The position numbers were made by a program, and so were the translations under genes. Of a DNA stretch of 64,000 bases, positions 1 through 64,000 are shown one piece after another. Origin of the DNA: an uncultured bacterium. Lineage in GTDB: Bacteria > Desulfobacterota > BSN033 > UBA1163. The stretch covers positions 312 through 64,311 of the forward strand of contig CALIBK010000006.1 of assembly GCA_938045955.1 (NCBI GenBank), given 5' to 3'. The notes beneath the pieces are model-generated. The model worked only from the letters and a program-made list of their open reading frames with translations, did not search any database and had not been told where the DNA came from. Within the stretch, counting starts at the first letter, position 1. Each line of letters starts with the position of its first letter.

Positions 1-35
1 TCAGATAAAAAGCAGGTCTTCATACCCCTCCTTTC

Positions 36-72
36 TTAAAAAAGGCGCCTTTATTTAAGGCGCCTTTTTTTT
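36..72. terminator. Bidirectional Rho-independent terminator. GGCGCC ... GGCGCC stem with a TTTATTTAA loop, flanked by an A-run on the 5' side and a T-run on the 3' side; lies immediately after the rsmE stop.
   Basis: Inverted repeat aaGGCGCC(44-49) / GGCGCCtt(59-64) read directly from the sequence, with A6 before and T8 after. Confidence 0.7.
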
Positions 73-808
73 ACCCAATATCTCCCCATTCATATTGGAG
101 AATACTCATCAGGCAGAGGCTTGCCGTTTCGGCCCTGAGAATCCTTTCACCCAAGCTAATGGGGATAAATCCACCTTTTTTTGAATTCTCAATCTCCTCT
201 TCACTGAATCCTCCCTCCGGCCCAACGACAAAGAAGATCTCTTTTAACATTCTTAACTCTTTTAAAAAATTTTTTAATCTTCTCTTTTCCTTCTCCCATA
301 AGATCAGACGAAGAGATTGAGGAGAGGCGGATTGAAGCATTTCTGAAAAGTCAAGGGAGGGAATGATCTCCGGAATCTTTGCTCTTCCACATTGTTTAGA
401 GGCTTCAATGGCAATTTTTTGCCATCGATGATGACGGTTCAATCTTTTAGACTTATCCAATAAGGGAATAGAACGGGATGAAAAGAAGGGGATGATCTTT
501 TTAACCCCTAACTCGGTTGCTTTCTGGATTAAATAATCCATCTTCTCCCCTTTCAATAGGCTCTGTGCAAGGGTGATCTCCAATGGAGATTCTTTCTGGA
601 TAGAAAGAATCTCTTCAATACGAAGATATACGCTACGGGTTCCCTGGTCAATGATGATTCCCCTATACTCCTTCTCCTGACCATCAAAGAGGATGAGTTC
701 ATCCCCCTCCTTAAGACGAAGGACTCTCCGGATATGACGGACTTCCGGTCCTGTAATTCTTAATCGCCCGTCTTCAATCTCTGGATTGGGAAGATAGAAT
801 CTTGCCAT
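71..808 (-). CDS. rsmE: 16S rRNA (uracil1498-N3)-methyltransferase RsmE
   Basis: 245-aa ORF with an N-terminal PUA-like region and a C-terminal SPOUT fold ending in the typical GPEGGFSEEE motif. Sits in the conserved prmA-rsmE pair. Confidence 0.8.
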   Translation of the reverse strand: MARFYLPNPEIEDGRLRITGPEVRHIRRVLRLKEGDELILFDGQEKEYRGIIIDQGTRSVYLRIEEILSIQKESPLEITLAQSLLKGEKMDYLIQKATELGVKKIIPFFSSRSIPLLDKSKRLNRHHRWQKIAIEASKQCGRAKIPEIIPSLDFSEMLQSASPQSLRLILWEKEKRRLKNFLKELRMLKEIFFVVGPEGGFSEEEIENSKKGGFIPISLGERILRAETASLCLMSILQYEWGDIG

Positions 809-835
809 CCTTTTCTCCTAAAATGAATGAAGAAT

Positions 836-1717
836 TTAAATTCCATTCTTTTGAAAAGTGAGACAAACCCACTCTTCATCCTTGCTGGTTTCGAGATAAT
901 TAAGAGACCTTGATTTTAAATAATGATTGCAAACCTTCTGTTCGTCCTCCTGAAGGATTCCAGAAAGGATTAGAATCCCTTCGGGTTTCAGACGAGTCTC
1001 CATAGGGTCACGGAGTCTCCAGAGCGTCTTTAAATCGATATTGGCCACGATGAGATCAAATTCTTTTCTTATCCTTCCGATGCCTCCCTTTCTAAGATGG
1101 ATGACCCCGGAGAGATGATTTTGTTCCACATTTTTTCTTGCAAGCTTCAGCGCCTCTTCATCAATATCGATCCCCCACACCTCTCCTGCTCCCAAACGAG
1201 CAGCCACAATGGATAAGATCCCTGACCCTGTTCCCACATCGAGAACCGAACCTCCCCTCTCCTTAAGCCTCTTCATCAGGGCCTTTATACAAAGTCTGGT
1301 GGTACTATGAGTACCTGTCCCAAATCCCATCCCGGGAGTGATCAGAACAGGAATCTCTCCCTTTTTCGGTCTTATCTTGACCCAGGGAGGTAAAATTATT
1401 AGTTTAGAGCCGACCCGAACAGGTTTGAAATATTTCTTCCATCCCTCACTCCAATCCTGTTCATTAAGGAATTGGATTTTGATCTCGATGGAAGGAAATT
1501 GAGGAAAAATCCCCTTAAGAGATTTTAAATACTTCTCAAGGGCTCTAATCACTCCATCTATCCTCACTTTATCCGGGAAATAAGCCCTGAGGAGATTAAC
1601 ATTCTTATTCTCTTCGATTTCCTCGACTCCTGAAGCTCCCTGTTCTATCAAAAAGTGAGAAACCATATCGAAATATTCTTTCGGAATCCTCAGGGAAATA
1701 AGATTCCATCCTCTCAT
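836..1717 (-). CDS. prmA: Ribosomal protein L11 methyltransferase PrmA
   Basis: 293 aa with SAM-binding motif VLDVGTGSGILSI. Overall PrmA-like length and layout, upstream of rsmE. Confidence 0.8.
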   Translation of the reverse strand: MRGWNLISLRIPKEYFDMVSHFLIEQGASGVEEIEENKNVNLLRAYFPDKVRIDGVIRALEKYLKSLKGIFPQFPSIEIKIQFLNEQDWSEGWKKYFKPVRVGSKLIILPPWVKIRPKKGEIPVLITPGMGFGTGTHSTTRLCIKALMKRLKERGGSVLDVGTGSGILSIVAARLGAGEVWGIDIDEEALKLARKNVEQNHLSGVIHLRKGGIGRIRKEFDLIVANIDLKTLWRLRDPMETRLKPEGILILSGILQEDEQKVCNHYLKSRSLNYLETSKDEEWVCLTFQKNGI

Positions 1718-1933
1718 GAAAGAAACCCTATCACCTGGAGGATCGAGATGTCAACGAGTCTTTTTATATGCCTTAATCTTTCACTGAAGGGTGAAAATCC
1801 TTTCGGCCTGACAAGGGTGTTCCCGAAACCCTTAGGACGCAGATGAATTCGGTATAAAATGGATTCCTATATTTCAGAGTTGATTTTATAAAATTAAAAA
1901 GGTAAATTTCACAAAAATCAAAGGGGATAAAGA

Positions 1934-2860
1934 ATGGCTATTTCTATTCGAACCCTCTCAAAAAATATCAATCTCATCTTCCTTATCGCATTCCTCTCCG
2001 GTCTTTTATTTGGAAACCATGCCTCTTCCCTTAAGGGATATATCTTGCCTGCCCTCGTCCTTATTATGTCCCTCTCAACCACTCAGATTACCCTCTCTGA
2101 ACTCATTCATTTTAAACATTATCTTCGAGATATTTTGATTGTCTTTTCGATCAACTATCTTCTCCTAAGCGGAATAATTCTTTTGTTCAATCAATGGGTT
2201 ATTAGAGACCAGGACCTTTACTCGGGGTTCGTGGTTATGGCAGCAATTCCTTCGGCCATCGCCATCCTTCCTTTCACCTATCTCCTTAAAGGAGAAATGA
2301 TGGTCTCCTTGATTGGCTCTGCAAGCCTCTATCTCCTTGCTCTGGGAATGGCTCCCCTCATCTCTTTTCATTTCTTAGAGATCGGTCGGATCGAACCCCA
2401 CCGATTGATCTCCTCTCTCATCCAGTTAATTCTTATCCCTTTTATTGTCTCGAGAATTTTACTCAAATGGAAAACCTATCCTTCGATCAAGGATCATATA
2501 ACCCCGCTCGTCACGCTCACTTTCGGATTTATTATTTTCATTGTCATTGGAATCAATCGTTCTACCTTTCTCGGGCATTTCGATATCCTTTTTACTGTCT
2601 CGTGGATTGCTTTTCTCCGAACCTTTGGAACCGGCCATCTCGTTCATCTCGTCTCAAGGATTTTTGGGATAGATCGAAAGAGAAGGATGAGTTATGTCCT
2701 GTTCGGATCGTTTAAAAATCTTGGACTGGCGGCAGCCATCTCGATCTACCTTTTTAATGAAAGGGCTGCCATTCCTTCTGCGGTATCCATTCCTTTTGAA
2801 ATCCTGTTCTTCATCTGGTTTAATTATTATCAAAAAAGGTGGGATCCTGAAAGCTCCTGA
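1934..2860 (+). CDS. Polytopic inner-membrane transporter of about 10 TM segments (AEC / BASS / ACR3-like secondary carrier; family not resolved).
   Basis: 308 aa, highly hydrophobic throughout, with no soluble domain. Confidence 0.35.
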   Translation: MAISIRTLSKNINLIFLIAFLSGLLFGNHASSLKGYILPALVLIMSLSTTQITLSELIHFKHYLRDILIVFSINYLLLSGIILLFNQWVIRDQDLYSGFVVMAAIPSAIAILPFTYLLKGEMMVSLIGSASLYLLALGMAPLISFHFLEIGRIEPHRLISSLIQLILIPFIVSRILLKWKTYPSIKDHITPLVTLTFGFIIFIVIGINRSTFLGHFDILFTVSWIAFLRTFGTGHLVHLVSRIFGIDRKRRMSYVLFGSFKNLGLAAAISIYLFNERAAIPSAVSIPFEILFFIWFNYYQKRWDPESS

Positions 2861-3780
2861 ATTTTATTAAAATAAGAATGGAGGGCTCCGAATAAATGCG
2901 CTTCCTCTTTTATTTTAAATAAATGGGAACGAAAGGAGGCGCTTAACGGAAGCCCTTTCGTATACCAGGCGATGTGCCTTCGGATCTCTTTTATGGCTTT
3001 ATCTTTCTGATAATATTCCATTAAAAGGATCCAGTGACGCTCAATTGCTCCGATCCTCTCTTTTAATGTGGGAACTCTTGAAGAAGAAAAGATCCACGGG
3101 TTCCCGAGGCTCCCCCGTCCAATCATCACCCCATCGCAACCTGTCTCCCTTAATCTCCCCATGGCCATCTGGGGATCGGTAATATCTCCATTTCCGATCA
3201 CAGGAATTGAAACAGACTGTTTGACTCTTCTTACCAGATCCCAGTCGGCTTTTCCGTAAAACCTCTGAACCCCTGTCCGGGGATGAATAAAGATCCCATC
3301 CACCCCGCAATCCTCTGCTATCCTTGCAATCTCTATAGCATTCTGGTGTTTCTCATCCCAACCCGAACGAATCTTGATTGTGAGGGGGATCCGGATGGTT
3401 TTCTTTACCATCATGAGAATCTCTCTGACCCTTTCAGGGTGACGCATTAGCTCCACCCCTGCTTTGACCCGAATCACCTGAGGTGCTGGACATCCCATGT
3501 TAATATTGATCCCATCAGCACCCAAGGACTCTGAAAGGAGTGCAGCCTCCGCTAAATTCACCGGATCGGATCCAAATAATTGGACGAAGAGAGGGTGATC
3601 GTCCCTGTTGATCATGAGTAGGTCCTCTCTCTTTTTCATCAGTCCCTCGGCGCTGATCATCTCTGTAAAGGTAAGGCAACACCCATATTCTCTCATTATC
3701 TGTCTGAAGGGATAATCGGTTATCCCCGACATTGGGGCAAGAACCAACAAGCCGGTCACCGTAAGATTCCCAATCCTCAT
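2830..3780 (-). CDS. dusB: tRNA-dihydrouridine synthase (DusB-like)
   Basis: 316 aa with LAPMSGITDYPFR, a conserved catalytic Cys region and the FMN-binding TIM-barrel signature (NMGCPAPQV). Confidence 0.8.
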   Translation of the reverse strand: MRIGNLTVTGLLVLAPMSGITDYPFRQIMREYGCCLTFTEMISAEGLMKKREDLLMINRDDHPLFVQLFGSDPVNLAEAALLSESLGADGININMGCPAPQVIRVKAGVELMRHPERVREILMMVKKTIRIPLTIKIRSGWDEKHQNAIEIARIAEDCGVDGIFIHPRTGVQRFYGKADWDLVRRVKQSVSIPVIGNGDITDPQMAMGRLRETGCDGVMIGRGSLGNPWIFSSSRVPTLKERIGAIERHWILLMEYYQKDKAIKEIRRHIAWYTKGLPLSASFRSHLFKIKEEAHLFGALHSYFNKIQELSGSHLF

Positions 3781-3801
3781 AAAAGGAAAAAAACCATTGA
3801 A

Positions 3802-4668
3802 TCAGGGCTTTTGTTTATCGTTCCATTTTTTTTTAATCAATTGAATCGCTTCATCGATCCTTAATGGGCTCCCAAAATCAAGACCCTCTTTCTTCAGACC
3901 TCTAAAAAGACGGATCAAGGTAGGTTCTTCTAAATTAAAATTCTCCAGTTCCTTAAACCTTCCAAAGATCTCCTCCGGGCTTCCTCTCTCGCTTAAATGT
4001 CCGTGGCCATGCATCAGATAAAGGATATCGCTGACCTCGGATACAAGATCCACTTCATGGAGAGTCATAATAAAGGTGATCCCCTTTTCCCTATTGAGTT
4101 CATTCAGGATGGAGATAAGTTCCTTCCTTGAAAGGGGATCCAGTCCTGTAAAGGGTTCATCAAGAATGAGAAGATCGGGTTCCATGACCAGGGCTCCTGC
4201 CAGGGCAACCTTTTTCTTCTCGCCACCTGAAAGGTAATGGACCATCTTCTTCTGCAGAGACCCAAGGTTCAGCTTCTCAATGACAGCCTCTGCCAATCCC
4301 TTTGCCTTTTTCTTCTCCAATCCATAATTTAAAGGGGCAAACAGAATGTCATCATACACGGTGGGACCCAGGATCTGTTCATCCACATCCTGCATTACGA
4401 CACCGATCCTCTCCCTGACCTCTGGATACTCTTTTGTGGGATCGATTCCAAAAACCCTGACCCTCCCTTCTTTCGGCACCAAAAGTCCGAGAAGATGTTT
4501 AAGAAGGGTGGTCTTTCCACACCCATTGGAGCCCAGGATAGAAACCCTTTCCCCCCGGTTCACCACAAACTCAAGGCCACAGATCTGAACCTTGGTTTGA
4601 TCGGGATAGACATGGGTAATACAATCGACTTCAATAATCCTTTCTCTTCCTTCCATTCTCTTAATCAC
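3802..4668 (-). CDS. cbiO: ECF / cobalt-nickel transporter ATPase subunit (CbiO/EcfA)
   Basis: Walker A GSNGCGKTT, ABC signature LSGGEKKKVALA, Walker B LLILDEP. Overlaps cbiQ by 8 bp. Confidence 0.85.
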   Translation of the reverse strand: MIKRMEGRERIIEVDCITHVYPDQTKVQICGLEFVVNRGERVSILGSNGCGKTTLLKHLLGLLVPKEGRVRVFGIDPTKEYPEVRERIGVVMQDVDEQILGPTVYDDILFAPLNYGLEKKKAKGLAEAVIEKLNLGSLQKKMVHYLSGGEKKKVALAGALVMEPDLLILDEPFTGLDPLSRKELISILNELNREKGITFIMTLHEVDLVSEVSDILYLMHGHGHLSERGSPEEIFGRFKELENFNLEEPTLIRLFRGLKKEGLDFGSPLRIDEAIQLIKKKWNDKQKP

Positions 4669-5287
4669 TCCTATAATGGATTCTATTCTTAAATCCCCTT
4701 AACCTCATAGATTCATACATCTTCTCACTGTTATTGATCCCTGTCATTATTAAATGGCCAAAGGCGTTCGATAAATTGATTAAACTTCTCCAGGGATGCT
4801 TCCATTGGAATCCTCCTCTCAGGTAAAGGGCGTGTTGGGTCTCCTCTAAGACTTTCAGGAGAATAAACATAGAACGATAGGTTAGGAAAAGGGCTGTCAC
4901 AAAGACCGAAGGAAGAAATCGATTCAAAGTTTGAAAAATGAAAGGATAAGGAGTGGTCGCAAGCAGGAGGACCACCCCGGTGGCTGCAGAAAGAACCTTC
5001 AGGAAAACCAGAAGAATAAAATGGAGCTGAAAGTGAGAAATAAAAATAAAAAGAGTAGCAAATAGAAGAGGATAGAAGGTCAGGGGAAGGACTTTCAGAG
5101 AGGTCCGAGAAATGAAAAAAAGAAGGAGGAGGATCCCGTAGAGAAGAATGAGTCCAGTAAGACTTCTCAGCAGAGTAACCCAAAGGAGGACAAAACCTAT
5201 CCCAAGGATTTTCACCCCTGGAGAAAGACGATGAAGAAAGCTTCCTCCTTCGATTGCGAGATAATCAAGATAGGAAATTTGAATCAT
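4661..5287 (-). CDS. cbiQ: ECF transporter transmembrane T component (CbiQ)
   Basis: 208-aa polytopic membrane protein between cbiM and cbiO; CbiQ-like size and hydrophobicity. Confidence 0.7.
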   Translation of the reverse strand: MIQISYLDYLAIEGGSFLHRLSPGVKILGIGFVLLWVTLLRSLTGLILLYGILLLLFFISRTSLKVLPLTFYPLLFATLFIFISHFQLHFILLVFLKVLSAATGVVLLLATTPYPFIFQTLNRFLPSVFVTALFLTYRSMFILLKVLEETQHALYLRGGFQWKHPWRSLINLSNAFGHLIMTGINNSEKMYESMRLRGFKNRIHYRSD

Positions 5288-5296
5288 AAAGGATCC

Positions 5297-6028
5297 TCAT
5301 CCTTTGTCTATCATCCATAGGAGTTCTGGTCTTAAGCGATATATATATCTAAGAATCAGCGAGGTGATCACCCCTTCAAGTAACCATCCCAGGAACCCCA
5401 AGGATAGGACAATAGCCATGAATCTTCTAAAATTCACCTTTTCTGAAGCTTCTTCTTCGTGTTCTTCGTGCCCGGTCTTCTCCTTTAAAAGTTTTAATTC
5501 AAAAAGTCCTTTTTTTTCATGAGTGTGAAGAAGCTCCTCATAATGGTCTACCCCCAATCGAACCACGCCGATCATGGAAAAAGTAGAAAGTGAGAGGGCA
5601 AGGAAGGTCGAAAGAAAGGCTACAGGGATGATCCGATTCGATATCCTCCAGAAGGCTCGGAAAAAAAAGTGACCCAAAATCCCTTCTAAAGAGAGAATGA
5701 GTGTATTCAGCCCTATGACTGTAATTCCTCCATGCCCAAAAAGAGCTAAGATGAGATTCACGACAAAGGTGGCCAAAAAGATGAGGGAAGGCCCTAAAAG
5801 GATACCCGAAGCTACGGTGAGATTCACATGGTAGGCAATGGGTACAATCTCGACCGAAGCACCCAAAACCATGGCTGCAGCCATCATCCCCAGGAGTGGA
5901 AGCCGCCTGGTAAGATCCTCTTTTTTAATCAGACGGGAAAACAGCCAGGCGATGAGAACAGCCAATACATAACCGGATCCCCATAGCCAAACAGGTAAGA
6001 TTCCATCTGGCAAATGAATATGAGACAT
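5297..6028 (-). CDS. cbiM: Cobalt/nickel ECF transporter substrate-capture component CbiM, with a His-rich C-terminal extension ending in one extra TM segment (possible CbiN-like fusion).
   Basis: N-terminus MSHIHLPDGIL matches the CbiM/NikM MHIPDG signature. About 7 TM segments, then HTHEKKG...GHEEHEEE, then a terminal TM. Confidence 0.75.
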   Translation of the reverse strand: MSHIHLPDGILPVWLWGSGYVLAVLIAWLFSRLIKKEDLTRRLPLLGMMAAAMVLGASVEIVPIAYHVNLTVASGILLGPSLIFLATFVVNLILALFGHGGITVIGLNTLILSLEGILGHFFFRAFWRISNRIIPVAFLSTFLALSLSTFSMIGVVRLGVDHYEELLHTHEKKGLFELKLLKEKTGHEEHEEEASEKVNFRRFMAIVLSLGFLGWLLEGVITSLILRYIYRLRPELLWMIDKG

Positions 6029-6048
6029 CGAATCTCTCCTTTTCGAGT

Positions 6049-6477
6049 TTAAGGTAAAGAAAGGGTGCAGGTTTTACAAACTCCTAAAAAATGAACCCGG
6101 TGATCGGTAACTTTGTAACCCGTCGATTCCGACACCCATTTTGACCATTCGGTCAAATCGTTACACTCGAACTCCACCACCCTCCCACAGGATTGACAGA
6201 CGATATGGTGATGATGATTTTTCAATTTACATGACTTGTATTTCACGGAAGAACCTTTCGAAATTTTAAAAGCCATGCCCAGGGACTCGAATAAATCCAG
6301 GGAACGATAAATCGAAGTCAATCCAACCCTCCTCTTCTTACGCCTTAGATTCTCATATAGTTCGCGAGGACTTAAAGGAACCTCTGAAGAGGAAAGTTCC
6401 TGATAAATCAGAAAGCGGGGGTGACTTATTCGAAGTCTTTTCTCTTGAAATAATTCTTTAAAAAAACCTTTATCCAT
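6049..6477 (-). CDS. Fur-family metalloregulator (Fur/Nur/Zur-like)
   Basis: 142 aa with a winged-helix N-terminal half and a C-terminal metal site with HHHH and CxxC...CxxC (CQSCG ... CKTC). Confidence 0.8.
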   Translation of the reverse strand: MDKGFFKELFQEKRLRISHPRFLIYQELSSSEVPLSPRELYENLRRKKRRVGLTSIYRSLDLFESLGMAFKISKGSSVKYKSCKLKNHHHHIVCQSCGRVVEFECNDLTEWSKWVSESTGYKVTDHRVHFLGVCKTCTLSLP

Positions 6478-6490
6478 AAGGAGTTAGAAA

Positions 6491-6514
6491 ATTAATGAAA
6501 ATATTTTCATTAAT
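6491..6514. promoter_or_regulatory. Perfect 24-bp palindrome ATTAATGAAAATATTTTCATTAAT (Fur-box-like operator) 14 bp upstream of the Fur-family gene start.
   Basis: Exact inverted repeat read from the sequence. AT-rich and resembles Fur-box architecture (GATAATGATAATCATTATC class). Placed in the promoter of the fur-cbiMQO unit. Confidence 0.6.
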
Positions 6515-6566
6515 ATTTTTACCAAGACCATTAATTAATTTCAAGCCCATCCTCTAAGTGAATTTT

Positions 6567-8387
6567 TTATGATTGGGAGACTGGCTTCAAGAAAAATAGC
6601 AAACTTGAGAGGAGGTGACCAAACCCTAACGGGGATTCAAGTAAAAACTCATAAAAGAGGCGAAGAATCTTTTCTGCCTTCTCTTTCATTGAATCATCCT
6701 TCTTAAGAGAACCGAGCCTCAACAGATTCATTACAGCAACCGAGTTGGGCGAAGGGATAGCCTGATCATAGGGGTTCTTGGAACGACCGATCATAGGTAA
6801 GACCTCTCTCTCGGTAAAGAAAACCCCTCCATTTTCATTGTCCCAGAATCGGTCGATCATCACCTCATTGAGTTCATAGGCTTTTATCAGATATTCTCTC
6901 TCCATGGTGGCTTCATAGAGATCGAGAAGGGCTTGAATAAAAAAGGCATAATCTTCTGAGAACCCTTCTCCATGAACCCTTCCATGATAGAAAAGTCTCA
7001 TCAGATCCATTCCCTTCGACATTCTCTTTAGAATAAAGTGAGCGGCCTTCTGAGCGGCTTGAAGATAAACCCTATCCTCCGTAGCGATAAATCCGGAAAC
7101 TAAACCAGAAATCATTAAGCCATTCCACGAGGTGATGATCTTTTCATCTCTATGGGGTCGAATTCTTCTTTCTCTTTCAGTTAGGAGACTCTTCTGCGAT
7201 TCTTTTAAAATCTTTATCAATTCTGAAGGAGAGAGTTTGAATTCGTCTGACATCTTTTCCAAAGTAGAGGCAATGTGAAGGATATTCTTCCCGCGTTCAA
7301 AATTTCCCCGGGAAGTAACTCCATAGTAGGTCGAAAATAATTTTTCTCTTTCTTCGCCCAAAATATGATTGATCTCTTCTTTGGTCCAGAGATAAAACTT
7401 TCCTTCCTCACCTTCGCTATCCGCATCCTGAGCAGAATAGAATCCCCCCTCCGGATGACTCATCTCCCTGAGGATGTAGAAAAGGGTCTCTTCTCCAATC
7501 TGACGATATTTCTCCTTTCGGGTGGCTTGATAGGTCTCAAAATAGAGCTGAGAAAGGAGGGCATTATCATAGAGCATCTTCTCAAAATGGGGAACGAACC
7601 ATTGTTCATCCACAGAATATCGATGAAAGCCTCCCCCGAGATGATCGTAAATCCCTCCTTCTGACATCTTCTCTAAGGTCTTCTCTACCATCTTTAAAGC
7701 CTCATTCTCCCCGGTACTCTTCCAATACCTTAAAAGAAAAGTGAGAATTGGAGGGTTTGGAAATTTTGGAGCCTTTCCGAATCCCCCGTAAAGGGGATCA
7801 AACTGGTTTTTCATCAGCTCGAAAGCCTTAGTAAAGACCCCAACATCCAATTCTTTTCTGGAAGGGACAACTTTTATGGCTTCACGGAGAGCCTCTCTCA
7901 TCTGACTCTCCATATGGGCAATTTCTTTCCGGCGGGTCCGGTAATAATCCGAAACAATCATCAAGACCTTAGAAAATCCAGGTAATCCCATGCGGTCTTC
8001 GGGAGGGAAATAAGTTCCTCCATGAAAAGGAACGAGATCAGGAGTGAGGAAGACCGTCATCGGCCATCCTCCACTTCCGGTCATTAAATGGAGTGCCTTC
8101 ATATAGATTTCATCAAGATCGGGTCTCTCCTCCCGGTCGACTTTGATGTTGATAAATCGTTCATTCATGATTCTCGCAATGGCTTCATTTTCAAAACACT
8201 CCTTCTCCATCCTGTGACACCAATGACATGAGGAATACCCGATACTCAAGAGAATGGGTTTATCCTCATGTTTGGCTCGTGAAAGGGCCTCCTCTCCCCA
8301 TGGATACCAGTCCACCGGATTGTGAGCGTGTTGTAATAGATAGGGACTGGCTTCATGAATCAACCGATTGGTGTATCGAGGTGGCAT
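6567..8387 (-). CDS. Thioredoxin-domain protein of the YyaL / DUF255 family (N-terminal thioredoxin-like domain plus a six-hairpin glycosidase-like domain)
   Basis: 606 aa. N-terminus [12 protein letters not shown]...[14 protein letters not shown] is the DUF255 thioredoxin-like motif. Confidence 0.75.
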
Positions 8388-8461
8388 CTGGATTACGATC
8401 CCCCTTTCAAATTTTTCATAAATCCTATAATATAGTATAAACGAATTATTTGGAGATAGCT

Positions 8462-11005
8462 ATGAGGGATCAGGAAGAGATTGAAAGACTCCGCCAGAGA
8501 ATCTCAGAACTTGAGCGACGGGAGGAGGAACAGAAAGAACGGGAGACCCTTTTCCAGGAGCTCTTTAATGCCACCGAAGAAGCCATCCTTCTGATCGACC
8601 TTAAAGGAAAGATCCTGATGGCGAATCAAAATGCAGCTCGTCTCTATGGTCTTCCTCTGCGAACACTTATCCATACCTCTATTTATAGCTTGATTCCCAG
8701 CGATCGAGTCGAAAGTGCCCGAAAGAAAGTACAAAAAGTAGTAGAGACGTTAAGACCTTTTCGCTTCGAAGGAAGGCAGGGGGAAAGGGTTTTTGAGAAC
8801 AGTCTTTATCCAGTCTTTAACGAAGTGTCTGGAGTTAAAGGGATTGCCATTTATGTTCGAGATATTACTGAAAAGAAACGGCTCGCTACCATCCTGGAAC
8901 AAACCGAAAAAAAATACAGAAATATCTTTGAGCATGCGATGGAAGGCATCTTTCAGGTCGATCCTGAAGGCCGTCTTTTGAGCGCCAATCCTGCGCTGGC
9001 TCAAATCCATGGATATGAATCTCCTGAATCCCTAATTGCCTCGGTGTCCAACGTCTCTATGCTCTATCTCGATCCCAACGAACATCAGCGACTCGTTCGT
9101 CTTCTCTTTGAACAAGGGGCAGTCCAAAATTATGAAGTTAAAATGCGCCGGAAAGATGGATCCCCTCAATGGATCTCCATCAATGTTCGATTGGTTCGAG
9201 ACGATCACGGAAATCCTGCTTACTATGAGGGGACAATGATTGATATTACCCATCGAAAAATGGCAGAAGAGGCTCTCTCAGAAAGCGAAGAACGATATCG
9301 GACCGCCATTGAGCACTCCAACGATGCTGTGGCCATCATTCAGGGAGATCGAATTCAATATGTGAACCGGAGATTCATAGAGATTTTCGGCTACTCCCAT
9401 CCCGATGAACTGGTGGGGCAATCGGTTCTCGTCGTGGTTCATCCAGAGGATCAGGAGAAGGTCCGCTCTGTCAATCAGCGAAGACAGAGGGGAGAATCGG
9501 TCCCCTCTCGATATGAATTCAAAGGAATCACCCGGGACGGAAGGGTCATTTATATTGAAGTCTCTGCTACCAGTATTCAATACCGAGAGGCTCAAGTCTA
9601 TCTCGTTTATCTCAGGGACATCACAGAACGAAAGATGGCCGAGGAATTGATGAAGATGGAACGAGACCGATTTCGAACCCTTTCCGAGAATGCTCCCTTC
9701 GGGATTATCCTGATTAACCGAGAAGGAAAATTTGAGTACGTGAATCCAAAATTTAAAGAGCTCTTTGGCTATGAGCTCCATGAAGTTCCAAATAACCGGG
9801 AATGGTTCAAAAAAGCCTTTCCCGATCAGAAGGTACGGAGAGAGGTCATCTCCGCCTGGGTCTCTTATCTCGAAAGCACCAGGCCAGGAGAAAAGGTTCC
9901 TAAAACCCTCTCCACGACCTGTAAAGATGGATCGGAAAAGGTCATCCACTTCATTCCAGTTCGACTGGCCACAGGGGAATATATTGTCACTCTCGAAGAT
10001 GTCACAGAAAGGATCAGGGCTCACGAAGCATTAATTCGCTCCCATCAGGAGCTCGAGAGGCTTAACCGGGCTAAAAGCAAAGCCGTGAACCTCATCTCCC
10101 ATGAATTGAGAACTCCTCTGTCAGTCATCCAGGGAAATATTCGTCTTTTGAAAAAGAAATTGAAGAGCTCCATGGATGGATCCCTTCAAAAGATGATTGA
10201 TACTCTCGAGAGAAATCTGGAGAGACTCTCTAATATCTCGAAGGAGACCGACGAGATATTCCGCGTCTCTCAAGAGCTGGAGGCGGGGATATTACTGGAC
10301 AATCTGGATCGGCTCTGGGAACGAATCTCAAATCTCTCGGAAATGCCCCGGCGTGTCCGACTCCATTTTAACGAATTGAAGGCATGGCTCAATCAGTACC
10401 TCTCAGGCAGGGTTGAGGAATTTCAATCCATCAACCTCTTCCCTTTTGTCCTGGATGTTCTTGAAAGAGTTAAATCCCTATCCCGGCATCGAAAAATCTA
10501 TTTTCAAGCCACAGGGAAAAACGATCTTTTCGTTTTTCTCGACCCTCTCATCTTACAAAATGTGGTGGAAGGACTTCTCAAGAATGCCGTGGAAAACACC
10601 CCCGATGGGGGAACGGTTCGCATAAAAGTCGAACAGATGCAAGATAAGATATTGCTTCATGTTTCGGATGATGGGGTTGGAATTACAGAAGAAAATCAAC
10701 CCTATATCTTCGATGGACTCTTCCCTACCAAAGAAACTGAACTCTATGCATCGAAAAAGCCTTATGATTTTGGAGCCGGGGGGAAAGGGTTAGACCTTTT
10801 TCGGATGAAGAGGTATGCGGAGCGTTTTGGATTTGACCTTTCCATGACGAGCAAGCGGTGTGTCCATATCCCGACGGAGAAAGACCAGTGCCCCGGGGAT
10901 ATCTCTCAATGTCCTCATGTAAAGGATGCAAGGGAATGTGCAGAAGCCGGGGGGACAACCTTTACAGTCGCTTTCCCGTCAAAGAATCCTCCCGCAAAAA
11001 ATTAA
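8462..11005 (+). CDS. Multi-PAS sensor histidine kinase with an N-terminal coiled coil, about 4 PAS/PAC modules, HisKA (ISHELRTPLSVIQG) and HATPase_c. Cys-rich C-terminal tail.
   Basis: Repeated PAS signatures (ITERK/ITHRK/ITERK junctions), H-box, N/G boxes. Likely ATG at 8462 preceded by GGAGA; the ORF track gives a TTG at 8450. TATAAT at 8426-8431. Confidence 0.85.
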   Translation: MRDQEEIERLRQRISELERREEEQKERETLFQELFNATEEAILLIDLKGKILMANQNAARLYGLPLRTLIHTSIYSLIPSDRVESARKKVQKVVETLRPFRFEGRQGERVFENSLYPVFNEVSGVKGIAIYVRDITEKKRLATILEQTEKKYRNIFEHAMEGIFQVDPEGRLLSANPALAQIHGYESPESLIASVSNVSMLYLDPNEHQRLVRLLFEQGAVQNYEVKMRRKDGSPQWISINVRLVRDDHGNPAYYEGTMIDITHRKMAEEALSESEERYRTAIEHSNDAVAIIQGDRIQYVNRRFIEIFGYSHPDELVGQSVLVVVHPEDQEKVRSVNQRRQRGESVPSRYEFKGITRDGRVIYIEVSATSIQYREAQVYLVYLRDITERKMAEELMKMERDRFRTLSENAPFGIILINREGKFEYVNPKFKELFGYELHEVPNNREWFKKAFPDQKVRREVISAWVSYLESTRPGEKVPKTLSTTCKDGSEKVIHFIPVRLATGEYIVTLEDVTERIRAHEALIRSHQELERLNRAKSKAVNLISHELRTPLSVIQGNIRLLKKKLKSSMDGSLQKMIDTLERNLERLSNISKETDEIFRVSQELEAGILLDNLDRLWERISNLSEMPRRVRLHFNELKAWLNQYLSGRVEEFQSINLFPFVLDVLERVKSLSRHRKIYFQATGKNDLFVFLDPLILQNVVEGLLKNAVENTPDGGTVRIKVEQMQDKILLHVSDDGVGITEENQPYIFDGLFPTKETELYASKKPYDFGAGGKGLDLFRMKRYAERFGFDLSMTSKRCVHIPTEKDQCPGDISQCPHVKDARECAEAGGTTFTVAFPSKNPPAKN

Positions 11006-11014
11006 TTTTTCCCA

Positions 11015-12316
11015 ATGAAAGGGGAACCAAAAATCACCGTAGGAATAACGGAGACGGATGAAATAAAAGGAATCCTGGAAGGAGAATTCTACGTCGAATC
11101 CCTGGGTCCTTTAACGGGTCCCTTCAGTGCCAGGATTGAAGAGGGAAAGATTCATATTTTTGATCATTCCCATAAGAGACTGGATTTTCCTCAAAGCATC
11201 CGGCTTGAGTCTCCTCGGGAGGCTATCTTTACCCTGATTTCCGTTCCCGTCGGGAAAGGCTTCCATTGGGAAAGAAGGGTCTCCTCAAGATTTCAGGGAA
11301 ATTTGATTCTCATGAGGACCTCCGGGAACAGGATGACCCTCATCAACGAGATCCCCCTCGAAGACTATCTTACCAGTGTGGTCGCTTCCGAGATGAACTC
11401 CTCTTTACCCTTAGAGTTTCTAAAGGCCCATGCAATGATGGCTCGAAGTTGGATCCTCTCCCTCATCGAGCGAAAGGATAGGGATCAAAAAATCCTGAGT
11501 AATAAACCTCCAATGAATGGAGAAGTCATACGCTGGTATTCCCATGAAAGTCATGAGCTTTTTGATGTCTGTGCGGAGGATCACTGTCAGCGATACCGGG
11601 GACTTCCAAAGGGAAAGTTTCATAGAATCAGGGAGGCGATTGAGGAGACTCGGGGGCAAGTCCTCTTGTATCAGGGAGAGATTTGTGATGCCCGGTATTC
11701 GAAGGCCTGTGGGGGAATTACAGAGAATTTTGAGACGGCCTGGGAGGAGCGATCGGTTCCCTATCTTCGATCCATTTCAGATGCTCCTTTCTCCTTTCCT
11801 CCCCTCCGAACAGAGGAAGAGGCTGAGCGATGGATCCTTTCGAAACCAGAAGCCTATTGCCATATCAAAGACCATAGCCTCGTTGAAAGAATTCTTCCTG
11901 AACTTGATCGTCAAACCAAAGATTTTTTTCGCTGGAAGGTGGAATATGACCAGGAAGAACTGGAGGAGATTCTTAGGGAGAAATCAGGATATGACTTCGG
12001 GAGACTCAAGGAAATCAATCCCCTTGAGCGGGGACCTTCGGGCAGGATTAAACGATTAAGGATTATGGGCTCTAAATTAAACCTGGTCGTTGGAAAAGAG
12101 CTTGAAATCAGGCGATGGCTTTCGAGAAGTCATCTTTTAAGCAGTGCCTTTACGATTAAAAGAGAAGGACCGAGATGGATTTTTTATGGGGCAGGCTGGG
12201 GTCATGGGGTGGGATTCTGTCAGATTGGTGCAGCCGCAATGTCTCTCAGAGGATTCTCAGCCGAAATGATTCTGAGGCACTATTTTCAGGGTGTGGAAAT
12301 AAAAAAAGTCTACTGA
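11015..12316 (+). CDS. SpoIID/LytB-domain protein (lytic-transglycosylase / amidase enhancer family)
   Basis: 433 aa with the SpoIID signature around YQGEICDARYSKACGGITENFETAWEE. Confidence 0.75.
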   Translation: MKGEPKITVGITETDEIKGILEGEFYVESLGPLTGPFSARIEEGKIHIFDHSHKRLDFPQSIRLESPREAIFTLISVPVGKGFHWERRVSSRFQGNLILMRTSGNRMTLINEIPLEDYLTSVVASEMNSSLPLEFLKAHAMMARSWILSLIERKDRDQKILSNKPPMNGEVIRWYSHESHELFDVCAEDHCQRYRGLPKGKFHRIREAIEETRGQVLLYQGEICDARYSKACGGITENFETAWEERSVPYLRSISDAPFSFPPLRTEEEAERWILSKPEAYCHIKDHSLVERILPELDRQTKDFFRWKVEYDQEELEEILREKSGYDFGRLKEINPLERGPSGRIKRLRIMGSKLNLVVGKELEIRRWLSRSHLLSSAFTIKREGPRWIFYGAGWGHGVGFCQIGAAAMSLRGFSAEMILRHYFQGVEIKKVY

Positions 12317-12317
12317 G

Positions 12318-12405
12318 AATAATCCCTCCGTGAAGGAGAAGATGATTTTAAAGCCGGAAAGGGGTATTTCCGAATCCCTTAGAATGCGGATTGATTTAAT
12401 ACTAA
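12318..12405 (-). repeat. Interspersed repeat family C, copy 1 (reverse orientation)
   Basis: About 80% identical over about 80 bp to 48597-48690 and 57709-57805. Shared core ATCCGCGTTCTAAGGGTTTCGGAAATACCCCTTTAGGCC. Confidence 0.7.
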
Positions 12406-12426
12406 TATAAACGCATTAAATCGGAT

Positions 12427-12550
12427 GAAATGAATGCTTATTCTTGTCATTCCCGCGCAGGCGGGAATCCAGTTTTTTCAAAATGTTTCTGGATTCCTGA
12501 TAACGCAGGAATGACGGTGACTGTAACTTTTTTAATTTCCCTTGTATTAA
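12427..12550 (+). repeat. Interspersed repeat family A, copy 1: MITE/REP-like element made of two mutually inverted hairpins (GTCATTCCCGCGCAGGCGGGAATCCAG ... CTGGATTCCTGATAACGCAGGAATGAC).
   Basis: About 88% identical over about 122 bp to 58039-58160. Translates into the well-known spurious SFPRxRESS / VIPAxxGIQ / FRRNDG peptides (ORF 12447-12659 minus contains VIPALSGIQ). Confidence 0.8.
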
Positions 12551-12727
12551 GGAGGGAAAACGGAACCATCTCACGTGGAAAAAAGGGTTCTGAGTAACAC
12601 GATTCAGGGTTAAGAATGTCTGGAACCATTTTAGGTTGTCTTTCTATGTGTTTCTCCAATACTCCTCTTGGGCTTATTTCATACCTACGAGTGAGGAGTA
12701 ACCACTGAGAAAATAAACCCTGGCGTC

Positions 12728-14014
12728 ATGGATCGATTAAAACGGAAAGCTCCCTCAAGAAACCCCTGGACCTGGGTTCCTTCCCTCTATCTGGCAGAAG
12801 GGATCCCTTACACGATGGCCATGATGGTCTCGGTGGTCCTTTATAAACGACTCGGTCTCTCCAATACCGAGATTGCTCTCTATACAAGCTGGCTCTATCT
12901 CCCCTGGGTCATCAAACCCCTCTGGAGCCCGATCGTGGATCTTCTGGTGAGGAAACGATTCTGGATTCTTTTGACGGAACTTCTTATCAGCCTCTCCTTT
13001 GCCTCCATTGCCTTTACCATTCCTACATCGAGATTTCTTCAATATACTTTAGCTTTTTTCTGGCTGATGGCCTTTAGCTCTGCGACCCATGATATTGCCG
13101 CCGACGGTTTTTATCTCCTGGGACTCTCTCAGGAACTTCAAGCCGCCTTCGTCGGGGTTCGAACTATCTTTTACCGGATCGCCACGATAACGACCAAAGG
13201 GGGTTTAATCCTCCTTGCAGGTTTTCTCGAACAAAGAGGACATTCCATTCCACAGGCCTGGTCGATGACCCTGTGGATCACAGCGATTCTTTTTGCTGCT
13301 CTTCTCCTCTATCATCTTTTTATACTTCCCTTTCCAAAGGAGGATAGATCTGCGAGACGAAATCCTCGCCAACCTTTCCTTTATGAATTTTCCCAAATCT
13401 TCTCTCTCTTCTTTCAGAAGAAAAACATTCTCTCTATCCTTGCCTTCTTTCTCTTTTTTCGTTTTGCTGAAACCCAAATTTTAAAAATCCTACCCCCTTT
13501 CCTTCTCGACCCGGCCTCGAAAGGAGGACTTGGACTCAGCACCACAGAAGTTGGAATCGCTTATGGCACCGTGGGGATGATCTCTTTAATGCTTGGGGGA
13601 CTGCTTGGAGGATACGCCATCTATCGAAAGGGTCTTAAATTCTGGATATGGATCATGGCCTGTGCGATGCATCTCCCAGATGTGGTCTATGTCTTCCTGT
13701 CTCAGATGCTACCCGGAAATTTCTATTTGATCAACTTCTGTGTCGCTCTGGAGCAGTTTGGTTATGGATTCGGGTTTACGGCTTACACGATGTTTATGAT
13801 TATGGTTTCCGAGGGTCCCTACCGGACCGTTCATTACGCTATCTCTACAGGGATTATGGCCTTAGGGATGATGCTCCCGGCCATGGTGAGTGGTTGGCTT
13901 CAGGAGCAGTTAGGGTATCAACACTATTTCCTTTGGGTCCTCATCGCCACGATTCCCGGCTTTATCGTGACAGGGTTGGTCAAGATTGATCCAGAATTTG
14001 GGAAGAAGAAATGA
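12728..14014 (+). CDS. ampG: AmpG-family MFS permease (muropeptide / anhydromuropeptide importer)
   Basis: 428 aa, 12-14 TM. N-terminal AmpG-like motif [11 protein letters not shown]...[20 protein letters not shown]. 4-bp overlap with murU. Confidence 0.7.
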
Positions 14015-14736
14015 GAAGGCGATTCAAGACAGCCTTTATTCTCGGTGCAGGCCTTGGAACGAGGCTTCTTCCTTTAACTGAAAAATGTCCAAAACCCCTC
14101 CTCGAAGTGGGTGGACGACCCCTCATCACCTATGCGATGGATCATCTCATCGAAATAGGGGTGGATCGATTGATTGTGAACACCCATCCTCATCCTGAAC
14201 TCTATTTTAAAAAATTTCCAGACCAAAGATGGCGGGGAGTTCGGATCTTTTTCCGCCATGAACCCGTGCTCCTGGATACAGGAGGAGGGCTTAAGAATAT
14301 TGAAGATCTTCTTTCCGAGGACGAAGCCATTTTCTGTTACAATGGAGACGTCATCAGTAATCTCCCTCTCGAAAGGCTTCGAGAGGAACATGAAAGGCAT
14401 CGGCCGGAAGTAACCCTTGCCCTCCGAAGCCATGGTCCCCTTCTTAACGTAAACCTCAATGAGTCGGGTGAGGTGTGTGATCTTCGACATCAGCTTGGCA
14501 TTAAAGGAGTCCAGAGTCTTCAATTTACAGGAATCTATGCCATAGAGACCTCTTTTCTTAATTATTTAAAAAAGGGTGAATTGACATCGATTGTCACCGC
14601 TTTCCTGAAAAGAATCGTTGATCAACCGGGCTCCATCCGGGGGATCATTATTGATGAAGGAGAATGGGAAGATATTGGTTCTATAAACGCCTACCAAAAA
14701 ATGAAAAAGAGTCTGAAGGAGAAGGGAGTCTATTGA
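14011..14736 (+). CDS. murU: Sugar-1-phosphate nucleotidyltransferase, MurU-like (N-acetylmuramate alpha-1-phosphate uridylyltransferase)
   Basis: 241 aa. [14 protein letters not shown]...KPLL nucleotidyltransferase signature. Sandwiched between ampG and the APH-fold kinase, as in the amgK-murU recycling pair. Confidence 0.7.
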
Positions 14737-14739
14737 AAA

Positions 14740-15786
14740 ATGGCTCCATTTAAATCGCCTGGTTTTGAAGATGAAGGGTTCCTCCCTTTTATTCGGAAAG
14801 CCATTGGACTCTCGGAGTCTATCTCCATTGATCTTTACCCTCTGGAAGGAAGGGGATCAGAGCGGTCCTTTTATCGATTAAAATGGGATCAAAAAGACTC
14901 AGCCATCCTTATTCATTTCGATCCCGATCGAAAAGAGAACACATTATATGCAGGGATTGCCTCCTTTCTTTTCAGAAGGAATATCCCTGTCCCGAAGGTC
15001 ATCTCCCATGATCCCCGTGCTTGCTTTATCATTATCGAAGACCTGGGAGATGTAAGTCTATGGTCCCTCAGAAAAAGGCCCTGGGAGTATCTTCGGACAC
15101 TCTATCGGAAAACCCTTCAGGTCGCCCATCGAATCCACGCCATTTCAGAAGAGGAATTTCCTGATGGAGAAGTTGAACTGATGGAAGGGTTTGGTCCCCA
15201 CCTCTACCAGTGGGAACAGGAATACTTCAAGGAGTATTTCATCAGGAAGGTATGTCGAATCGATCTTCCATTTCCATTTCAGGAAAAACTTGAGGGAGAA
15301 CTTTTCGACCTCCGGGACCGACTTTCAAAAGGGAAAAGGACCCTCATCCATCGAGATTTACAATCGCAAAATGTGATGGTTCGTGAGAACCAAGTCTTTT
15401 TAATCGATTTTCAGGGAATGCGGTTTGGGAATCCTTTTTATGATCTCGGATCCCTTCTCTGTGACCCTTATATGGATTTTTTAGAAGAACAGAGGGAAGA
15501 TCTTCTTGCCTATTATTACGAGCTGAGCCCGAGAGGTCTTGATTGGGAGACTTTTAAGAATTGCTTCTGGGAAGCCTCGGCTCAGCGTCTCATGCAAGCC
15601 CTCGGGGCTTTTGGGTTCTTAGGGGTAAAGAAAGGACTGAGATCTTATCTCGATCATATTCCTCAAGGATTAAAGAATCTCTGGCTCGCCACCTCCAAAG
15701 TCCCCACCCTTTCTACCCTTCAAGAACTCTCAACGACTCTACTCTCGGCCCTTGAATTAATTCATAACTCCAATGAAAAAATTTAA
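14740..15786 (+). CDS. amgK: APH-fold sugar kinase, AmgK-like (anomeric MurNAc/GlcNAc kinase)
   Basis: 348 aa. Catalytic loop LIHRDLQSQNVMV and IDFQG (DFG-like). Starts 3 bp after the murU stop. Confidence 0.7.
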   Translation: MAPFKSPGFEDEGFLPFIRKAIGLSESISIDLYPLEGRGSERSFYRLKWDQKDSAILIHFDPDRKENTLYAGIASFLFRRNIPVPKVISHDPRACFIIIEDLGDVSLWSLRKRPWEYLRTLYRKTLQVAHRIHAISEEEFPDGEVELMEGFGPHLYQWEQEYFKEYFIRKVCRIDLPFPFQEKLEGELFDLRDRLSKGKRTLIHRDLQSQNVMVRENQVFLIDFQGMRFGNPFYDLGSLLCDPYMDFLEEQREDLLAYYYELSPRGLDWETFKNCFWEASAQRLMQALGAFGFLGVKKGLRSYLDHIPQGLKNLWLATSKVPTLSTLQELSTTLLSALELIHNSNEKI

Positions 15787-15807
15787 AGATCAGGTATAAT
15801 TATCCTG

Positions 15808-17283
15808 ATGAAACCTCTTACGGCCATTATTCCATACGATCCAGATCCTTTATGGAATAAGACCCTCGATGCTCTCTCAGACTCTCCTCTGGCGGAGTTC
15901 ATCCTGATCTATCATTCGAAACCTTCTTCCATCCAAAACCCGAAAGTAAAGCTTCTTTTCACCCAAAACATCGGTTCAGGAGAAACTTTCCTTAAGATTC
16001 TAAATTCGATCCAAACCGACTATATCCTCTTTATCTCTGAACCCAGAATTCTTTCCTTTGAGCCCGGGGCCCTGGAGAGATTTATAGAGAAGGCTCGAGA
16101 AAACCGATCCGGGATCGTCTATTCAGATTTTTTTGAAAAAAAAGGAGAGAGAAAAATTTACCACCCCCTGAATGATTATCAGTTCGGCAGTGTGAGAGAC
16201 GATTTTGACTTTGGACCGATCCTCCTCCTTTTCACCCGGGCCATTAAAAAGGTATTAAAAAGATATGGCCTACTTTTAGAAACAGAGTACGGGACCCTTT
16301 ATGATCTGAGGCTCAAAATCTCAATGGATCATCCGATTGATCACTTAAAAGAGCCTCTCTATACGATCTCCCCAAAGGAAGCCATCTCCCGGGAGGAAAA
16401 ACTTTTTTCTTACCTCAACCCCAGGAATCGAAGGATACAGAAGGAACTGGAGAATATCTTCACGGATTACCTCAAAAAGATTGGAGCCTATATTCCTCCA
16501 GACGTTCTGAAGCAGGTCGGGCCGGATACCCTCTCCTATCCGGTGGAAGCCTCTGTGATCATCCCTGTTCGCAATCGAAAGGAAACCATAGGTGAGGCCG
16601 TGGAGAGTGCTTTCTCTCAAAAGACGGATTTCCCTTTCAATATCTTAGTGGTGGATAATCATTCAACGGATGGAACCACAACAGTCCTTTCCAATCTGAG
16701 CAAAAGGAATTCCCGGCTCCTTCATCTCATTCCAAAGAGAACAGATCTCGGGATCGGGGGTTGCTGGAATGAGGCCCTTTATCACCCTGCCTGTGGTCGT
16801 TATGCCATTCAACTGGATTCCGACGACCTTTATTCTGCCCCTTATACTCTTCAAACCATCGTTGATAAATTCAGAAGTGGAAAATTTGCAATGGTCATCG
16901 GTTCATATACTCTGGTGGATTCAAGGCTTAGAGAGATCCCGCCGGGCTTGGTCGATCACCGCGAATGGACAGATGAGAATGGTCATAATAATGCCTTAAG
17001 GGTCAATGGATTTGGAGCTCCAAGGGGCTTTGACACCTCCATTCTCCGAAGGATTGGCTTTCCTAATCTGAGCTATGGGGAGGATTATGCGGTAGGCCTG
17101 AGGATCTGCCGGGAATTCCGAATCGGTCGAATCTATGAAAATCTCTATCTCTGTCGAAGATGGTCAGGAAACAGTGATGCTAATCTTTCCGTAGAAGAGT
17201 TCAATGAGAAGGATGCTCTTAAGGATAAGATTCGAACCGATGAGATCACTGCTCGTCAGAAATTAAACCAATCTAAAGATTAA
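15808..17283 (+). CDS. Family-2 glycosyltransferase (degenerate N-terminal GT-A-like half plus canonical C-terminal GT2 domain)
   Basis: VIIPVRNRKETIGEAVESAFSQ ... ILVVDNHSTDGT and DSDD motifs. Confidence 0.7.
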   Translation: MKPLTAIIPYDPDPLWNKTLDALSDSPLAEFILIYHSKPSSIQNPKVKLLFTQNIGSGETFLKILNSIQTDYILFISEPRILSFEPGALERFIEKARENRSGIVYSDFFEKKGERKIYHPLNDYQFGSVRDDFDFGPILLLFTRAIKKVLKRYGLLLETEYGTLYDLRLKISMDHPIDHLKEPLYTISPKEAISREEKLFSYLNPRNRRIQKELENIFTDYLKKIGAYIPPDVLKQVGPDTLSYPVEASVIIPVRNRKETIGEAVESAFSQKTDFPFNILVVDNHSTDGTTTVLSNLSKRNSRLLHLIPKRTDLGIGGCWNEALYHPACGRYAIQLDSDDLYSAPYTLQTIVDKFRSGKFAMVIGSYTLVDSRLREIPPGLVDHREWTDENGHNNALRVNGFGAPRGFDTSILRRIGFPNLSYGEDYAVGLRICREFRIGRIYENLYLCRRWSGNSDANLSVEEFNEKDALKDKIRTDEITARQKLNQSKD

Positions 17284-17292
17284 GGGATTAAA

Positions 17293-18081
17293 TCAGAGTT
17301 CATTCATGTTTACCCGGGCGACTCTTATCCCGAGACTATCCTGATTCTCCATTAAGTACCGATAAAGGGTCTCTTTGGATAAAGTCACCTCTCCCTCTCT
17401 CTCTGAGGCATGGAGAAGGTGAATTCGGGTCCTTCTCCTTGAGGCAAAACCCACATGCCGGATATCGAGTCCTTCCTTCCGGGTCACCATCGCAATGATA
17501 TCCCCCTCCTGGATCTGAGATTCAATTTCGGGAAGATTCTCTTTGGGGATGAAAAAAAAAGGTTTTCTGCTGAGCTTCTTCTCGATCACCTTCATTTTAT
17601 AAAAATTCCCCCGATGTCTGAGGGGAGGATAGAGGGAGAGATGATCCGTCATAAAATGGAGGGATTTTTTGAAAGGTTTTCCTCCTAACTCCTCACTTAC
17701 CTCTCTTAAAATACCTTTCCTCTCATTGTCTTCCATCCATTCTGAAAAATAGTGGAGCCTTGAGGGATACCCCTGAATCCTTCCTCCCCTGTACCTTATC
17801 CTCTTAAGAATTTTCTTAAAGGTTTCAAAGGACCTCTGATTAGAGGACAAGGTGTAGAGAAGGGCTAAAGTGTTTTCAACGAAGGTCACACAGTCTTGCT
17901 CCTTTAGATTTACAACCAAATACTCTTTCCCTTTTTCTTCAATTGGCGATTTTCGATAAGGAAAATGGATGAAGAACTTTCCCAAAAGAATTATCCTTTT
18001 CCGAGGAGGGAGATCGAAGAGCTTATTTTTTTCAAAATGACCCAAAATTTCTTTAAAAAGGTCTCGATCTGACTTTTCCAT
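17293..18081 (-). CDS. Hypothetical protein, DUF1460-like (possibly cell-wall related)
   Basis: 262-aa soluble protein. Weak resemblance by size and composition only; convergent to the recycling operon. Confidence 0.25.
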   Translation of the reverse strand: MEKSDRDLFKEILGHFEKNKLFDLPPRKRIILLGKFFIHFPYRKSPIEEKGKEYLVVNLKEQDCVTFVENTLALLYTLSSNQRSFETFKKILKRIRYRGGRIQGYPSRLHYFSEWMEDNERKGILREVSEELGGKPFKKSLHFMTDHLSLYPPLRHRGNFYKMKVIEKKLSRKPFFFIPKENLPEIESQIQEGDIIAMVTRKEGLDIRHVGFASRRRTRIHLLHASEREGEVTLSKETLYRYLMENQDSLGIRVARVNMNEL

Positions 18082-18098
18082 TCAAAAATCCTCAGGGT

Positions 18099-19280
18099 CT
18101 AATCCTCTCTTGAAAATTTGAGATACTGGACCAAAAAACTCCCTATGAAAACCCCTCCTCCCAAGACAATAAATCCTGTTGAGAAAGAACCTTTCTCTCC
18201 AAAAAGACCAATTCCCGCAGGAATAACCCCTCCTCCGATTAAAAAGGCAATAGGAACCGTAAAGGAGATGGCTAAGTTCTTAATACTTCTGGGGCCAATA
18301 TGAGAAAGGGCGGCAAAGCCCGCCGGAAAAAACGAGGTTGCAAGGATCGATTGAACAAAAATGTTAATGAGAATTGACCCTTCCCCGGAAAGAAGTCCAA
18401 TCAGTGCGGTGGCCATTCCAGAGGTTAGAAAGACAGCGCTTAAGGTCTTCTTTACTCCTAAACGATCGGTCACCCATCCTGAAACGATTGAGGTTCCAAG
18501 GGGGAATATTCTGGATAGGGCAAGCACCGTATTCGCCCAGGTTCTATCCAATCCTCTTTCAGAAATAAGATAAAGAGGAATCATGGAATAAACCCCAAAA
18601 CTTGTCCCGATTCCGAAAGAGAAAAAAAGAACCATAAGCCAAAAAGATCGTTCTCTGAATAAGGCTTGAAGGGTCTTCAGTCGAGGAGCTTCTCCTAAAA
18701 ATTCTCCTCCTTTCCCTTTAAGATGAAAGACGATCCCCATGCTCACGGAGGCTATTCCGAGAAGGATTAACACCGATTGCCAGGTAAACCAGCCCAAGAG
18801 GAACTCCACCATCAAAGGGGCAAGGACGAAACCAAGATTGGGGGCAAGCTCATGGATGGCAATGGCCTTTCCCCAGTGGCGAGGATGAACCAAAGCCGTG
18901 AGCGTAGCCATTCCTGAGGGAAGATAAAACCCTGCACCTACCCCTATAACGAATAGACTGATCCGTATCCCCCAGAGGGATGAACTCCATCCCATGATCA
19001 GAAGGGTTACCCCAACGATGAGGGATGAAATGAGAATCGTCTTTCGGTGGGAGAGCCAGGAAGAAAGGAAACCCGAAAAGATAAGGCCGAAACAGTATCC
19101 AAAGGATACCAGAAAAAAAAGAGAGCCTGCCTCTTTGTGTCCTATTTTTAACTCCACCTCGATGAGAGGCATCAATGGAGAAAAGACGATCCTCGAAATA
19201 AAATTTAAAGCGAAGATTCCCACCAGGAAGAAAAGGGGACCTATTTGTGTGCGAAAGGAGGTTTCATGAGAAGGGTTCAT
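18099..19280 (-). CDS. MFS transporter
   Basis: 393 aa, 12 TM, with MFS loop 2-3 motif. Overlaps the upstream amidohydrolase by 4 bp. Confidence 0.75.
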   Translation of the reverse strand: MNPSHETSFRTQIGPLFFLVGIFALNFISRIVFSPLMPLIEVELKIGHKEAGSLFFLVSFGYCFGLIFSGFLSSWLSHRKTILISSLIVGVTLLIMGWSSSLWGIRISLFVIGVGAGFYLPSGMATLTALVHPRHWGKAIAIHELAPNLGFVLAPLMVEFLLGWFTWQSVLILLGIASVSMGIVFHLKGKGGEFLGEAPRLKTLQALFRERSFWLMVLFFSFGIGTSFGVYSMIPLYLISERGLDRTWANTVLALSRIFPLGTSIVSGWVTDRLGVKKTLSAVFLTSGMATALIGLLSGEGSILINIFVQSILATSFFPAGFAALSHIGPRSIKNLAISFTVPIAFLIGGGVIPAGIGLFGEKGSFSTGFIVLGGGVFIGSFLVQYLKFSRED

Positions 19281-20467
19281 CCCATCATCCCCAATTCAAG
19301 AACCTGATCGATAATTCTGACAAACATCTCCACTCCAAAGGGAAGAACCTCCTCATCTATATCAAAATGGCTATTATGATAGGGTTGGACAATCCCCTTC
19401 GATTCGTTTCTAATTCCTAACCTGAAGAAGGCCCCCGGCACCTTCTCCAAGTAAAAAGAAAAATCCTCTGCTCCCATAGAGGGCTGAACCTCAACCACAT
19501 TCTCTTCTCCTATGCCTTTTGCACAAGCAGATGAAACGATTCTGATCATCTCAGGTTTATTTATGAGGACAGGATACCCATACTCGTATTCATAATGATA
19601 GTTCATTCCGAATGACCGGGTCACTCCCTGGACCCTCTCTTCGATCCTTTTTTTCATCTTTTCCTGAATCTCTGGGGAAAAGGCCCGGACCGTTCCTAAA
19701 AGTTCTACTTCATCAGGAATGATATTAAAGGCTGTCCCACCGCTGACTTTCCCGATGGTAATCACGGCACTCTCCAGGGGATCGACCTCACGGCTCACGA
19801 TGGAGTGAATCTGTGTAATGAGATGTCCTGTAGCGAGAATGGGATCTCTGGCTAAATGAGGGGAGGCGGCATGGCCACTCCGACCGATGACCTTGATGGT
19901 AAACCGGTCGGCTGAAGCCAGGGCCTTTCCTTCACAGATCCCCACCTTCCCTATCTCGAGTTGTGGAAAAACATGGGCCCCAAAGATCGCGTCCACCCGG
20001 GGGTTCTCAAGGACCCCTTCCTCCACCATTCTTTTCCCTCCCCCTCCTCCTTCTTCTGCCGGTTGAAAGATCCACTTTATATTTCCTTTGATCTGATCCC
20101 GAAGAGAGGAAAGAATTCTTGCCACTCCTAAAAGGATGGTCACATGGGCATCATGCCCGCACGCATGCATCTTCCCTTTGATTTTAGAGGCGTAGGGAAC
20201 CTGATTGAGCTCCTCGATCGGAAGGGCATCCATATCTGCACGAATCGCAACAGTTTTACCCTGAGATTTTCCCCGAAGAAGTCCCACGACCCCTGTTCCT
20301 GCAACTCCTTTTCGAACCTCGAGGCCAAATCGTTCGAGCCATTCAGAAACCAGACGAGACGTCCTGACCTCCTCAAAGCCGAGTTCCGGATACATATGGA
20401 TCTCTCTCCGGATCCCGATCAGCCAATCCTTCATCCCGTAGATGCTTTCTTTCAAACTTCTCTCCAT
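19277..20467 (-). CDS. M20D-family amidohydrolase (N-acyl-L-amino acid / hippurate hydrolase type)
   Basis: 396 aa with metal ligands in HACGHDAH and the ...EEGGGG... region. SD AAGGAGA 6 nt upstream of the ATG. Confidence 0.8.
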   Translation of the reverse strand: MERSLKESIYGMKDWLIGIRREIHMYPELGFEEVRTSRLVSEWLERFGLEVRKGVAGTGVVGLLRGKSQGKTVAIRADMDALPIEELNQVPYASKIKGKMHACGHDAHVTILLGVARILSSLRDQIKGNIKWIFQPAEEGGGGGKRMVEEGVLENPRVDAIFGAHVFPQLEIGKVGICEGKALASADRFTIKVIGRSGHAASPHLARDPILATGHLITQIHSIVSREVDPLESAVITIGKVSGGTAFNIIPDEVELLGTVRAFSPEIQEKMKKRIEERVQGVTRSFGMNYHYEYEYGYPVLINKPEMIRIVSSACAKGIGEENVVEVQPSMGAEDFSFYLEKVPGAFFRLGIRNESKGIVQPYHNSHFDIDEEVLPFGVEMFVRIIDQVLELGMMG

Positions 20468-20585
20468 TCCTGTTCTCCTTCGTTAAACTTATTCGCTAAA
20501 TTCATGAGGTAGGATTTGATTCTAAGTCGCTATCTTCTCTCCTATGAAAAGATTGATTTCCCCGGAGACCACATAGGAGATTTGT

Positions 20586-20627
20586 TCATGAGGATGAGAA
20601 TGGGGAGGAACTCTTAACCACGCTCAT
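20586..20627 (-). CDS. Candidate 13-codon upstream ORF (MSVVKSSSPFSSS) in the roughly 190-nt leader of the amidohydrolase operon
   Basis: AAGGGAGA then 5 nt then ATG; Ser-rich peptide. Followed by a 9-bp inverted repeat TCTCCTATG/CATAGGAGA. Promoter TTGACA(20683-20688)-N18-TATGAT upstream. Confidence 0.25.
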   Translation of the reverse strand: MSVVKSSSPFSSS

Positions 20628-20690
20628 AGGAATCTCCCTTTTTAAATTTTGATGGATTATCATAAAAATTTAAAAATATTCCTGTCAAGC

Positions 20691-20726
20691 AAAATAAAAA
20701 GGCCGACCTTCATAAAGATCGGCCTT
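20691..20726 (-). terminator. Rho-independent terminator (10-bp stem AAGGCCGAUC/GGUCGGCCUU, 8-nt loop, then UUUUUAUUUU on the minus strand)
   Basis: Read directly from the sequence. Lies 50 nt after the small-ORF stop and just before the TTGACA of the amidohydrolase promoter. Confidence 0.7.
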
Positions 20727-20775
20727 CCCTTGCGGGGCTTTCCTTCAGGTGAGCAGTTTAACGTCATGCTCAGGA

Positions 20776-20832
20776 CTAACGCATTGAACCACAGGCTGAA
20801 CAATGGGTGGCATGGGGAAACATCCATCTCAT
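20776..20832 (-). CDS. Small protein gene: 18-aa peptide MRWMFPHATHCSACGSMR
   Basis: Consensus -35 TTGACA (20879-20884), 18-bp spacer, TAAGAT (20855-20860). SD AAAGGAGGTGA 8 nt before the ATG. TAG stop, terminator 50 nt downstream. Confidence 0.5.
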   Translation of the reverse strand: MRWMFPHATHCSACGSMR

Positions 20833-21021
20833 GGACCTCACCTCCTTTAAATTTATCTTAAGGGATACTCTCCCCATCTGTCAAGGAAAAGATTCCGAGC
20901 GCTCTCTGAAAAAATATTCCTCCGTCACTCCTTGGAAAGGATCTAAATTGATTCAACTTAAAAAACTGGCATATTTTAACCTGAATGGAGCGATTTTTCC
21001 TCATGAATTGAATCAAAGATA

Positions 21022-21098
21022 CTGGATTCGGCTTCCGCAGGAATGACGACTACCACCCGATGAATGAAAATGTCATTCCCGTGAAAACAGGAATCGAG
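21022..21098. repeat. Rearranged or partial copy of repeat family A (CTGGATTCGGCTTCCGCAGGAATGAC ... GTCATTCCCGTGAAAACAGGAATC)
   Basis: Both hairpin modules of family A are present but in swapped order, immediately downstream of the HTH gene stop. Confidence 0.6.
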
Positions 21099-21132
21099 AA
21101 GGGTTTATCTTTAAATAATCCCAAGAATCCTC

Positions 21133-21549
21133 TCAATCCCTCCCTTTCCTTTTTAGAAGGGTTAAAAGGTCAGATTCTTTCGAGCCTTTAAGATTAATTT
21201 TTTCCTTTTCCTCCCCTCCCTTCAATTCCTCTCTCTTCCACTCCTTTTCTCTTACCATTCGTTTCTCGATCCAGCGATCAAGGGCTTTCAGGTCAAATAG
21301 GACTCGATCCCCAATTTTTAGATAGGGGAGTTTTTTCTGGGATGCCATTCGGTAGACGGTCTCTATGGATAAACTTAAATATTGAGCCGCCTCCTTTGCA
21401 GTGATCAGCCTTCGAAGCTCTGGAATCTTTTTGATCCGTTCGTCCATCCGTTCGAAATATTTTTCTGCCAAAAGATCCGCTAACGTATTTAAGAATTCCT
21501 TCACGGGAGGACTCATTTCTTCTCTACCCATCTCCCTCTCCTCGATCAA
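21133..21549 (-). CDS. Excisionase-family (MerR-like HTH_17) DNA-binding protein with a charged C-terminal tail
   Basis: 138 aa. ITAKEAAQYLSLSIETVYRMASQKKLPYLKIGDRVLFDLKALDRWIE matches the Xis/HTH_17 helix-turn-helix pattern. 13 bp after the REC-LpxC stop. Confidence 0.65.
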   Translation of the reverse strand: MIEEREMGREEMSPPVKEFLNTLADLLAEKYFERMDERIKKIPELRRLITAKEAAQYLSLSIETVYRMASQKKLPYLKIGDRVLFDLKALDRWIEKRMVREKEWKREELKGGEEKEKINLKGSKESDLLTLLKRKGRD

Positions 21550-21562
21550 AAAGGATCGTATT

Positions 21563-22882
21563 CTATCTTTCTCTTAGCGTGATCTCTTCGTTTATCTTCT
21601 TCATCATGGCAATATTTTCCGTATGTCCCGTGTATCGGGCAACCACCTTCCCCCGGATGGGACGATTAAGAAGATAAAAATCACCTAAAATATCTAAGAT
21701 TTTGTGCCGAACGAATTCGTCCTTGAATCGAAGTTCTGTGTTCACAATCTTCTCATCATCTACCAGGATAAAATTATGGAGTCGACCTCCACTGCCTAAA
21801 CCCATCCGCTCGAGCATCTCAATATCCTTGAGGAAACCAAACGTTCTTGCAGGAGCAATCTCTTTTTTAAAGACCTCTTCGTTTTCCATGGTAAAATGGA
21901 AGGTCTGTTTCCCGATCGGGGGCGGGTAATCTAAAAAATATTGAACCGAAAAGATCTCCGAGGGTTCAATCGTGAGGGATTTATTTTGATGAATCACCTC
22001 GAGCTTCCGATCAATGACAACCTCCTCTACCTCATCCCCCTGTTCTTCGATTCCTGCCTCCTCAATGATCTTACAGAACTCTAAAGCAGACCCATCCATG
22101 ATCGGAATCTCCTCGATCATTTTGACCATCACATTGGTAATCCGATAGGCATGAAAAACAGCCATCAGATGTTCAATTGTCTTGGCCACAGCCCTTCCCT
22201 TCTTTAATGAAGTGGCATAATCTGTCGTTTGGACAAAATCAAGGTGAGCTGGAACGACTTCCTCCGAGGAGAGATTACCGAAAAGAATTCCATGGTTGGG
22301 AGGGAGGGGTTGAAGGAGAAGTCCTGTCTTCATCCCTGAGTGAAGTCCGGTCCCGTAGAGAACCACACTCTGGCGAATCGTTCGTTGAGAAAACGGGGTA
22401 GGAATAAATTTCTCCTTCCGTGTTTGCGAATGAGGGATCCTCTCGTCCGATGAAAGGGAAGGATGAGAAACCTCCTTATGCCTGGGAATCTCCTCTATAG
22501 GCTCCACTCGGGAGAATTCTTTTCCGCTCTCTAAAGCTCGATGAATTGTTGTTAAAAGAGTATCCAGGGAAAGAGGTTTTTCAATAAAATCAAAAGCTCC
22601 TAACTTTACAGCAGCCATTGCCGTGGAGATGGTCGCATGACCTGAGATCATGATGACCGGTTTATCGGAAAGGGATTTGAGATGTTTTAGCACCTCAATC
22701 CCATCCATTCCAGGCATCCAGATATCAAGAAGGGTCACCTCGGGTTGCTCCTGTTTATATATCTGAAGGGCTTCCTCTCCACTTCTTGCAGTCACCACCT
22801 GGAAGCCTTCATCTTCTAACACACCAACCATAGAACGGACGACTCTTTCTTCATCATCCACAATGAGAATCTTTCTCTTCAT
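21563..22882 (-). CDS. lpxC: Fusion protein: NtrC-type response-regulator receiver domain plus UDP-3-O-acyl-N-acetylglucosamine deacetylase (LpxC)
   Basis: Residues 1-120: REC (ILIVDDE, LLDIWMPGMDG, ISGHATI, FIEKP). Residues about 165-439: LpxC (GTGLHSG, EHLMA, EIPIMDGSA, ARTFGF, FKDEFVRHKILDILGD, GHTEN), with all zinc ligands and catalytic residues conserved. Continuous ORF with no internal Met at the junction. Confidence 0.85.
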   Translation of the reverse strand: MKRKILIVDDEERVVRSMVGVLEDEGFQVVTARSGEEALQIYKQEQPEVTLLDIWMPGMDGIEVLKHLKSLSDKPVIMISGHATISTAMAAVKLGAFDFIEKPLSLDTLLTTIHRALESGKEFSRVEPIEEIPRHKEVSHPSLSSDERIPHSQTRKEKFIPTPFSQRTIRQSVVLYGTGLHSGMKTGLLLQPLPPNHGILFGNLSSEEVVPAHLDFVQTTDYATSLKKGRAVAKTIEHLMAVFHAYRITNVMVKMIEEIPIMDGSALEFCKIIEEAGIEEQGDEVEEVVIDRKLEVIHQNKSLTIEPSEIFSVQYFLDYPPPIGKQTFHFTMENEEVFKKEIAPARTFGFLKDIEMLERMGLGSGGRLHNFILVDDEKIVNTELRFKDEFVRHKILDILGDFYLLNRPIRGKVVARYTGHTENIAMMKKINEEITLRER

Positions 22883-22978
22883 CCTTGGTCCCTTCGAAAA
22901 CCCTACTTTATCTGATTAACATAAATCAAAAGGAAAAGGAAGCGATTCGATGGGATCCCCTTATCGAGGTATGATCTT

Positions 22979-24007
22979 TCAAAAATTTCTAACACCCACC
23001 CTTTCTCTCAGGAGTTCATAATCCTCTTCAGTGGAGGCAAATACCCCAATATTTCCTAAACGCACATGGACCAGACCTACAGACTTTACCTCTTGATAGG
23101 CTTCAATCATCTCTGAGAGTTTTGGACTTCGATAACGCTTCATTTGATATTCTGGGAAGAAAGCCAAAATCGTAAAAGGAATGGTGGGTTCCACTTCGAA
23201 TAGAAGTTGAGCGATCTTCTTTAATTGAGGCGTTTCTACAAGATTGGGAATATAGAGGGAAAGGACCTCAAGGACAAACCCTCTTTTAAGAATCTCTTCA
23301 GGGAGTCGGAGAATATTTCGATTAAAACACCCCGTCAACCATTTATGATCTGTCCCTTCAAAGGCTTTGATGTCCAACCAGAAGGAGTCTACCCCCGCCT
23401 CTTTTAGGAGATCAAGGCTCTTAGGGGTCAACCCATATCCATTGGTCTCAATGAGGACCCAGAGTTTTGTTTCTTCCTTAATTCGCCTGCTGCACTCCAC
23501 ATAAAACTCAGGGCAACAGGTAAGATCTCCTCCTGTAAAAGCAACGATATTGCGTGCTGGCCCCCAACCCTGAGGACTTAACACAATATCCCTCTTTTGG
23601 AGAACCTTCGGACAGAGGGAGGAACGTTTTCCATACATCACGCAGGCTCCACAGCAACGACAGGAATCATGAGCATGGAAGGCAGTGGCCCTCTTCCTGG
23701 GTTCTCTCACTGTCACTTCCTTTTCATATTCTTTACAGGCCTTCAAAATATCCTCAGGAGACCACCATTCCCCTTTGGCAATCTTGGTAAAATTCCAGGA
23801 ATGACATTTACGGCAGGAAAAGTTACAGCCCGATTGATAGATAGAAAGGTAGTTTTCTGGTCTTGAGAGATGGACCGAGGAGATGAGCCTCAAAGGACCT
23901 TGATCCGTTTTTTTTAAAGTCACCTCGCAGGCTAACGCCTTTCCCCCCTCCACCTCCGTGTAACAACTTCCCTGAGGATAACCCTGTTGAATCAGATTAC
24001 ATCTCAT
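22979..24007 (-). CDS. Radical SAM protein, PflX / COG1313-like (PFL-activase homologue) with an extra Cys cluster
   Basis: 342 aa. CNFSCRKC (CxxxCxxC) radical-SAM motif plus a second cluster CRCCGAC...C. Confidence 0.7.
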   Translation of the reverse strand: MRCNLIQQGYPQGSCYTEVEGGKALACEVTLKKTDQGPLRLISSVHLSRPENYLSIYQSGCNFSCRKCHSWNFTKIAKGEWWSPEDILKACKEYEKEVTVREPRKRATAFHAHDSCRCCGACVMYGKRSSLCPKVLQKRDIVLSPQGWGPARNIVAFTGGDLTCCPEFYVECSRRIKEETKLWVLIETNGYGLTPKSLDLLKEAGVDSFWLDIKAFEGTDHKWLTGCFNRNILRLPEEILKRGFVLEVLSLYIPNLVETPQLKKIAQLLFEVEPTIPFTILAFFPEYQMKRYRSPKLSEMIEAYQEVKSVGLVHVRLGNIGVFASTEEDYELLRERVGVRNF

Positions 24008-24111
24008 CTAAAAAATTCTATCACAGGCTTTCTTCTACTTGCAAGGGAAGAGAACCCCATTGTATAAAAGATTCAAAGGAAAGAATCGAAGCATTTCTTA
24101 GGAGGAGTCCA

Positions 24112-24882
24112 ATGGAAGAGAAAATCAGACAGGTGGCTCAATGGATTCTTCATTCCAGGAGGATCGTGATATTCTGTGGAGCAGGATTGAGTACCGAATC
24201 GGGGATCCCCGATTTTCGTAGCCCTGGTGGGGTGTGGGATAGATATAACCCGGAAGATTTTTATTTCCAGAACTTTATTTCAAGCGAAGCTTCCCGGGAG
24301 AAATACTGGCAGATGGCTACTGAAATGTATGAATCGATTAAGGGAGCTAAACCCAATCAAGCTCATCTGGCAATCGCAGAATTGGAAAGGTTAGGTAAGC
24401 TGGATTGTGTGATTACCCAGAATATTGACGGCCTTCATCATAAAGCAGGAAATTCTCCGGAAAAGATCATCGAGCTTCATGGAACCGCTCTCTTCGTCAC
24501 GTGTTTAAATTGCCACAAGCGATATGATCGGGATGAGATTCAAGAACGAATTCAGAAAGGGATAAAGGTTCCTTATTGTGACGATTGTGGCGGCCCATTG
24601 AAACCTGCCACCATCTCCTTTGGTCAATCAATGCCTGAGAAGGAGACCCAGGAAGCCTATCAAAGATCCTCCTCCTCTGATCTTTTCATTGTGATTGGCT
24701 CTTCCTTAGTCGTTCAACCTGCGGCCTCTATGCCACTGGTGGCAAAACGGAACGGGGCTAAGTTGGTGATCATCAATAGAGACCCTACCCCTTATGATCA
24801 TTTAGCCGACCTTGTCATAAACGATCTCGCCGGTAAAACGATGGCAGGTATCCTGGAAATCGTTAGATCAGAATTGGCATAA
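24112..24882 (+). CDS. cobB: NAD-dependent protein deacylase, Sir2 family (CobB-like)
   Basis: 256 aa. GAGLSTESGIPDFR Rossmann motif, zinc ribbon CLNC...CDDC, catalytic His in ELHG. Strong SD TAGGAGGAG. Confidence 0.85.
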   Translation: MEEKIRQVAQWILHSRRIVIFCGAGLSTESGIPDFRSPGGVWDRYNPEDFYFQNFISSEASREKYWQMATEMYESIKGAKPNQAHLAIAELERLGKLDCVITQNIDGLHHKAGNSPEKIIELHGTALFVTCLNCHKRYDRDEIQERIQKGIKVPYCDDCGGPLKPATISFGQSMPEKETQEAYQRSSSSDLFIVIGSSLVVQPAASMPLVAKRNGAKLVIINRDPTPYDHLADLVINDLAGKTMAGILEIVRSELA

Positions 24883-25078
24883 GGATTGATCGATAATTTG
24901 GTAACTTTTTGTCCATAAAAAGGACAAATATTGACTTTCCGAGATTCAAATCTCCTCTCTTTTTTAAAAAATTTTGTAAATTCAATTAATTATATTTCCC
25001 AAAAGTTGGTATTTAATTTGCTATGAGATAATTCATGGCCGCCGGGAACTTTAATCTCTGGATAAGAAGATAAAATCC

Positions 25079-25606
25079 ATGTTTTTTCAAAAGGTTTTGG
25101 AAATACCCGTTCTAATTTTAATCGGATCCCTTCTTTTAGGATGTGCGGCATTAAAACCCAAGGAAGAGAATTCCTCTAAACCCCTTGAAATGAAAATTGA
25201 ACAAATTAAAGAAGAAAAAAAGGCCGATGAACCTCCTTCAGAAGTCCAATCTTCAACCCCGACACCGAGTCCGACCCCATCCCATTCTTCACCCCCTGAA
25301 CCTACAAAAATCGTCTCTCCCTCTCCATCTATTATCCAGACTCCAGAACCTCCTTCGACACCATCCCCCTCCTATCGATCAGCCTATATTGTCTGGTCTT
25401 ATGTTAATCTCCGTGAAGGACCTGGAATAAATTATAAAGTGATTGGCACTGCGAAGAAAGGAACCACTATCACTATTCTCGAAGAAAAGGGAAACTGGTT
25501 CCGTGTTCGATTGGAAAATGGAAAAGAAGCATGGATGAGTAAGGGGGCCACTTCCGAAGCCCCTCAACCTCCCCCTCGACCTTCTCACAAACCTAAACCG
25601 ATGTAA
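25079..25606 (+). CDS. Lipoprotein with a Pro/Ser/Thr-rich linker and a C-terminal bacterial SH3 (SH3b) domain
   Basis: Signal peptide plus lipobox LLGC. Low-complexity PSPTPS region. SH3_3-like C-terminus (YKVIGTAKKGTTITILEEKGNWFRV). Confidence 0.6.
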   Translation: MFFQKVLEIPVLILIGSLLLGCAALKPKEENSSKPLEMKIEQIKEEKKADEPPSEVQSSTPTPSPTPSHSSPPEPTKIVSPSPSIIQTPEPPSTPSPSYRSAYIVWSYVNLREGPGINYKVIGTAKKGTTITILEEKGNWFRVRLENGKEAWMSKGATSEAPQPPPRPSHKPKPM

Positions 25607-25622
25607 GGGTGGAAGAGAGGAT

Positions 25623-26654
25623 ATGTTGATCTGCAAGAAATGTTTTCTTGAATATAATGAAGAGAATAAGTTCTGCAGTGAATGTGGAGGCCCTCTTTCT
25701 CCCAAACAGATAATCTCTTCAGGAAAACAAGAACCCTCCCAGGAAGAAGAGGAAAAATCCAAAGAAAAATTTATCTGCCCTCAATGTAAAATCATTTATG
25801 AAAGGACCACTGCTTGTATTCGATGCGGAGAAGAGGTGGTGCCCCTTTCCTGTTTTCATAGAGAAAAAGAGAGGGTTATAGAAGAGGAGGTCGAGGAGCG
25901 GCCAGAATCACAGACCGTTGAAATTTCTCAGCCGGACAAAGAAGTGATGGAACCTCCCTCATCTCCTAAAATAGATAAAAGTACCTTCGAAATTTCTACT
26001 CCTCCTTCCGAACGATCTGAGAAAAAAGGATATGCGAGGACCATTTATGGAGGGGTGCTCTATCGAAGGCCTAAAAGAGATTATAAACGCCTCGGTTTTT
26101 ATCTTGGCGAATTGGTGATCATGATCATTGCAGGAGGATATCTCCTTTGGTCTTTTTCCGTTCATCTTTTTTCAAAGGAGGTTTCTTCAAAAACGAAGAA
26201 TTCTCTGGGGCCATCTGTTCAAGAGCTCTCGTCTTCCATTTCCCCATCTCCCTCCCCTTCTTCCTCTATGACCCCCCTACCAATCATTACTTCACTGGAA
26301 GAGACAGAGACGGTAAAGAAAATAAGGGAACTTCTTGAAAATATTCGGCAGGCAAATCTCCACCAGGATATGGAGTTATTTCTCTCTTGTTTTTCCAAAG
26401 AGTTTAAAGATCGAGAAGGAAAGAAAAGGGCTACCCTTGAGTCCTGGAAGAAATTTAACTATATCGAGCTCTCCTATCATTTGAAAAAATTCTCTCTCTC
26501 CTCCTCCGAAACAGCCAGAGCTAAGGTGGTCTGGTCCCTCAAATACTGTCCAAAGAGCGGAGGTTCTCCTCAAGAGAACAGAACCGTTTTAGAAGTCCTT
26601 TTTCAAAAAGAGGAAGAGGGCTGGAAGATTAAGGAGGTTATCCCGGAAAGTTAA
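25623..26654 (+). CDS. Membrane-anchored double zinc-ribbon protein with a C-terminal NTF2-like / DUF4440-like domain
   Basis: CKKC...CSEC and CPQC...CIRC ribbons, one TM (LGFYLGELVIMIIAGGYLLW), Ser/Pro linker, then an alpha+beta C-terminal domain. Confidence 0.45.
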   Translation: MLICKKCFLEYNEENKFCSECGGPLSPKQIISSGKQEPSQEEEEKSKEKFICPQCKIIYERTTACIRCGEEVVPLSCFHREKERVIEEEVEERPESQTVEISQPDKEVMEPPSSPKIDKSTFEISTPPSERSEKKGYARTIYGGVLYRRPKRDYKRLGFYLGELVIMIIAGGYLLWSFSVHLFSKEVSSKTKNSLGPSVQELSSSISPSPSPSSSMTPLPIITSLEETETVKKIRELLENIRQANLHQDMELFLSCFSKEFKDREGKKRATLESWKKFNYIELSYHLKKFSLSSSETARAKVVWSLKYCPKSGGSPQENRTVLEVLFQKEEEGWKIKEVIPES

Positions 26655-26657
26655 ACC

Positions 26658-27677
26658 TTATCTCTTTTTTTGATTTCCAAGAAATCCTTCATCCAGAATC
26701 CTTCCTGTTCCATCGAATTCTACATAATAAATAAAGGGTGAACGGAAGCCAGGAATATAAAATCTTAAGTCCATAAATTCCACCCGATGCCTTTCCCCAT
26801 TTGATTCGATAGCCTTCACGACCGGAAAACGTGCGAACCAATAAAAGAATCGAATTCCATCTGTATTTAGGGCTCTTTTGACCCAAGGAGAATTCGGTAA
26901 CTTCTCTACAGAACGAAAAAGAATATCCGAAGGGGGACTATAGAGATGATCCAGTTTTCTTAGGTAGGAACCCGAAGAAGCTTCTGGAGAAATCTTCTTT
27001 TCTCGTCTCAAATCCACAAATCCTTGATAAATGCTATGATGGGTCTCTATATAAAGGGCCCAGCGCAAGGGAGAGAGAGGTTGAGGGAGGGCTGCAACCT
27101 GAAGGATTTCTCCGTTCAGTCTCCTGGAAAAGTCCTGGGCTAACCTCAATGCCTTCTGATGGTGAAACCAGCAAAATATAATGTAAATCGTAAGTGAAAA
27201 AAGAATCCCCCGGCAGATCCACGAAGCTCCTTTTCGAATAAAAAGACTTCCGATCCATGGAAGGATAAGGATTCCTGAGAAAATGAAATCAATAATGAAG
27301 ACCAGATCCCATGAAACTCTGTTTTCAGAAAAAGGAGAGAGGATCATGGTCCCATAAGAGGTCAAAAGATCGAGCAGGACATGGCTCACCAATCCGAAAA
27401 GACTGATTAAATAGAAACTCCAGAAATAAGAACACTTCGATACTTTTGTAAACAGCCAGCCCAGGAACCCTGCATAAAAAGGAAGTAAGAGAAAGGAGTG
27501 GGTGAAATCACGATGATATTGAAGATAGAATTGATGATTGAAAAGACCCAGGACAAAGTCTATATCCGGAAAGACTCCCGCTACCATCCCTGCAACACTT
27601 CCCCAGCGCCCTATTCTCGGATCGTCGATCGCCTTTGAAATGACTCCTCCTGTAATGGTATGAGTAATGGAGTCCAC
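26658..27677 (-). CDS. Membrane-bound metal-dependent hydrolase, YdjM / DUF457 family, with an extra C-terminal domain
   Basis: N-terminus MDSITHTITGG... with His-rich membrane hydrolase motifs (HRDFTHS). Confidence 0.5.
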   Translation of the reverse strand: MDSITHTITGGVISKAIDDPRIGRWGSVAGMVAGVFPDIDFVLGLFNHQFYLQYHRDFTHSFLLLPFYAGFLGWLFTKVSKCSYFWSFYLISLFGLVSHVLLDLLTSYGTMILSPFSENRVSWDLVFIIDFIFSGILILPWIGSLFIRKGASWICRGILFSLTIYIIFCWFHHQKALRLAQDFSRRLNGEILQVAALPQPLSPLRWALYIETHHSIYQGFVDLRREKKISPEASSGSYLRKLDHLYSPPSDILFRSVEKLPNSPWVKRALNTDGIRFFYWFARFPVVKAIESNGERHRVEFMDLRFYIPGFRSPFIYYVEFDGTGRILDEGFLGNQKKR

Positions 27678-27722
27678 TCTTTTATGGTAACCTGAAGGGG
27701 TAGAGAAGGCAATCTCTAAACC

Positions 27723-28475
27723 CTAAGCCCTTACCCTTTTAAACCAGTCCACGGTAAGATCGATGGCCCGCTGGCGATGGTCCGGGTGGGTCAACCGATG
27801 ATCTGCCCCTCCAATAATATGCATCTCTTTGGGAAGGTCCAGATGGTTAAAGATGGTGAAAGGTTGTTCCAGTGGAACAAGTTCATCTTTTTCACCATGG
27901 ATGATCAGGCAATTTGAAACCATGGGAAGAAGAGGAAGGAGTCGATGTCTCGGAAGATCTTCAAAAAAAGAGTCTGGAGGAAGGGGATACTCCTCCTCTT
28001 GTTTCCTGTGGCGAAGGTCGTCCATATGAAGGGGAGTAGCCCAGATGACGACCCCTTTTATCGTCCGATCCTTCGAAGCCTGAATGAGAGAGAGAAACCC
28101 TCCAAGGCTGGAACCCACCAGTCCAATTCCACCCGTGGCTCCCAGCCGGTTTTTTACAAACTCGATCGCTGATCGAAGATCCGCCAATTTTTTACTAATC
28201 GTGTTGTCCTCCTCACCCCCTTCACTCTCTCCAATCCCCCTAAAATCAAACCTGAGCAAAGCCATCCCTTCTCTGGAGAATCTTTCCCCCAATGCCACAT
28301 ACTTTTCACTATTTTTACTGGAGAGCAACCCATGGGAGGCGATCACACAGAAAGGATTCTTATGATCGGGAAGATGGAGGATCCCTGAAAGTTTCATTCC
28401 CTCGCTCATGAAATAGACCTTTTCGGCTCTCATCTGTTTTTCTCCATTTCTATCAATCCCATTGCCCTTATTCAT
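27723..28475 (-). CDS. Alpha/beta-hydrolase fold protein (dienelactone hydrolase / esterase-like)
   Basis: GxSxG nucleophile elbow VGSSLGG. Asp and His (GGADHRLT) later. Overlaps the upstream rSAM gene by 8 bp. Confidence 0.65.
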   Translation of the reverse strand: MNKGNGIDRNGEKQMRAEKVYFMSEGMKLSGILHLPDHKNPFCVIASHGLLSSKNSEKYVALGERFSREGMALLRFDFRGIGESEGGEEDNTISKKLADLRSAIEFVKNRLGATGGIGLVGSSLGGFLSLIQASKDRTIKGVVIWATPLHMDDLRHRKQEEEYPLPPDSFFEDLPRHRLLPLLPMVSNCLIIHGEKDELVPLEQPFTIFNHLDLPKEMHIIGGADHRLTHPDHRQRAIDLTVDWFKRVRA

Positions 28476-30171
28476 CTTTCAATTTAACCCCTGCTTCTTT
28501 CATCGCCTGGAGATACTCCTCCTTCAACTTCTCTTTTGGGATTCCGTGATCGATGAAATCCCAGGGAAAAACTTCATCGAGCTCCCTTTCCCGATATACA
28601 TAGAAATCAGGATTGAGGTTGGTCACTCGAAAGGCCTCGGTCCAGTTTCCCTGAAGATGATGAGCAGCCATCAGAACTCTTCCCACCCTTCGATCTCCTC
28701 TTGAAAGAAAGGCCTGAAGGTAGGCCCATTTTGGAAGATCATGAAGGATCCCCATATGTCTTTCGCCCTGAACCCCTTTCTTCAGGACTCTTAATTTTCT
28801 CCTCAACTCTCCTAATTCTTCAAAGGGAGCCCATTGAAAAGGGGTATGGGGCTTCGGGACAAAAGGGCTTACGTTCAGAATCACCCTCCAGCCCTTCTTC
28901 TGTTCCTTTAGATGGGAAAGAAGATGGTGCTTAATCTTTTTAGAAAGAAGAAGGATTCCTTTTACATCCTCTTCGGTCTCAAAGGGGAGACCAATCAGAA
29001 AGTAGGTTTTGATCTGGTATATCCCATTCTTGATGAACATCTCGATGGCCTTCAGAATCTCCTCGTCTGAAAACCCTTTCTTGATGATTTTTCGGAGGCG
29101 CTCTGATCCTGCCTCCGGGGCAATCGCTGCGCTCTGCCCCCCTCCCTCTCTAAGAAATTGAACAAGGGATGGCGAGATCGCATCCACCCTCAACGAGGCC
29201 AGAGAGATTCCCCCCTGTTGATGAAGGATCTCCTCGCAGAGGGAGAGGAGATGAGGATAATCGGAAACGGCTGTCCCTGCCAAACCAATCCTTTTTTTCT
29301 TGGTGAGGGCCTCATTAGATAGGTTTTTGAGAACCGAAAGGCTCCTGTTTCGAAAAGGATAGTAAACGAAACAGGCCGCACAGAATCGGCATCCCCTCGG
29401 GCATCCTCGATTAAGCTCGATCAGGGCCATCTCGCTGAATTCCGTCTCCGGAGTAAAGAGAACGGATTGAGTGCCAAAGCGGTTGAGATCAGATATCCAT
29501 CTTCTTTTTATCTTATTCGGAAGACCAGGATCCGGAGTGATTTCGTCTACCCTCCCATCTTCCCTGTAGGTCACGTGGTAAAATTGGGGGACATAGATTC
29601 CTTCGATAAGAGCTAATCTCTTCAACAGAACTTCTCTTCTGTCCCGGAATGATCGGAAGGTCTTTAAAAATTCATCTATGACCTCTTCCGCCTCCCCTAA
29701 AATAAAAAGGTCAAAAAAATCACTCAGGGGCTCCGGGTTCAGAAAGAGGGCCACCCCTCCACCCAGAATAAGAGGATCGCTTTCTTTTCGAAATCTTCGT
29801 TCCAATGGAAGATGGGCCAAGTGAAGGATCGTTAAGATATTGAGAAAATCATTCTCAAAGGAAACAGAGAAGGCCAAGATATCAAATTCGGTAAGAGGCT
29901 TCTGGGATTCGAGGGAGAAAAGGGGGGTTCCAGTCTTTTGGTATTCCGGAAGATCTTCCGGATCCGGAAGGAAGGCTCTCTCGCAAACCACATCCTCCTC
30001 CTGGTTGAATCTCTGATAAACGCTCTGAAATCCAAGATTGGACATTCCGACATAATAAGAGTTGGGATAGATAAGACCTATGGAGATCTTCCCGCCCCAT
30101 GGTTTTTGATAGACCCCTTTTTCTTTCTCAAGCCTCTTTCTGGCTTTCTGGATATGCTTCCAGGAAATCAT
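28468..30171 (-). CDS. B12-binding-domain radical SAM protein (TIGR03960-like, with a DUF2344-like C-terminal extension)
   Basis: 567 aa. N-terminal cobalamin-binding-like region, CPRGCRFC radical-SAM cluster, long C-terminal domain. Confidence 0.65.
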   Translation of the reverse strand: MISWKHIQKARKRLEKEKGVYQKPWGGKISIGLIYPNSYYVGMSNLGFQSVYQRFNQEEDVVCERAFLPDPEDLPEYQKTGTPLFSLESQKPLTEFDILAFSVSFENDFLNILTILHLAHLPLERRFRKESDPLILGGGVALFLNPEPLSDFFDLFILGEAEEVIDEFLKTFRSFRDRREVLLKRLALIEGIYVPQFYHVTYREDGRVDEITPDPGLPNKIKRRWISDLNRFGTQSVLFTPETEFSEMALIELNRGCPRGCRFCAACFVYYPFRNRSLSVLKNLSNEALTKKKRIGLAGTAVSDYPHLLSLCEEILHQQGGISLASLRVDAISPSLVQFLREGGGQSAAIAPEAGSERLRKIIKKGFSDEEILKAIEMFIKNGIYQIKTYFLIGLPFETEEDVKGILLLSKKIKHHLLSHLKEQKKGWRVILNVSPFVPKPHTPFQWAPFEELGELRRKLRVLKKGVQGERHMGILHDLPKWAYLQAFLSRGDRRVGRVLMAAHHLQGNWTEAFRVTNLNPDFYVYRERELDEVFPWDFIDHGIPKEKLKEEYLQAMKEAGVKLKDE

Positions 30172-30284
30172 CTTTAGGTGATTCGTATTCCAAATCAGGG
30201 AGTTAATAAATCTATTCTATCACAAACCCAAAGAGCGAACCAATAAAAATAGACCATACGAATCGCCTTCAGATGAGTCCTTAT

Positions 30285-31505
30285 TTAATCCGCCTGCTTT
30301 CTCAAGAATGTGGGAATATCAAAACGATCCTGATCCTCTGCGGGGAGATCATAGGGTTCGTCTAATTTCAACTCGTCATAGCGTTCCGTGGCTTTGGTTC
30401 TCCTCATGAAAGTCGGAATCTCCTGATGCTTTTCCTTCATACTGAATGAAAAAGGAGGAATCTCTCGATCCTGTTCCCTATGGTTGAAGGAAGGGGTATA
30501 AATTCTCTTGAACCGATTCAGATTCGATTTTTCAAATCGTTTCTCCTCGACCTTTCCAAAGCCGGTCGCTATCACGGTCACCCGAATCTCCTCCTTCATC
30601 TCCGGATCGATCACCATCCCCCATATAATATTGGCATCCTCATGGGCCTCTTTCTGGATAAGGCTGGTCGCTTCATTGATCTCACTGAGGGTCATATTCT
30701 CTCCACCTGTAATGTTGATGAGAAGCCCCCGAGCCCCTTCAATGGATATATCCTCCAGAAGAGGACTGGAGATCGCCCTCTGGGCTGCTTCGATGGACCG
30801 ATTCTCTCCGGAAGCGATCCCTGTCCCCATCAAGGCCATTCCTGTTTCTGACATAATCGTTCGCACATCCGCAAAATCCAGATTAATGATTCCAGCTCCG
30901 ACAATGATATCCGAAATCCCCTTGGCCGCATGGTAGAGGATTTCGTCGGCTTTTTTGAAGGCCTCCAGAAGGGTCATATTCTTTCCACAGATACTGAGAA
31001 GCCTCTGATTAGGAATCGTGATCAGGGCGTCAGCGGTCATTTTTAAATTAGCCAGTCCTTCCTCTGCCTGTTTCATGCGTTTCTTTCCTTCAAAATGGAA
31101 TGGCTTGGTCACGATCGCCACCGTCAAAGCTCCCAGTTCTCGAGCAACCTCTGCCACCACTGGTGCACCTCCCGTTCCAGTACCCCCTCCGAGACCCGCA
31201 GTGATAAAAACCATATCCGCTCCTTTTAGGGCCTCACGGATCTGATCTATATCCTCTAAGGCCGCCTTCCTCCCAATCTCAGGATTTGCTCCTGCTCCTA
31301 ACCCTTTAGTAAGATTGGCCCCTAACTGCAACTTGATAGGGGCTAAATTCGCGGCCAGCGCCTGGGCATCGGTATTAGCAGCAATAAATTCTACACCCGT
31401 GAGGTTATAGTGAATCATCGTGTTGATGGCATTATTCCCTCCCCCTCCAATTCCAATGATTTTAACTTTTGCAGCCATGTTTTGGTTCTCATCGAATTCA
31501 ATCAT
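30285..31505 (-). CDS. ftsZ: Cell division GTPase FtsZ
   Basis: GGGGNNA tubulin signature, T7 loop and the conserved C-terminal peptide DIPTFLRKQ. Start placed at MIEFDE (31505) because a perfect SD AAAGGAGGT lies 4 nt upstream; the ORF track extends to 31565. Confidence 0.95.
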
Positions 31506-31633
31506 ATCGACCTCCTTTGATTGAAGAGATTTATGGTTTGGGGATCCATGGATTTGAGGCCCCAATCAAAATCTTTCAGACATCATTTCTTCCCTGACCC
31601 CCTGAATCCTTGACCCCGAAATCTCGCCTGAAT

Positions 31634-32860
31634 TTAAAAGAATTCTCCAATCCATTCTCTCATTCGATGGGTGACCTTACTAAAAATATTTTCCTCTCCC
31701 ACCCGAAATCGACTCTTTCCACGGTTTCGACTTCCATAGAGGACCAAACCCACTCCCGTCGCATAGATCGGACTACTGACCAGATCGACCAGACCACCGA
31801 TCCCCGTGGGGACCCCTCTTCGAACAGGAAGATTAAAAATCTGTTCCGTGAGCTCAGGCACCCCTTCTAAAATCGCACTTCCACCGGTGAGGATCACACC
31901 AGCAGGGATGAGATTCGCATAACCCATCCGGACCACCTCCTCATGCACCAGAGTAAGGATTTCCTCCACCCTCGGTTCAATGATTTCTGCCAATGTCTGC
32001 CTGGAGAGCACCCGGGGCCTTCTTCCCCCCACGCTGGGAACCTCGATCGTTTCATCCTTTCGAACCATTGAAGTCAAGGCACATCCATATCGGATTTTAA
32101 TCTTCTCGGCTTCCTCTAACGGGGTTCGTAACCCTATAGAGATATCATGGGTAATATGGTTTCCAGCTAAAGAGAAGACAGCCGTATGTTTAATGGATCC
32201 ATTAGAAAAGATGACCAGATCGGTCGTTCCCCCTCCGATGTCAATGATCGCAGCCCCCAATTCCTTTTCTTCTGGGGTGAGGACAGCCTCGCTTGAACCC
32301 AATTGTTCCAGAACAATATCAGCCACATCGAGTCCTGCCCGATTAGCACATTTAATAATATTCTGAGCAGAGGTGATCGCTCCGGTCACAATATGGACCT
32401 TCCCCTCCAGTCTAATCCCTGACATCCCGACAGGATCTCTGATCCCATCCTGGCCATCCACAATGAATTCTTGAGGAAGAACATGGATGATCTCTCGATC
32501 CATCGGGATAGCTACGGCACTGGCTGCATCAATCACTCGTCTGACATCATTGGAAGTAATCTCTTTATTCTTGATCGCGATAATTCCATGGCTGTTGATC
32601 CCTTTAATATGCCCCCCTGCGATTCCGGCATAGACCGAGGTAATATGACAATCCGCCATGAGTTCCGCTTCCTCCACCGCTTTTTTAATCGATTGGACCG
32701 TACTCTCGATATTGACGACGACTCCTTTTCGTAACCCCTTCGAGGGATGGGTCCCGAGCCCAATGATTTGAACCTGACCATCAACGATCTCTCCCACCAC
32801 GGTACAGATTTTGGTGGTCCCGATGTCCAGGCCCACCACTAATGAATCCTTTTTGCCCAT
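31634..32860 (-). CDS. ftsA: Cell division protein FtsA
   Basis: Actin-like ATPase motifs (VGLDIGTTKI, DIGGGTTD). Confidence 0.95.
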   Translation of the reverse strand: MGKKDSLVVGLDIGTTKICTVVGEIVDGQVQIIGLGTHPSKGLRKGVVVNIESTVQSIKKAVEEAELMADCHITSVYAGIAGGHIKGINSHGIIAIKNKEITSNDVRRVIDAASAVAIPMDREIIHVLPQEFIVDGQDGIRDPVGMSGIRLEGKVHIVTGAITSAQNIIKCANRAGLDVADIVLEQLGSSEAVLTPEEKELGAAIIDIGGGTTDLVIFSNGSIKHTAVFSLAGNHITHDISIGLRTPLEEAEKIKIRYGCALTSMVRKDETIEVPSVGGRRPRVLSRQTLAEIIEPRVEEILTLVHEEVVRMGYANLIPAGVILTGGSAILEGVPELTEQIFNLPVRRGVPTGIGGLVDLVSSPIYATGVGLVLYGSRNRGKSRFRVGEENIFSKVTHRMREWIGEFF

Positions 32861-33696
32861 CTCTCACCCCCTCCTTTCTCATGTCCTTCTTGAGAAACTC
32901 TTCTGACCACCATTCTCCTCACATCACTGCAGTCGATAAAAGCCACTGGAATCCCTCTCTTTCGAAGGTCTTTCAGGATCAATGAAAGCCTTTTTAACTT
33001 CTCTCTGAATTGATCCCAGCCCATTCTCACCTTAATCCCCTCGGTTTGAGTAAAAAGATGAATCCCCTCCTGTCTATCCATGTGGACCTCGGAGATTCTT
33101 TCCAGAAGTGGAACTCTTTCTTGTTCTATAGTCTTCAGCAGCTCGAGGACTTTCAGAAGAAGGTCCTTTACATCTTGCGGATCTTTTTCTACTGCCAATT
33201 TGGTGAATCCTGTAACAAAAGGAAAGTTATATCCATCCCTTTCCCCTACGGGAGAAAAGATCACCCCTTTTGAATCAAGGTAATAAAGTTCGTCGAGTTG
33301 GAGAATGGCTACGGGCTTTCTCTCTTTAATCTCAATGACCAATCTATCCGGGAAAACCTTTCTGACTCTCACCTCCTCGACCCATGGATGGGAGGAGACC
33401 TTCTTGCAAATCTCTTTCAATGAGATCGTAAAAAGATTGGGTCTCCCCTCGAGCCCAAGGAGGGAATGAAGGCTTTTCTCTTCAATCTTTTGACACCCGC
33501 GAATCTCTATCTCTTTAAGGTGGAAAAAGGAATCCTCTGAAAGGGAAAGATACAGATGGTGTCCCACTAAAAGAGAGAGCGCGAGGAGAAGAAGCTGAAA
33601 GGCTATCCGAATCGACTTCTTCAGCCATCCATGGAGCTTCTCTCCAACCCTCTCGATCTCCTTCCTTTTAGGTCTGAAAAATTTCTCTTGACTCAT
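32839..33696 (-). CDS. ftsQ: Cell division protein FtsQ (POTRA domain)
   Basis: N-terminal TM followed by POTRA and FtsQ beta domain; sits between ddl and ftsA. Confidence 0.85.
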   Translation of the reverse strand: MSQEKFFRPKRKEIERVGEKLHGWLKKSIRIAFQLLLLALSLLVGHHLYLSLSEDSFFHLKEIEIRGCQKIEEKSLHSLLGLEGRPNLFTISLKEICKKVSSHPWVEEVRVRKVFPDRLVIEIKERKPVAILQLDELYYLDSKGVIFSPVGERDGYNFPFVTGFTKLAVEKDPQDVKDLLLKVLELLKTIEQERVPLLERISEVHMDRQEGIHLFTQTEGIKVRMGWDQFREKLKRLSLILKDLRKRGIPVAFIDCSDVRRMVVRRVSQEGHEKGGGERWAKRIH

Positions 33697-34646
33697 TTTA
33701 AGATTTTCTTCTCGTTTTCGATTTTCAAGGAAGCCCCGAGGAGAATCTTTTCCACCAAGTCTTCAAAAGGAATTCCTGCATAGGCTGCGGCCTTGGGGAG
33801 AAGGCTCGTCTCTGTCATTCCTGGCATGGTATTCACATCGATGACATAAGGATTTCCTTCTTCATCGGTCATGAGATCCACTCGAGCACAATCGGAACAT
33901 CCCAGGGCCCGAAAGGCCCGCAGGCTTACCTCCTGAGCAAAGAGATACTTCTCTCGATTTAAAGGAGCGGGAATAATATACTCTGTCTCCCCTTTTGTAT
34001 ATTTTGAGTGATAATCATAAAAACCACTCTTAGGTGCAATCTCAATGATAGGAAGGGGAATATTATGGAGAACCCCGACCGTGATCTCTTTTCCTTTCAT
34101 AAAGACCTCCACCAGAATCTCTTCGTCATACTTTCCAGCCTCTTTGAGCGCTGGAAGAATCTCCTCCGCTTTCCTGACAATGGAAACCCCCAGGGTAGAT
34201 CCCTCCCTTGAAGGCTTGACGACGAAAGGAAGAGGAATGGAGATCTGATGGGCCTTTTTCTCAATCTCCTCTCGGTGGAGAACCTCAAAGGGAGGCGTAG
34301 GGATCTTCTCGTAAAGGAATATCTTTTTTGCCATAATCTTATGGAGGGCCAACGCACTGGCCAGCACCCCTGAGCCCGTGTAGGGAATCCTCATCAGTTC
34401 CAGCATCCCCTGAATCGTCCCGTCCTCTCCGTATCTTCCATGGAGAGCTATAAAGGCCACTTCAATTCTTTCCTGAAGGAGTTTCTCTGCGAGATCGTAC
34501 CCTACGTCAATTCCACATACCTGATAGCCCTTATCAAGAAGGGCCTTTATAATAGCCCTTCCTGTTTTGAGGGAAATCTCCCTTTCTCTGGAGAGTCCAC
34601 CCATTAATACTCCAATCTTCTTTTTCTTCAGAGAAGATTCCTTCAT
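33693..34646 (-). CDS. ddl: D-alanine--D-alanine ligase
   Basis: ATP-grasp fold with Ddl motifs (GVLMGGLSREREISL, HGRYGEDG). Confidence 0.95.
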   Translation of the reverse strand: MKESSLKKKKIGVLMGGLSREREISLKTGRAIIKALLDKGYQVCGIDVGYDLAEKLLQERIEVAFIALHGRYGEDGTIQGMLELMRIPYTGSGVLASALALHKIMAKKIFLYEKIPTPPFEVLHREEIEKKAHQISIPLPFVVKPSREGSTLGVSIVRKAEEILPALKEAGKYDEEILVEVFMKGKEITVGVLHNIPLPIIEIAPKSGFYDYHSKYTKGETEYIIPAPLNREKYLFAQEVSLRAFRALGCSDCARVDLMTDEEGNPYVIDVNTMPGMTETSLLPKAAAYAGIPFEDLVEKILLGASLKIENEKKILK

Positions 34647-35545
34647 TCCCCGACCACCCGCACCTCCCTTTCGAGAGAGATGCCTTTCTCTTCATAAACC
34701 TTCTTTTCTATCCACTCCATCAAGTGAAGGACCTCCTCTGCCGTCGCCTTCCCTTGGTTGATGATAAAATTGGCATGCCGCTCAGAGATCATGGCCTGTC
34801 CCAATCGAAATCCCTTCAACCCCACCTCTTCGATCCATTTTCCCGCCGGCCCCTCTTTAGGATTTTTAAAAATGGAACCTGCACTGGGATACTCTATGGG
34901 CTGGGTTCTCCTTCTTCTCTCCGAATAGGACTTGACGGCTTCAAGGATCTCCTCTTTTCGACCTCGTTTTAAACGAAACCTTCCACGAATAATCACCCAT
35001 GGATTAGGAAAGGAAAGGCAGCGATACGAGAAATGAAGTTTCGAGCTCTCCCTTTCCAAAATCTCTCCATCTTCTTTGAGGAAGGTGATCGAATGGACCA
35101 GATCTTTGATTTCAACCCCCCACGCCCCGGCATTCATGGCCAGGCCTCCCCCAACGGTCCCTGGAATTCCAAAGAAAGGTTCCATTCCTGCGAGTCCCTT
35201 CTGGATGGTGTATTGGACCAGTTGATGAAGGGAAAGTCCTGCTTCTGCTTCAACAAATTCTCCATCGAAAAAAACCCTTCTAAACCCCTGGGTTAAACTG
35301 ACGACCCATCCTCTGATCCCTTTGTCCTTTACAATGAGGTTTGTTCCTCGTCCTAAAATGAAAAGTGGAATCTTCTTTCGCTTTGCAATCTTTAGAACTT
35401 TTTTGAGTTCCTCCAGATTCTTCGGGAAAAGCACGACATCCGCTGGGCCTCCCACTCGAAGGGAGGTCAGTTGCCTCATGGGAACGTCAAAAAGAGTTCT
35501 TCCTTCAATCAATCCTTCGGCTAATTTTCTGTAATCCCTCGCCAT
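34643..35545 (-). CDS. murB: UDP-N-acetylenolpyruvoylglucosamine reductase MurB
   Basis: FAD-binding PCMH domain (LGRGTNLI) and MurB C-terminal domain. Confidence 0.9.
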   Translation of the reverse strand: MARDYRKLAEGLIEGRTLFDVPMRQLTSLRVGGPADVVLFPKNLEELKKVLKIAKRKKIPLFILGRGTNLIVKDKGIRGWVVSLTQGFRRVFFDGEFVEAEAGLSLHQLVQYTIQKGLAGMEPFFGIPGTVGGGLAMNAGAWGVEIKDLVHSITFLKEDGEILERESSKLHFSYRCLSFPNPWVIIRGRFRLKRGRKEEILEAVKSYSERRRRTQPIEYPSAGSIFKNPKEGPAGKWIEEVGLKGFRLGQAMISERHANFIINQGKATAEEVLHLMEWIEKKVYEEKGISLEREVRVVGE

Positions 35546-35577
35546 TGGATCCTTTCATTTCTTTTCAATTGAACCTC

Positions 35578-36951
35578 TTACTCCAAACGCTCCACCAGTT
35601 CATCAGCCACCTGCCAGATATCCCCTGCTCCCAGGGTGATGACCATATCGCCAGGTTGAAGGATCTTGAGAAGATGCTCCACGATTTCCTTTTTTTCTGG
35701 AAGATAGGTAGCCTCGCGATGACCTGACTCCCGGATTCCCTCGTAGAGAGCCTTGGCCTCCACTCCTTCGATTCGTTCCTCTCCAGCTGGATAGATCTCC
35801 GTGAGAATAAGAATTTCTGCGTCATAGAAGGCCGTCAGGAATTCACGAAAGAGTGCTTTTGTCCGGGTATACCGATGGGGCTGGAACACCACAATCAGTC
35901 TCCTTTTCCATCCCGTCTTCGCTGCCTTTAGGGTAGCCATCACCTCCACAGGGTGATGTCCGTAATCATCCACCACCAGAATTCCCCTCTTTTCGCCTTT
36001 AATCTGAAAGCGTCTCTGGATTCCGCTGAATTCAGCCAGAGCCTCTTGGACGGTCTGAAAAGAGAGGTCCAGTTCGAAGGCGGCGGCCACCGTAGCTAAG
36101 GCATTATAAACATTATGGAGGCCTGGCATGCGAAGAGTTAATCTTCCTAACCTTCTCCTCTGAAATAGAACATCGAAAGAGGTAGAGAGTCCCTCAAATT
36201 CAATCTCTTCCGCCCTGAAATCTGCCTGGGCAGTCAATCCGTAGGTCGTAAATCTCTTTTTCAGTTTCGGGATGAGGCTTTGAATATTGGGATGATCGAG
36301 GCACACGATGGCCAGTCCAAAAAACGGAATCTTATGGATAAACTGAAGGAAGGTCTCCTTGATTTCCTCAATCCCTTTATAATAATCGAGATGATCTGCA
36401 TCAATGTTAGTGACCACTGCGATGGTTGGCATTAATTTTAAAAAAGAGCCATCACTCTCATCGGCCTCAGCCACCAAAAACTCCCCCTGACCGAGCCTTG
36501 CATTGCTTCCCAGACTGTTCAGTCTGCCTCCAATCACCACGGTAGGATCGAGTCCACCTGCAGCTAAGACAGTGGCAATGAGAGAGGTGGTCGTCGTCTT
36601 TCCATGGGTTCCTGCAATGGCAATCCCCACCTTCATCCGCATCAGTTCAGCGAGCATCTCAGCCCTGGGGATGATAGGGATGTGCCTCTCCTCAGCCGCT
36701 TCGACCTCCGGATTCCCGGGCCGGATGGCAGAAGAGACGACCAGGACATCGGCTTCTTTCACATTCTCTTTTCGATGGCCATAATAAATCTCACAGCCAA
36801 GGGATTGTAGCCTTCGAGTGACCTCCGTCTCTTTCAGGTCTGAACCACTGATGTGATAGCCTAAGTTGAGCAGGACCTCCGCAATCCCGCTCATCCCACT
36901 CCCTCCGATCCCCACAAAATGAATGTTTTTAATCTTTCCTTTCCTGTACAT
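35578..36951 (-). CDS. murC: UDP-N-acetylmuramate--L-alanine ligase MurC
   Basis: Mur-ligase motifs [11 protein letters not shown] and [10 protein letters not shown]. Confidence 0.95.
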
Positions 36952-36963
36952 TTCGGTAAAAAT

Positions 36964-38055
36964 TCAGCCTTTAGGATGCTGACGCTGAACGAGCTGATAA
37001 CAATGAGCTACAATCTCCTGAGCTGCCATCGGTCTTCCGAATCTGCGAATCGAAAACTCCATCTTTTCCCTTTCCTCCGGATGCTCATATAATTGGAGAA
37101 TGGCTTGAGAAAGGGTAGATCCGTTGAGGCATTCATCGCGAATCATTAAGGCGGCCCCTTTCTCCATGAGCCTCTGAGCATTGATGAACTGGTGTTGATG
37201 GGCTGAATAGGGATATGGAATAAGAATGGCGGCCTTTCCACAAACCGCCAATTCGGCAAGGGTGCTGGCTCCTGCTCGTGAGATGACGAGATCTGCCTTT
37301 TGATAGGCCAGGGCCATCTCCTGGATGAAAGGCGTCACTTCTGCCTCATACCCTCTCTCCCGATAACTCCTCTCCACATACTCCAGATCCTCTCTTCCCG
37401 TCTGATGGATCATTTTTATGAAGGGTTTCAATCTCTCAAGAGGTTCAAGGGCTTGGACCATCGCCACATTGATCCGATGCGCTCCTGCACTCCCACCAAA
37501 GATAAGAAGGGTGAATCGCTCCTCTTTTTTTCTGAGGGAACCCAAAGAGATCATCTCTTTTCGAATAGGATTTCCAGTCACAATCGTCTTCCTCCCGGGG
37601 AAATATCCCTTGGTCTCTTCAAAAGAGACAAAAATCCTGTGAACCCACCATTTCAAGAGTCGATTGGTTGCTCCTGGAATGATATTCTGTTCATGAATGG
37701 CACGGGGAAGCCCAAGAAGAGCAGCAGCCAAAAGAACGGGGCCGGAGGCATACCCTCCCACTCCGATGACCATCTCTGGCCGATACCTCTTCAAAATGGT
37801 ATAGGACTCTAAAATGGCCCTGGGGAGAAACGAGAAAGACTTCAACTTCTCCCCGAAAGACTTTCCTCGAATAGGCATGGCCGAAATGGTTCTCAAAGGA
37901 TATCTCCTATTCCCAAGCACCCTCTTCTCAATTCCTCTTTCCGTGCCCACAAAGAGAATCTCGTTGCCCTCCTCCCTTTCCAGAAAGGCCTCAGCGATCG
38001 CCATGGCTGGAAAGAGATGACCTCCTGTGCCTCCCCCTGCAATCACCCATCTCAT
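36964..38055 (-). CDS. murG: UDP-GlcNAc:undecaprenyl-PP-MurNAc-pentapeptide GlcNAc transferase MurG
   Basis: GT28 fold with N-terminal GGTGGHLFPA. Confidence 0.95.
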   Translation of the reverse strand: MRWVIAGGGTGGHLFPAMAIAEAFLEREEGNEILFVGTERGIEKRVLGNRRYPLRTISAMPIRGKSFGEKLKSFSFLPRAILESYTILKRYRPEMVIGVGGYASGPVLLAAALLGLPRAIHEQNIIPGATNRLLKWWVHRIFVSFEETKGYFPGRKTIVTGNPIRKEMISLGSLRKKEERFTLLIFGGSAGAHRINVAMVQALEPLERLKPFIKMIHQTGREDLEYVERSYRERGYEAEVTPFIQEMALAYQKADLVISRAGASTLAELAVCGKAAILIPYPYSAHQHQFINAQRLMEKGAALMIRDECLNGSTLSQAILQLYEHPEEREKMEFSIRRFGRPMAAQEIVAHCYQLVQRQHPKG

Positions 38056-39152
38056 CTACGCTCCGCGTAGGATGAGAGATGAAGAAGAATCCCCATTCCC
38101 ATTAAGTTTACAACCAACGAAGTCCCTCCATAACTGATAAAAGGAAGGGTCAATCCTTTCGTTGGGAGAAGACCTAACACGACCCCCATATTGATCACCG
38201 CTTGAAGAGAAATCATTAGCGTCACGCCTAAAGCGAGATAGCAGGCGAATCGTTCCTGAAGGGAAAGGGCGATTTGAATCCCTCTGAAAGCCAGGATAAA
38301 GAAGAGAAGAACCACTACCATCGCCCCTATCAATCCTAATTCCTCTCCAATAATGGAAAAAATAAAGTCCGTATGGGGGGCGGGAAGGAAGAAAAGTTTC
38401 TGCCTCCCTTCTCCAAGTCCCTGCCCAAAAAGACCTCCTGAACCAAAGGAAAGGAAAGATTGGATAATCTGGAAACTGCTTCCTTTAGGATCTTCCCAGG
38501 GCCGGATGAATCCCATCAACCTTTTATAACGATACTCAGCGCTCATGAGAAAGGTATAGACCAGTGGAATGGCGATCAAAAAGGCAGAGACCAGATAGAT
38601 CACCCTGGCCCCACTGATGAAGAGGAGGATAAATACGAGGATGATCAAGAAAAGGGCCGTTCCGAAATCGGGTTCCTTCAGAATGAGACCGATGAGGATC
38701 CCCGAAAAAAGGACCACAGGAAGAAATCCAAAGAAGAAGCTTCGAATCTTCTCCTCTTTCTTCGTCAGGAGATAGGCCAAGAAAATGACTAATCCCAGCT
38801 TTGCACATTCAGAAGGTTGAAAGGAGAATCCGCCCACTCGAATCCATCGCATCGATCCTCCGGCCCGATACCCAATCCCTGGAATAAGGACCACCATCAA
38901 TAAAAGGATAGAAACAAGGAAGATAGGATAGGCCAATCGTTTAAATCCCTCGTAAGGGAAAAAGATGAAGAGGGACATTAGCAAAATTCCAATCCCTGCA
39001 AAGAGGGCTTGTCGTTTAAGAAAATAGTAAGGGTCGCCAAACCGCTCGTTCGCAAGGATGGCACTGGTACTATAAACCATGACAATCCCGATGCTCACGA
39101 GCATCAAGGTCACAAACAGTAGAACGAGATCGACTCTCCTTTTCCCCTTCAT
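38052..39152 (-). CDS. ftsW: Peptidoglycan glycosyltransferase FtsW (SEDS family)
   Basis: 10-TM SEDS protein in the dcw position between murD and murG. Confidence 0.9.
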   Translation of the reverse strand: MKGKRRVDLVLLFVTLMLVSIGIVMVYSTSAILANERFGDPYYFLKRQALFAGIGILLMSLFIFFPYEGFKRLAYPIFLVSILLLMVVLIPGIGYRAGGSMRWIRVGGFSFQPSECAKLGLVIFLAYLLTKKEEKIRSFFFGFLPVVLFSGILIGLILKEPDFGTALFLIILVFILLFISGARVIYLVSAFLIAIPLVYTFLMSAEYRYKRLMGFIRPWEDPKGSSFQIIQSFLSFGSGGLFGQGLGEGRQKLFFLPAPHTDFIFSIIGEELGLIGAMVVVLLFFILAFRGIQIALSLQERFACYLALGVTLMISLQAVINMGVVLGLLPTKGLTLPFISYGGTSLVVNLMGMGILLHLSSYAERR

Positions 39153-39161
39153 TTTATTCCC

Positions 39162-40508
39162 TTATAACCGTCTCACCAATTCTTTAAAGATATTTCCTCT
39201 CTCCCGATAGTCTTTGAACATATCAAAACTCGAGCAGGCGGGTGAAAGGAGAACCACTTCCCCTGGCCTGGATGTTTGGTAAGCTAATGAAACAGCCTCC
39301 TCCAGACTCTCAGCCTTGAGGGTCTCTGTGAATGAACCTAACTCCTGAGCCATCCTTTCTCTGGCTTCTCCGATCAGGATCAACCGCTTCACTCGCTTCT
39401 GGATGAGATCTTTCAATGGGGAAAGGTCGGTCTTCTTATCCTTTCCACCGGCAATCAGGATCACCGGTTCTGAAAAGCTCTGGAGTGATTTCACGACTGA
39501 GCCAACATTGGTTCCTTTGGAGTCATTATAGAATCGGATTCCTCCGACCTCTCTCACAAATTCAAGGCGATGCTCTAATCCTTGGAACCTTTCAAGGGCT
39601 TTTTGAATCGTTCGTGGTGAACATCCGAAGAGCCTTGCCGCGAGAATCGCTGCCATCATATTCTCGATATTATGAACCCCTTTTAAGGGGACCTCCCTAA
39701 GGGAATATCGTTCTTCGAGAGAATTCATCCTCAGGACAATCTCCTCTCCATTAGAAAAGGCCCCCTCCTCTATGGCTTTACCCAAGGTAAAAAAAAGTTT
39801 TTTCCCGGAAATCTTATCCAAGGAACCCATTACGAGCGGATCATCTCGATTCAGGACCGCCCAATCTTCAATGGTTTGATTCTCAAAAATTCTAAGCTTA
39901 GCCTGGATATAAGCTTTAAAATTTGGATAACGATCGAGATGATCCTCTGTGATATTCAGGAGGACCGAACAGCGAGGTCGAAACCTCTCAATCCTTTCTA
40001 ACTGGAAACTGGAGATCTCAACGACCAGGACTTCCCATCGCTCTTTTCCATCAGCAAAAAGGATAAGGGGCTCTCCCACATTCCCGCCTATCCCCACTCG
40101 TTTTCCCTCCTCCTTGAGCATCTCTCCCGTAAGGAGCGTGGTCGTGGTTTTTCCGTTTGTTCCAGTGATCGCAATGAGGGGAGCCTCAAGAAAGTGGTAG
40201 GCGAGTTCGATCTCGCTGATCACGGGAATTCCTTTTTTTAAGGCCTTTTGAATCGGCTCAATACCCGGATCGACCCCCGGACTCAGGACGATCAAATCCT
40301 GTCGCAGGAAATGTTCAATCGAATGCCTTCCCCATTCTATCTCTATCTCCCAGGATCGTAATTCTTCCCATACCTCTCTCATCTCTTCCTTGGATCTTAT
40401 TTCTGAGGCACTCAAGAGTGACCCCTTTTCTTTAAGAAATTTCAGAGTGGCCAATCCTGTCCTGGCCAATCCGACTACCAGTACTTTTCTCCCACGAAGA
40501 TGGATCAT
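39162..40508 (-). CDS. murD: UDP-N-acetylmuramoylalanine--D-glutamate ligase MurD
   Basis: Mur-ligase motif GTNGKTTTT and MurD-specific N-terminal domain. Confidence 0.95.
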   Translation of the reverse strand: MIHLRGRKVLVVGLARTGLATLKFLKEKGSLLSASEIRSKEEMREVWEELRSWEIEIEWGRHSIEHFLRQDLIVLSPGVDPGIEPIQKALKKGIPVISEIELAYHFLEAPLIAITGTNGKTTTTLLTGEMLKEEGKRVGIGGNVGEPLILFADGKERWEVLVVEISSFQLERIERFRPRCSVLLNITEDHLDRYPNFKAYIQAKLRIFENQTIEDWAVLNRDDPLVMGSLDKISGKKLFFTLGKAIEEGAFSNGEEIVLRMNSLEERYSLREVPLKGVHNIENMMAAILAARLFGCSPRTIQKALERFQGLEHRLEFVREVGGIRFYNDSKGTNVGSVVKSLQSFSEPVILIAGGKDKKTDLSPLKDLIQKRVKRLILIGEARERMAQELGSFTETLKAESLEEAVSLAYQTSRPGEVVLLSPACSSFDMFKDYRERGNIFKELVRRL

Positions 40509-40520
40509 GTCGACCTTTTC

Positions 40521-41597
40521 TTATCTTAATTTCAGTGTACTAATGGCAATGAGCCCCAGGATGATCCCGATGATCCAGAATCGAACAATGATCTTAGGTT
40601 CGGCCCACCCTTTGAGTTCAAAATGATGATGAAGAGGGGCCATCCGAAACACCCTTTTCTTTCGAAGTTTATAGGAGATCACCTGCAGAATGACTGAAAG
40701 GGCTTCGATGACAAAGATTCCCCCTGTGATCACCAAAAGAAACTCCTGCTTGGTCACAAGGGCAATGGTTCCCAGGGAGGCCCCCAAAGCCAGAGAACCC
40801 ACATCCCCCATAAAGACCTGAGCAGGATAGGTATTAAACCAGAGGAAACCGAGCCCAGCTCCCACCAGCGCTCCACAGAGAATGGTCAACTCTCCACTCC
40901 CCCGAACAAAGGGAATCTGAAGGTAACTGGCAAATCGAAAATGGCCCGCAAGATAACAGAAGAGCATAAAGGTAGCACTCGTGATGAGAACCGGACCGAT
41001 GGCCAATCCATCCAATCCATCTGTGAGATTGACTGCATTGGCTGTCCCGACAATGACGAGCATCCCAAAAAGGATGTACCAATTCCCTAAATCCGGCATC
41101 ACCCTCTTGAAAAAAGGAAAGACTAATCGAGAATTATGATCCATCAAATGAAATAGAATGAAACTTGACGCCAGTCCCATGGCCACCTGGACAGGGAATT
41201 TATATCGAGCTCGAATTCCCAATCCATTCTTTTCTTTAATTTTTCTATAATCATCTAAAAAACCTAACCCCCCGAATCCCAAAGTGGTCAATAAAACGAT
41301 CCAGATATATCGATTGGTGAGGTCTACCCAGAGAAGGGTGGGGAGGAATAGAGCGGCCAAAATAATCCCTCCTCCCATCGTAGGGGTTCCGTTTTTGGAA
41401 AGGTGTCGAGAGGGAACATCGTCTCTCACGATCTGTTGAATTTGAAAGGCTTTCAACTTCTGGATGATCCATGGACCCATTACAAAACTAACGATAAGGG
41501 CTGTGAGAATGGCATAGATGGTCCGGAAGGTAATATATCGAAAGACATTAAAGAAAGTGAAATATTCATGAAGGGGATAAAGAAAATGATAAAGCAT
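40521..41597 (-). CDS. mraY: Phospho-N-acetylmuramoyl-pentapeptide transferase MraY
   Basis: Polytopic membrane protein with the conserved [13 protein letters not shown] and DD motifs. Confidence 0.95.
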
Positions 41598-41601
41598 CTT
41601 T

Positions 41602-42999
41602 TCAGCTCCTCCTTTGGATCAATCCCTCCACAATCTTTTCCATGGCCATACCCCTCGACCCTTTGACCAATATCCAATCCCCTTCACGGATCATCTGATC
41701 TAACCATAGGATGGCCTCTTCATGATCTTTAGCCGTAAAGGTCCTCTCCGGTTTCATTCCATGATGAATGGCTGAATCTTTGAGGATCCTTGTTTTTTCA
41801 CCAAAAGTGATAAGGAGGTCTATCTTTAACTCGGAAACTCTTCTTCCGATCCATCGATGAGCTTCCTCACCAAATTCTCCCAACTCCAGCATGTCCCCAA
41901 GGACAGCGATGCTCCTTCCTTCTCCCTTGATCTCGGCAAGCGTCTCCAACGCCATCTCCATCGACCTTGGATTGGCATTATAGGTGTCATTCAGGAGATG
42001 AATTTGGCCTGGAAGCTCCTTATATTCCATCCTCATGGGGAAGGGACGAAAATGCTCCAATGCCTCTTTCGCCTTCTCCAAGGGGATTCCAAAAAGAGTA
42101 GCCCCTGCAATTGCCGAGAGAGCATTCAGAACAAAATGCCTCCCCAATAAAGGAAGATGAATTTCCAATTCTTCTCCTTCCATCGAGACATGAAAATAGG
42201 TTCCCTCCTCCTTTAATTGAATCTCTTTCGCCATCACGTCTGAGGGGTTTTCAATCCCGTAAGAGATTTTCTGACCAAGGAAAGTCCGGGCGAGCTCCAC
42301 GACCAGAGGATCATCCTGATTGACCAGGATAGACCCATCCTGTCTCATCCTTCGAAAGAGTTCTCCCTTTTCCTCTTTAATCTTTTCGATACTCCTCATC
42401 CCTTCCAGATGAACGGGATGGATGTTCGTAATCAGGGCCACATCAGGCTCCGAAATCTCTGTCAATCTTCGAATCTCTCCGGGAACATTCATCCCCATCT
42501 CGAGGACGACAACCCTCTCCTTCTCTGTAAGATTTAAAAGGGTCAGGGGGAGTCCGATAAGATTATTGAGATTTCCTTCCGTTTTAAGAACGGGAAAGGT
42601 GGTCTTGAGGCAGGTGGCGATCATCTCCTTGGTGGTCGTCTTTCCATTACTACCGGTGATCGCTACGACCGGTGTTCGATACTTTCTCCTCCGCTCCCTT
42701 GCGAGATCCCCCAGTGCCCGTAGGGTATCCTCGACAGCGATGACCACTTTTGAAGGATCACCATTCCACGAAATCTCCCTCGCCTTCTCTTCCTCTACGA
42801 TCACTCCACCAGCCTTCTTCAGAGCTTCCAAAGCAAAGTCATGGCCATTGAATCGAGTTCCTTTGAGAGCAATGAAGAGCTCTTCTTCGAGGAGGGTTCT
42901 GGAATCCGTAGAGATTCCTCGAAAAAGAACTCCTTCTCTTTTCCCTTGTATAAGTCTTCCCCCTGTTGCCTTTAAAACCTCCTCAATCGTAAAAGTCAT
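41602..42999 (-). CDS. murF: UDP-MurNAc-tripeptide--D-alanyl-D-alanine ligase MurF
   Basis: [10 protein letters not shown]-loop and Mur-ligase C-terminal domain. Confidence 0.95.
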
Positions 43000-44576
43000 C
43001 CTTCCCCCAATGCCTTCTGAGCCTCTATGCGATCATCAAAAGGAAACCTCTCTTTTCCAATAATCTGATAGTTTTCATGTCCCTTTCCAGCGATTAAAAT
43101 GATATCGAAAGGAGAGGCTATCTGAATGGCCATTCGAATAGCCTCTCGTCGATCAGGAATAATAAGATATCCTCTGGTAAAGTTCCGAAGATCATTTTTA
43201 TGAGGATGGAGTTTTTTAACTCCAATTGAATGGAATCCCAACTCAGCCTCCTCGATAATGGCCAAAGGATCTTCTGTTCTTGGATTGTCGGAGGTCAGAA
43301 CGACCAAATCACTCAATCTTCCGGCCACCTCGGCCATGAGGGGACGTTTCACTCGATCCCTATCCCCTCCACAGCCAAAGACGGTGATCATCCTCCCTTT
43401 CGGCTCCGTTCGGGTATGAAGTTCTGTTAACGCAGTTAAAACCTGCTTTAGGGCATCGGGGGTATGGGCATAATCAACGAACACTCGAACACCCTTCGGA
43501 TTTTCAACCCTTTCCAATCTTCCTGGGACCCCCTTCACCTCTTCCAATCCTTCCCGAATCACCTCAAGGGAAAGGTCTGCTCCAATCCCCGTCGCCACAG
43601 CTGCCATAAGATTATAAAGATTAAATCTTCCAATCAGTTTGGAACGGAGGGGGAACTCCCCATGAGGGGTCTTGACCCGACAGGAGAGACCCTCAAAGGA
43701 AGCCATAACCTCCCGAACTGAGACCTCAGAGGAGGGATGAAATCCATAGCGAAGGACAGGCAAAGAGAGCCCTTCGATGATCTCCTCTCCCCTTGGATCG
43801 TCCCGGTTCGTCACAGCAAACCTCTTTGGCTTTTCACTCATCACCAGATATTCAGAGAAGAGCTTTCGTTTACTTTCAAAATATCGATCCAGTGTTTTAT
43901 GATAATCCAGATGCTCTGTTGAAAGGTTTGTAAAAACGACTCCATCAAATTGACACCCTCTCACTCGAGCCATCTCCAGGGCATGAGAGGAGACCTCAAG
44001 GATCACACAGCTGACCCCTTCCTTCCTCATCTCCCAGAGCATTCGTTGAAGATCCAATGACTCAGGAGTCGTATTGGGTGCTGGAAAGATCCGATTTTTA
44101 TACCGATAATTGATCGTTCCAATCACCCCCACGGTCTCCCCCGCTTTCTTGAAGATGGATTCTAAGAGATAGGTAATGGTCGTCTTTCCGTTGGTTCCCG
44201 TGATCCCGATAAGCCTGAATTGGGATGAGGGGTGCTCATAAAACTTAGAAGAAATTTCGGCCAGGGCCTCTCGAGTACTCCCCACCAAGATGGAAGTGAC
44301 GGAGGGAGGAAGAGAGACCGCGTCATCTTCCAGAAGAATTGCAATGGCTCCTCTTTGGACCGCTTCACCAATAAAGCGGTGTCCATCTCTCTCGAGTCCC
44401 CGGATAGCCACAAAGAGATAATCCTGTTTAACCTTATGAGAATGATAGGCAATTCCTTCAATCTCTCTGTCTCTCTCTCCGTTAATCTTTTTGATCCTTA
44501 ATCCCTCAAGCAATCTCATCAATTTCATGGTCTCATCATCAAAAAAGGTAACGGTTTTCCTGATAGGGTTATCCAC
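42996..44576 (-). CDS. murE: UDP-MurNAc-L-Ala-D-Glu--2,6-diaminopimelate ligase MurE
   Basis: GTNGKTTIT P-loop and the DNPR motif typical of meso-DAP-adding MurE. The N-terminal approximately 16 codons are uncertain; an internal MKLMRL start is possible. Confidence 0.9.
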   Translation of the reverse strand: MDNPIRKTVTFFDDETMKLMRLLEGLRIKKINGERDREIEGIAYHSHKVKQDYLFVAIRGLERDGHRFIGEAVQRGAIAILLEDDAVSLPPSVTSILVGSTREALAEISSKFYEHPSSQFRLIGITGTNGKTTITYLLESIFKKAGETVGVIGTINYRYKNRIFPAPNTTPESLDLQRMLWEMRKEGVSCVILEVSSHALEMARVRGCQFDGVVFTNLSTEHLDYHKTLDRYFESKRKLFSEYLVMSEKPKRFAVTNRDDPRGEEIIEGLSLPVLRYGFHPSSEVSVREVMASFEGLSCRVKTPHGEFPLRSKLIGRFNLYNLMAAVATGIGADLSLEVIREGLEEVKGVPGRLERVENPKGVRVFVDYAHTPDALKQVLTALTELHTRTEPKGRMITVFGCGGDRDRVKRPLMAEVAGRLSDLVVLTSDNPRTEDPLAIIEEAELGFHSIGVKKLHPHKNDLRNFTRGYLIIPDRREAIRMAIQIASPFDIILIAGKGHENYQIIGKERFPFDDRIEAQKALGEG

Positions 44577-44587
44577 GGAGATTCCTC

Positions 44588-46558
44588 TCAGGAAGGGGAT
44601 TCAAGTTTTAAGTAACAGATCTCTCCTTTCTCAACGAGTGTTCCAGGTTTAGGACTCTGTTCGGTGACCTTTCCGCTACCTGAAACTTTGATAATGAGCC
44701 CTCTCCCTTCAATCCGGCTCAGGGCATTTCTCAAGGTGAGGCCGGTAAGATCGGGCATAATCATCCTTCCCGTTTCTTCTCCCACTCTTTCTTTTTCAAA
44801 AGAAGGCTGAACCTCTTTGGTTTCCCCTAAGGGGGAAAATTCATTTTTGACAATCTGGATTCCTTTTGGTAGAACCTGAAGATAAGGAAGGGCCCTTTCA
44901 ACAATTGATCTAAAGACAGGAGCTGCAACTACTCCTCCCAAATTACTTCCACGAGGCTCATCAATAACGACCACAACCACCATCTTAGGGTCTTCTACCG
45001 GTGCTAATCCCATGAATCCACTCATATAGTGTTCCGTAGAATAACCCCCCAAAATGGGATCTACCTTCTGGGCTGTTCCTGTCTTTCCGGCGATCTCGTA
45101 TCCCTGAGGTACGGCCTGCTCGCCTGTTCCGCCTTTTTCAGTCGTCGCTTTGAGTAAGGCAATGAGAGTCTTGCTGGTCTCTTCAGAGATGACCCGTTTG
45201 ACCTCCTCTGGTTGAAAAACCTGAAGGGTCTCTCTTTTCTCGTTTGTAATTCTCTCCACAATATAAGGTCTCATCTGTCTTCCACCATTGGCGATGGTGG
45301 AAAGGGCTACTGCCAGTTGAATTCCTGTGACTGAAATCCCCTGTCCGAAAGAGATGGTATCTAAGGAGACAGGAGACCAGTATCTTGGATGACGAAGGAG
45401 ACCTTTAGCTTCTCCAGGGAGGCCCACGTGAGTCTTTTCTCCAAAACCAAATTCTCGAATGTATCGATAGAATCGATCTTTTCCGATCTTCTCAGCAACT
45501 TTCGAGGCCCCAATATTACTTGAAACTTTTAGAATCTGTTTGAAGGTCAACCACCCGTGAGGAGAATGATCACGAATGGTCCGATCATAAACCGTATAAG
45601 CCCCATTCTCACAGTAAAAGGAGTCCGAGGGATGAACCATTCTCTCTTCGAGAGCGGCAGCGGCCAAGAAGACCTTAAACATCGAGCCCGGCTCAAAGAC
45701 ATCCGTGATCGCTCGATTCTTCCAGGTTCTGGGTCGGTAGTTTAAAAATTGATTCGGGTTAAAGAAGGGGGAGGAGGCCATCGCTAAGATCTTTCCTGTT
45801 TTGGGTTCCATGATGATGACGAGTCCCCCTCTGGCCTCCCATTTTTGAACCGCCTGTTCCAGTTCTGTCTCGGCAATCCGTTGAAGATGGGTATCCAGAG
45901 TGAGGATAATGTTTCGAGACTCGCTTTCCTTTTCGATAGGGGGATCATTTAGAAAGATTCCCCTGCCTATGGCATCCCGTTCCATCATCCACACCAGGGG
46001 TTTCCCGTTGAGAAGTTCATTATATTGAAATTCGATCCCCTCCAATCCCTTCGAATCGAGTCCTACAAATCCAATGACATGAGCGGCCAGTTGATGATAG
46101 GGATAGAACCGTTTATTCTCCTTTAAAAATTGGATTCCCGGAAGACGAAGAGCCTTGATCGCTTCAGCCTCCCCTGGGGAGATGTGTCGTTTGATCCATT
46201 CAAATGACGACTTTCCCCTTCGCAATTTCTCCTGGATTTCTTTTGAATCGAGTTGAAGGATTCTGGCTAATTCTCTGGCCGTTCTTTCCACCTCCATTAC
46301 CTTCTTGGTTTCGGCATACACGGAATCAACCTCAAGACTCACGGCGAGCTCATTTCCATTTCGATCATAGATGATCCCTCTTTTAGGGAGGAGAGGAACT
46401 TCAGAAATTCTCTGTTGAGTGGCCAATCGATAGAGTTGTTCCTTTTTTAGGACTTGAAGTTGAAACATCCTCCCCGTAATCAGAACAAAACAGCAGAAGA
46501 GGAGGGAGGTTAAGAAGATAATTCTGACCTTAAACCAATTGATGGATCTCCTTTTCAT
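44588..46558 (-). CDS. ftsI: Division-specific transpeptidase FtsI (class B PBP) with a C-terminal PASTA-like domain
   Basis: N-terminal TM, SxxK (SMFK), SxN and KTG(T) motifs. The final approximately 60 aa resemble a PASTA module. Confidence 0.9.
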   Translation of the reverse strand: MKRRSINWFKVRIIFLTSLLFCCFVLITGRMFQLQVLKKEQLYRLATQQRISEVPLLPKRGIIYDRNGNELAVSLEVDSVYAETKKVMEVERTARELARILQLDSKEIQEKLRRGKSSFEWIKRHISPGEAEAIKALRLPGIQFLKENKRFYPYHQLAAHVIGFVGLDSKGLEGIEFQYNELLNGKPLVWMMERDAIGRGIFLNDPPIEKESESRNIILTLDTHLQRIAETELEQAVQKWEARGGLVIIMEPKTGKILAMASSPFFNPNQFLNYRPRTWKNRAITDVFEPGSMFKVFLAAAALEERMVHPSDSFYCENGAYTVYDRTIRDHSPHGWLTFKQILKVSSNIGASKVAEKIGKDRFYRYIREFGFGEKTHVGLPGEAKGLLRHPRYWSPVSLDTISFGQGISVTGIQLAVALSTIANGGRQMRPYIVERITNEKRETLQVFQPEEVKRVISEETSKTLIALLKATTEKGGTGEQAVPQGYEIAGKTGTAQKVDPILGGYSTEHYMSGFMGLAPVEDPKMVVVVVIDEPRGSNLGGVVAAPVFRSIVERALPYLQVLPKGIQIVKNEFSPLGETKEVQPSFEKERVGEETGRMIMPDLTGLTLRNALSRIEGRGLIIKVSGSGKVTEQSPKPGTLVEKGEICYLKLESPS

Positions 46559-46896
46559 CGGATGATGATCACCTGATCCGGTTTTGGTTTAACCATTCTT
46601 AATTCTTCTGTAGCCACCTTTTCGATTCGCTCATAGGACTTGAGGATCGCCACTTCTAATCGTAATCGTTTATTGATTTCCTGAAGATTTCTTTCCTCCC
46701 TCAATGCCTTTGAGATTTCGTATCCATACTGAATGATCTGGATCCTCGACCAGACATAAAAGAGAGAACCCCCGATCAAAAAAAGCAGGAAAAGACTGAA
46801 AAAAAGAACCTGTTTTAATTTTGTTGCTCTCTTTTTCCTCTTCGAATTGTTTTCTTCCCGGAGGAGATGTTCACTTCTTCCTTTATACTCTCCCAT
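46555..46896 (-). CDS. ftsL: Cell division protein FtsL
   Basis: 113-aa bitopic protein (one TM plus coiled coil) between rsmH and ftsI. Confidence 0.75.
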   Translation of the reverse strand: MGEYKGRSEHLLREENNSKRKKRATKLKQVLFFSLFLLFLIGGSLFYVWSRIQIIQYGYEISKALREERNLQEINKRLRLEVAILKSYERIEKVATEELRMVKPKPDQVIIIR

Positions 46897-46905
46897 CAGG
46901 ATGCC

Positions 46906-47790
46906 TCACACCCTTTCAGCACACCGAAGTTTTGCGCTACGGGAACGAGGATTCTCCCTCTGTTCTTCGATCGTAGGGGTGACGGGCTTAGGGGTCACGA
47001 TTCTGATCACCCCTTCCTTTTCCCATCTTCGAAACGCCTCTTTAACGATTCGGTCTTCCAGAGAGTGAAAGGAAAGGATCACGATTCGTCCCCCCTTTTT
47101 GAGAACCTGCCATCCCACATCCAGAATTTTTCTTAAATTATCAAGTTCCTCATTGACCCTGATTCGAAGAGCCTGAAAGGTTCTTGTCGCCGGATCGATT
47201 CTCTTAGAGTGAAATCTTTTAGGAATCGCCCGATGGACAATCCTCCGAAGTGCCTGAGTTGTTTGAATCGGTTGTATCTCCCTCTCCTTTACGACAGCTT
47301 TTGCTATTCTTCGAGCAAAGGGTTCTTCCCCATACTCTCTAAAGATTCTCTCCAGTTCAGGGAGAGAGAGATGATTCACGAGGTCAGCCGCGGTACAACC
47401 GGTTCGTTGATCCATTCTCATATCCAGAGGACCTTCCTTTTGAAAACTAAAACCCCTCTCTCCTCTTTCTAATTGGATGGAAGAAAGACCTAAATCCAGA
47501 AGAATTCCGTCCACCTTTTCAATATTTTTCATCTTCAATATCTCTGGTAGGTGAATAAAGTTCTCCTTGATGAGGTGCACTCTCTCCCCATAAGGGTCCA
47601 ATCTTTTTTGGGCCTCCTTAATGGCTTCTTCATCCCATTCTATTCCAAGGAGGATCCCATCGGGAGCTGTCCTCTTGAGAATCTCCTCTGCATGTCCCCC
47701 TCCCCCCAATGTGGCATCCACATAAATCCTTCCGGATTTGCACTGCAAATAACTCATCACCTCTTCCAACATGACAGGGATATGAACCAA
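46906..47790 (-). CDS. rsmH: 16S rRNA (cytosine1402-N4)-methyltransferase RsmH (MraW)
   Basis: N-terminus HIPVMLEEV...DATLGGGGH SAM-binding motif. Confidence 0.95.
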   Translation of the reverse strand: MVHIPVMLEEVMSYLQCKSGRIYVDATLGGGGHAEEILKRTAPDGILLGIEWDEEAIKEAQKRLDPYGERVHLIKENFIHLPEILKMKNIEKVDGILLDLGLSSIQLERGERGFSFQKEGPLDMRMDQRTGCTAADLVNHLSLPELERIFREYGEEPFARRIAKAVVKEREIQPIQTTQALRRIVHRAIPKRFHSKRIDPATRTFQALRIRVNEELDNLRKILDVGWQVLKKGGRIVILSFHSLEDRIVKEAFRRWEKEGVIRIVTPKPVTPTIEEQRENPRSRSAKLRCAERV

Positions 47791-47801
47791 TGATGTGCAT
47801 C

Positions 47802-48245
47802 CTATAGACCAAGACTGGCGAGCGTATCTCTGATCTGATCAAATCCTTCTTCAACTTGTCGAACCACTTCAAGCCAGCGCTCCTTTGCAAAGATTTCAAT
47901 GAACCTCCCCTCACCGACCAGAACGACATCCTTCTTAAGATTGGCATAATCTCTCAAGGACTGGGGGATAAGAAGCCTTCCTAATTTATCGATGGTGCAG
48001 TCAATGGCACTTGAATAAAAATATCTTAAGAATGCACTGGTCTCTTTTCTTATGATTGAAAAAGAACCAATCTTCTGTTCTACCAGAAGATTCCATTCCT
48101 CGTAAGGAAAAGCGACCAGACACCCGTCAAAGTTCGTGATTACTAAGCGATCATCATATTTTTTGCTGAGGATTTCGCGGAATTTTGAAGGGATACTGAT
48201 ACGACCTTTTGAGTCTATGGTGTGTTCATATCGACCACGAAACAC
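47802..48245 (-). CDS. mraZ: Transcriptional regulator MraZ
   Basis: 147 aa with duplicated DXXXR-containing MraZ/SpoVT-AbrB halves. GTG start with SD GGGGGTGA. Confidence 0.9.
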   Translation of the reverse strand: MFRGRYEHTIDSKGRISIPSKFREILSKKYDDRLVITNFDGCLVAFPYEEWNLLVEQKIGSFSIIRKETSAFLRYFYSSAIDCTIDKLGRLLIPQSLRDYANLKKDVVLVGEGRFIEIFAKERWLEVVRQVEEGFDQIRDTLASLGL

Positions 48246-48267
48246 CTTTCACCCCCATTTGAGAACC

Positions 48268-48296
48268 ATACCACCTTTTCCCACATTTTCCCACTT
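48268..48296 (-). promoter_or_regulatory. Putative MraZ operator: three direct repeats GTGGGA-N4-GTGGGA-N4-GGTGGT at 10-bp periodicity in the mraZ leader
   Basis: Repeats read from the minus strand (aagTGGGaaaaTGTGGGaaaaGGTGGta). MraZ is known to bind tandem TGGGN repeats spaced one helical turn apart in its own promoter. Confidence 0.55.
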
Positions 48297-48304
48297 AGCC
48301 TTTA

Positions 48305-48333
48305 TGGATACACGGAAAATTTAAATTTGTCAA
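48305..48333 (-). promoter_or_regulatory. Candidate dcw (Pmra) promoter: consensus -35 TTGACA (48328-48333), 17-bp spacer, weak -10 TATCCA
   Basis: Hexamers read from the minus strand upstream of the MraZ repeats. Confidence 0.4.
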
Positions 48334-48596
48334 GTGAAATTTTATAGTTACTCCAATTTTTTTCGAATTCCGTTAAATCTACAATATATTTGAAAATCAG
48401 AGTTTATAATTACTATATTTAGTAAGTTTCTTCCACTTTTAAGGAAGAATTTTTTCAGAAGTAATCCATCCCTTATGAGGGGAGAATTGGCCTGATAAGG
48501 TTATGAGTGCGGTAATCTTAAATTGACCAAAAAGCTTTCAGGTTCAATCCGATTCGATGAGAAACCATTTTTTTACGGTGAATCCTTCCATATTCC

Positions 48597-48690
48597 ATTT
48601 TATCCTGAATCCCTTCGCGTTCTCAGGGTTTCGGAAATACCCCTTTCAGGCCAAAATGGCTCCTCTTTCTATAGATTGCAATCAGGGATT
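48597..48690 (+). repeat. Interspersed repeat family C, copy 2
   Basis: See 12318-12405. The same core CCTGAATCCCTTCGCGTTCTCAGGGTTTCGGAAATACCCCTTTCAGGCCAAAATGG plus a shared TTTCTATAGATTGCAAT tail. Confidence 0.7.
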
Positions 48691-48698
48691 TCTTTTCA

Positions 48699-50737
<2,039 letters not shown>

Positions 50738-50862
50738 AAAAAACCCTTTTAACCACTCCTGTTTAATAGAACTTCATTTTTTTCTTTTCTTCCTTTTGCA
50801 ATTTAATTATACTTCAGAGAAAACACCCTTGAAAAATCCATCCCTTGAATGGAGGAAGAGCT

Positions 50863-51516
50863 ATGGGAATATTTAGAAAAGGAAGAGAGCGGGATGTCAT
50901 CACCATGATCTTCAATCATCTTCAAAAGGTTCAGGAATGCCTGGAGCAGACCCAAAAGACGATGAACCATTATCTGGATGGCAAAATTGATGAGGCAAAA
51001 GCCGAGGCTCTCAAAACAGACCATCTCGAAACAGAGGCAGACCATATTCGGCGCTCCATTGTAGATATTCTTTTTCGGGGAGCCTTTCTTCCTATCTTTC
51101 GGGTAGAGATTCATAACTTTGTTGAAAAGGTAGATCAAATTGCAGACAATGCTGAGATCTGTTGTGATTTTCTCCTCGGCCAGCGGCCTTACGTTCCTGA
51201 GGAATTCAAAAAAAGATTTCTTAAAATCATGGAAGACACTCTTCCCATGTTTCATTGCCTTCGAGAGGCCACGGAAAATTTCTTCGGAAAAGGGGATCAC
51301 GAGTTGATTCGAAAGAGGGTTACGGAGATTGGGATTTCAGAATCCTCGATCGATGATGAGGAATGGAAACTCACCCGGGACATCTATACCTCTAATCTCT
51401 CCCTCGCCGAAAAGATCCATCTGAAACGATGCCTCGATACGATAACCAGTATGTCCGACCAAATCGAAGATACCTCGGACTGGTTAGAAGTCCTTTTGAT
51501 CAGCAGTAAAGTCTGA
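50863..51516 (+). CDS. DUF47 / PhoU-like phosphate transport regulator partner of PiT
   Basis: Helical TIGR00153-like protein directly upstream of the PiT gene. Start chosen at the ATG with SD GGAGGAAG; the ORF track starts 18 nt earlier. Confidence 0.7.
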   Translation: MGIFRKGRERDVITMIFNHLQKVQECLEQTQKTMNHYLDGKIDEAKAEALKTDHLETEADHIRRSIVDILFRGAFLPIFRVEIHNFVEKVDQIADNAEICCDFLLGQRPYVPEEFKKRFLKIMEDTLPMFHCLREATENFFGKGDHELIRKRVTEIGISESSIDDEEWKLTRDIYTSNLSLAEKIHLKRCLDTITSMSDQIEDTSDWLEVLLISSKV

Positions 51517-51550
51517 TCGGTCAGTTTATCTCTATCTGGGAGAACCATCG

Positions 51551-52477
51551 ATGTGGGAACTTTCGGCTGGAATCTTTATGGGTTGGAGTCTTGGAAGTAA
51601 CGATGCGGCAAACTTCTTCGGAACAGGGGTAGGTGCGAAAATCATCACCTATCGGAAAGCCACCCTTCTGATCGCGCTCTTCGTTGTGATAGGAGCCTTA
51701 TTAGAAGGAGAGAAGTGTTTCGCCACGGTGGGCGAAATCTCCAAACTCGATCTTAAAATGGCCTTCTTCACCACCCTCTCTGCCGCATCGATGGTCACCC
51801 TGTTTACTTATTTTGGGCTTCCTACCTCTACATCCCAGGCCATTGTTGGAGCGATCCTGGGTGGAGGACTTTATCTGGGAAAAGCGGATTTCACTAAACT
51901 TTATAAAATTCTTCTCTGTTGGATCTTGACTCCTGTTGGAGCATTGATCATCAGTTTTCTCCTTTACCATATATTAGGAAGGGCGGTCAACCGATACCTG
52001 AAACGCCCTCTCCTTCGAGATGCCATGATTAAAGGGGGACTGGTGATCTCTGGATGTTTTGGGGCTTATGCCCTTGGGTCAAATAATGTGGCCAATGTCA
52101 CTGGAGTTTATGTGACGACAGGGGCGCTCTCTCCTTTTTACGGGGCGTTGATAGGAAGTTTGAGTATCGCTTTGGGAGTCCTCACTTATAGCGGAAAGGT
52201 GATGGAAACCGTGGGAAGAAAGATTGTAGCCTTAGATCCCTATTCTGCTTTCATTGCTGGAGTGGGTTCAGCCCTTATCGTGTGGATCTTCACTCAGGTA
52301 GGCGTTCCAGTCTCTTCCTCCCAGGCGGTCGTTGGAGCCGTTACAGGGGTAGGACTCGTAAAAGGAATCCGCGCGGTGAGCCTCAAGAGTCTTGTTGAAA
52401 TTGTAGTGGGATGGGTATCAACCCCTCTAACCGGAGGAATCGTCTGTTATATTTTACTCGTCTTATTCTATCGCTAA
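51551..52477 (+). CDS. pit: Inorganic phosphate transporter, PiT family
   Basis: Duplicated PiT signature GSNDAAN / GSNNVAN with about 10 TM segments. Confidence 0.85.
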   Translation: MWELSAGIFMGWSLGSNDAANFFGTGVGAKIITYRKATLLIALFVVIGALLEGEKCFATVGEISKLDLKMAFFTTLSAASMVTLFTYFGLPTSTSQAIVGAILGGGLYLGKADFTKLYKILLCWILTPVGALIISFLLYHILGRAVNRYLKRPLLRDAMIKGGLVISGCFGAYALGSNNVANVTGVYVTTGALSPFYGALIGSLSIALGVLTYSGKVMETVGRKIVALDPYSAFIAGVGSALIVWIFTQVGVPVSSSQAVVGAVTGVGLVKGIRAVSLKSLVEIVVGWVSTPLTGGIVCYILLVLFYR

Positions 52478-52499
52478 TCTCAAAGAGAGGTGGTCTCAA

Positions 52500-53432
52500 A
52501 TGAAAAGAGTGGTGATCGATTGTGATGTGGGAGTGGATGACGCAATGGCTTTAATCCTTGCCTATGGTTCACAGGAACTGGAAATAAAGGCAATCACGGG
52601 AGTCAACGGAAATGTCCCCCTAAACCAGGTTTTCGAAAATATCCAGAAGATCCTCTCTCTGATTCGTCCCTTCTATCCTCCTCTGATCGCAAAAGGAGCG
52701 GATAAACCCTTAACAGGAGAAACCCTTTATGCCCATTCCGTTCACGGGATAGATGGATTGGGAGGGGCTGATATTCCAATTAATGAAACAGAGAGATTCT
52801 GGGAAACTTCTCCCTTGAAAGCATCTGAACTTCTTCCAACGATGGCCCGTCAATTCCCCAAAGAACTTATGCTCATTGCAACAGGTCCTCTGACCAATCT
52901 AGCCTTGGGGATTCAAAGAGATTTTGAAGGGATGAAAAATTTTAAAGAGATCATCATTATGGGGGGAGCCATTCGAACGAGGGGAAATACGACACCCTAT
53001 GCTGAATTCAATATTTATTCCGATCCCTTGGCCGCCCGGATCGTTTTGGAAAGCGGGATTCCCATCACTCTGGTTCCCCTCGATGTCACCCATCAGGTCT
53101 TTCTTACTTCCGATCTCATGGAACAAAAAATTAAACCCCTTCAAAATCTCCTTTCTAATTTTATTATTCAGGCTACAGGCTATGAGTCTTTATCCCGAAA
53201 ATTTAGAAATCGAGAGACCATCTTCCTCCACGATCCTCTGGCGGTTGGAGTAGCGATCGATCCTACCTTAGTTAGGACAGAAAACCTCTCGCTGGAAGTA
53301 GAGCTTCAGAGGGGAGAATATTATGGGAGGATAAAAGAAAGAGCTGCTGATGCAAAAATCAATGTTTGCCTTGAAGTAGACAGAAAGAGGTTCTTAGAAC
53401 TTTTTATCTCAAGCCTGAGGAAAAGGACATGA
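52500..53432 (+). CDS. Inosine-uridine-preferring nucleoside hydrolase family protein
   Basis: N-terminal Ca-binding DXDXXXDD motif (IDCDVGVDDAMAL) and IU-NH fold length. Confidence 0.85.
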   Translation: MKRVVIDCDVGVDDAMALILAYGSQELEIKAITGVNGNVPLNQVFENIQKILSLIRPFYPPLIAKGADKPLTGETLYAHSVHGIDGLGGADIPINETERFWETSPLKASELLPTMARQFPKELMLIATGPLTNLALGIQRDFEGMKNFKEIIIMGGAIRTRGNTTPYAEFNIYSDPLAARIVLESGIPITLVPLDVTHQVFLTSDLMEQKIKPLQNLLSNFIIQATGYESLSRKFRNRETIFLHDPLAVGVAIDPTLVRTENLSLEVELQRGEYYGRIKERAADAKINVCLEVDRKRFLELFISSLRKRT

Positions 53433-53436
53433 GATT

Positions 53437-54357
53437 ATGGGCCATCGGATTCTTGTGCTTGGGAGTTCGAATATTGATCTGATTATGAGTCTTCCCCGGT
53501 TTCACCATCCCGGGGAGACAGTTCAAGCTCACCATTTCCATACGGCGTTCGGAGGGAAAGGGGCAAATCAGGCAGTTGCCGTAAAAAGATTGGGGGGCGA
53601 GGTGATCTTTATAACGAAATTGGGAAACGATTTTTATGGAAAATCTTACCACCGTTATCTCGCCAAACAGGGAATTCCTCAACAATTCTTTCTGGTAGAT
53701 AAAAAAACATCCACTGGGATGGCCTTTATTGAGCTGGATCCGAAGGGAGAAAATCGAATTGCGGTCTTTGGGGGAGCAAATCATCATCTCTTTGTGAATG
53801 ATTTAAAGAGGCTCTCCCCTTTATGGAAGAAAGCCAGACTGTTTGTCTCACAGCTGGAAATTCCAATGAAAACAGTAAAGTGGGGCTTAATAATGGCAAA
53901 AAGATATGGAGCTTTAACGATTCTTAATCCCTCCCCTCCCTTTCCCCTTTCTCCTGAATGTCTCACTTTAGTGGATTATCTGGTGCCCAACGAATTAGAA
54001 GCCCAGATTCTTTCCGGAATAACGTTTCGAAAGGAGAATGACCTTCCAAAGATTGCTAAAAGATTTCTCTCCATGGGTACAAAAAATGTGATTATTACCC
54101 TGGGATCCCAAGGTCTCTTTTTTAAAAATCGTGATGAAGAACTCAGAATGGAAGCATTTAAGGTGAAAGTAGTGGATACGACCGCTGCAGGAGATGCCTT
54201 TATGGGAGGTCTTGTCTATGGCCTTTCAGAAGAGAAATCGATTGCTGAAGCACTGCGAATAGCCAATGCAGCAGGAGCTCTTGCAACAACCCGATTGGGC
54301 GCTCAACCCTCCCTTCCCTCCAAAAGAGAACTTTTTTGCTTTTTACGCCATCATTGA
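53437..54357 (+). CDS. rbsK: Ribokinase / PfkB-family sugar kinase
   Basis: GG dipeptide lid (AFGGKGANQA), anion hole DTTAAGDAF, ribokinase-like length. Confidence 0.8.
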   Translation: MGHRILVLGSSNIDLIMSLPRFHHPGETVQAHHFHTAFGGKGANQAVAVKRLGGEVIFITKLGNDFYGKSYHRYLAKQGIPQQFFLVDKKTSTGMAFIELDPKGENRIAVFGGANHHLFVNDLKRLSPLWKKARLFVSQLEIPMKTVKWGLIMAKRYGALTILNPSPPFPLSPECLTLVDYLVPNELEAQILSGITFRKENDLPKIAKRFLSMGTKNVIITLGSQGLFFKNRDEELRMEAFKVKVVDTTAAGDAFMGGLVYGLSEEKSIAEALRIANAAGALATTRLGAQPSLPSKRELFCFLRHH

Positions 54358-54444
54358 TTAATATAATTTTTCAAGAGGAGGAGAGGTTTACTTAAAAAAA
54401 GAGGAATTCTTCTCACATTTTCTGGGGGATTGAAAGGAAGTCAA

Positions 54445-55716
54445 ATGAAAACCTATCCGATTCCCTGCGGGAAAAAAGACCTTTTCCTATCCCTTCCTGA
54501 TCATGTTGCGGTTCAATATGTGGAATCCCCTAAAATGGTGTCTATTTCGAATGTGAAAGAAGCAATTGAACAGGCTTTACAGAATCCTATCGGATCTTCT
54601 CGATTAAGGGATCGCGTAAAGGCCGGACAAAAAGTGGCCTTGATTGTGACCGACATTACGAGGAAACTTCCCGAGGAGGTGATCCTTCCCCTCTTGATTA
54701 AAGAACTTGAGGCAGGTGGAGTCAAAAAGAAAGATATCACCGCTATTGTAGCCACAGGAACCCATCGACCCAATACTTTTGAGGAGCTAAAAGAAAAATT
54801 TGGCGAGGTCGTTAACGAAATTCCCTTTATCAATCATGATGCCTATAATCAAAAAGAATTGATTCGTTTGGGAATGACGGAAGGAGGAATCCCCCTGATT
54901 TTCAATCGGAGGGTCGTGGAGGCAGATATTCGGATCTCAACGGGAGTCATTGAGACTCACCTCTTTGCTGGATACAGTGGAGGGGTAAAAAGCATTGCCG
55001 TGGGGATAGCAGGGGAGGAGACGATCGCAGCAACCCATAACTACTCCATGATGGAGGAAACCCGATTGGGAGTGGTGGAGGGGAATCGTTTCAGGAGATT
55101 TCTTACAGAGGCGACATGTGCTCTGGGGCTTCACTTCATTATCAATGTCGTTCAAACGGGGAAAAAAGAGATTGTAAAAGTGGTGGCGGGAGATCCTATC
55201 GAGGCTTTTCAGGAGGGGGTGAAGGTAGCCCGAAAACTCTATGAAGTGGAGATTCAAGAACCAGGAGAAATTGTGGTAAGCGGAGTCAGTTATCCTAAGA
55301 GTCGGGATCTCTATCAGGCGACCCGGGCAGCGAATGTTGTCGTGTTTGGGCCGAAACCCGTGGTCACGGAGGGAGGGGTAATTCTCATTCCTGCACCCTG
55401 TGAGGATGGTTGTGGGCATCCTGGCTACTGCGAGATCATGAAGAAGGCCCAGGATGCAGATGATATCATCCGCATCTCTCGAGAGGAGGGGTTTGCCCCG
55501 GGAGAACAGAAGGCCTTTATCCTGGCTCGAATTCTTAAGCGTGCAAGAATAGTGATGACGGATTGTCTTCTCCCTGAAGAAACATTAAAAGAATTGTATC
55601 TCGATTCTGCTCCCACCCTTCAAGAAGCCTTAAATCGTGAATTAGAGAAGAATCCAGGAGCAAGGGTCATTCTAATTCCGGATGGGCTATTGACCCTGCC
55701 CATTCTTAAAAATTAG
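54445..55716 (+). CDS. larA: LarA-family nickel-pincer-nucleotide-dependent 2-hydroxyacid racemase/epimerase homologue (DUF2088)
   Basis: About 424 aa with the LarA N-terminal domain, including conserved His/Lys positions (TGTHRP, HLFAGYSGG). Start at the ATG with SD GAAAGGAAG. Confidence 0.7.
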   Translation: MKTYPIPCGKKDLFLSLPDHVAVQYVESPKMVSISNVKEAIEQALQNPIGSSRLRDRVKAGQKVALIVTDITRKLPEEVILPLLIKELEAGGVKKKDITAIVATGTHRPNTFEELKEKFGEVVNEIPFINHDAYNQKELIRLGMTEGGIPLIFNRRVVEADIRISTGVIETHLFAGYSGGVKSIAVGIAGEETIAATHNYSMMEETRLGVVEGNRFRRFLTEATCALGLHFIINVVQTGKKEIVKVVAGDPIEAFQEGVKVARKLYEVEIQEPGEIVVSGVSYPKSRDLYQATRAANVVVFGPKPVVTEGGVILIPAPCEDGCGHPGYCEIMKKAQDADDIIRISREEGFAPGEQKAFILARILKRARIVMTDCLLPEETLKELYLDSAPTLQEALNRELEKNPGARVILIPDGLLTLPILKN

Positions 55717-55732
55717 GGTTCATTTGGAGGTC

Positions 55733-56641
55733 ATGATGAACTTTCAACCCAGAGGTATTATTCCGGCCATGGTGACTCCGGTCACGAAAGAGGGAAAGAT
55801 TAACGAGATGGCCCTCAGAAAGCTCACCCGATATCTCATTGAAGGAGGGGTTCACGGCCTTTTCCCTGTGGGCAGTCAGGGAGAATTTTACGCGCTTACT
55901 TTTGAAGAAAAGAAAAAGATCGTGGAGATCGTCATCGATGAGACCAACGGTCGGGTACCGGTCTATGTGGGAACAGGGGCTGTGACGACTCGAGAAGCCA
56001 TTGCCCTGACTCAAATGGCTGAATCGGCTGGAGCCAGTGCAGTGTCTGTCATTACCCCGTATTTTATCCGACCGAATGATGAGGAATTAATGGAATATTA
56101 CACCTCGATTGCAAATTCAACTCGCCTTCCTGTCCTTCTCTATAATAATCCCCCTCGAACAGGAGTCAATCTCTCTGCTGACTTTGTGGTTCGTGCCTCC
56201 CGGATAGAAAATATTGTAGGGATTAAAGATTCTTCCGGTGATCTTACCCTTACGGCTGAATATATTCGAAGAACGGGAGAAAAGTTTTCTGTCCTTGCGG
56301 GACGAGATACTCTGATCTATGGAACCCTTTGCTATGGTGGAAAAGGGGCCATTGCCGCGACAGCCAATGTAGCTCCCAAATTGATTGTCGAGATTTACGA
56401 AGCCTTTATGGCAGGAGATCATCAGAAGGCTCTCTCAGCCCAATTTCGATTGGCTCCTCTTCGATTGGCCTTCGATCTGGGAACATTCCCTGTGGTGATC
56501 AAAGAGGCTCTAAATCTTATCGGAATAGAAGCAGGGATTGGAATTCCACCTGTGGGAGGAATTAGCCTGAAAGCTAAAGAAGAACTAAAAGAAATTTTGA
56601 AAAATTTGGGACTTTTAAAGAAAAATAAGTATGGTGAGTGA
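55733..56641 (+). CDS. DapA/NAL-family class I aldolase (dihydrodipicolinate synthase family; candidate 2-keto-3-deoxy-acid aldolase)
   Basis: TIM-barrel Schiff-base lysine region GIKDSSGD, GSQGEF motif, Tyr motifs. SD GGAGG. Confidence 0.75.
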   Translation: MMNFQPRGIIPAMVTPVTKEGKINEMALRKLTRYLIEGGVHGLFPVGSQGEFYALTFEEKKKIVEIVIDETNGRVPVYVGTGAVTTREAIALTQMAESAGASAVSVITPYFIRPNDEELMEYYTSIANSTRLPVLLYNNPPRTGVNLSADFVVRASRIENIVGIKDSSGDLTLTAEYIRRTGEKFSVLAGRDTLIYGTLCYGGKGAIAATANVAPKLIVEIYEAFMAGDHQKALSAQFRLAPLRLAFDLGTFPVVIKEALNLIGIEAGIGIPPVGGISLKAKEELKEILKNLGLLKKNKYGE

Positions 56642-56684
56642 TTCAATTTTGCTGTGAAATGGATTAACCACTTATAATTGTCAT

Positions 56685-57644
56685 TCATTGCTTAGGTTGA
56701 TTCACTGGATGAAGGGGTAATTTCCCTTCCAAAACACGAATCACATCCTCGGCCACCAAACTCATTCTTCTCAAGGCTTCTTCTGTATGGGCTGCCATAT
56801 GAGGAGTCCCGATAAAGTTATCCAATTCGAATAGAGGATTATCCTTCGGAGTCGGTTCGATCTCAAACACATCTGCCCCTGCCCCTGCAATCATTCCTTC
56901 TTTTAAGACTTTATATAAGGCTTTCTCATCCCAGATCGGGCCTCTCGCCAGATTAATAATATAAGCCGTAGGCTTCATTTTCATAAATTCTTCTTCTTTA
57001 ATGAGGTGCCTGGTTTCGGGAAGCATAGGGAGATTGATGGAGATAAAGTCAGACCTTCTCAAGAGCTCCTCCAGTCCCACTTTTTCTGCATGAATCTCTG
57101 CTTCCATCTCCTCGTATCGAATGGTATCGTAGTACAGGACTTTCATATCAAACCCTTTATAACCGGTTCGTCCAATAGCTTTTCCAATCCGGCCAAACCC
57201 TAAGATCCCTAATGTCTTTCCGTGAAGTTCATTCCCGATATATTCATACCTTGCCTGCCATCGCCCTTCCCGCAAGGCGATGTCCGCTTTTTTCAATTTT
57301 TTTGATAACATCAGGGTGAGTCCAAAGAAATGTTCTGCCACCGAAAGATCATTCGCCTCGGGGGTATTGACGACCCATATCCCCTTCTCTGTAGCTGCCT
57401 CGAGATCAATATTTTCTACCCCTACCCCATGTCTTCCGATGACTTTCAGTTTCGGCGCATGGTCGATGATCCTCCGAGTCACTTTTCCATTCGCTCGGAT
57501 AATAATCGCATCCACGCTTTTCACCTCATTGATCAATGAATCCTCTTCAATTGAGCTGGCGAAAACGATCTCCCCCTTCTCTCTCAGAAGGGACTTCCCT
57601 TCTTCATGAATCTCCTCATAGAGTAAAAATCTAAATTTTTTCAT
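56685..57644 (-). CDS. D-isomer-specific 2-hydroxyacid dehydrogenase (glycerate / hydroxypyruvate / phosphoglycerate dehydrogenase type)
   Basis: NAD Rossmann motif GILGFGRIGKAIG. Catalytic Arg/Glu/His triad region. Confidence 0.85.
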   Translation of the reverse strand: MKKFRFLLYEEIHEEGKSLLREKGEIVFASSIEEDSLINEVKSVDAIIIRANGKVTRRIIDHAPKLKVIGRHGVGVENIDLEAATEKGIWVVNTPEANDLSVAEHFFGLTLMLSKKLKKADIALREGRWQARYEYIGNELHGKTLGILGFGRIGKAIGRTGYKGFDMKVLYYDTIRYEEMEAEIHAEKVGLEELLRRSDFISINLPMLPETRHLIKEEEFMKMKPTAYIINLARGPIWDEKALYKVLKEGMIAGAGADVFEIEPTPKDNPLFELDNFIGTPHMAAHTEEALRRMSLVAEDVIRVLEGKLPLHPVNQPKQ

Positions 57645-57708
57645 ATTCCTCTCCTAAAAATATTTTTTTCTTTCTAACTTATATAGAATCCATTATTCTT
57701 GGCTGGGA

Positions 57709-57805
57709 AACAGGCCTGAATCCATCCGCGTTCTAAGGGTTTAGAAATACCCCCTTAGGCCAAAATGAATCCACTCCTTCAGGAGGATTTCTATAATTAC
57801 AATTT
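57709..57805 (+). repeat. Interspersed repeat family C, copy 3
   Basis: See 12318-12405. Ends in TTTCTATAATTACAAT, containing a TATAAT hexamer. Confidence 0.7.
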
Positions 57806-58038
57806 TTGTATATATTTTACTAAATCTTTTTTCAATTATTCTCAACATAACTTATCCACATAAGATCTTCATTAAGTCCTCTAAGATAGGGGGTTGATGA
57901 TATGTGGAAGATTTGCCTCTTTTTTGAGGTGTTCAAATGACTTAAGCTTTTTAAGAGTCGGATTGGCATGTTTTCGTTGGTATCCACGGTCGATACAGAA
58001 TTCATTGAGGATGAAGGTTTTATCTTTTCGTATCTGGG

Positions 58039-58160
58039 GAAATGAATGCTTATTTTTCATTCCCTCGCAGTCGGGAATCCAGTCTTTTCAAAATGTTTCT
58101 GGATTCCTGCTTCCGCAGGAATGACGGCAACTATAACTTTTTTAATTTCGTTTGTATTAA
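58039..58160 (+). repeat. Interspersed repeat family A, copy 2
   Basis: About 88% identical to 12427-12550 with the same two hairpins. Its 3' end TTGTAT serves as the -35 for the downstream gene. Confidence 0.8.
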
Positions 58161-58181
58161 TTCCCTGGCAGGTGCTATAAT
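58152..58181 (+). promoter_or_regulatory. Promoter of the nucleotidyltransferase gene: TTGTAT-N18-TATAAT, with an extended TGcTATAAT. About 6-nt leader (near-leaderless mRNA).
   Basis: Hexamers and spacing read directly. The -35 comes from the repeat terminus. Confidence 0.5.
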
Positions 58182-58194
58182 TTTTAAGACCAAA

Positions 58195-58767
58195 ATGAAT
58201 TCTCAAAGGATATTCGAAACTATAAAAAAAACGGAGTCTCCTCTCAAAAGGCAGCTTCTCATGGTGGGGTTAATCACTAAACTTCTCGAAGAGAAGGGAA
58301 AGAAAGCTCCCATCATTATTGGCGGATGTGCTTTATCTTATTATTCAAGAGAAGTTTACTTTACTTCAGATATAGATTTGGCTTATTCGGATAGAGAGGC
58401 ACTCGATGAAATTATGAGAGAAATCGGTTTCCAAAAGAGGGGTCGATATTGGATCCAGGAAGAATTGAAAATGGCTGTCGAGGCGCCAGCTTCTCAACTG
58501 GGTGAGGAACAGGCTCCTGTAGAGATTGTCGAAGTTGGGGAAGGGCTTCAATGTATCCTCATTGGGATAGAAGATCTCATCATCGATCGTATGAATGCCT
58601 GTAAGCATTGGAAGTCAGAGATCGATTGTGAAATGGTAGAACTCCTGCTAAACCATTATTATAATGAAATTGATTGGCCCTATCTTGAAGGGAAAGCACT
58701 CAAACCAGAAAATGATATTTTCCAGGAACTTCGAGAAATAAAGAATAAGATTCAGGAGAGAAGATGA
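58195..58767 (+). CDS. Pol-beta-superfamily nucleotidyltransferase (AbiEii / DUF1814-like minimal NTase core plus a helical C-terminal domain)
   Basis: hGG-x13-DhD motif IIIGGCALSYYSREVYFTSDIDLAY. Start moved to MNSQRIF because the first 51 codons of ORF 58042 are repeat-encoded (FSFPRSRESS...FRRNDG). Confidence 0.6.
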   Translation: MNSQRIFETIKKTESPLKRQLLMVGLITKLLEEKGKKAPIIIGGCALSYYSREVYFTSDIDLAYSDREALDEIMREIGFQKRGRYWIQEELKMAVEAPASQLGEEQAPVEIVEVGEGLQCILIGIEDLIIDRMNACKHWKSEIDCEMVELLLNHYYNEIDWPYLEGKALKPENDIFQELREIKNKIQERR

Positions 58768-58982
58768 GGGTAAAGAAATACGAGGAAAGGTCACCGGTAG
58801 ATTTTCTTCTTCTCAGGGAGAAACTCGGACTGAAGAGATACCGAAAGACGGCCAAAAGAGATGAAGAGAAAAGGGAGATTCTCTTGGAACTCGGCTTAAA
58901 GAAAATAAAAGAGAAAGAAAAAGGCGACTTTATTCCACTTGGCTACAGAAGAAGAAAAGTTAAAATTTTATCTGAAGAATAA
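58764..58982 (+). CDS. Small basic / charged protein (72 aa) translationally coupled (ATGA overlap) to the nucleotidyltransferase
   Basis: ORF overlaps the upstream stop by 4 nt. Lys/Arg/Glu-rich with no recognisable domain. Confidence 0.4.
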   Translation: MRVKKYEERSPVDFLLLREKLGLKRYRKTAKRDEEKREILLELGLKKIKEKEKGDFIPLGYRRRKVKILSEE

Positions 58983-59130
58983 ACCCTTTCAAAAATCTCT
59001 CGAATCTACGTTTTGAATGATCTTTCTGACTGATTGAATCATAATCTTTCCCTTAACTTAATGTTCGAAAGAGGAATTGCCTTATTGACCAAACCCCCTA
59101 AATTTGGTATTCATAAAAATAATAAATCTT

Positions 59131-61026
59131 ATGCCGTTTGGATATAATGGAAAGATATTAAGGGTTGATCTGGACAGGGGATCCATAAGCATTGAGGAAC
59201 CGGACGAAAACGTATATTGCCGCTATCTTGGAGGAGGAACGTTTGCCCTCTATTATCTATTGAAGGAATTCAAGCCGAAGTCTGATCCTCTCGGGCCAGA
59301 AAATATCCTCGTATTTATAGGCTCCGTCATCTCCGGGACACCTGCCGTGGGGTTAAGCCGTTTCTCTGCTGCAGCGAAATCCCCTTTGACTAATGCCTTC
59401 GGGGAAGCAGAGGCAGGCGGGTGGTGGATCCCCGAATTAAAGTTTGCAGGGTACGATGCCGTTATCATTAAGGGAAGGGCAAACCACCCGGTCTATCTCT
59501 GGATTCATGATGGTGAGGCCGAGATTAAGGATGCCCGCCATCTCTGGGGAAAGTTTACGAAAGAAACCCAGGAAGAGATTAGAAAGGAACTTCGAGATGA
59601 GCACATCCGAATCGCCTCGATCGGACCTGCTGGGGAGAAGTTAGTAAGGGTTGCCTGTATTCTGAACGAGCTCAAACATGCCAATGGCAGAACGGGTCTG
59701 GGCGCTGTGATGGGATCGAAGAACCTAAAGGCCATTGCAGTGAGAGGGAACAAGCGAATGGAGGTAGCCGATGAAGAAGCGGTAAGGAGAATAACGAAAT
59801 GGCTGAGAGATACTTATGAAGAACCTTACTTTAGCATAGGGAATCTCGGGACAGCCCGTGTTACGGTAATGCTGAGTGAGCAGGGTATTCTTCCTACCTT
59901 TAATTTTAGACAGGGTTCATTCGAAGGGGCTGAGGCCATCAGTGGCGAGACCATGTCCAAAACGATTCTGGTTCGCAGAGGAACATGCTATGGGTGCTTC
60001 ATCAGGTGCAAAAGGGAGGTCCGTGTTACGGAACCTTATCTGGTGGACCCAATCTATGGAGGACCTGAATATGAGACGGTGGCCGCCTTTGGCTCTATGT
60101 GTGGCATAGACAACTTAAAAGCCATCTCCTGGGCGAATCAACTCTGTAATGCCTATGGCCTTGATACTATTTCAACGGGAGGCCTCATCTCTTTTGCCAT
60201 GGAGTGTTACGAGAACGATATCCTCAAGAGCACCGATACGGGCGGACTCGACCTTCGCTTCGGCAATGTGGAAGCTATGATCAAAATGGTCGAAATGATC
60301 GGAAAACGTGAAGGCTTAGGGGATCTTCTCGCCGATGGAATGTCCTTGGCAGCAAGGAAACTTGGTAAAGGGGCTGAAGGCTTTGCAATGCATGTCAAAG
60401 GAATGCCTCTTCCCTTCCATGAACCAAGAGGAAAGGTTGGAGTGGGGATCGGTTACGCTGTATCTCCAACTGGGCCTGATCATATGGAATTTCCACACGA
60501 TCCTTTTTGGGCGACCGATGCCGGCATCTCTCTTCTCAGACCTTTGGGAATTCTTGAGCCTGTCGATGTTTTTGACCTTGGACCAAAGAAGGTGAGGCTC
60601 TTCGTCTATCTTCAGCAATACTGGGATCTCCTTAACTCCCTGGGAATCTGTATGTTTACAGCAAAACCCTTTGGACCCCATACCTTCAATGAAATCGTTG
60701 ATTATGTGAAGGCAGTCACTGGATGGGAGACAAGCCTCTTTGATCTTTTAAAAGTTGGAGAGAGACACGCAAATATGGCGAGAATCTTTAATCTTCGGGA
60801 AGGCCTTACGTCAAAAGATGACATCCTTCCAGAGCGATTATTTCAACCGATGGAGGGAGGTACACTAAAAGGAAAGAAGATAGACCAGGAAGAGTTCTTG
60901 AAGGCCATAAAAACGTATTATCAAATGATGGGCTGGGATCCTGAATCCGGTGTTCCTAAAAAAGAAAAATTGGCCGAATTGGATCTCGATTGGCTCATCG
61001 ATTATGCCCCTTCCCTTTTTTCTTAA
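59131..61026 (+). CDS. aor: Tungsten-containing aldehyde:ferredoxin oxidoreductase (AOR family)
   Basis: N-terminus MPFGYNGKILRVDL, the AOR N-domain, and 4Fe-4S/pterin ligand region (E...H, CxxC...C: RGTCYGCFIRC). ATG at 59131 preferred over the TTG at 59104. Confidence 0.85.
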   Translation: MPFGYNGKILRVDLDRGSISIEEPDENVYCRYLGGGTFALYYLLKEFKPKSDPLGPENILVFIGSVISGTPAVGLSRFSAAAKSPLTNAFGEAEAGGWWIPELKFAGYDAVIIKGRANHPVYLWIHDGEAEIKDARHLWGKFTKETQEEIRKELRDEHIRIASIGPAGEKLVRVACILNELKHANGRTGLGAVMGSKNLKAIAVRGNKRMEVADEEAVRRITKWLRDTYEEPYFSIGNLGTARVTVMLSEQGILPTFNFRQGSFEGAEAISGETMSKTILVRRGTCYGCFIRCKREVRVTEPYLVDPIYGGPEYETVAAFGSMCGIDNLKAISWANQLCNAYGLDTISTGGLISFAMECYENDILKSTDTGGLDLRFGNVEAMIKMVEMIGKREGLGDLLADGMSLAARKLGKGAEGFAMHVKGMPLPFHEPRGKVGVGIGYAVSPTGPDHMEFPHDPFWATDAGISLLRPLGILEPVDVFDLGPKKVRLFVYLQQYWDLLNSLGICMFTAKPFGPHTFNEIVDYVKAVTGWETSLFDLLKVGERHANMARIFNLREGLTSKDDILPERLFQPMEGGTLKGKKIDQEEFLKAIKTYYQMMGWDPESGVPKKEKLAELDLDWLIDYAPSLFS

Positions 61027-61206
61027 AATTCACTTTACTGAACCTGTCAGCGCTCTAACCGAAAAAGGGATCGAATCTCCGAAAATATTCATTCCGAAAT
61101 AGAATTCATGAAGAATTAAAGAAAAGAGCCTTATCCCTAAAATGAAGTAATTTCATAATTTCCAAAGAAAAAAATAGTCCAAAAAACAAAAAATCCCCCG
61201 GCCTAA

Positions 61207-62373
61207 TTAATCTCAGGAGATGGTTATGCCCTTGCCTATCGAGCAGGAGCTGAATTGGTGAATATGGAATTTATCCAGATTGGTCCTGCCTCTCTTAAGA
61301 CCAGACTGAATTGCTCCGGAAGCCTGATGAGGGCTCTGCCCAGGGTGATTAATGAAAAGGGGGAAGAGTTTTTAAAAAATTACTTCCCCAAGGCGACTTC
61401 TCCCTCCGAAATCAGCAATCTTATTTTTGAGAAAGGCTCAAGCTGGCCAGTCTCTATAGAGAAGAGAACCCATATCCTTGATGTGGCCATGTTTAAAGAA
61501 ATATATCGAGGACACCGGATTTATCTCGATTACCGGTTTAATCCAGAAGGATTTCGATTTCAAGATCTGGATCCAAAATGGCAGGAAAGGTACCAAAGAG
61601 AAATTAAAAATCCTGCTCCTTCGGAATGGAGAGAAAGGTCCCCATTCGATCGTCTTTTAGAGATTAATCCTGAGTCGATCGAATGGCTAAAAGAATACGG
61701 AATTGACCTTACGAAGGGAGACCTTATAGAGATCGCCCCCTGTATTTAACACTTCCAGGGAGGGGTCAAGATTAGAAAAAGGGGGGAGACATCTCTAAAG
61801 GGACTCTTTGCTGCGGGAGAATGCGCTGGGGGTCAGCATGGAGCTAATCGTCCCGGAGGAAATGCCCTGCTGGATGGTCAGGTTTTCGGAAGAATTGCAG
61901 GTCGCGAAGCCGCCCTTGAGGCAATGAGAATCGAACCTCCAGGAATTCCCCAAAAACAGATCCAAACCTATATGAAGGAGCTTAAAAATCTAAACGAAGG
62001 AGAAAGAGCGTCGGAAATAAGAAAGGAGATTCAATCCCTTACCTCTCAGTTTGCCAGTATCGTTCGAACTGAGAAGGGATTAAAAGAGGGATTGATAATC
62101 CTTAAATTCTTAAAGAAAAAAGGAATTGCTCAGGATGAAAAAGGCCTTATCTTTGCACTGGAGACAAAAAACTTGATGGAAGTCGCTGAGATGATCTTCC
62201 GGGCCTGTCTTTTAAGAAAAGAATCTCGAGGCCCTCATCTCTTTTTTGAACGTTTTGATGATTTAAAGCCTGTCTCATCAAAAGACCCGGAGTGGAGAAA
62301 ATATATTGTCCTTCGAAAGGAAGGCGAAAAGATGATCCTTATGAAAAGAGCCCCCGTTCCATTGTCTTTTTGA
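61207..62373 (+). pseudogene. Remnant of an FrdA/SdhA/NadB/KstD-type FAD flavoprotein. The N-terminal FAD-binding domain is absent and there is an in-frame TAA at 61747-61749.
   Basis: Frame-1 translation gives ...GDGYALAYRAGAELVNMEFIQ... then TAA, then ...GLFAAGECAGGQHGANRPGGNALLDGQVFGRIAG.... No upstream coding capacity between AOR (ends 61026) and 61207. Confidence 0.6.
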
Positions 62374-62399
62374 TAGGAGGAAATTCGGTGGAGTTCAAA

Positions 62400-63596
62400 A
62401 TGATTCGCTCTCCCATCCCCATAGGCAAAAAGGTTGCCTCTAATCGAATTGTTAATCAACCCATGGAATGTAACGATGGGGACTCCTGTGGAAATCCAAC
62501 AGAACTTACGTTTAAACGCTATCGGAAACTCGCTGAGGGAGGGGCAGGAATCATCTTTATCGAATCCATGACCTTTACTTATAAAAGTCGGGCAAGGAAG
62601 AATCAATTAAAGATTTCTGAAGACACAGCAAAGGGGCTGGAAAAGCTGGTGAGAGAGATGAGAGAGATCAATCCTCATCCTCTCATTTTGTTTCAAATCA
62701 CCCATTCAGGGAGGTACAGTGGATCAGATTTCTCAAACGTGGTTTCTGTTTATCCAACAGGAGATCCCCAAGTCCATCTACTTACCGAAAAAGAGATCGA
62801 AGAGATAAGCCAGGGGTTTGTCAAAGCCACCCTGATCGCCAAACAGGTAGGGGCTGATGGCATCGATTTCAAACATTGTCATGGATACCTGTGTGGGGAG
62901 ATCCTTAGACCTGCCAACCGAAGGCCTGATCGTTTCGGAGGGAGTTTTGAAAATAGAACAAGGTTTTTCCGCGAGACAATGGAACAGATTAAGAAAGCGA
63001 TCGGAAGGGACTCCTTTCTTCTCGGCTTGAGGTTTTCAATCTACGAGGGGATTCCAGGAGGATTTGGGACTCCGGGTCCAGAAGAGGTGGAAGAGGATCT
63101 CTCCGAGCCTCTCCGTTTTGCAAAGATGGTTGAGGAAACAGGAATGGATTTTATCAATGTCTCCGCTGGAATTCCTGCGATCACCCCTGAAATCGTAAGA
63201 CCTACAAAAAAATATCCTGAAGGGATTTATCGACATTTTGGATGGGCTAAAGCAATAAAGCAGATGGTCCGAATTCCAGTGATTGGCTCAGGGTACAGCT
63301 ATCTTCGGGACGGAAAGAACGACCTCAAAGAATCCGATCCATCGAAGAAGAGTTTTCTTTACTGGGCAGAAAAGAATCTTAAAGAGGGTAAAGTGGATCT
63401 GGTGGGAATTGGAAGACAGTCCCTTGCAGATCCCCTCTTTGCCAGAAAGATTCTTTCAGGGAATCTCGATCAGATCAATTATTGCACCGCCTGTGGAGGA
63501 TGTAGTGTGCTGTTAGGTTCTCAGAAAGAGGTGGGGTGTGCGGTCTATGACGAATATTACAAAGAAGTGCTGAGAAAAATTAAAAATGAAATCTGA
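62400..63596 (+). CDS. Old Yellow Enzyme-family NAD(P)H:flavin oxidoreductase (ene-reductase / 2,4-dienoyl-CoA reductase-like)
   Basis: TIM-barrel FMN motifs (HCHGYLCGEIL..., GRDSFLLGLRFS, VDLVGIGRQSLADP) and a C-terminal Cys cluster CTACGGCS. Start at the ATG 62400 after SD GGAGGAAA; the earlier part of ORF 62292 overlaps the flavoprotein remnant. Confidence 0.75.
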   Translation: MIRSPIPIGKKVASNRIVNQPMECNDGDSCGNPTELTFKRYRKLAEGGAGIIFIESMTFTYKSRARKNQLKISEDTAKGLEKLVREMREINPHPLILFQITHSGRYSGSDFSNVVSVYPTGDPQVHLLTEKEIEEISQGFVKATLIAKQVGADGIDFKHCHGYLCGEILRPANRRPDRFGGSFENRTRFFRETMEQIKKAIGRDSFLLGLRFSIYEGIPGGFGTPGPEEVEEDLSEPLRFAKMVEETGMDFINVSAGIPAITPEIVRPTKKYPEGIYRHFGWAKAIKQMVRIPVIGSGYSYLRDGKNDLKESDPSKKSFLYWAEKNLKEGKVDLVGIGRQSLADPLFARKILSGNLDQINYCTACGGCSVLLGSQKEVGCAVYDEYYKEVLRKIKNEI

Positions 63597-63631
63597 TAAA
63601 GAAATAAAAAATATTGAAAGGAGGAGAGATA

Positions 63632-64000
63632 ATGTACGATATTGTGACCTTCGGTGAGGCCATGGTAAGGCTCTCGCCTCCCCACTTTCAAAGATTGGAG
63701 CAGGCAAGGACACTGGATCTTCATGTGGGAGGAGCGGAACTGAATGTGGCGGTGGGTGTGACACGATTTGGAATGAAGAGCGCCTGGGTCTCCAAACTTC
63801 CAAAGAATTCATTGGGATGGCTGATCCGGGATCGGGCTCAGGAATTTGGAGTGGATTGCTCCCATATAGTCTGGTCAGATCAAGGAAGAGCAGGAATCTA
63901 TTTTGTGGAATTTGGGGCTTCCCCCCGGGCCTCCAGTGTCCTTTACGATCGAAGTCATTCAGCCATCAGCATGGTTCAGCCCGGGGAGATTGATTGGGCA
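63632..64000 (+). CDS. kdgK: PfkB-family sugar kinase, 2-dehydro-3-deoxygluconokinase (KdgK)-like. 5' portion only; runs off the window.
   Basis: N-terminus MYDIVTFGEAMVRLSPP and GGAELNVAVG are typical KdgK/PfkB motifs. SD AAGGAGGAGAGA. Confidence 0.7.
   Translation, partial: MYDIVTFGEAMVRLSPPHFQRLEQARTLDLHVGGAELNVAVGVTRFGMKSAWVSKLPKNSLGWLIRDRAQEFGVDCSHIVWSDQGRAGIYFVEFGASPRASSVLYDRSHSAISMVQPGEIDWA

Follow-up and report, generated by a model that had tools for sequence, protein, structure and literature searches.

A horizontally spread two-gene cassette pairing a DUF6036 nucleotidyltransferase with a small basic protein: a possible MenAT1-like toxin-antitoxin module with reversed gene order

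The window analyzed here, a 64,000-nucleotide stretch of DNA from an uncultured bacterium, contains two overlapping genes on its forward strand. The first (58195..58767, + strand), assigned from its ORF, translation, Pfam match and homologues, encodes a 190-aa nucleotidyltransferase (NTase) with a predicted Pol-beta fold that falls in the DUF6036 family, if at its periphery. The second (58764..58982, + strand), recognized by its ORF, conservation and coding signature, encodes a basic 72-aa protein (pI 10.0) that is rich in Lys, Arg and Glu. The NTase stop codon and the start codon of the small gene share four nucleotides (ATGA at 58764-58767), and a GGAG Shine-Dalgarno-like core (58755..58758, + strand) is located within the NTase coding sequence, 5 nt upstream of the small-gene ATG. 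The coordinates of both ORFs and their overlap agree with a preliminary description of the locus, which was made from the sequence alone. Both ORFs are far beyond chance, as we found 838 homologues of the NTase and 386 of the small protein, and substitutions in both are in excess at the third codon position (0.35/0.25/0.61 for positions one to three of the small gene). A public annotation of the same species reports a 241-aa ORF that begins at 58042 and crosses a repeat (repeat A, see below); we rejected this longer reading of the gene, since the N-terminal extension is unconserved and lies within this repeat. Start-codon mis-annotation of this type recurs, with the upstream repeat as its cause. 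ORF fragments in the spacer at 57770-58035 yielded no family and no relative, and Rfam and tRNA scans of the 64-kb window returned no matches.

The NTase gene is preceded by a promoter that was read from the sequence and consists of a -35-like hexamer, TTGTAT (58152..58157, + strand), which corresponds to a CTTGT box conserved in the cassette, and an extended -10 element, TGCTATAAT (58173..58181, + strand). The window hexamer matches TTGACA at 3/6 positions, which is why it is absent from the list produced by the consensus scanner. Across homologous loci the consensus reads CTTGT, 17 nt, TGnTATnAT, 6-8 nt, ATG: a TTG is present at the -35 position in 65 of 69 non-redundant loci, with nothing conserved 5' of it, TGnTAnnAT is present in 63 of the 69, the spacer is 17 nt long in 62, and the -10 element ends 6-8 nt upstream of the start codon in 56. 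This conserved spacing to the ATG implies that the mRNA of relatives with the 6-8 nt distance is truly leaderless, as predicted from the promoter. The window copy has an 18-nt spacer and a -10 element that ends 13 nt before the ATG, so a leader of 5-7 nt is predicted, and the mRNA would be nearly leaderless, as had been proposed. In 60 of 70 loci a purine-rich, Shine-Dalgarno-like motif is present ahead of the small gene, a count confounded by the Lys/Glu-rich coding sequence at the same place, as compared to 5 of 70 ahead of the NTase gene.

Two repeats located upstream of the pair lie outside the conserved cassette, and alignment to other copies in the window bears out their earlier description as members of families C and A. 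The repeat C copy (57715..57767, no strand assigned) is 87% identical to 48604-48658, and the intergenic repeat A copy (58032..58160, no strand assigned), which contains a palindrome, shares 89% identity with 12420-12550 in an alignment that stops at TTGTATTAA. The last 9 nt of this copy overlap the cassette -35 box, such that TTGTAT does lie inside the repeat. That the promoter was built from a repeat is the less favored interpretation, as the same promoter occurs in at least 60 other genomes, and in other species no 129-nt copy of repeat A is found upstream of the cassette; the promoter is therefore better assigned to the cassette than to repeat A.

The pair forms a real, conserved and autonomous cassette of ~0.85 kb that has spread horizontally with its own sigma-70-type promoter. 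In a survey of 80 species genomes that span at least five phyla, the small gene is positioned directly 3' of the NTase gene in 79, with the remaining locus ending at a contig edge, and the 4-nt overlap is retained in 65 of 78 loci, which substantiates the tight coupling first noted for the window. When homologous loci are compared, DNA conservation starts at the -35 box and stops at the stop codon of the small gene, with no conserved terminator or 3' element downstream. The flanking genes are unrelated from locus to locus almost everywhere, and in related genomes the cassette occupies three distinct positions with respect to one and the same set of neighboring genes; in one clade the neighborhood is loosely retained. 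A search around the cassette for a conserved third gene found none, and the neighbor clusters that do recur belong to large families of paralogues (ABC ATPases, sigma-54 regulators, TPR proteins and TyrRS). The pairing of the NTase with a small basic partner recurs in other genomes amid unrelated contexts. The NTase shares 57-76% identity with relatives in the Thermodesulfobacteriota, Nitrospirota, Acidobacteriota/Aminicenantes, Geobacteraceae and Thermoleophilia, which, together with the unrelated flanks, argues for repeated horizontal transfer of the bare cassette with its own promoter. Its distribution is very patchy, as 95 stretches encode a relative in a collection that contains one genome each for 185,579 species. 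Each MAG carries one locus (at the sensitivity of the search pattern used), and the cassette resides in uncultured anaerobes of sediment and groundwater origin.

An association with defense islands was not borne out. The 136 immediate neighbors across loci are heterogeneous and mostly housekeeping (TPR proteins, ABC ATPases, TyrRS and metabolic enzymes) with no enrichment for defense or mobile elements, and PADLOC matches among them are to generic kinase or ATPase domains alone. For the pair itself, the known defense models in PADLOC gave only a sub-threshold AbiEii match (E=0.0085, 13.4 bits for the NTase); no phage homologues were found, and a Foldseek search against viral structures returned nothing below E 1e-3. 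Distant relatives of the NTase on plasmids are accompanied either by a downstream small basic ORF or by an upstream overlapping wHTH gene, and one of them sits amid HipA and ParD modules. Comparison by hhalign of the small-protein profile with the small ORFs that follow the distant plasmid NTases detected no homology.

The NTase exhibits the features of the Pol-beta superfamily. The motif searched for was hG[GS]-x9-14-DhDh with a third carboxylate on a later strand, and the protein contains G43-G44-x14-D59-I-D61 (the spacing had previously been given as x13) with E96 and E110 on later strands. Its key residues comprise G43-G44, T57-x-D59-x-D61, E96/E110, K137 and D144; among these, G43, T57, D59, D61, E96, E110, K137 and D144 each reach at least 97% conservation across 62 sequences. 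The NTase is predicted to be catalytically intact. An AlphaFold2 model (pLDDT 78.8) contains the NTase sheet followed by four C-terminal helices, and the order of its secondary structure elements fits the alpha-beta-alpha-beta-alpha-beta Pol-beta core. In Pfam the protein matches DUF6036 (PF19502) over residues 27-171 with 24.3 bits as compared to a cut-off of 23.6 (E=3e-5); 23/23 aligned homologues match this family (best E 5.5e-7) and 14/23 weakly match DUF2204 (PF09970). By these profile scores the NTase is a borderline or peripheral member of DUF6036, a family for which we found neither an assigned function nor literature. The AbiEii profile (DUF1814, PF08843) scores 12.9 bits (E=0.11), short of its cut-off of 22.5, and 0/23 homologues reach 0.01. 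NTP_transf_5 completes the Pfam matches, such that NTP_transf_2 is not among them. The preliminary description had placed the protein near AbiEii/DUF1814 and MNT-type enzymes and had called it minimal; the family assignment gives way to DUF6036, and a 190-aa enzyme with a four-helix C-terminal domain and no NTP_transf_2 match is not a minimal MNT. The top Foldseek match in the PDB is MenT1 (8an5/8an4; probability 0.96-0.97), a weak match with an E-value of 4.5e-3 and TM scores of 0.33-0.38. ANT(2'')-Ia scores level with MenT1, with the highest TM scores (0.40-0.45), a probability of 0.99, E>1e-3 and a length of 175-185 aa, and TglT/MenT3 and JHP933 rank lower. A profile of NTase homologues searched against PDB chain sequences found no relative, MenT1 included.

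The small protein has no match in Pfam, NCBIfam, PADLOC, PHROGs or the PDB, and with its profile no PDB chain is recovered at a threshold as permissive as E<=10, in a library that contains 8an5, the entry that tests for homology to MenA1. Judged by these profile searches, it is an orphan family without a known domain. The family has 62 representatives among 1.84 billion proteins; they are short and stand alone, except for a few frameshift or read-through fusions with the NTase C-terminus (e.g. P0298 and P0295). AlphaFold2 predicts, at low confidence (pLDDT 54), helices at residues 11-20 and 34-53 with disordered ends. The protein contains no histidine, lacks the HEPN Rx4-6H motif and matches no HEPN family, and the earlier remark that the partner is neither HEPN nor AbiEi-like is upheld. 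Its residues S10, K28 and R32 are conserved at 100% and Y26 at 97%. The two proteins are oppositely charged across the family, with a pI of 4.9 for the NTase (4.96 in the window) as compared to 10.2 for the partner, and their divergences are correlated (r=0.62). Which of the two is the more conserved depends on the comparison: for the closest homologues it is the small protein (88-93% vs 73-81% for the NTase), and for the average over all loci the NTase (0.66 vs 0.56). Comparative analysis shows a partner of 70-74 aa that is obligate, co-evolving, strongly basic and predicted to be helical.

Several known systems share part of this architecture. MenA1, an antitoxin of 68 aa, consists of two helices and lacks a DNA-binding domain (PMC10435456), and the MenT1 active site, T39-x-D41-x-D43, carries an [ST]-x-D-x-D motif with a phospho-acceptor Ser or Thr (PMC11375011). 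The cassette resembles MenAT1 from Mycobacterium tuberculosis (Rv0078B-Rv0078A) in that a two-domain NTase of ~190 aa is paired with a helical partner of ~70 aa that lacks a DNA-binding domain, the genes overlap by 4 nt, and T57-S-D59-I-D61 corresponds to the MenT1 motif with its threonine conserved. It differs in that the NTase is encoded first, neither protein is similar in sequence to MenT1 or MenA1, the acidic NTase belongs with DUF6036 and not DUF1814 and matches the MenT1 fold weakly, and the mRNA is predicted to be leaderless from a conserved promoter. AbiE likewise combines a Pol-beta NTase that has a C-terminal helical domain with a two-gene operon, and the cassette NTase matches the AbiEii profile weakly, if under the cut-off. 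However, AbiEi is encoded upstream and contains an N-terminal wHTH and a C-terminal COG5340 domain, whereas the cassette partner is encoded downstream, is 72 aa long and is neither wHTH nor COG5340, and no defense-island context was seen. In type VII HepT-MntA systems the NTase is encoded first and overlaps its partner gene, and the cassette NTase could conceivably modify its partner as well; the cassette partner nevertheless lacks the HEPN fold, the Rx4-6H motif and histidine, and its NTase has 190 aa and a helical C-terminal domain as compared to ~100-140 aa for MNT-type proteins. ANT(2'')-Ia is similar in size, two-domain architecture and acidic character and gives the highest TM scores, but shares only 18-20% sequence identity and differs in genetic context. 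As for DUF6036 itself, an obligate small partner lies outside the family definition.

The explanation we favor, which has somewhat less than an even chance of being correct, sees the cassette as a toxin-antitoxin module of the MenAT1 kind in which the gene order is reversed. In terms of its gene organization it displays generic traits of such modules, namely two small coupled genes, a patchy distribution, variable contexts and horizontal mobility. The promoter would produce a leaderless (in the window nearly leaderless) bicistronic mRNA, with the small gene translationally coupled through the ATGA overlap, and the pair would act as NTase toxin-antitoxin systems of the MenAT1/AbiE class do. The NTase may be the growth-arresting enzyme, with the 3' end of an RNA, for example the tRNA acceptor end, as its probable site of nucleotide addition. 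The small protein could bind the NTase directly and thereby neutralize it, by means of two amphipathic helices and the complementary charges of the two proteins, and may also trigger an inhibitory auto-phosphorylation at the invariant Thr57, comparable to the effect of MenA1 on MenT1 Thr39. The enzyme-first, partner-second order is the reverse of that in MenAT1 and AbiE. Consistent with the toxin-antitoxin reading are the opposite charges and correlated divergences of the two proteins, the distant plasmid relatives that are paired with a small basic ORF or a wHTH gene, one of which is located amid HipA and ParD modules, and the combination of MenT1 as best fold match, weak AbiEii matches and the shared T-x-D-x-D motif. 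Several observations point the other way: the structural matches are weak, with E 4.5e-3 for the best of them and TM 0.33-0.45, and ANT(2'')-Ia equals MenT1, the partner resembles neither MenA1 nor anything else and its model is of low confidence, the gene order is reversed, the overall acidity of the NTase would be unusual for an RNA-binding enzyme, conservation this high is atypical for antitoxins, and at the sensitivity of the search each MAG yielded one locus, among mostly housekeeping neighbors. Of the toxin-antitoxin or defense-type module originally suggested, the tightly coupled pair of an NTase and a small basic partner is supported, whereas the AbiEii/MNT family and an enrichment of defense genes among the neighbors are not.

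The roles of the two proteins could also be reversed, as in type VII systems, with the small basic protein acting as effector or toxin, for instance as a nucleic-acid or ribosome binder, and the acidic NTase neutralizing it by sequestration and/or by nucleotidylating S10 or Y26. The NTase-first order with a start/stop overlap is that of MntA-HepT, the acidity of the NTase is reminiscent of enzymes that bind polycationic substrates (its highest TM scores are to ANT(2'')-Ia), and the partner is polycationic, retains S10, Y26, K28 and R32, and is the better conserved protein among the closest homologues. We nonetheless consider this unlikely: the partner, predicted to be helical and partly disordered, has no known toxin fold and neither the HEPN motif nor a histidine, the C-terminal helical domain of the NTase is that of MenT, AbiEii and ANT enzymes rather than of a minimal MNT, a distant relative is paired with an upstream wHTH gene, as NTase toxins are, and the NTase has the higher conservation when all loci are averaged. 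A further, somewhat less probable scenario is that the NTase covalently nucleotidylates its own polycationic partner at the invariant Ser10 or at Tyr26, switching on or off a small nucleic-acid-binding effector whose fold is unrelated to HEPN, in a cassette that spread between phyla as a promoter-to-stop unit.

Alternatively, the proteins may be two subunits of a single non-toxic enzyme, in which the basic one would bring nucleic acid or another anionic substrate to the acidic, catalytic one, providing an accessory RNA-tailing or RNA-modifying activity useful in anoxic sediment bacteria. Strict 1:1 co-occurrence with translational coupling, strong purifying selection on both proteins, their opposite charges, a single locus found per MAG among housekeeping rather than defense neighbors, and the neighborhood loosely kept within one clade are all compatible with such an enzyme. 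That it is present in so few of the species, at cross-phylum identities and with unrelated flanks that indicate repeated horizontal transfer, and that distant relatives reside on plasmids next to other toxin-antitoxin modules, makes us doubt this explanation. An ANT-like small-molecule NTase that modifies an antibiotic or metabolite, with the small protein as its regulator, is highly improbable. ANT(2'')-Ia is among the best fold matches, has the same size and, like the cassette enzyme, is acidic, but the match is at the level of the fold alone (15-20% identity, E>1e-3), the hosts are uncultured anaerobes of sediment and groundwater, and an obligate, coupled basic partner in a leaderless autonomous cassette is foreign to resistance genes; to our knowledge, ANT enzymes have no obligate small partner protein.

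Independent of function, one clade of DUF6036 is now precisely defined by an invariant two-gene architecture, an orphan partner family, a conserved leaderless promoter and sharp boundaries, and its promoter-to-stop conservation across phyla makes it a clean case of a travelling minimal selfish or accessory module. Should the cassette prove to be a toxin-antitoxin module, it would widen the range of MenT/AbiEii-type NTase toxins by a new Pfam family, with a reversed gene order and a new antitoxin, and would offer a compact 0.85-kb unit in which to ask whether antitoxin-induced auto-phosphorylation of an active-site threonine is general.

The repeats have features of their own. As folded DNA, repeat A has an energy of -16.1 kcal/mol (z = -2.9). 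Two metagenome scans for further copies of repeat A addressed whether TTGTATTAA is part of the repeat; the first found none and the second recovered the generic palindromic core alone, at unrelated loci. At one homologous locus (L015) a palindromic core of ~30 nt from repeat A is located about 200 nt upstream of the cassette, and elsewhere in the window an inverted pair related to repeat C is present at 12353-12396 and 48608-48651.

The NTase gene (forward strand, 190 aa) begins with the ATG at 58195, ends with the TGA at 58767 and is followed by the small gene at 58764-58982 (forward strand, 72 aa), whose ATG shares three bases with the NTase stop codon in an ATGA overlap, as the preliminary description had claimed. 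An alternative first ORF of 241 aa starts at 58042 and passes through the intergenic repeat, and a public record from the same species (99% DNA identity) calls the NTase in this form, beginning inside repeat A (window 58042-58194; locus L091, 9279-10004). Homologue alignments begin at the Met of 58195 and, because the extension is conserved in no homologue, the 241-aa start in the public annotation is probably mis-called. Similar N-terminal extensions occur in several database entries, among them P0008, P0025 and P0065.

The protein collection contains 838 homologues of the NTase (best 120 at 67-81% identity) and 386 of the small protein (best 120 at 75-100%). When a single genome was scanned for each species, 95 stretches encoding a relative were recovered, the best 80 of which (57-76% identity to the window protein) are from MAGs of Thermodesulfobacteriota/Syntrophaceae, Nitrospirota, Aminicenantes/Acidobacteriota, Geobacteraceae, Thermoleophilia and others. 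The proposed pairing of an NTase with a basic partner of about 70 aa recurs in these genomes, as tblastn places the small gene immediately 3' of the NTase in 77/80 loci; two of the three exceptions contain a high-GC small gene, again with a 4-nt overlap with the NTase stop, and the third locus ends at a contig end. Of 78 loci, 65 retain the 4-nt overlap. Pairwise substitution values at the first, second and third codon positions (0.35/0.25/0.61 in the small gene, 0.27/0.18/0.59 in the NTase gene) indicate that both genes are under purifying selection as proteins, and the divergences of the two proteins correlate (r = 0.62). Both genes are real and always occur together.

Comparison of the sequence preceding the cassette in 69 non-redundant loci gave the promoter consensus CTTGTa.taa-N6-agAgTTGtTAT.AT: TTG occupies the -35 position in 65, an extended -10 (TGnTAnnAT) is present in 63, the two are exactly 17 nt apart in 62, and the -10 ends 6-8 nt 5' of the start codon in 56. 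In the window, the -35 (TTGTAT, 58152-58157, forward strand) and the -10 element read from the sequence (TGCTATAAT, 58173-58181, forward strand) are separated by an 18-nt spacer; as this -35 matches TTGACA at only 3/6 positions, a consensus scan does not list the promoter. Among the homologous loci, no conservation was found in the DNA 5' of the consensus C, and nothing conserved and no terminator 3' of the small-gene stop; the -35 box and the small-gene stop codon are therefore the two ends of a conserved unit of ~0.85 kb. The cassette mRNA is predicted to be leaderless; the window, where 13 nt separate the -10 from the ATG, has a predicted leader of 5-7 nt that agrees with the nearly leaderless transcript described earlier. 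SD-like motifs precede the NTase start in only 5/70 loci and the small-gene start in 60/70, a count inflated by purine-rich coding sequence; the window small gene has GGAG 5 nt upstream of its start.

Copies of family C (57715-57767, 87% identical to 48604-48658) and family A (58032-58160, 89% identical to 12420-12550) lie upstream of the pair where they had been reported. The window -35 falls inside the final 9 nt of repeat A, whose end (TTGTATTAA) coincides with it, but the promoter is not best described as built from a repeat: the -35 box is a feature of the cassette family, present also in genomes where no 129-nt repeat A precedes the cassette. Both repeat A copies end in (C)TTGTATTAA, the cassette -35 consensus, the 12.5-kb copy doing so although no cassette lies downstream; with two copies only, this end may be native to repeat A, may have replaced the original box, or may have been copied with it. 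The palindromic core of the repeat, TCATTCCCGCGCAGGCGGGAATCCAG, is found also in unrelated genomes and metagenomes (L015 5769-5803, L054 8765-8793, L059 3278-3305, L096 and L103), and at L015 this ~30-nt core stands alone, ~200 nt upstream of the NTase. Among the genomes and metagenomes scanned, the full 130-nt repeat A was found only in this species; of two metagenome scans for further copies, one gave nothing and the other only the palindromic core at unrelated loci. Family C has three copies of ~45-55 nt (the third at 12353-12396), and because repeat A is directly preceded by one of them at 12.4 kb and again at 57.7 kb, the two families may move together as a composite. The spacer between C and A (57770-58035) contains ORF fragments on the minus strand (57 and 59 aa), with no family match and no relative outside this species. 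A 29-nt 'repeat' family (five copies, 36591-44205, minus strand) encodes an ITGSNGKTT-type P-loop; rather than being a DNA repeat element, it most likely tags a set of paralogous Mur-ligase genes.

Genes on either side of the cassette differ in almost all genomes, and the few neighbour clusters that recur (ABC ATPases, sigma-54 response regulators, TPR proteins and TyrRS) are paralogous families of large size. Neither a conserved third gene nor an enrichment of defence or mobile-element genes was found among immediate neighbours across the loci, so the suggested association with defence islands is not borne out. The cassette is autonomous, with its own promoter. A TyrRS gene adjoins it in five Nitrospirota loci (L015 4380-5591, L039, L042, L043 and L064), an adjacency that probably reflects shared ancestry, not a functional link. 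Relative to genes for a 2-hydroxyacid dehydrogenase and an aldehyde:ferredoxin oxidoreductase, the cassette takes three different positions in related genomes, between them (window 56685-61026), outside both (L010 3052-7206) or after the oxidoreductase gene (L008 1108-3952), which suggests local relocation. In a Lake Tanganyika 'Deltaproteobacteria' MAG, the DNA directly upstream of the cassette (L001 6056-7241) contains a BrnT-toxin gene, which an 88-aa gene overlaps, as well as a divergent 183-aa gene that lacks annotation.

The NTase had been likened to AbiEii/DUF1814 or MNT enzymes. A weak AbiEii resemblance stands (the sole PADLOC match, and below threshold in Pfam with DUF2204 and NTP_transf_5), but the family is instead peripheral DUF6036, whose Pfam threshold is narrowly exceeded (24.3 vs 23.6 bits). 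DUF6036 is matched by 23/23 aligned homologues and AbiEii at E<=0.01 by 0/23; NCBIfam gave no meaningful match, and a literature search no paper mentioning DUF6036 or PF19502. Of the reported GG-x13-DID motif, GG and DID are present with a spacing of x14. At least 97% of 62 sequences retain G43, T57, D59, D61, E96, E110, K137 and D144, and T57-x-D59-x-D61 has the same form as T39-x-D41-x-D43 of MenT1, in which T39 is the auto-phosphorylation site (PMC11375011). The AlphaFold2 model (pLDDT 78.8) shows an NTase sheet followed by four helices. The structure search proposed earlier (Foldseek) gave no PDB match below E 1e-3; above it, the best were the MenT1 toxin (8an5/8an4; probability 0.96-0.97, TM 0.33-0.38) and ANT(2'')-Ia (TM 0.40-0.45), with JHP933 and TglT/MenT3 also among the top matches.

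The small protein matches nothing in Pfam, NCBIfam, PADLOC, PHROGs or the PDB, and among 1.84 billion representatives its profile retrieved only 62 relatives, all short and stand-alone except for frameshift fusions with the NTase C-terminus. In its low-confidence model, residues 11-20 and 34-53 form helices and the ends are disordered. It has no histidine and therefore no HEPN motif, in keeping with the earlier view that the partner is neither HEPN nor textbook AbiE. The proteins are oppositely charged, with pI values of 10.0 (family median 10.2) for the small protein and 4.96 (median 4.88) for the NTase.

These data establish a horizontally spread bicistronic cassette, running from promoter to stop, in which the NTase active site is intact and the partner is obligate, opposite in charge and co-evolving. 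By the features tested the pair is outside AbiE, MenAT and HEPN-MNT; its NTase belongs to a clade at the periphery of DUF6036 and its partner to a new family, NTase-based two-gene modules being already known as a kind. The preliminary observation is thus confirmed, and its interpretation as a toxin-antitoxin or defence pair is partly supported, for the coupled module and not for a defence context. As the most likely reading, although at slightly less than even confidence, we favor a toxin-antitoxin pair resembling MenAT1/AbiE. In this model, the toxic enzyme would be the NTase, which the small helical protein would bind and neutralise, possibly via induced Thr57 auto-phosphorylation, and the leaderless first gene and SD-preceded, coupled second gene would favor an excess of the small protein. 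MenA1, which blocks MenT1, has 68 aa and two helices without a DNA-binding domain (PMC10435456), and the small protein is alike in its similar size and two predicted helices. However, the fold similarity is weak, MenAT has no sequence similarity to either cassette protein, the gene order is reversed relative to MenAT1/AbiE, the NTase is acidic, and the neighbours lack defence or mobile-element enrichment.

Instead, in a type VII-like arrangement, the small protein could be a basic effector that the NTase modifies or sequesters; we consider this reversal of roles unlikely, and a non-toxic, two-subunit enzyme is similarly doubtful. The ANT(2'')-Ia match notwithstanding, an ANT-like small-molecule transferase seems very improbable.

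No phage homologues were found. Five plasmids carry NTase relatives at 27-35% identity, three of which were examined; distant plasmid relatives (~34% identity) lie at L088 2450-3281, L089 2468-3173 and L090 2094-2956. Downstream of the relative lies a 78-aa basic ORF on Nitratidesulfovibrio vulgaris pDVUL01 and an overlapping 60-aa basic ORF on a Croceicoccus plasmid, where HipA, Xre-type and ParD TA genes are neighbours; these plasmid small partners have no detectable homology to the window small protein. On a Sulfurospirillum plasmid an overlapping wHTH gene lies 5' of the relative, with transposases adjacent. The distant NTase appears to exchange partners, either a downstream small basic ORF or an upstream wHTH gene.
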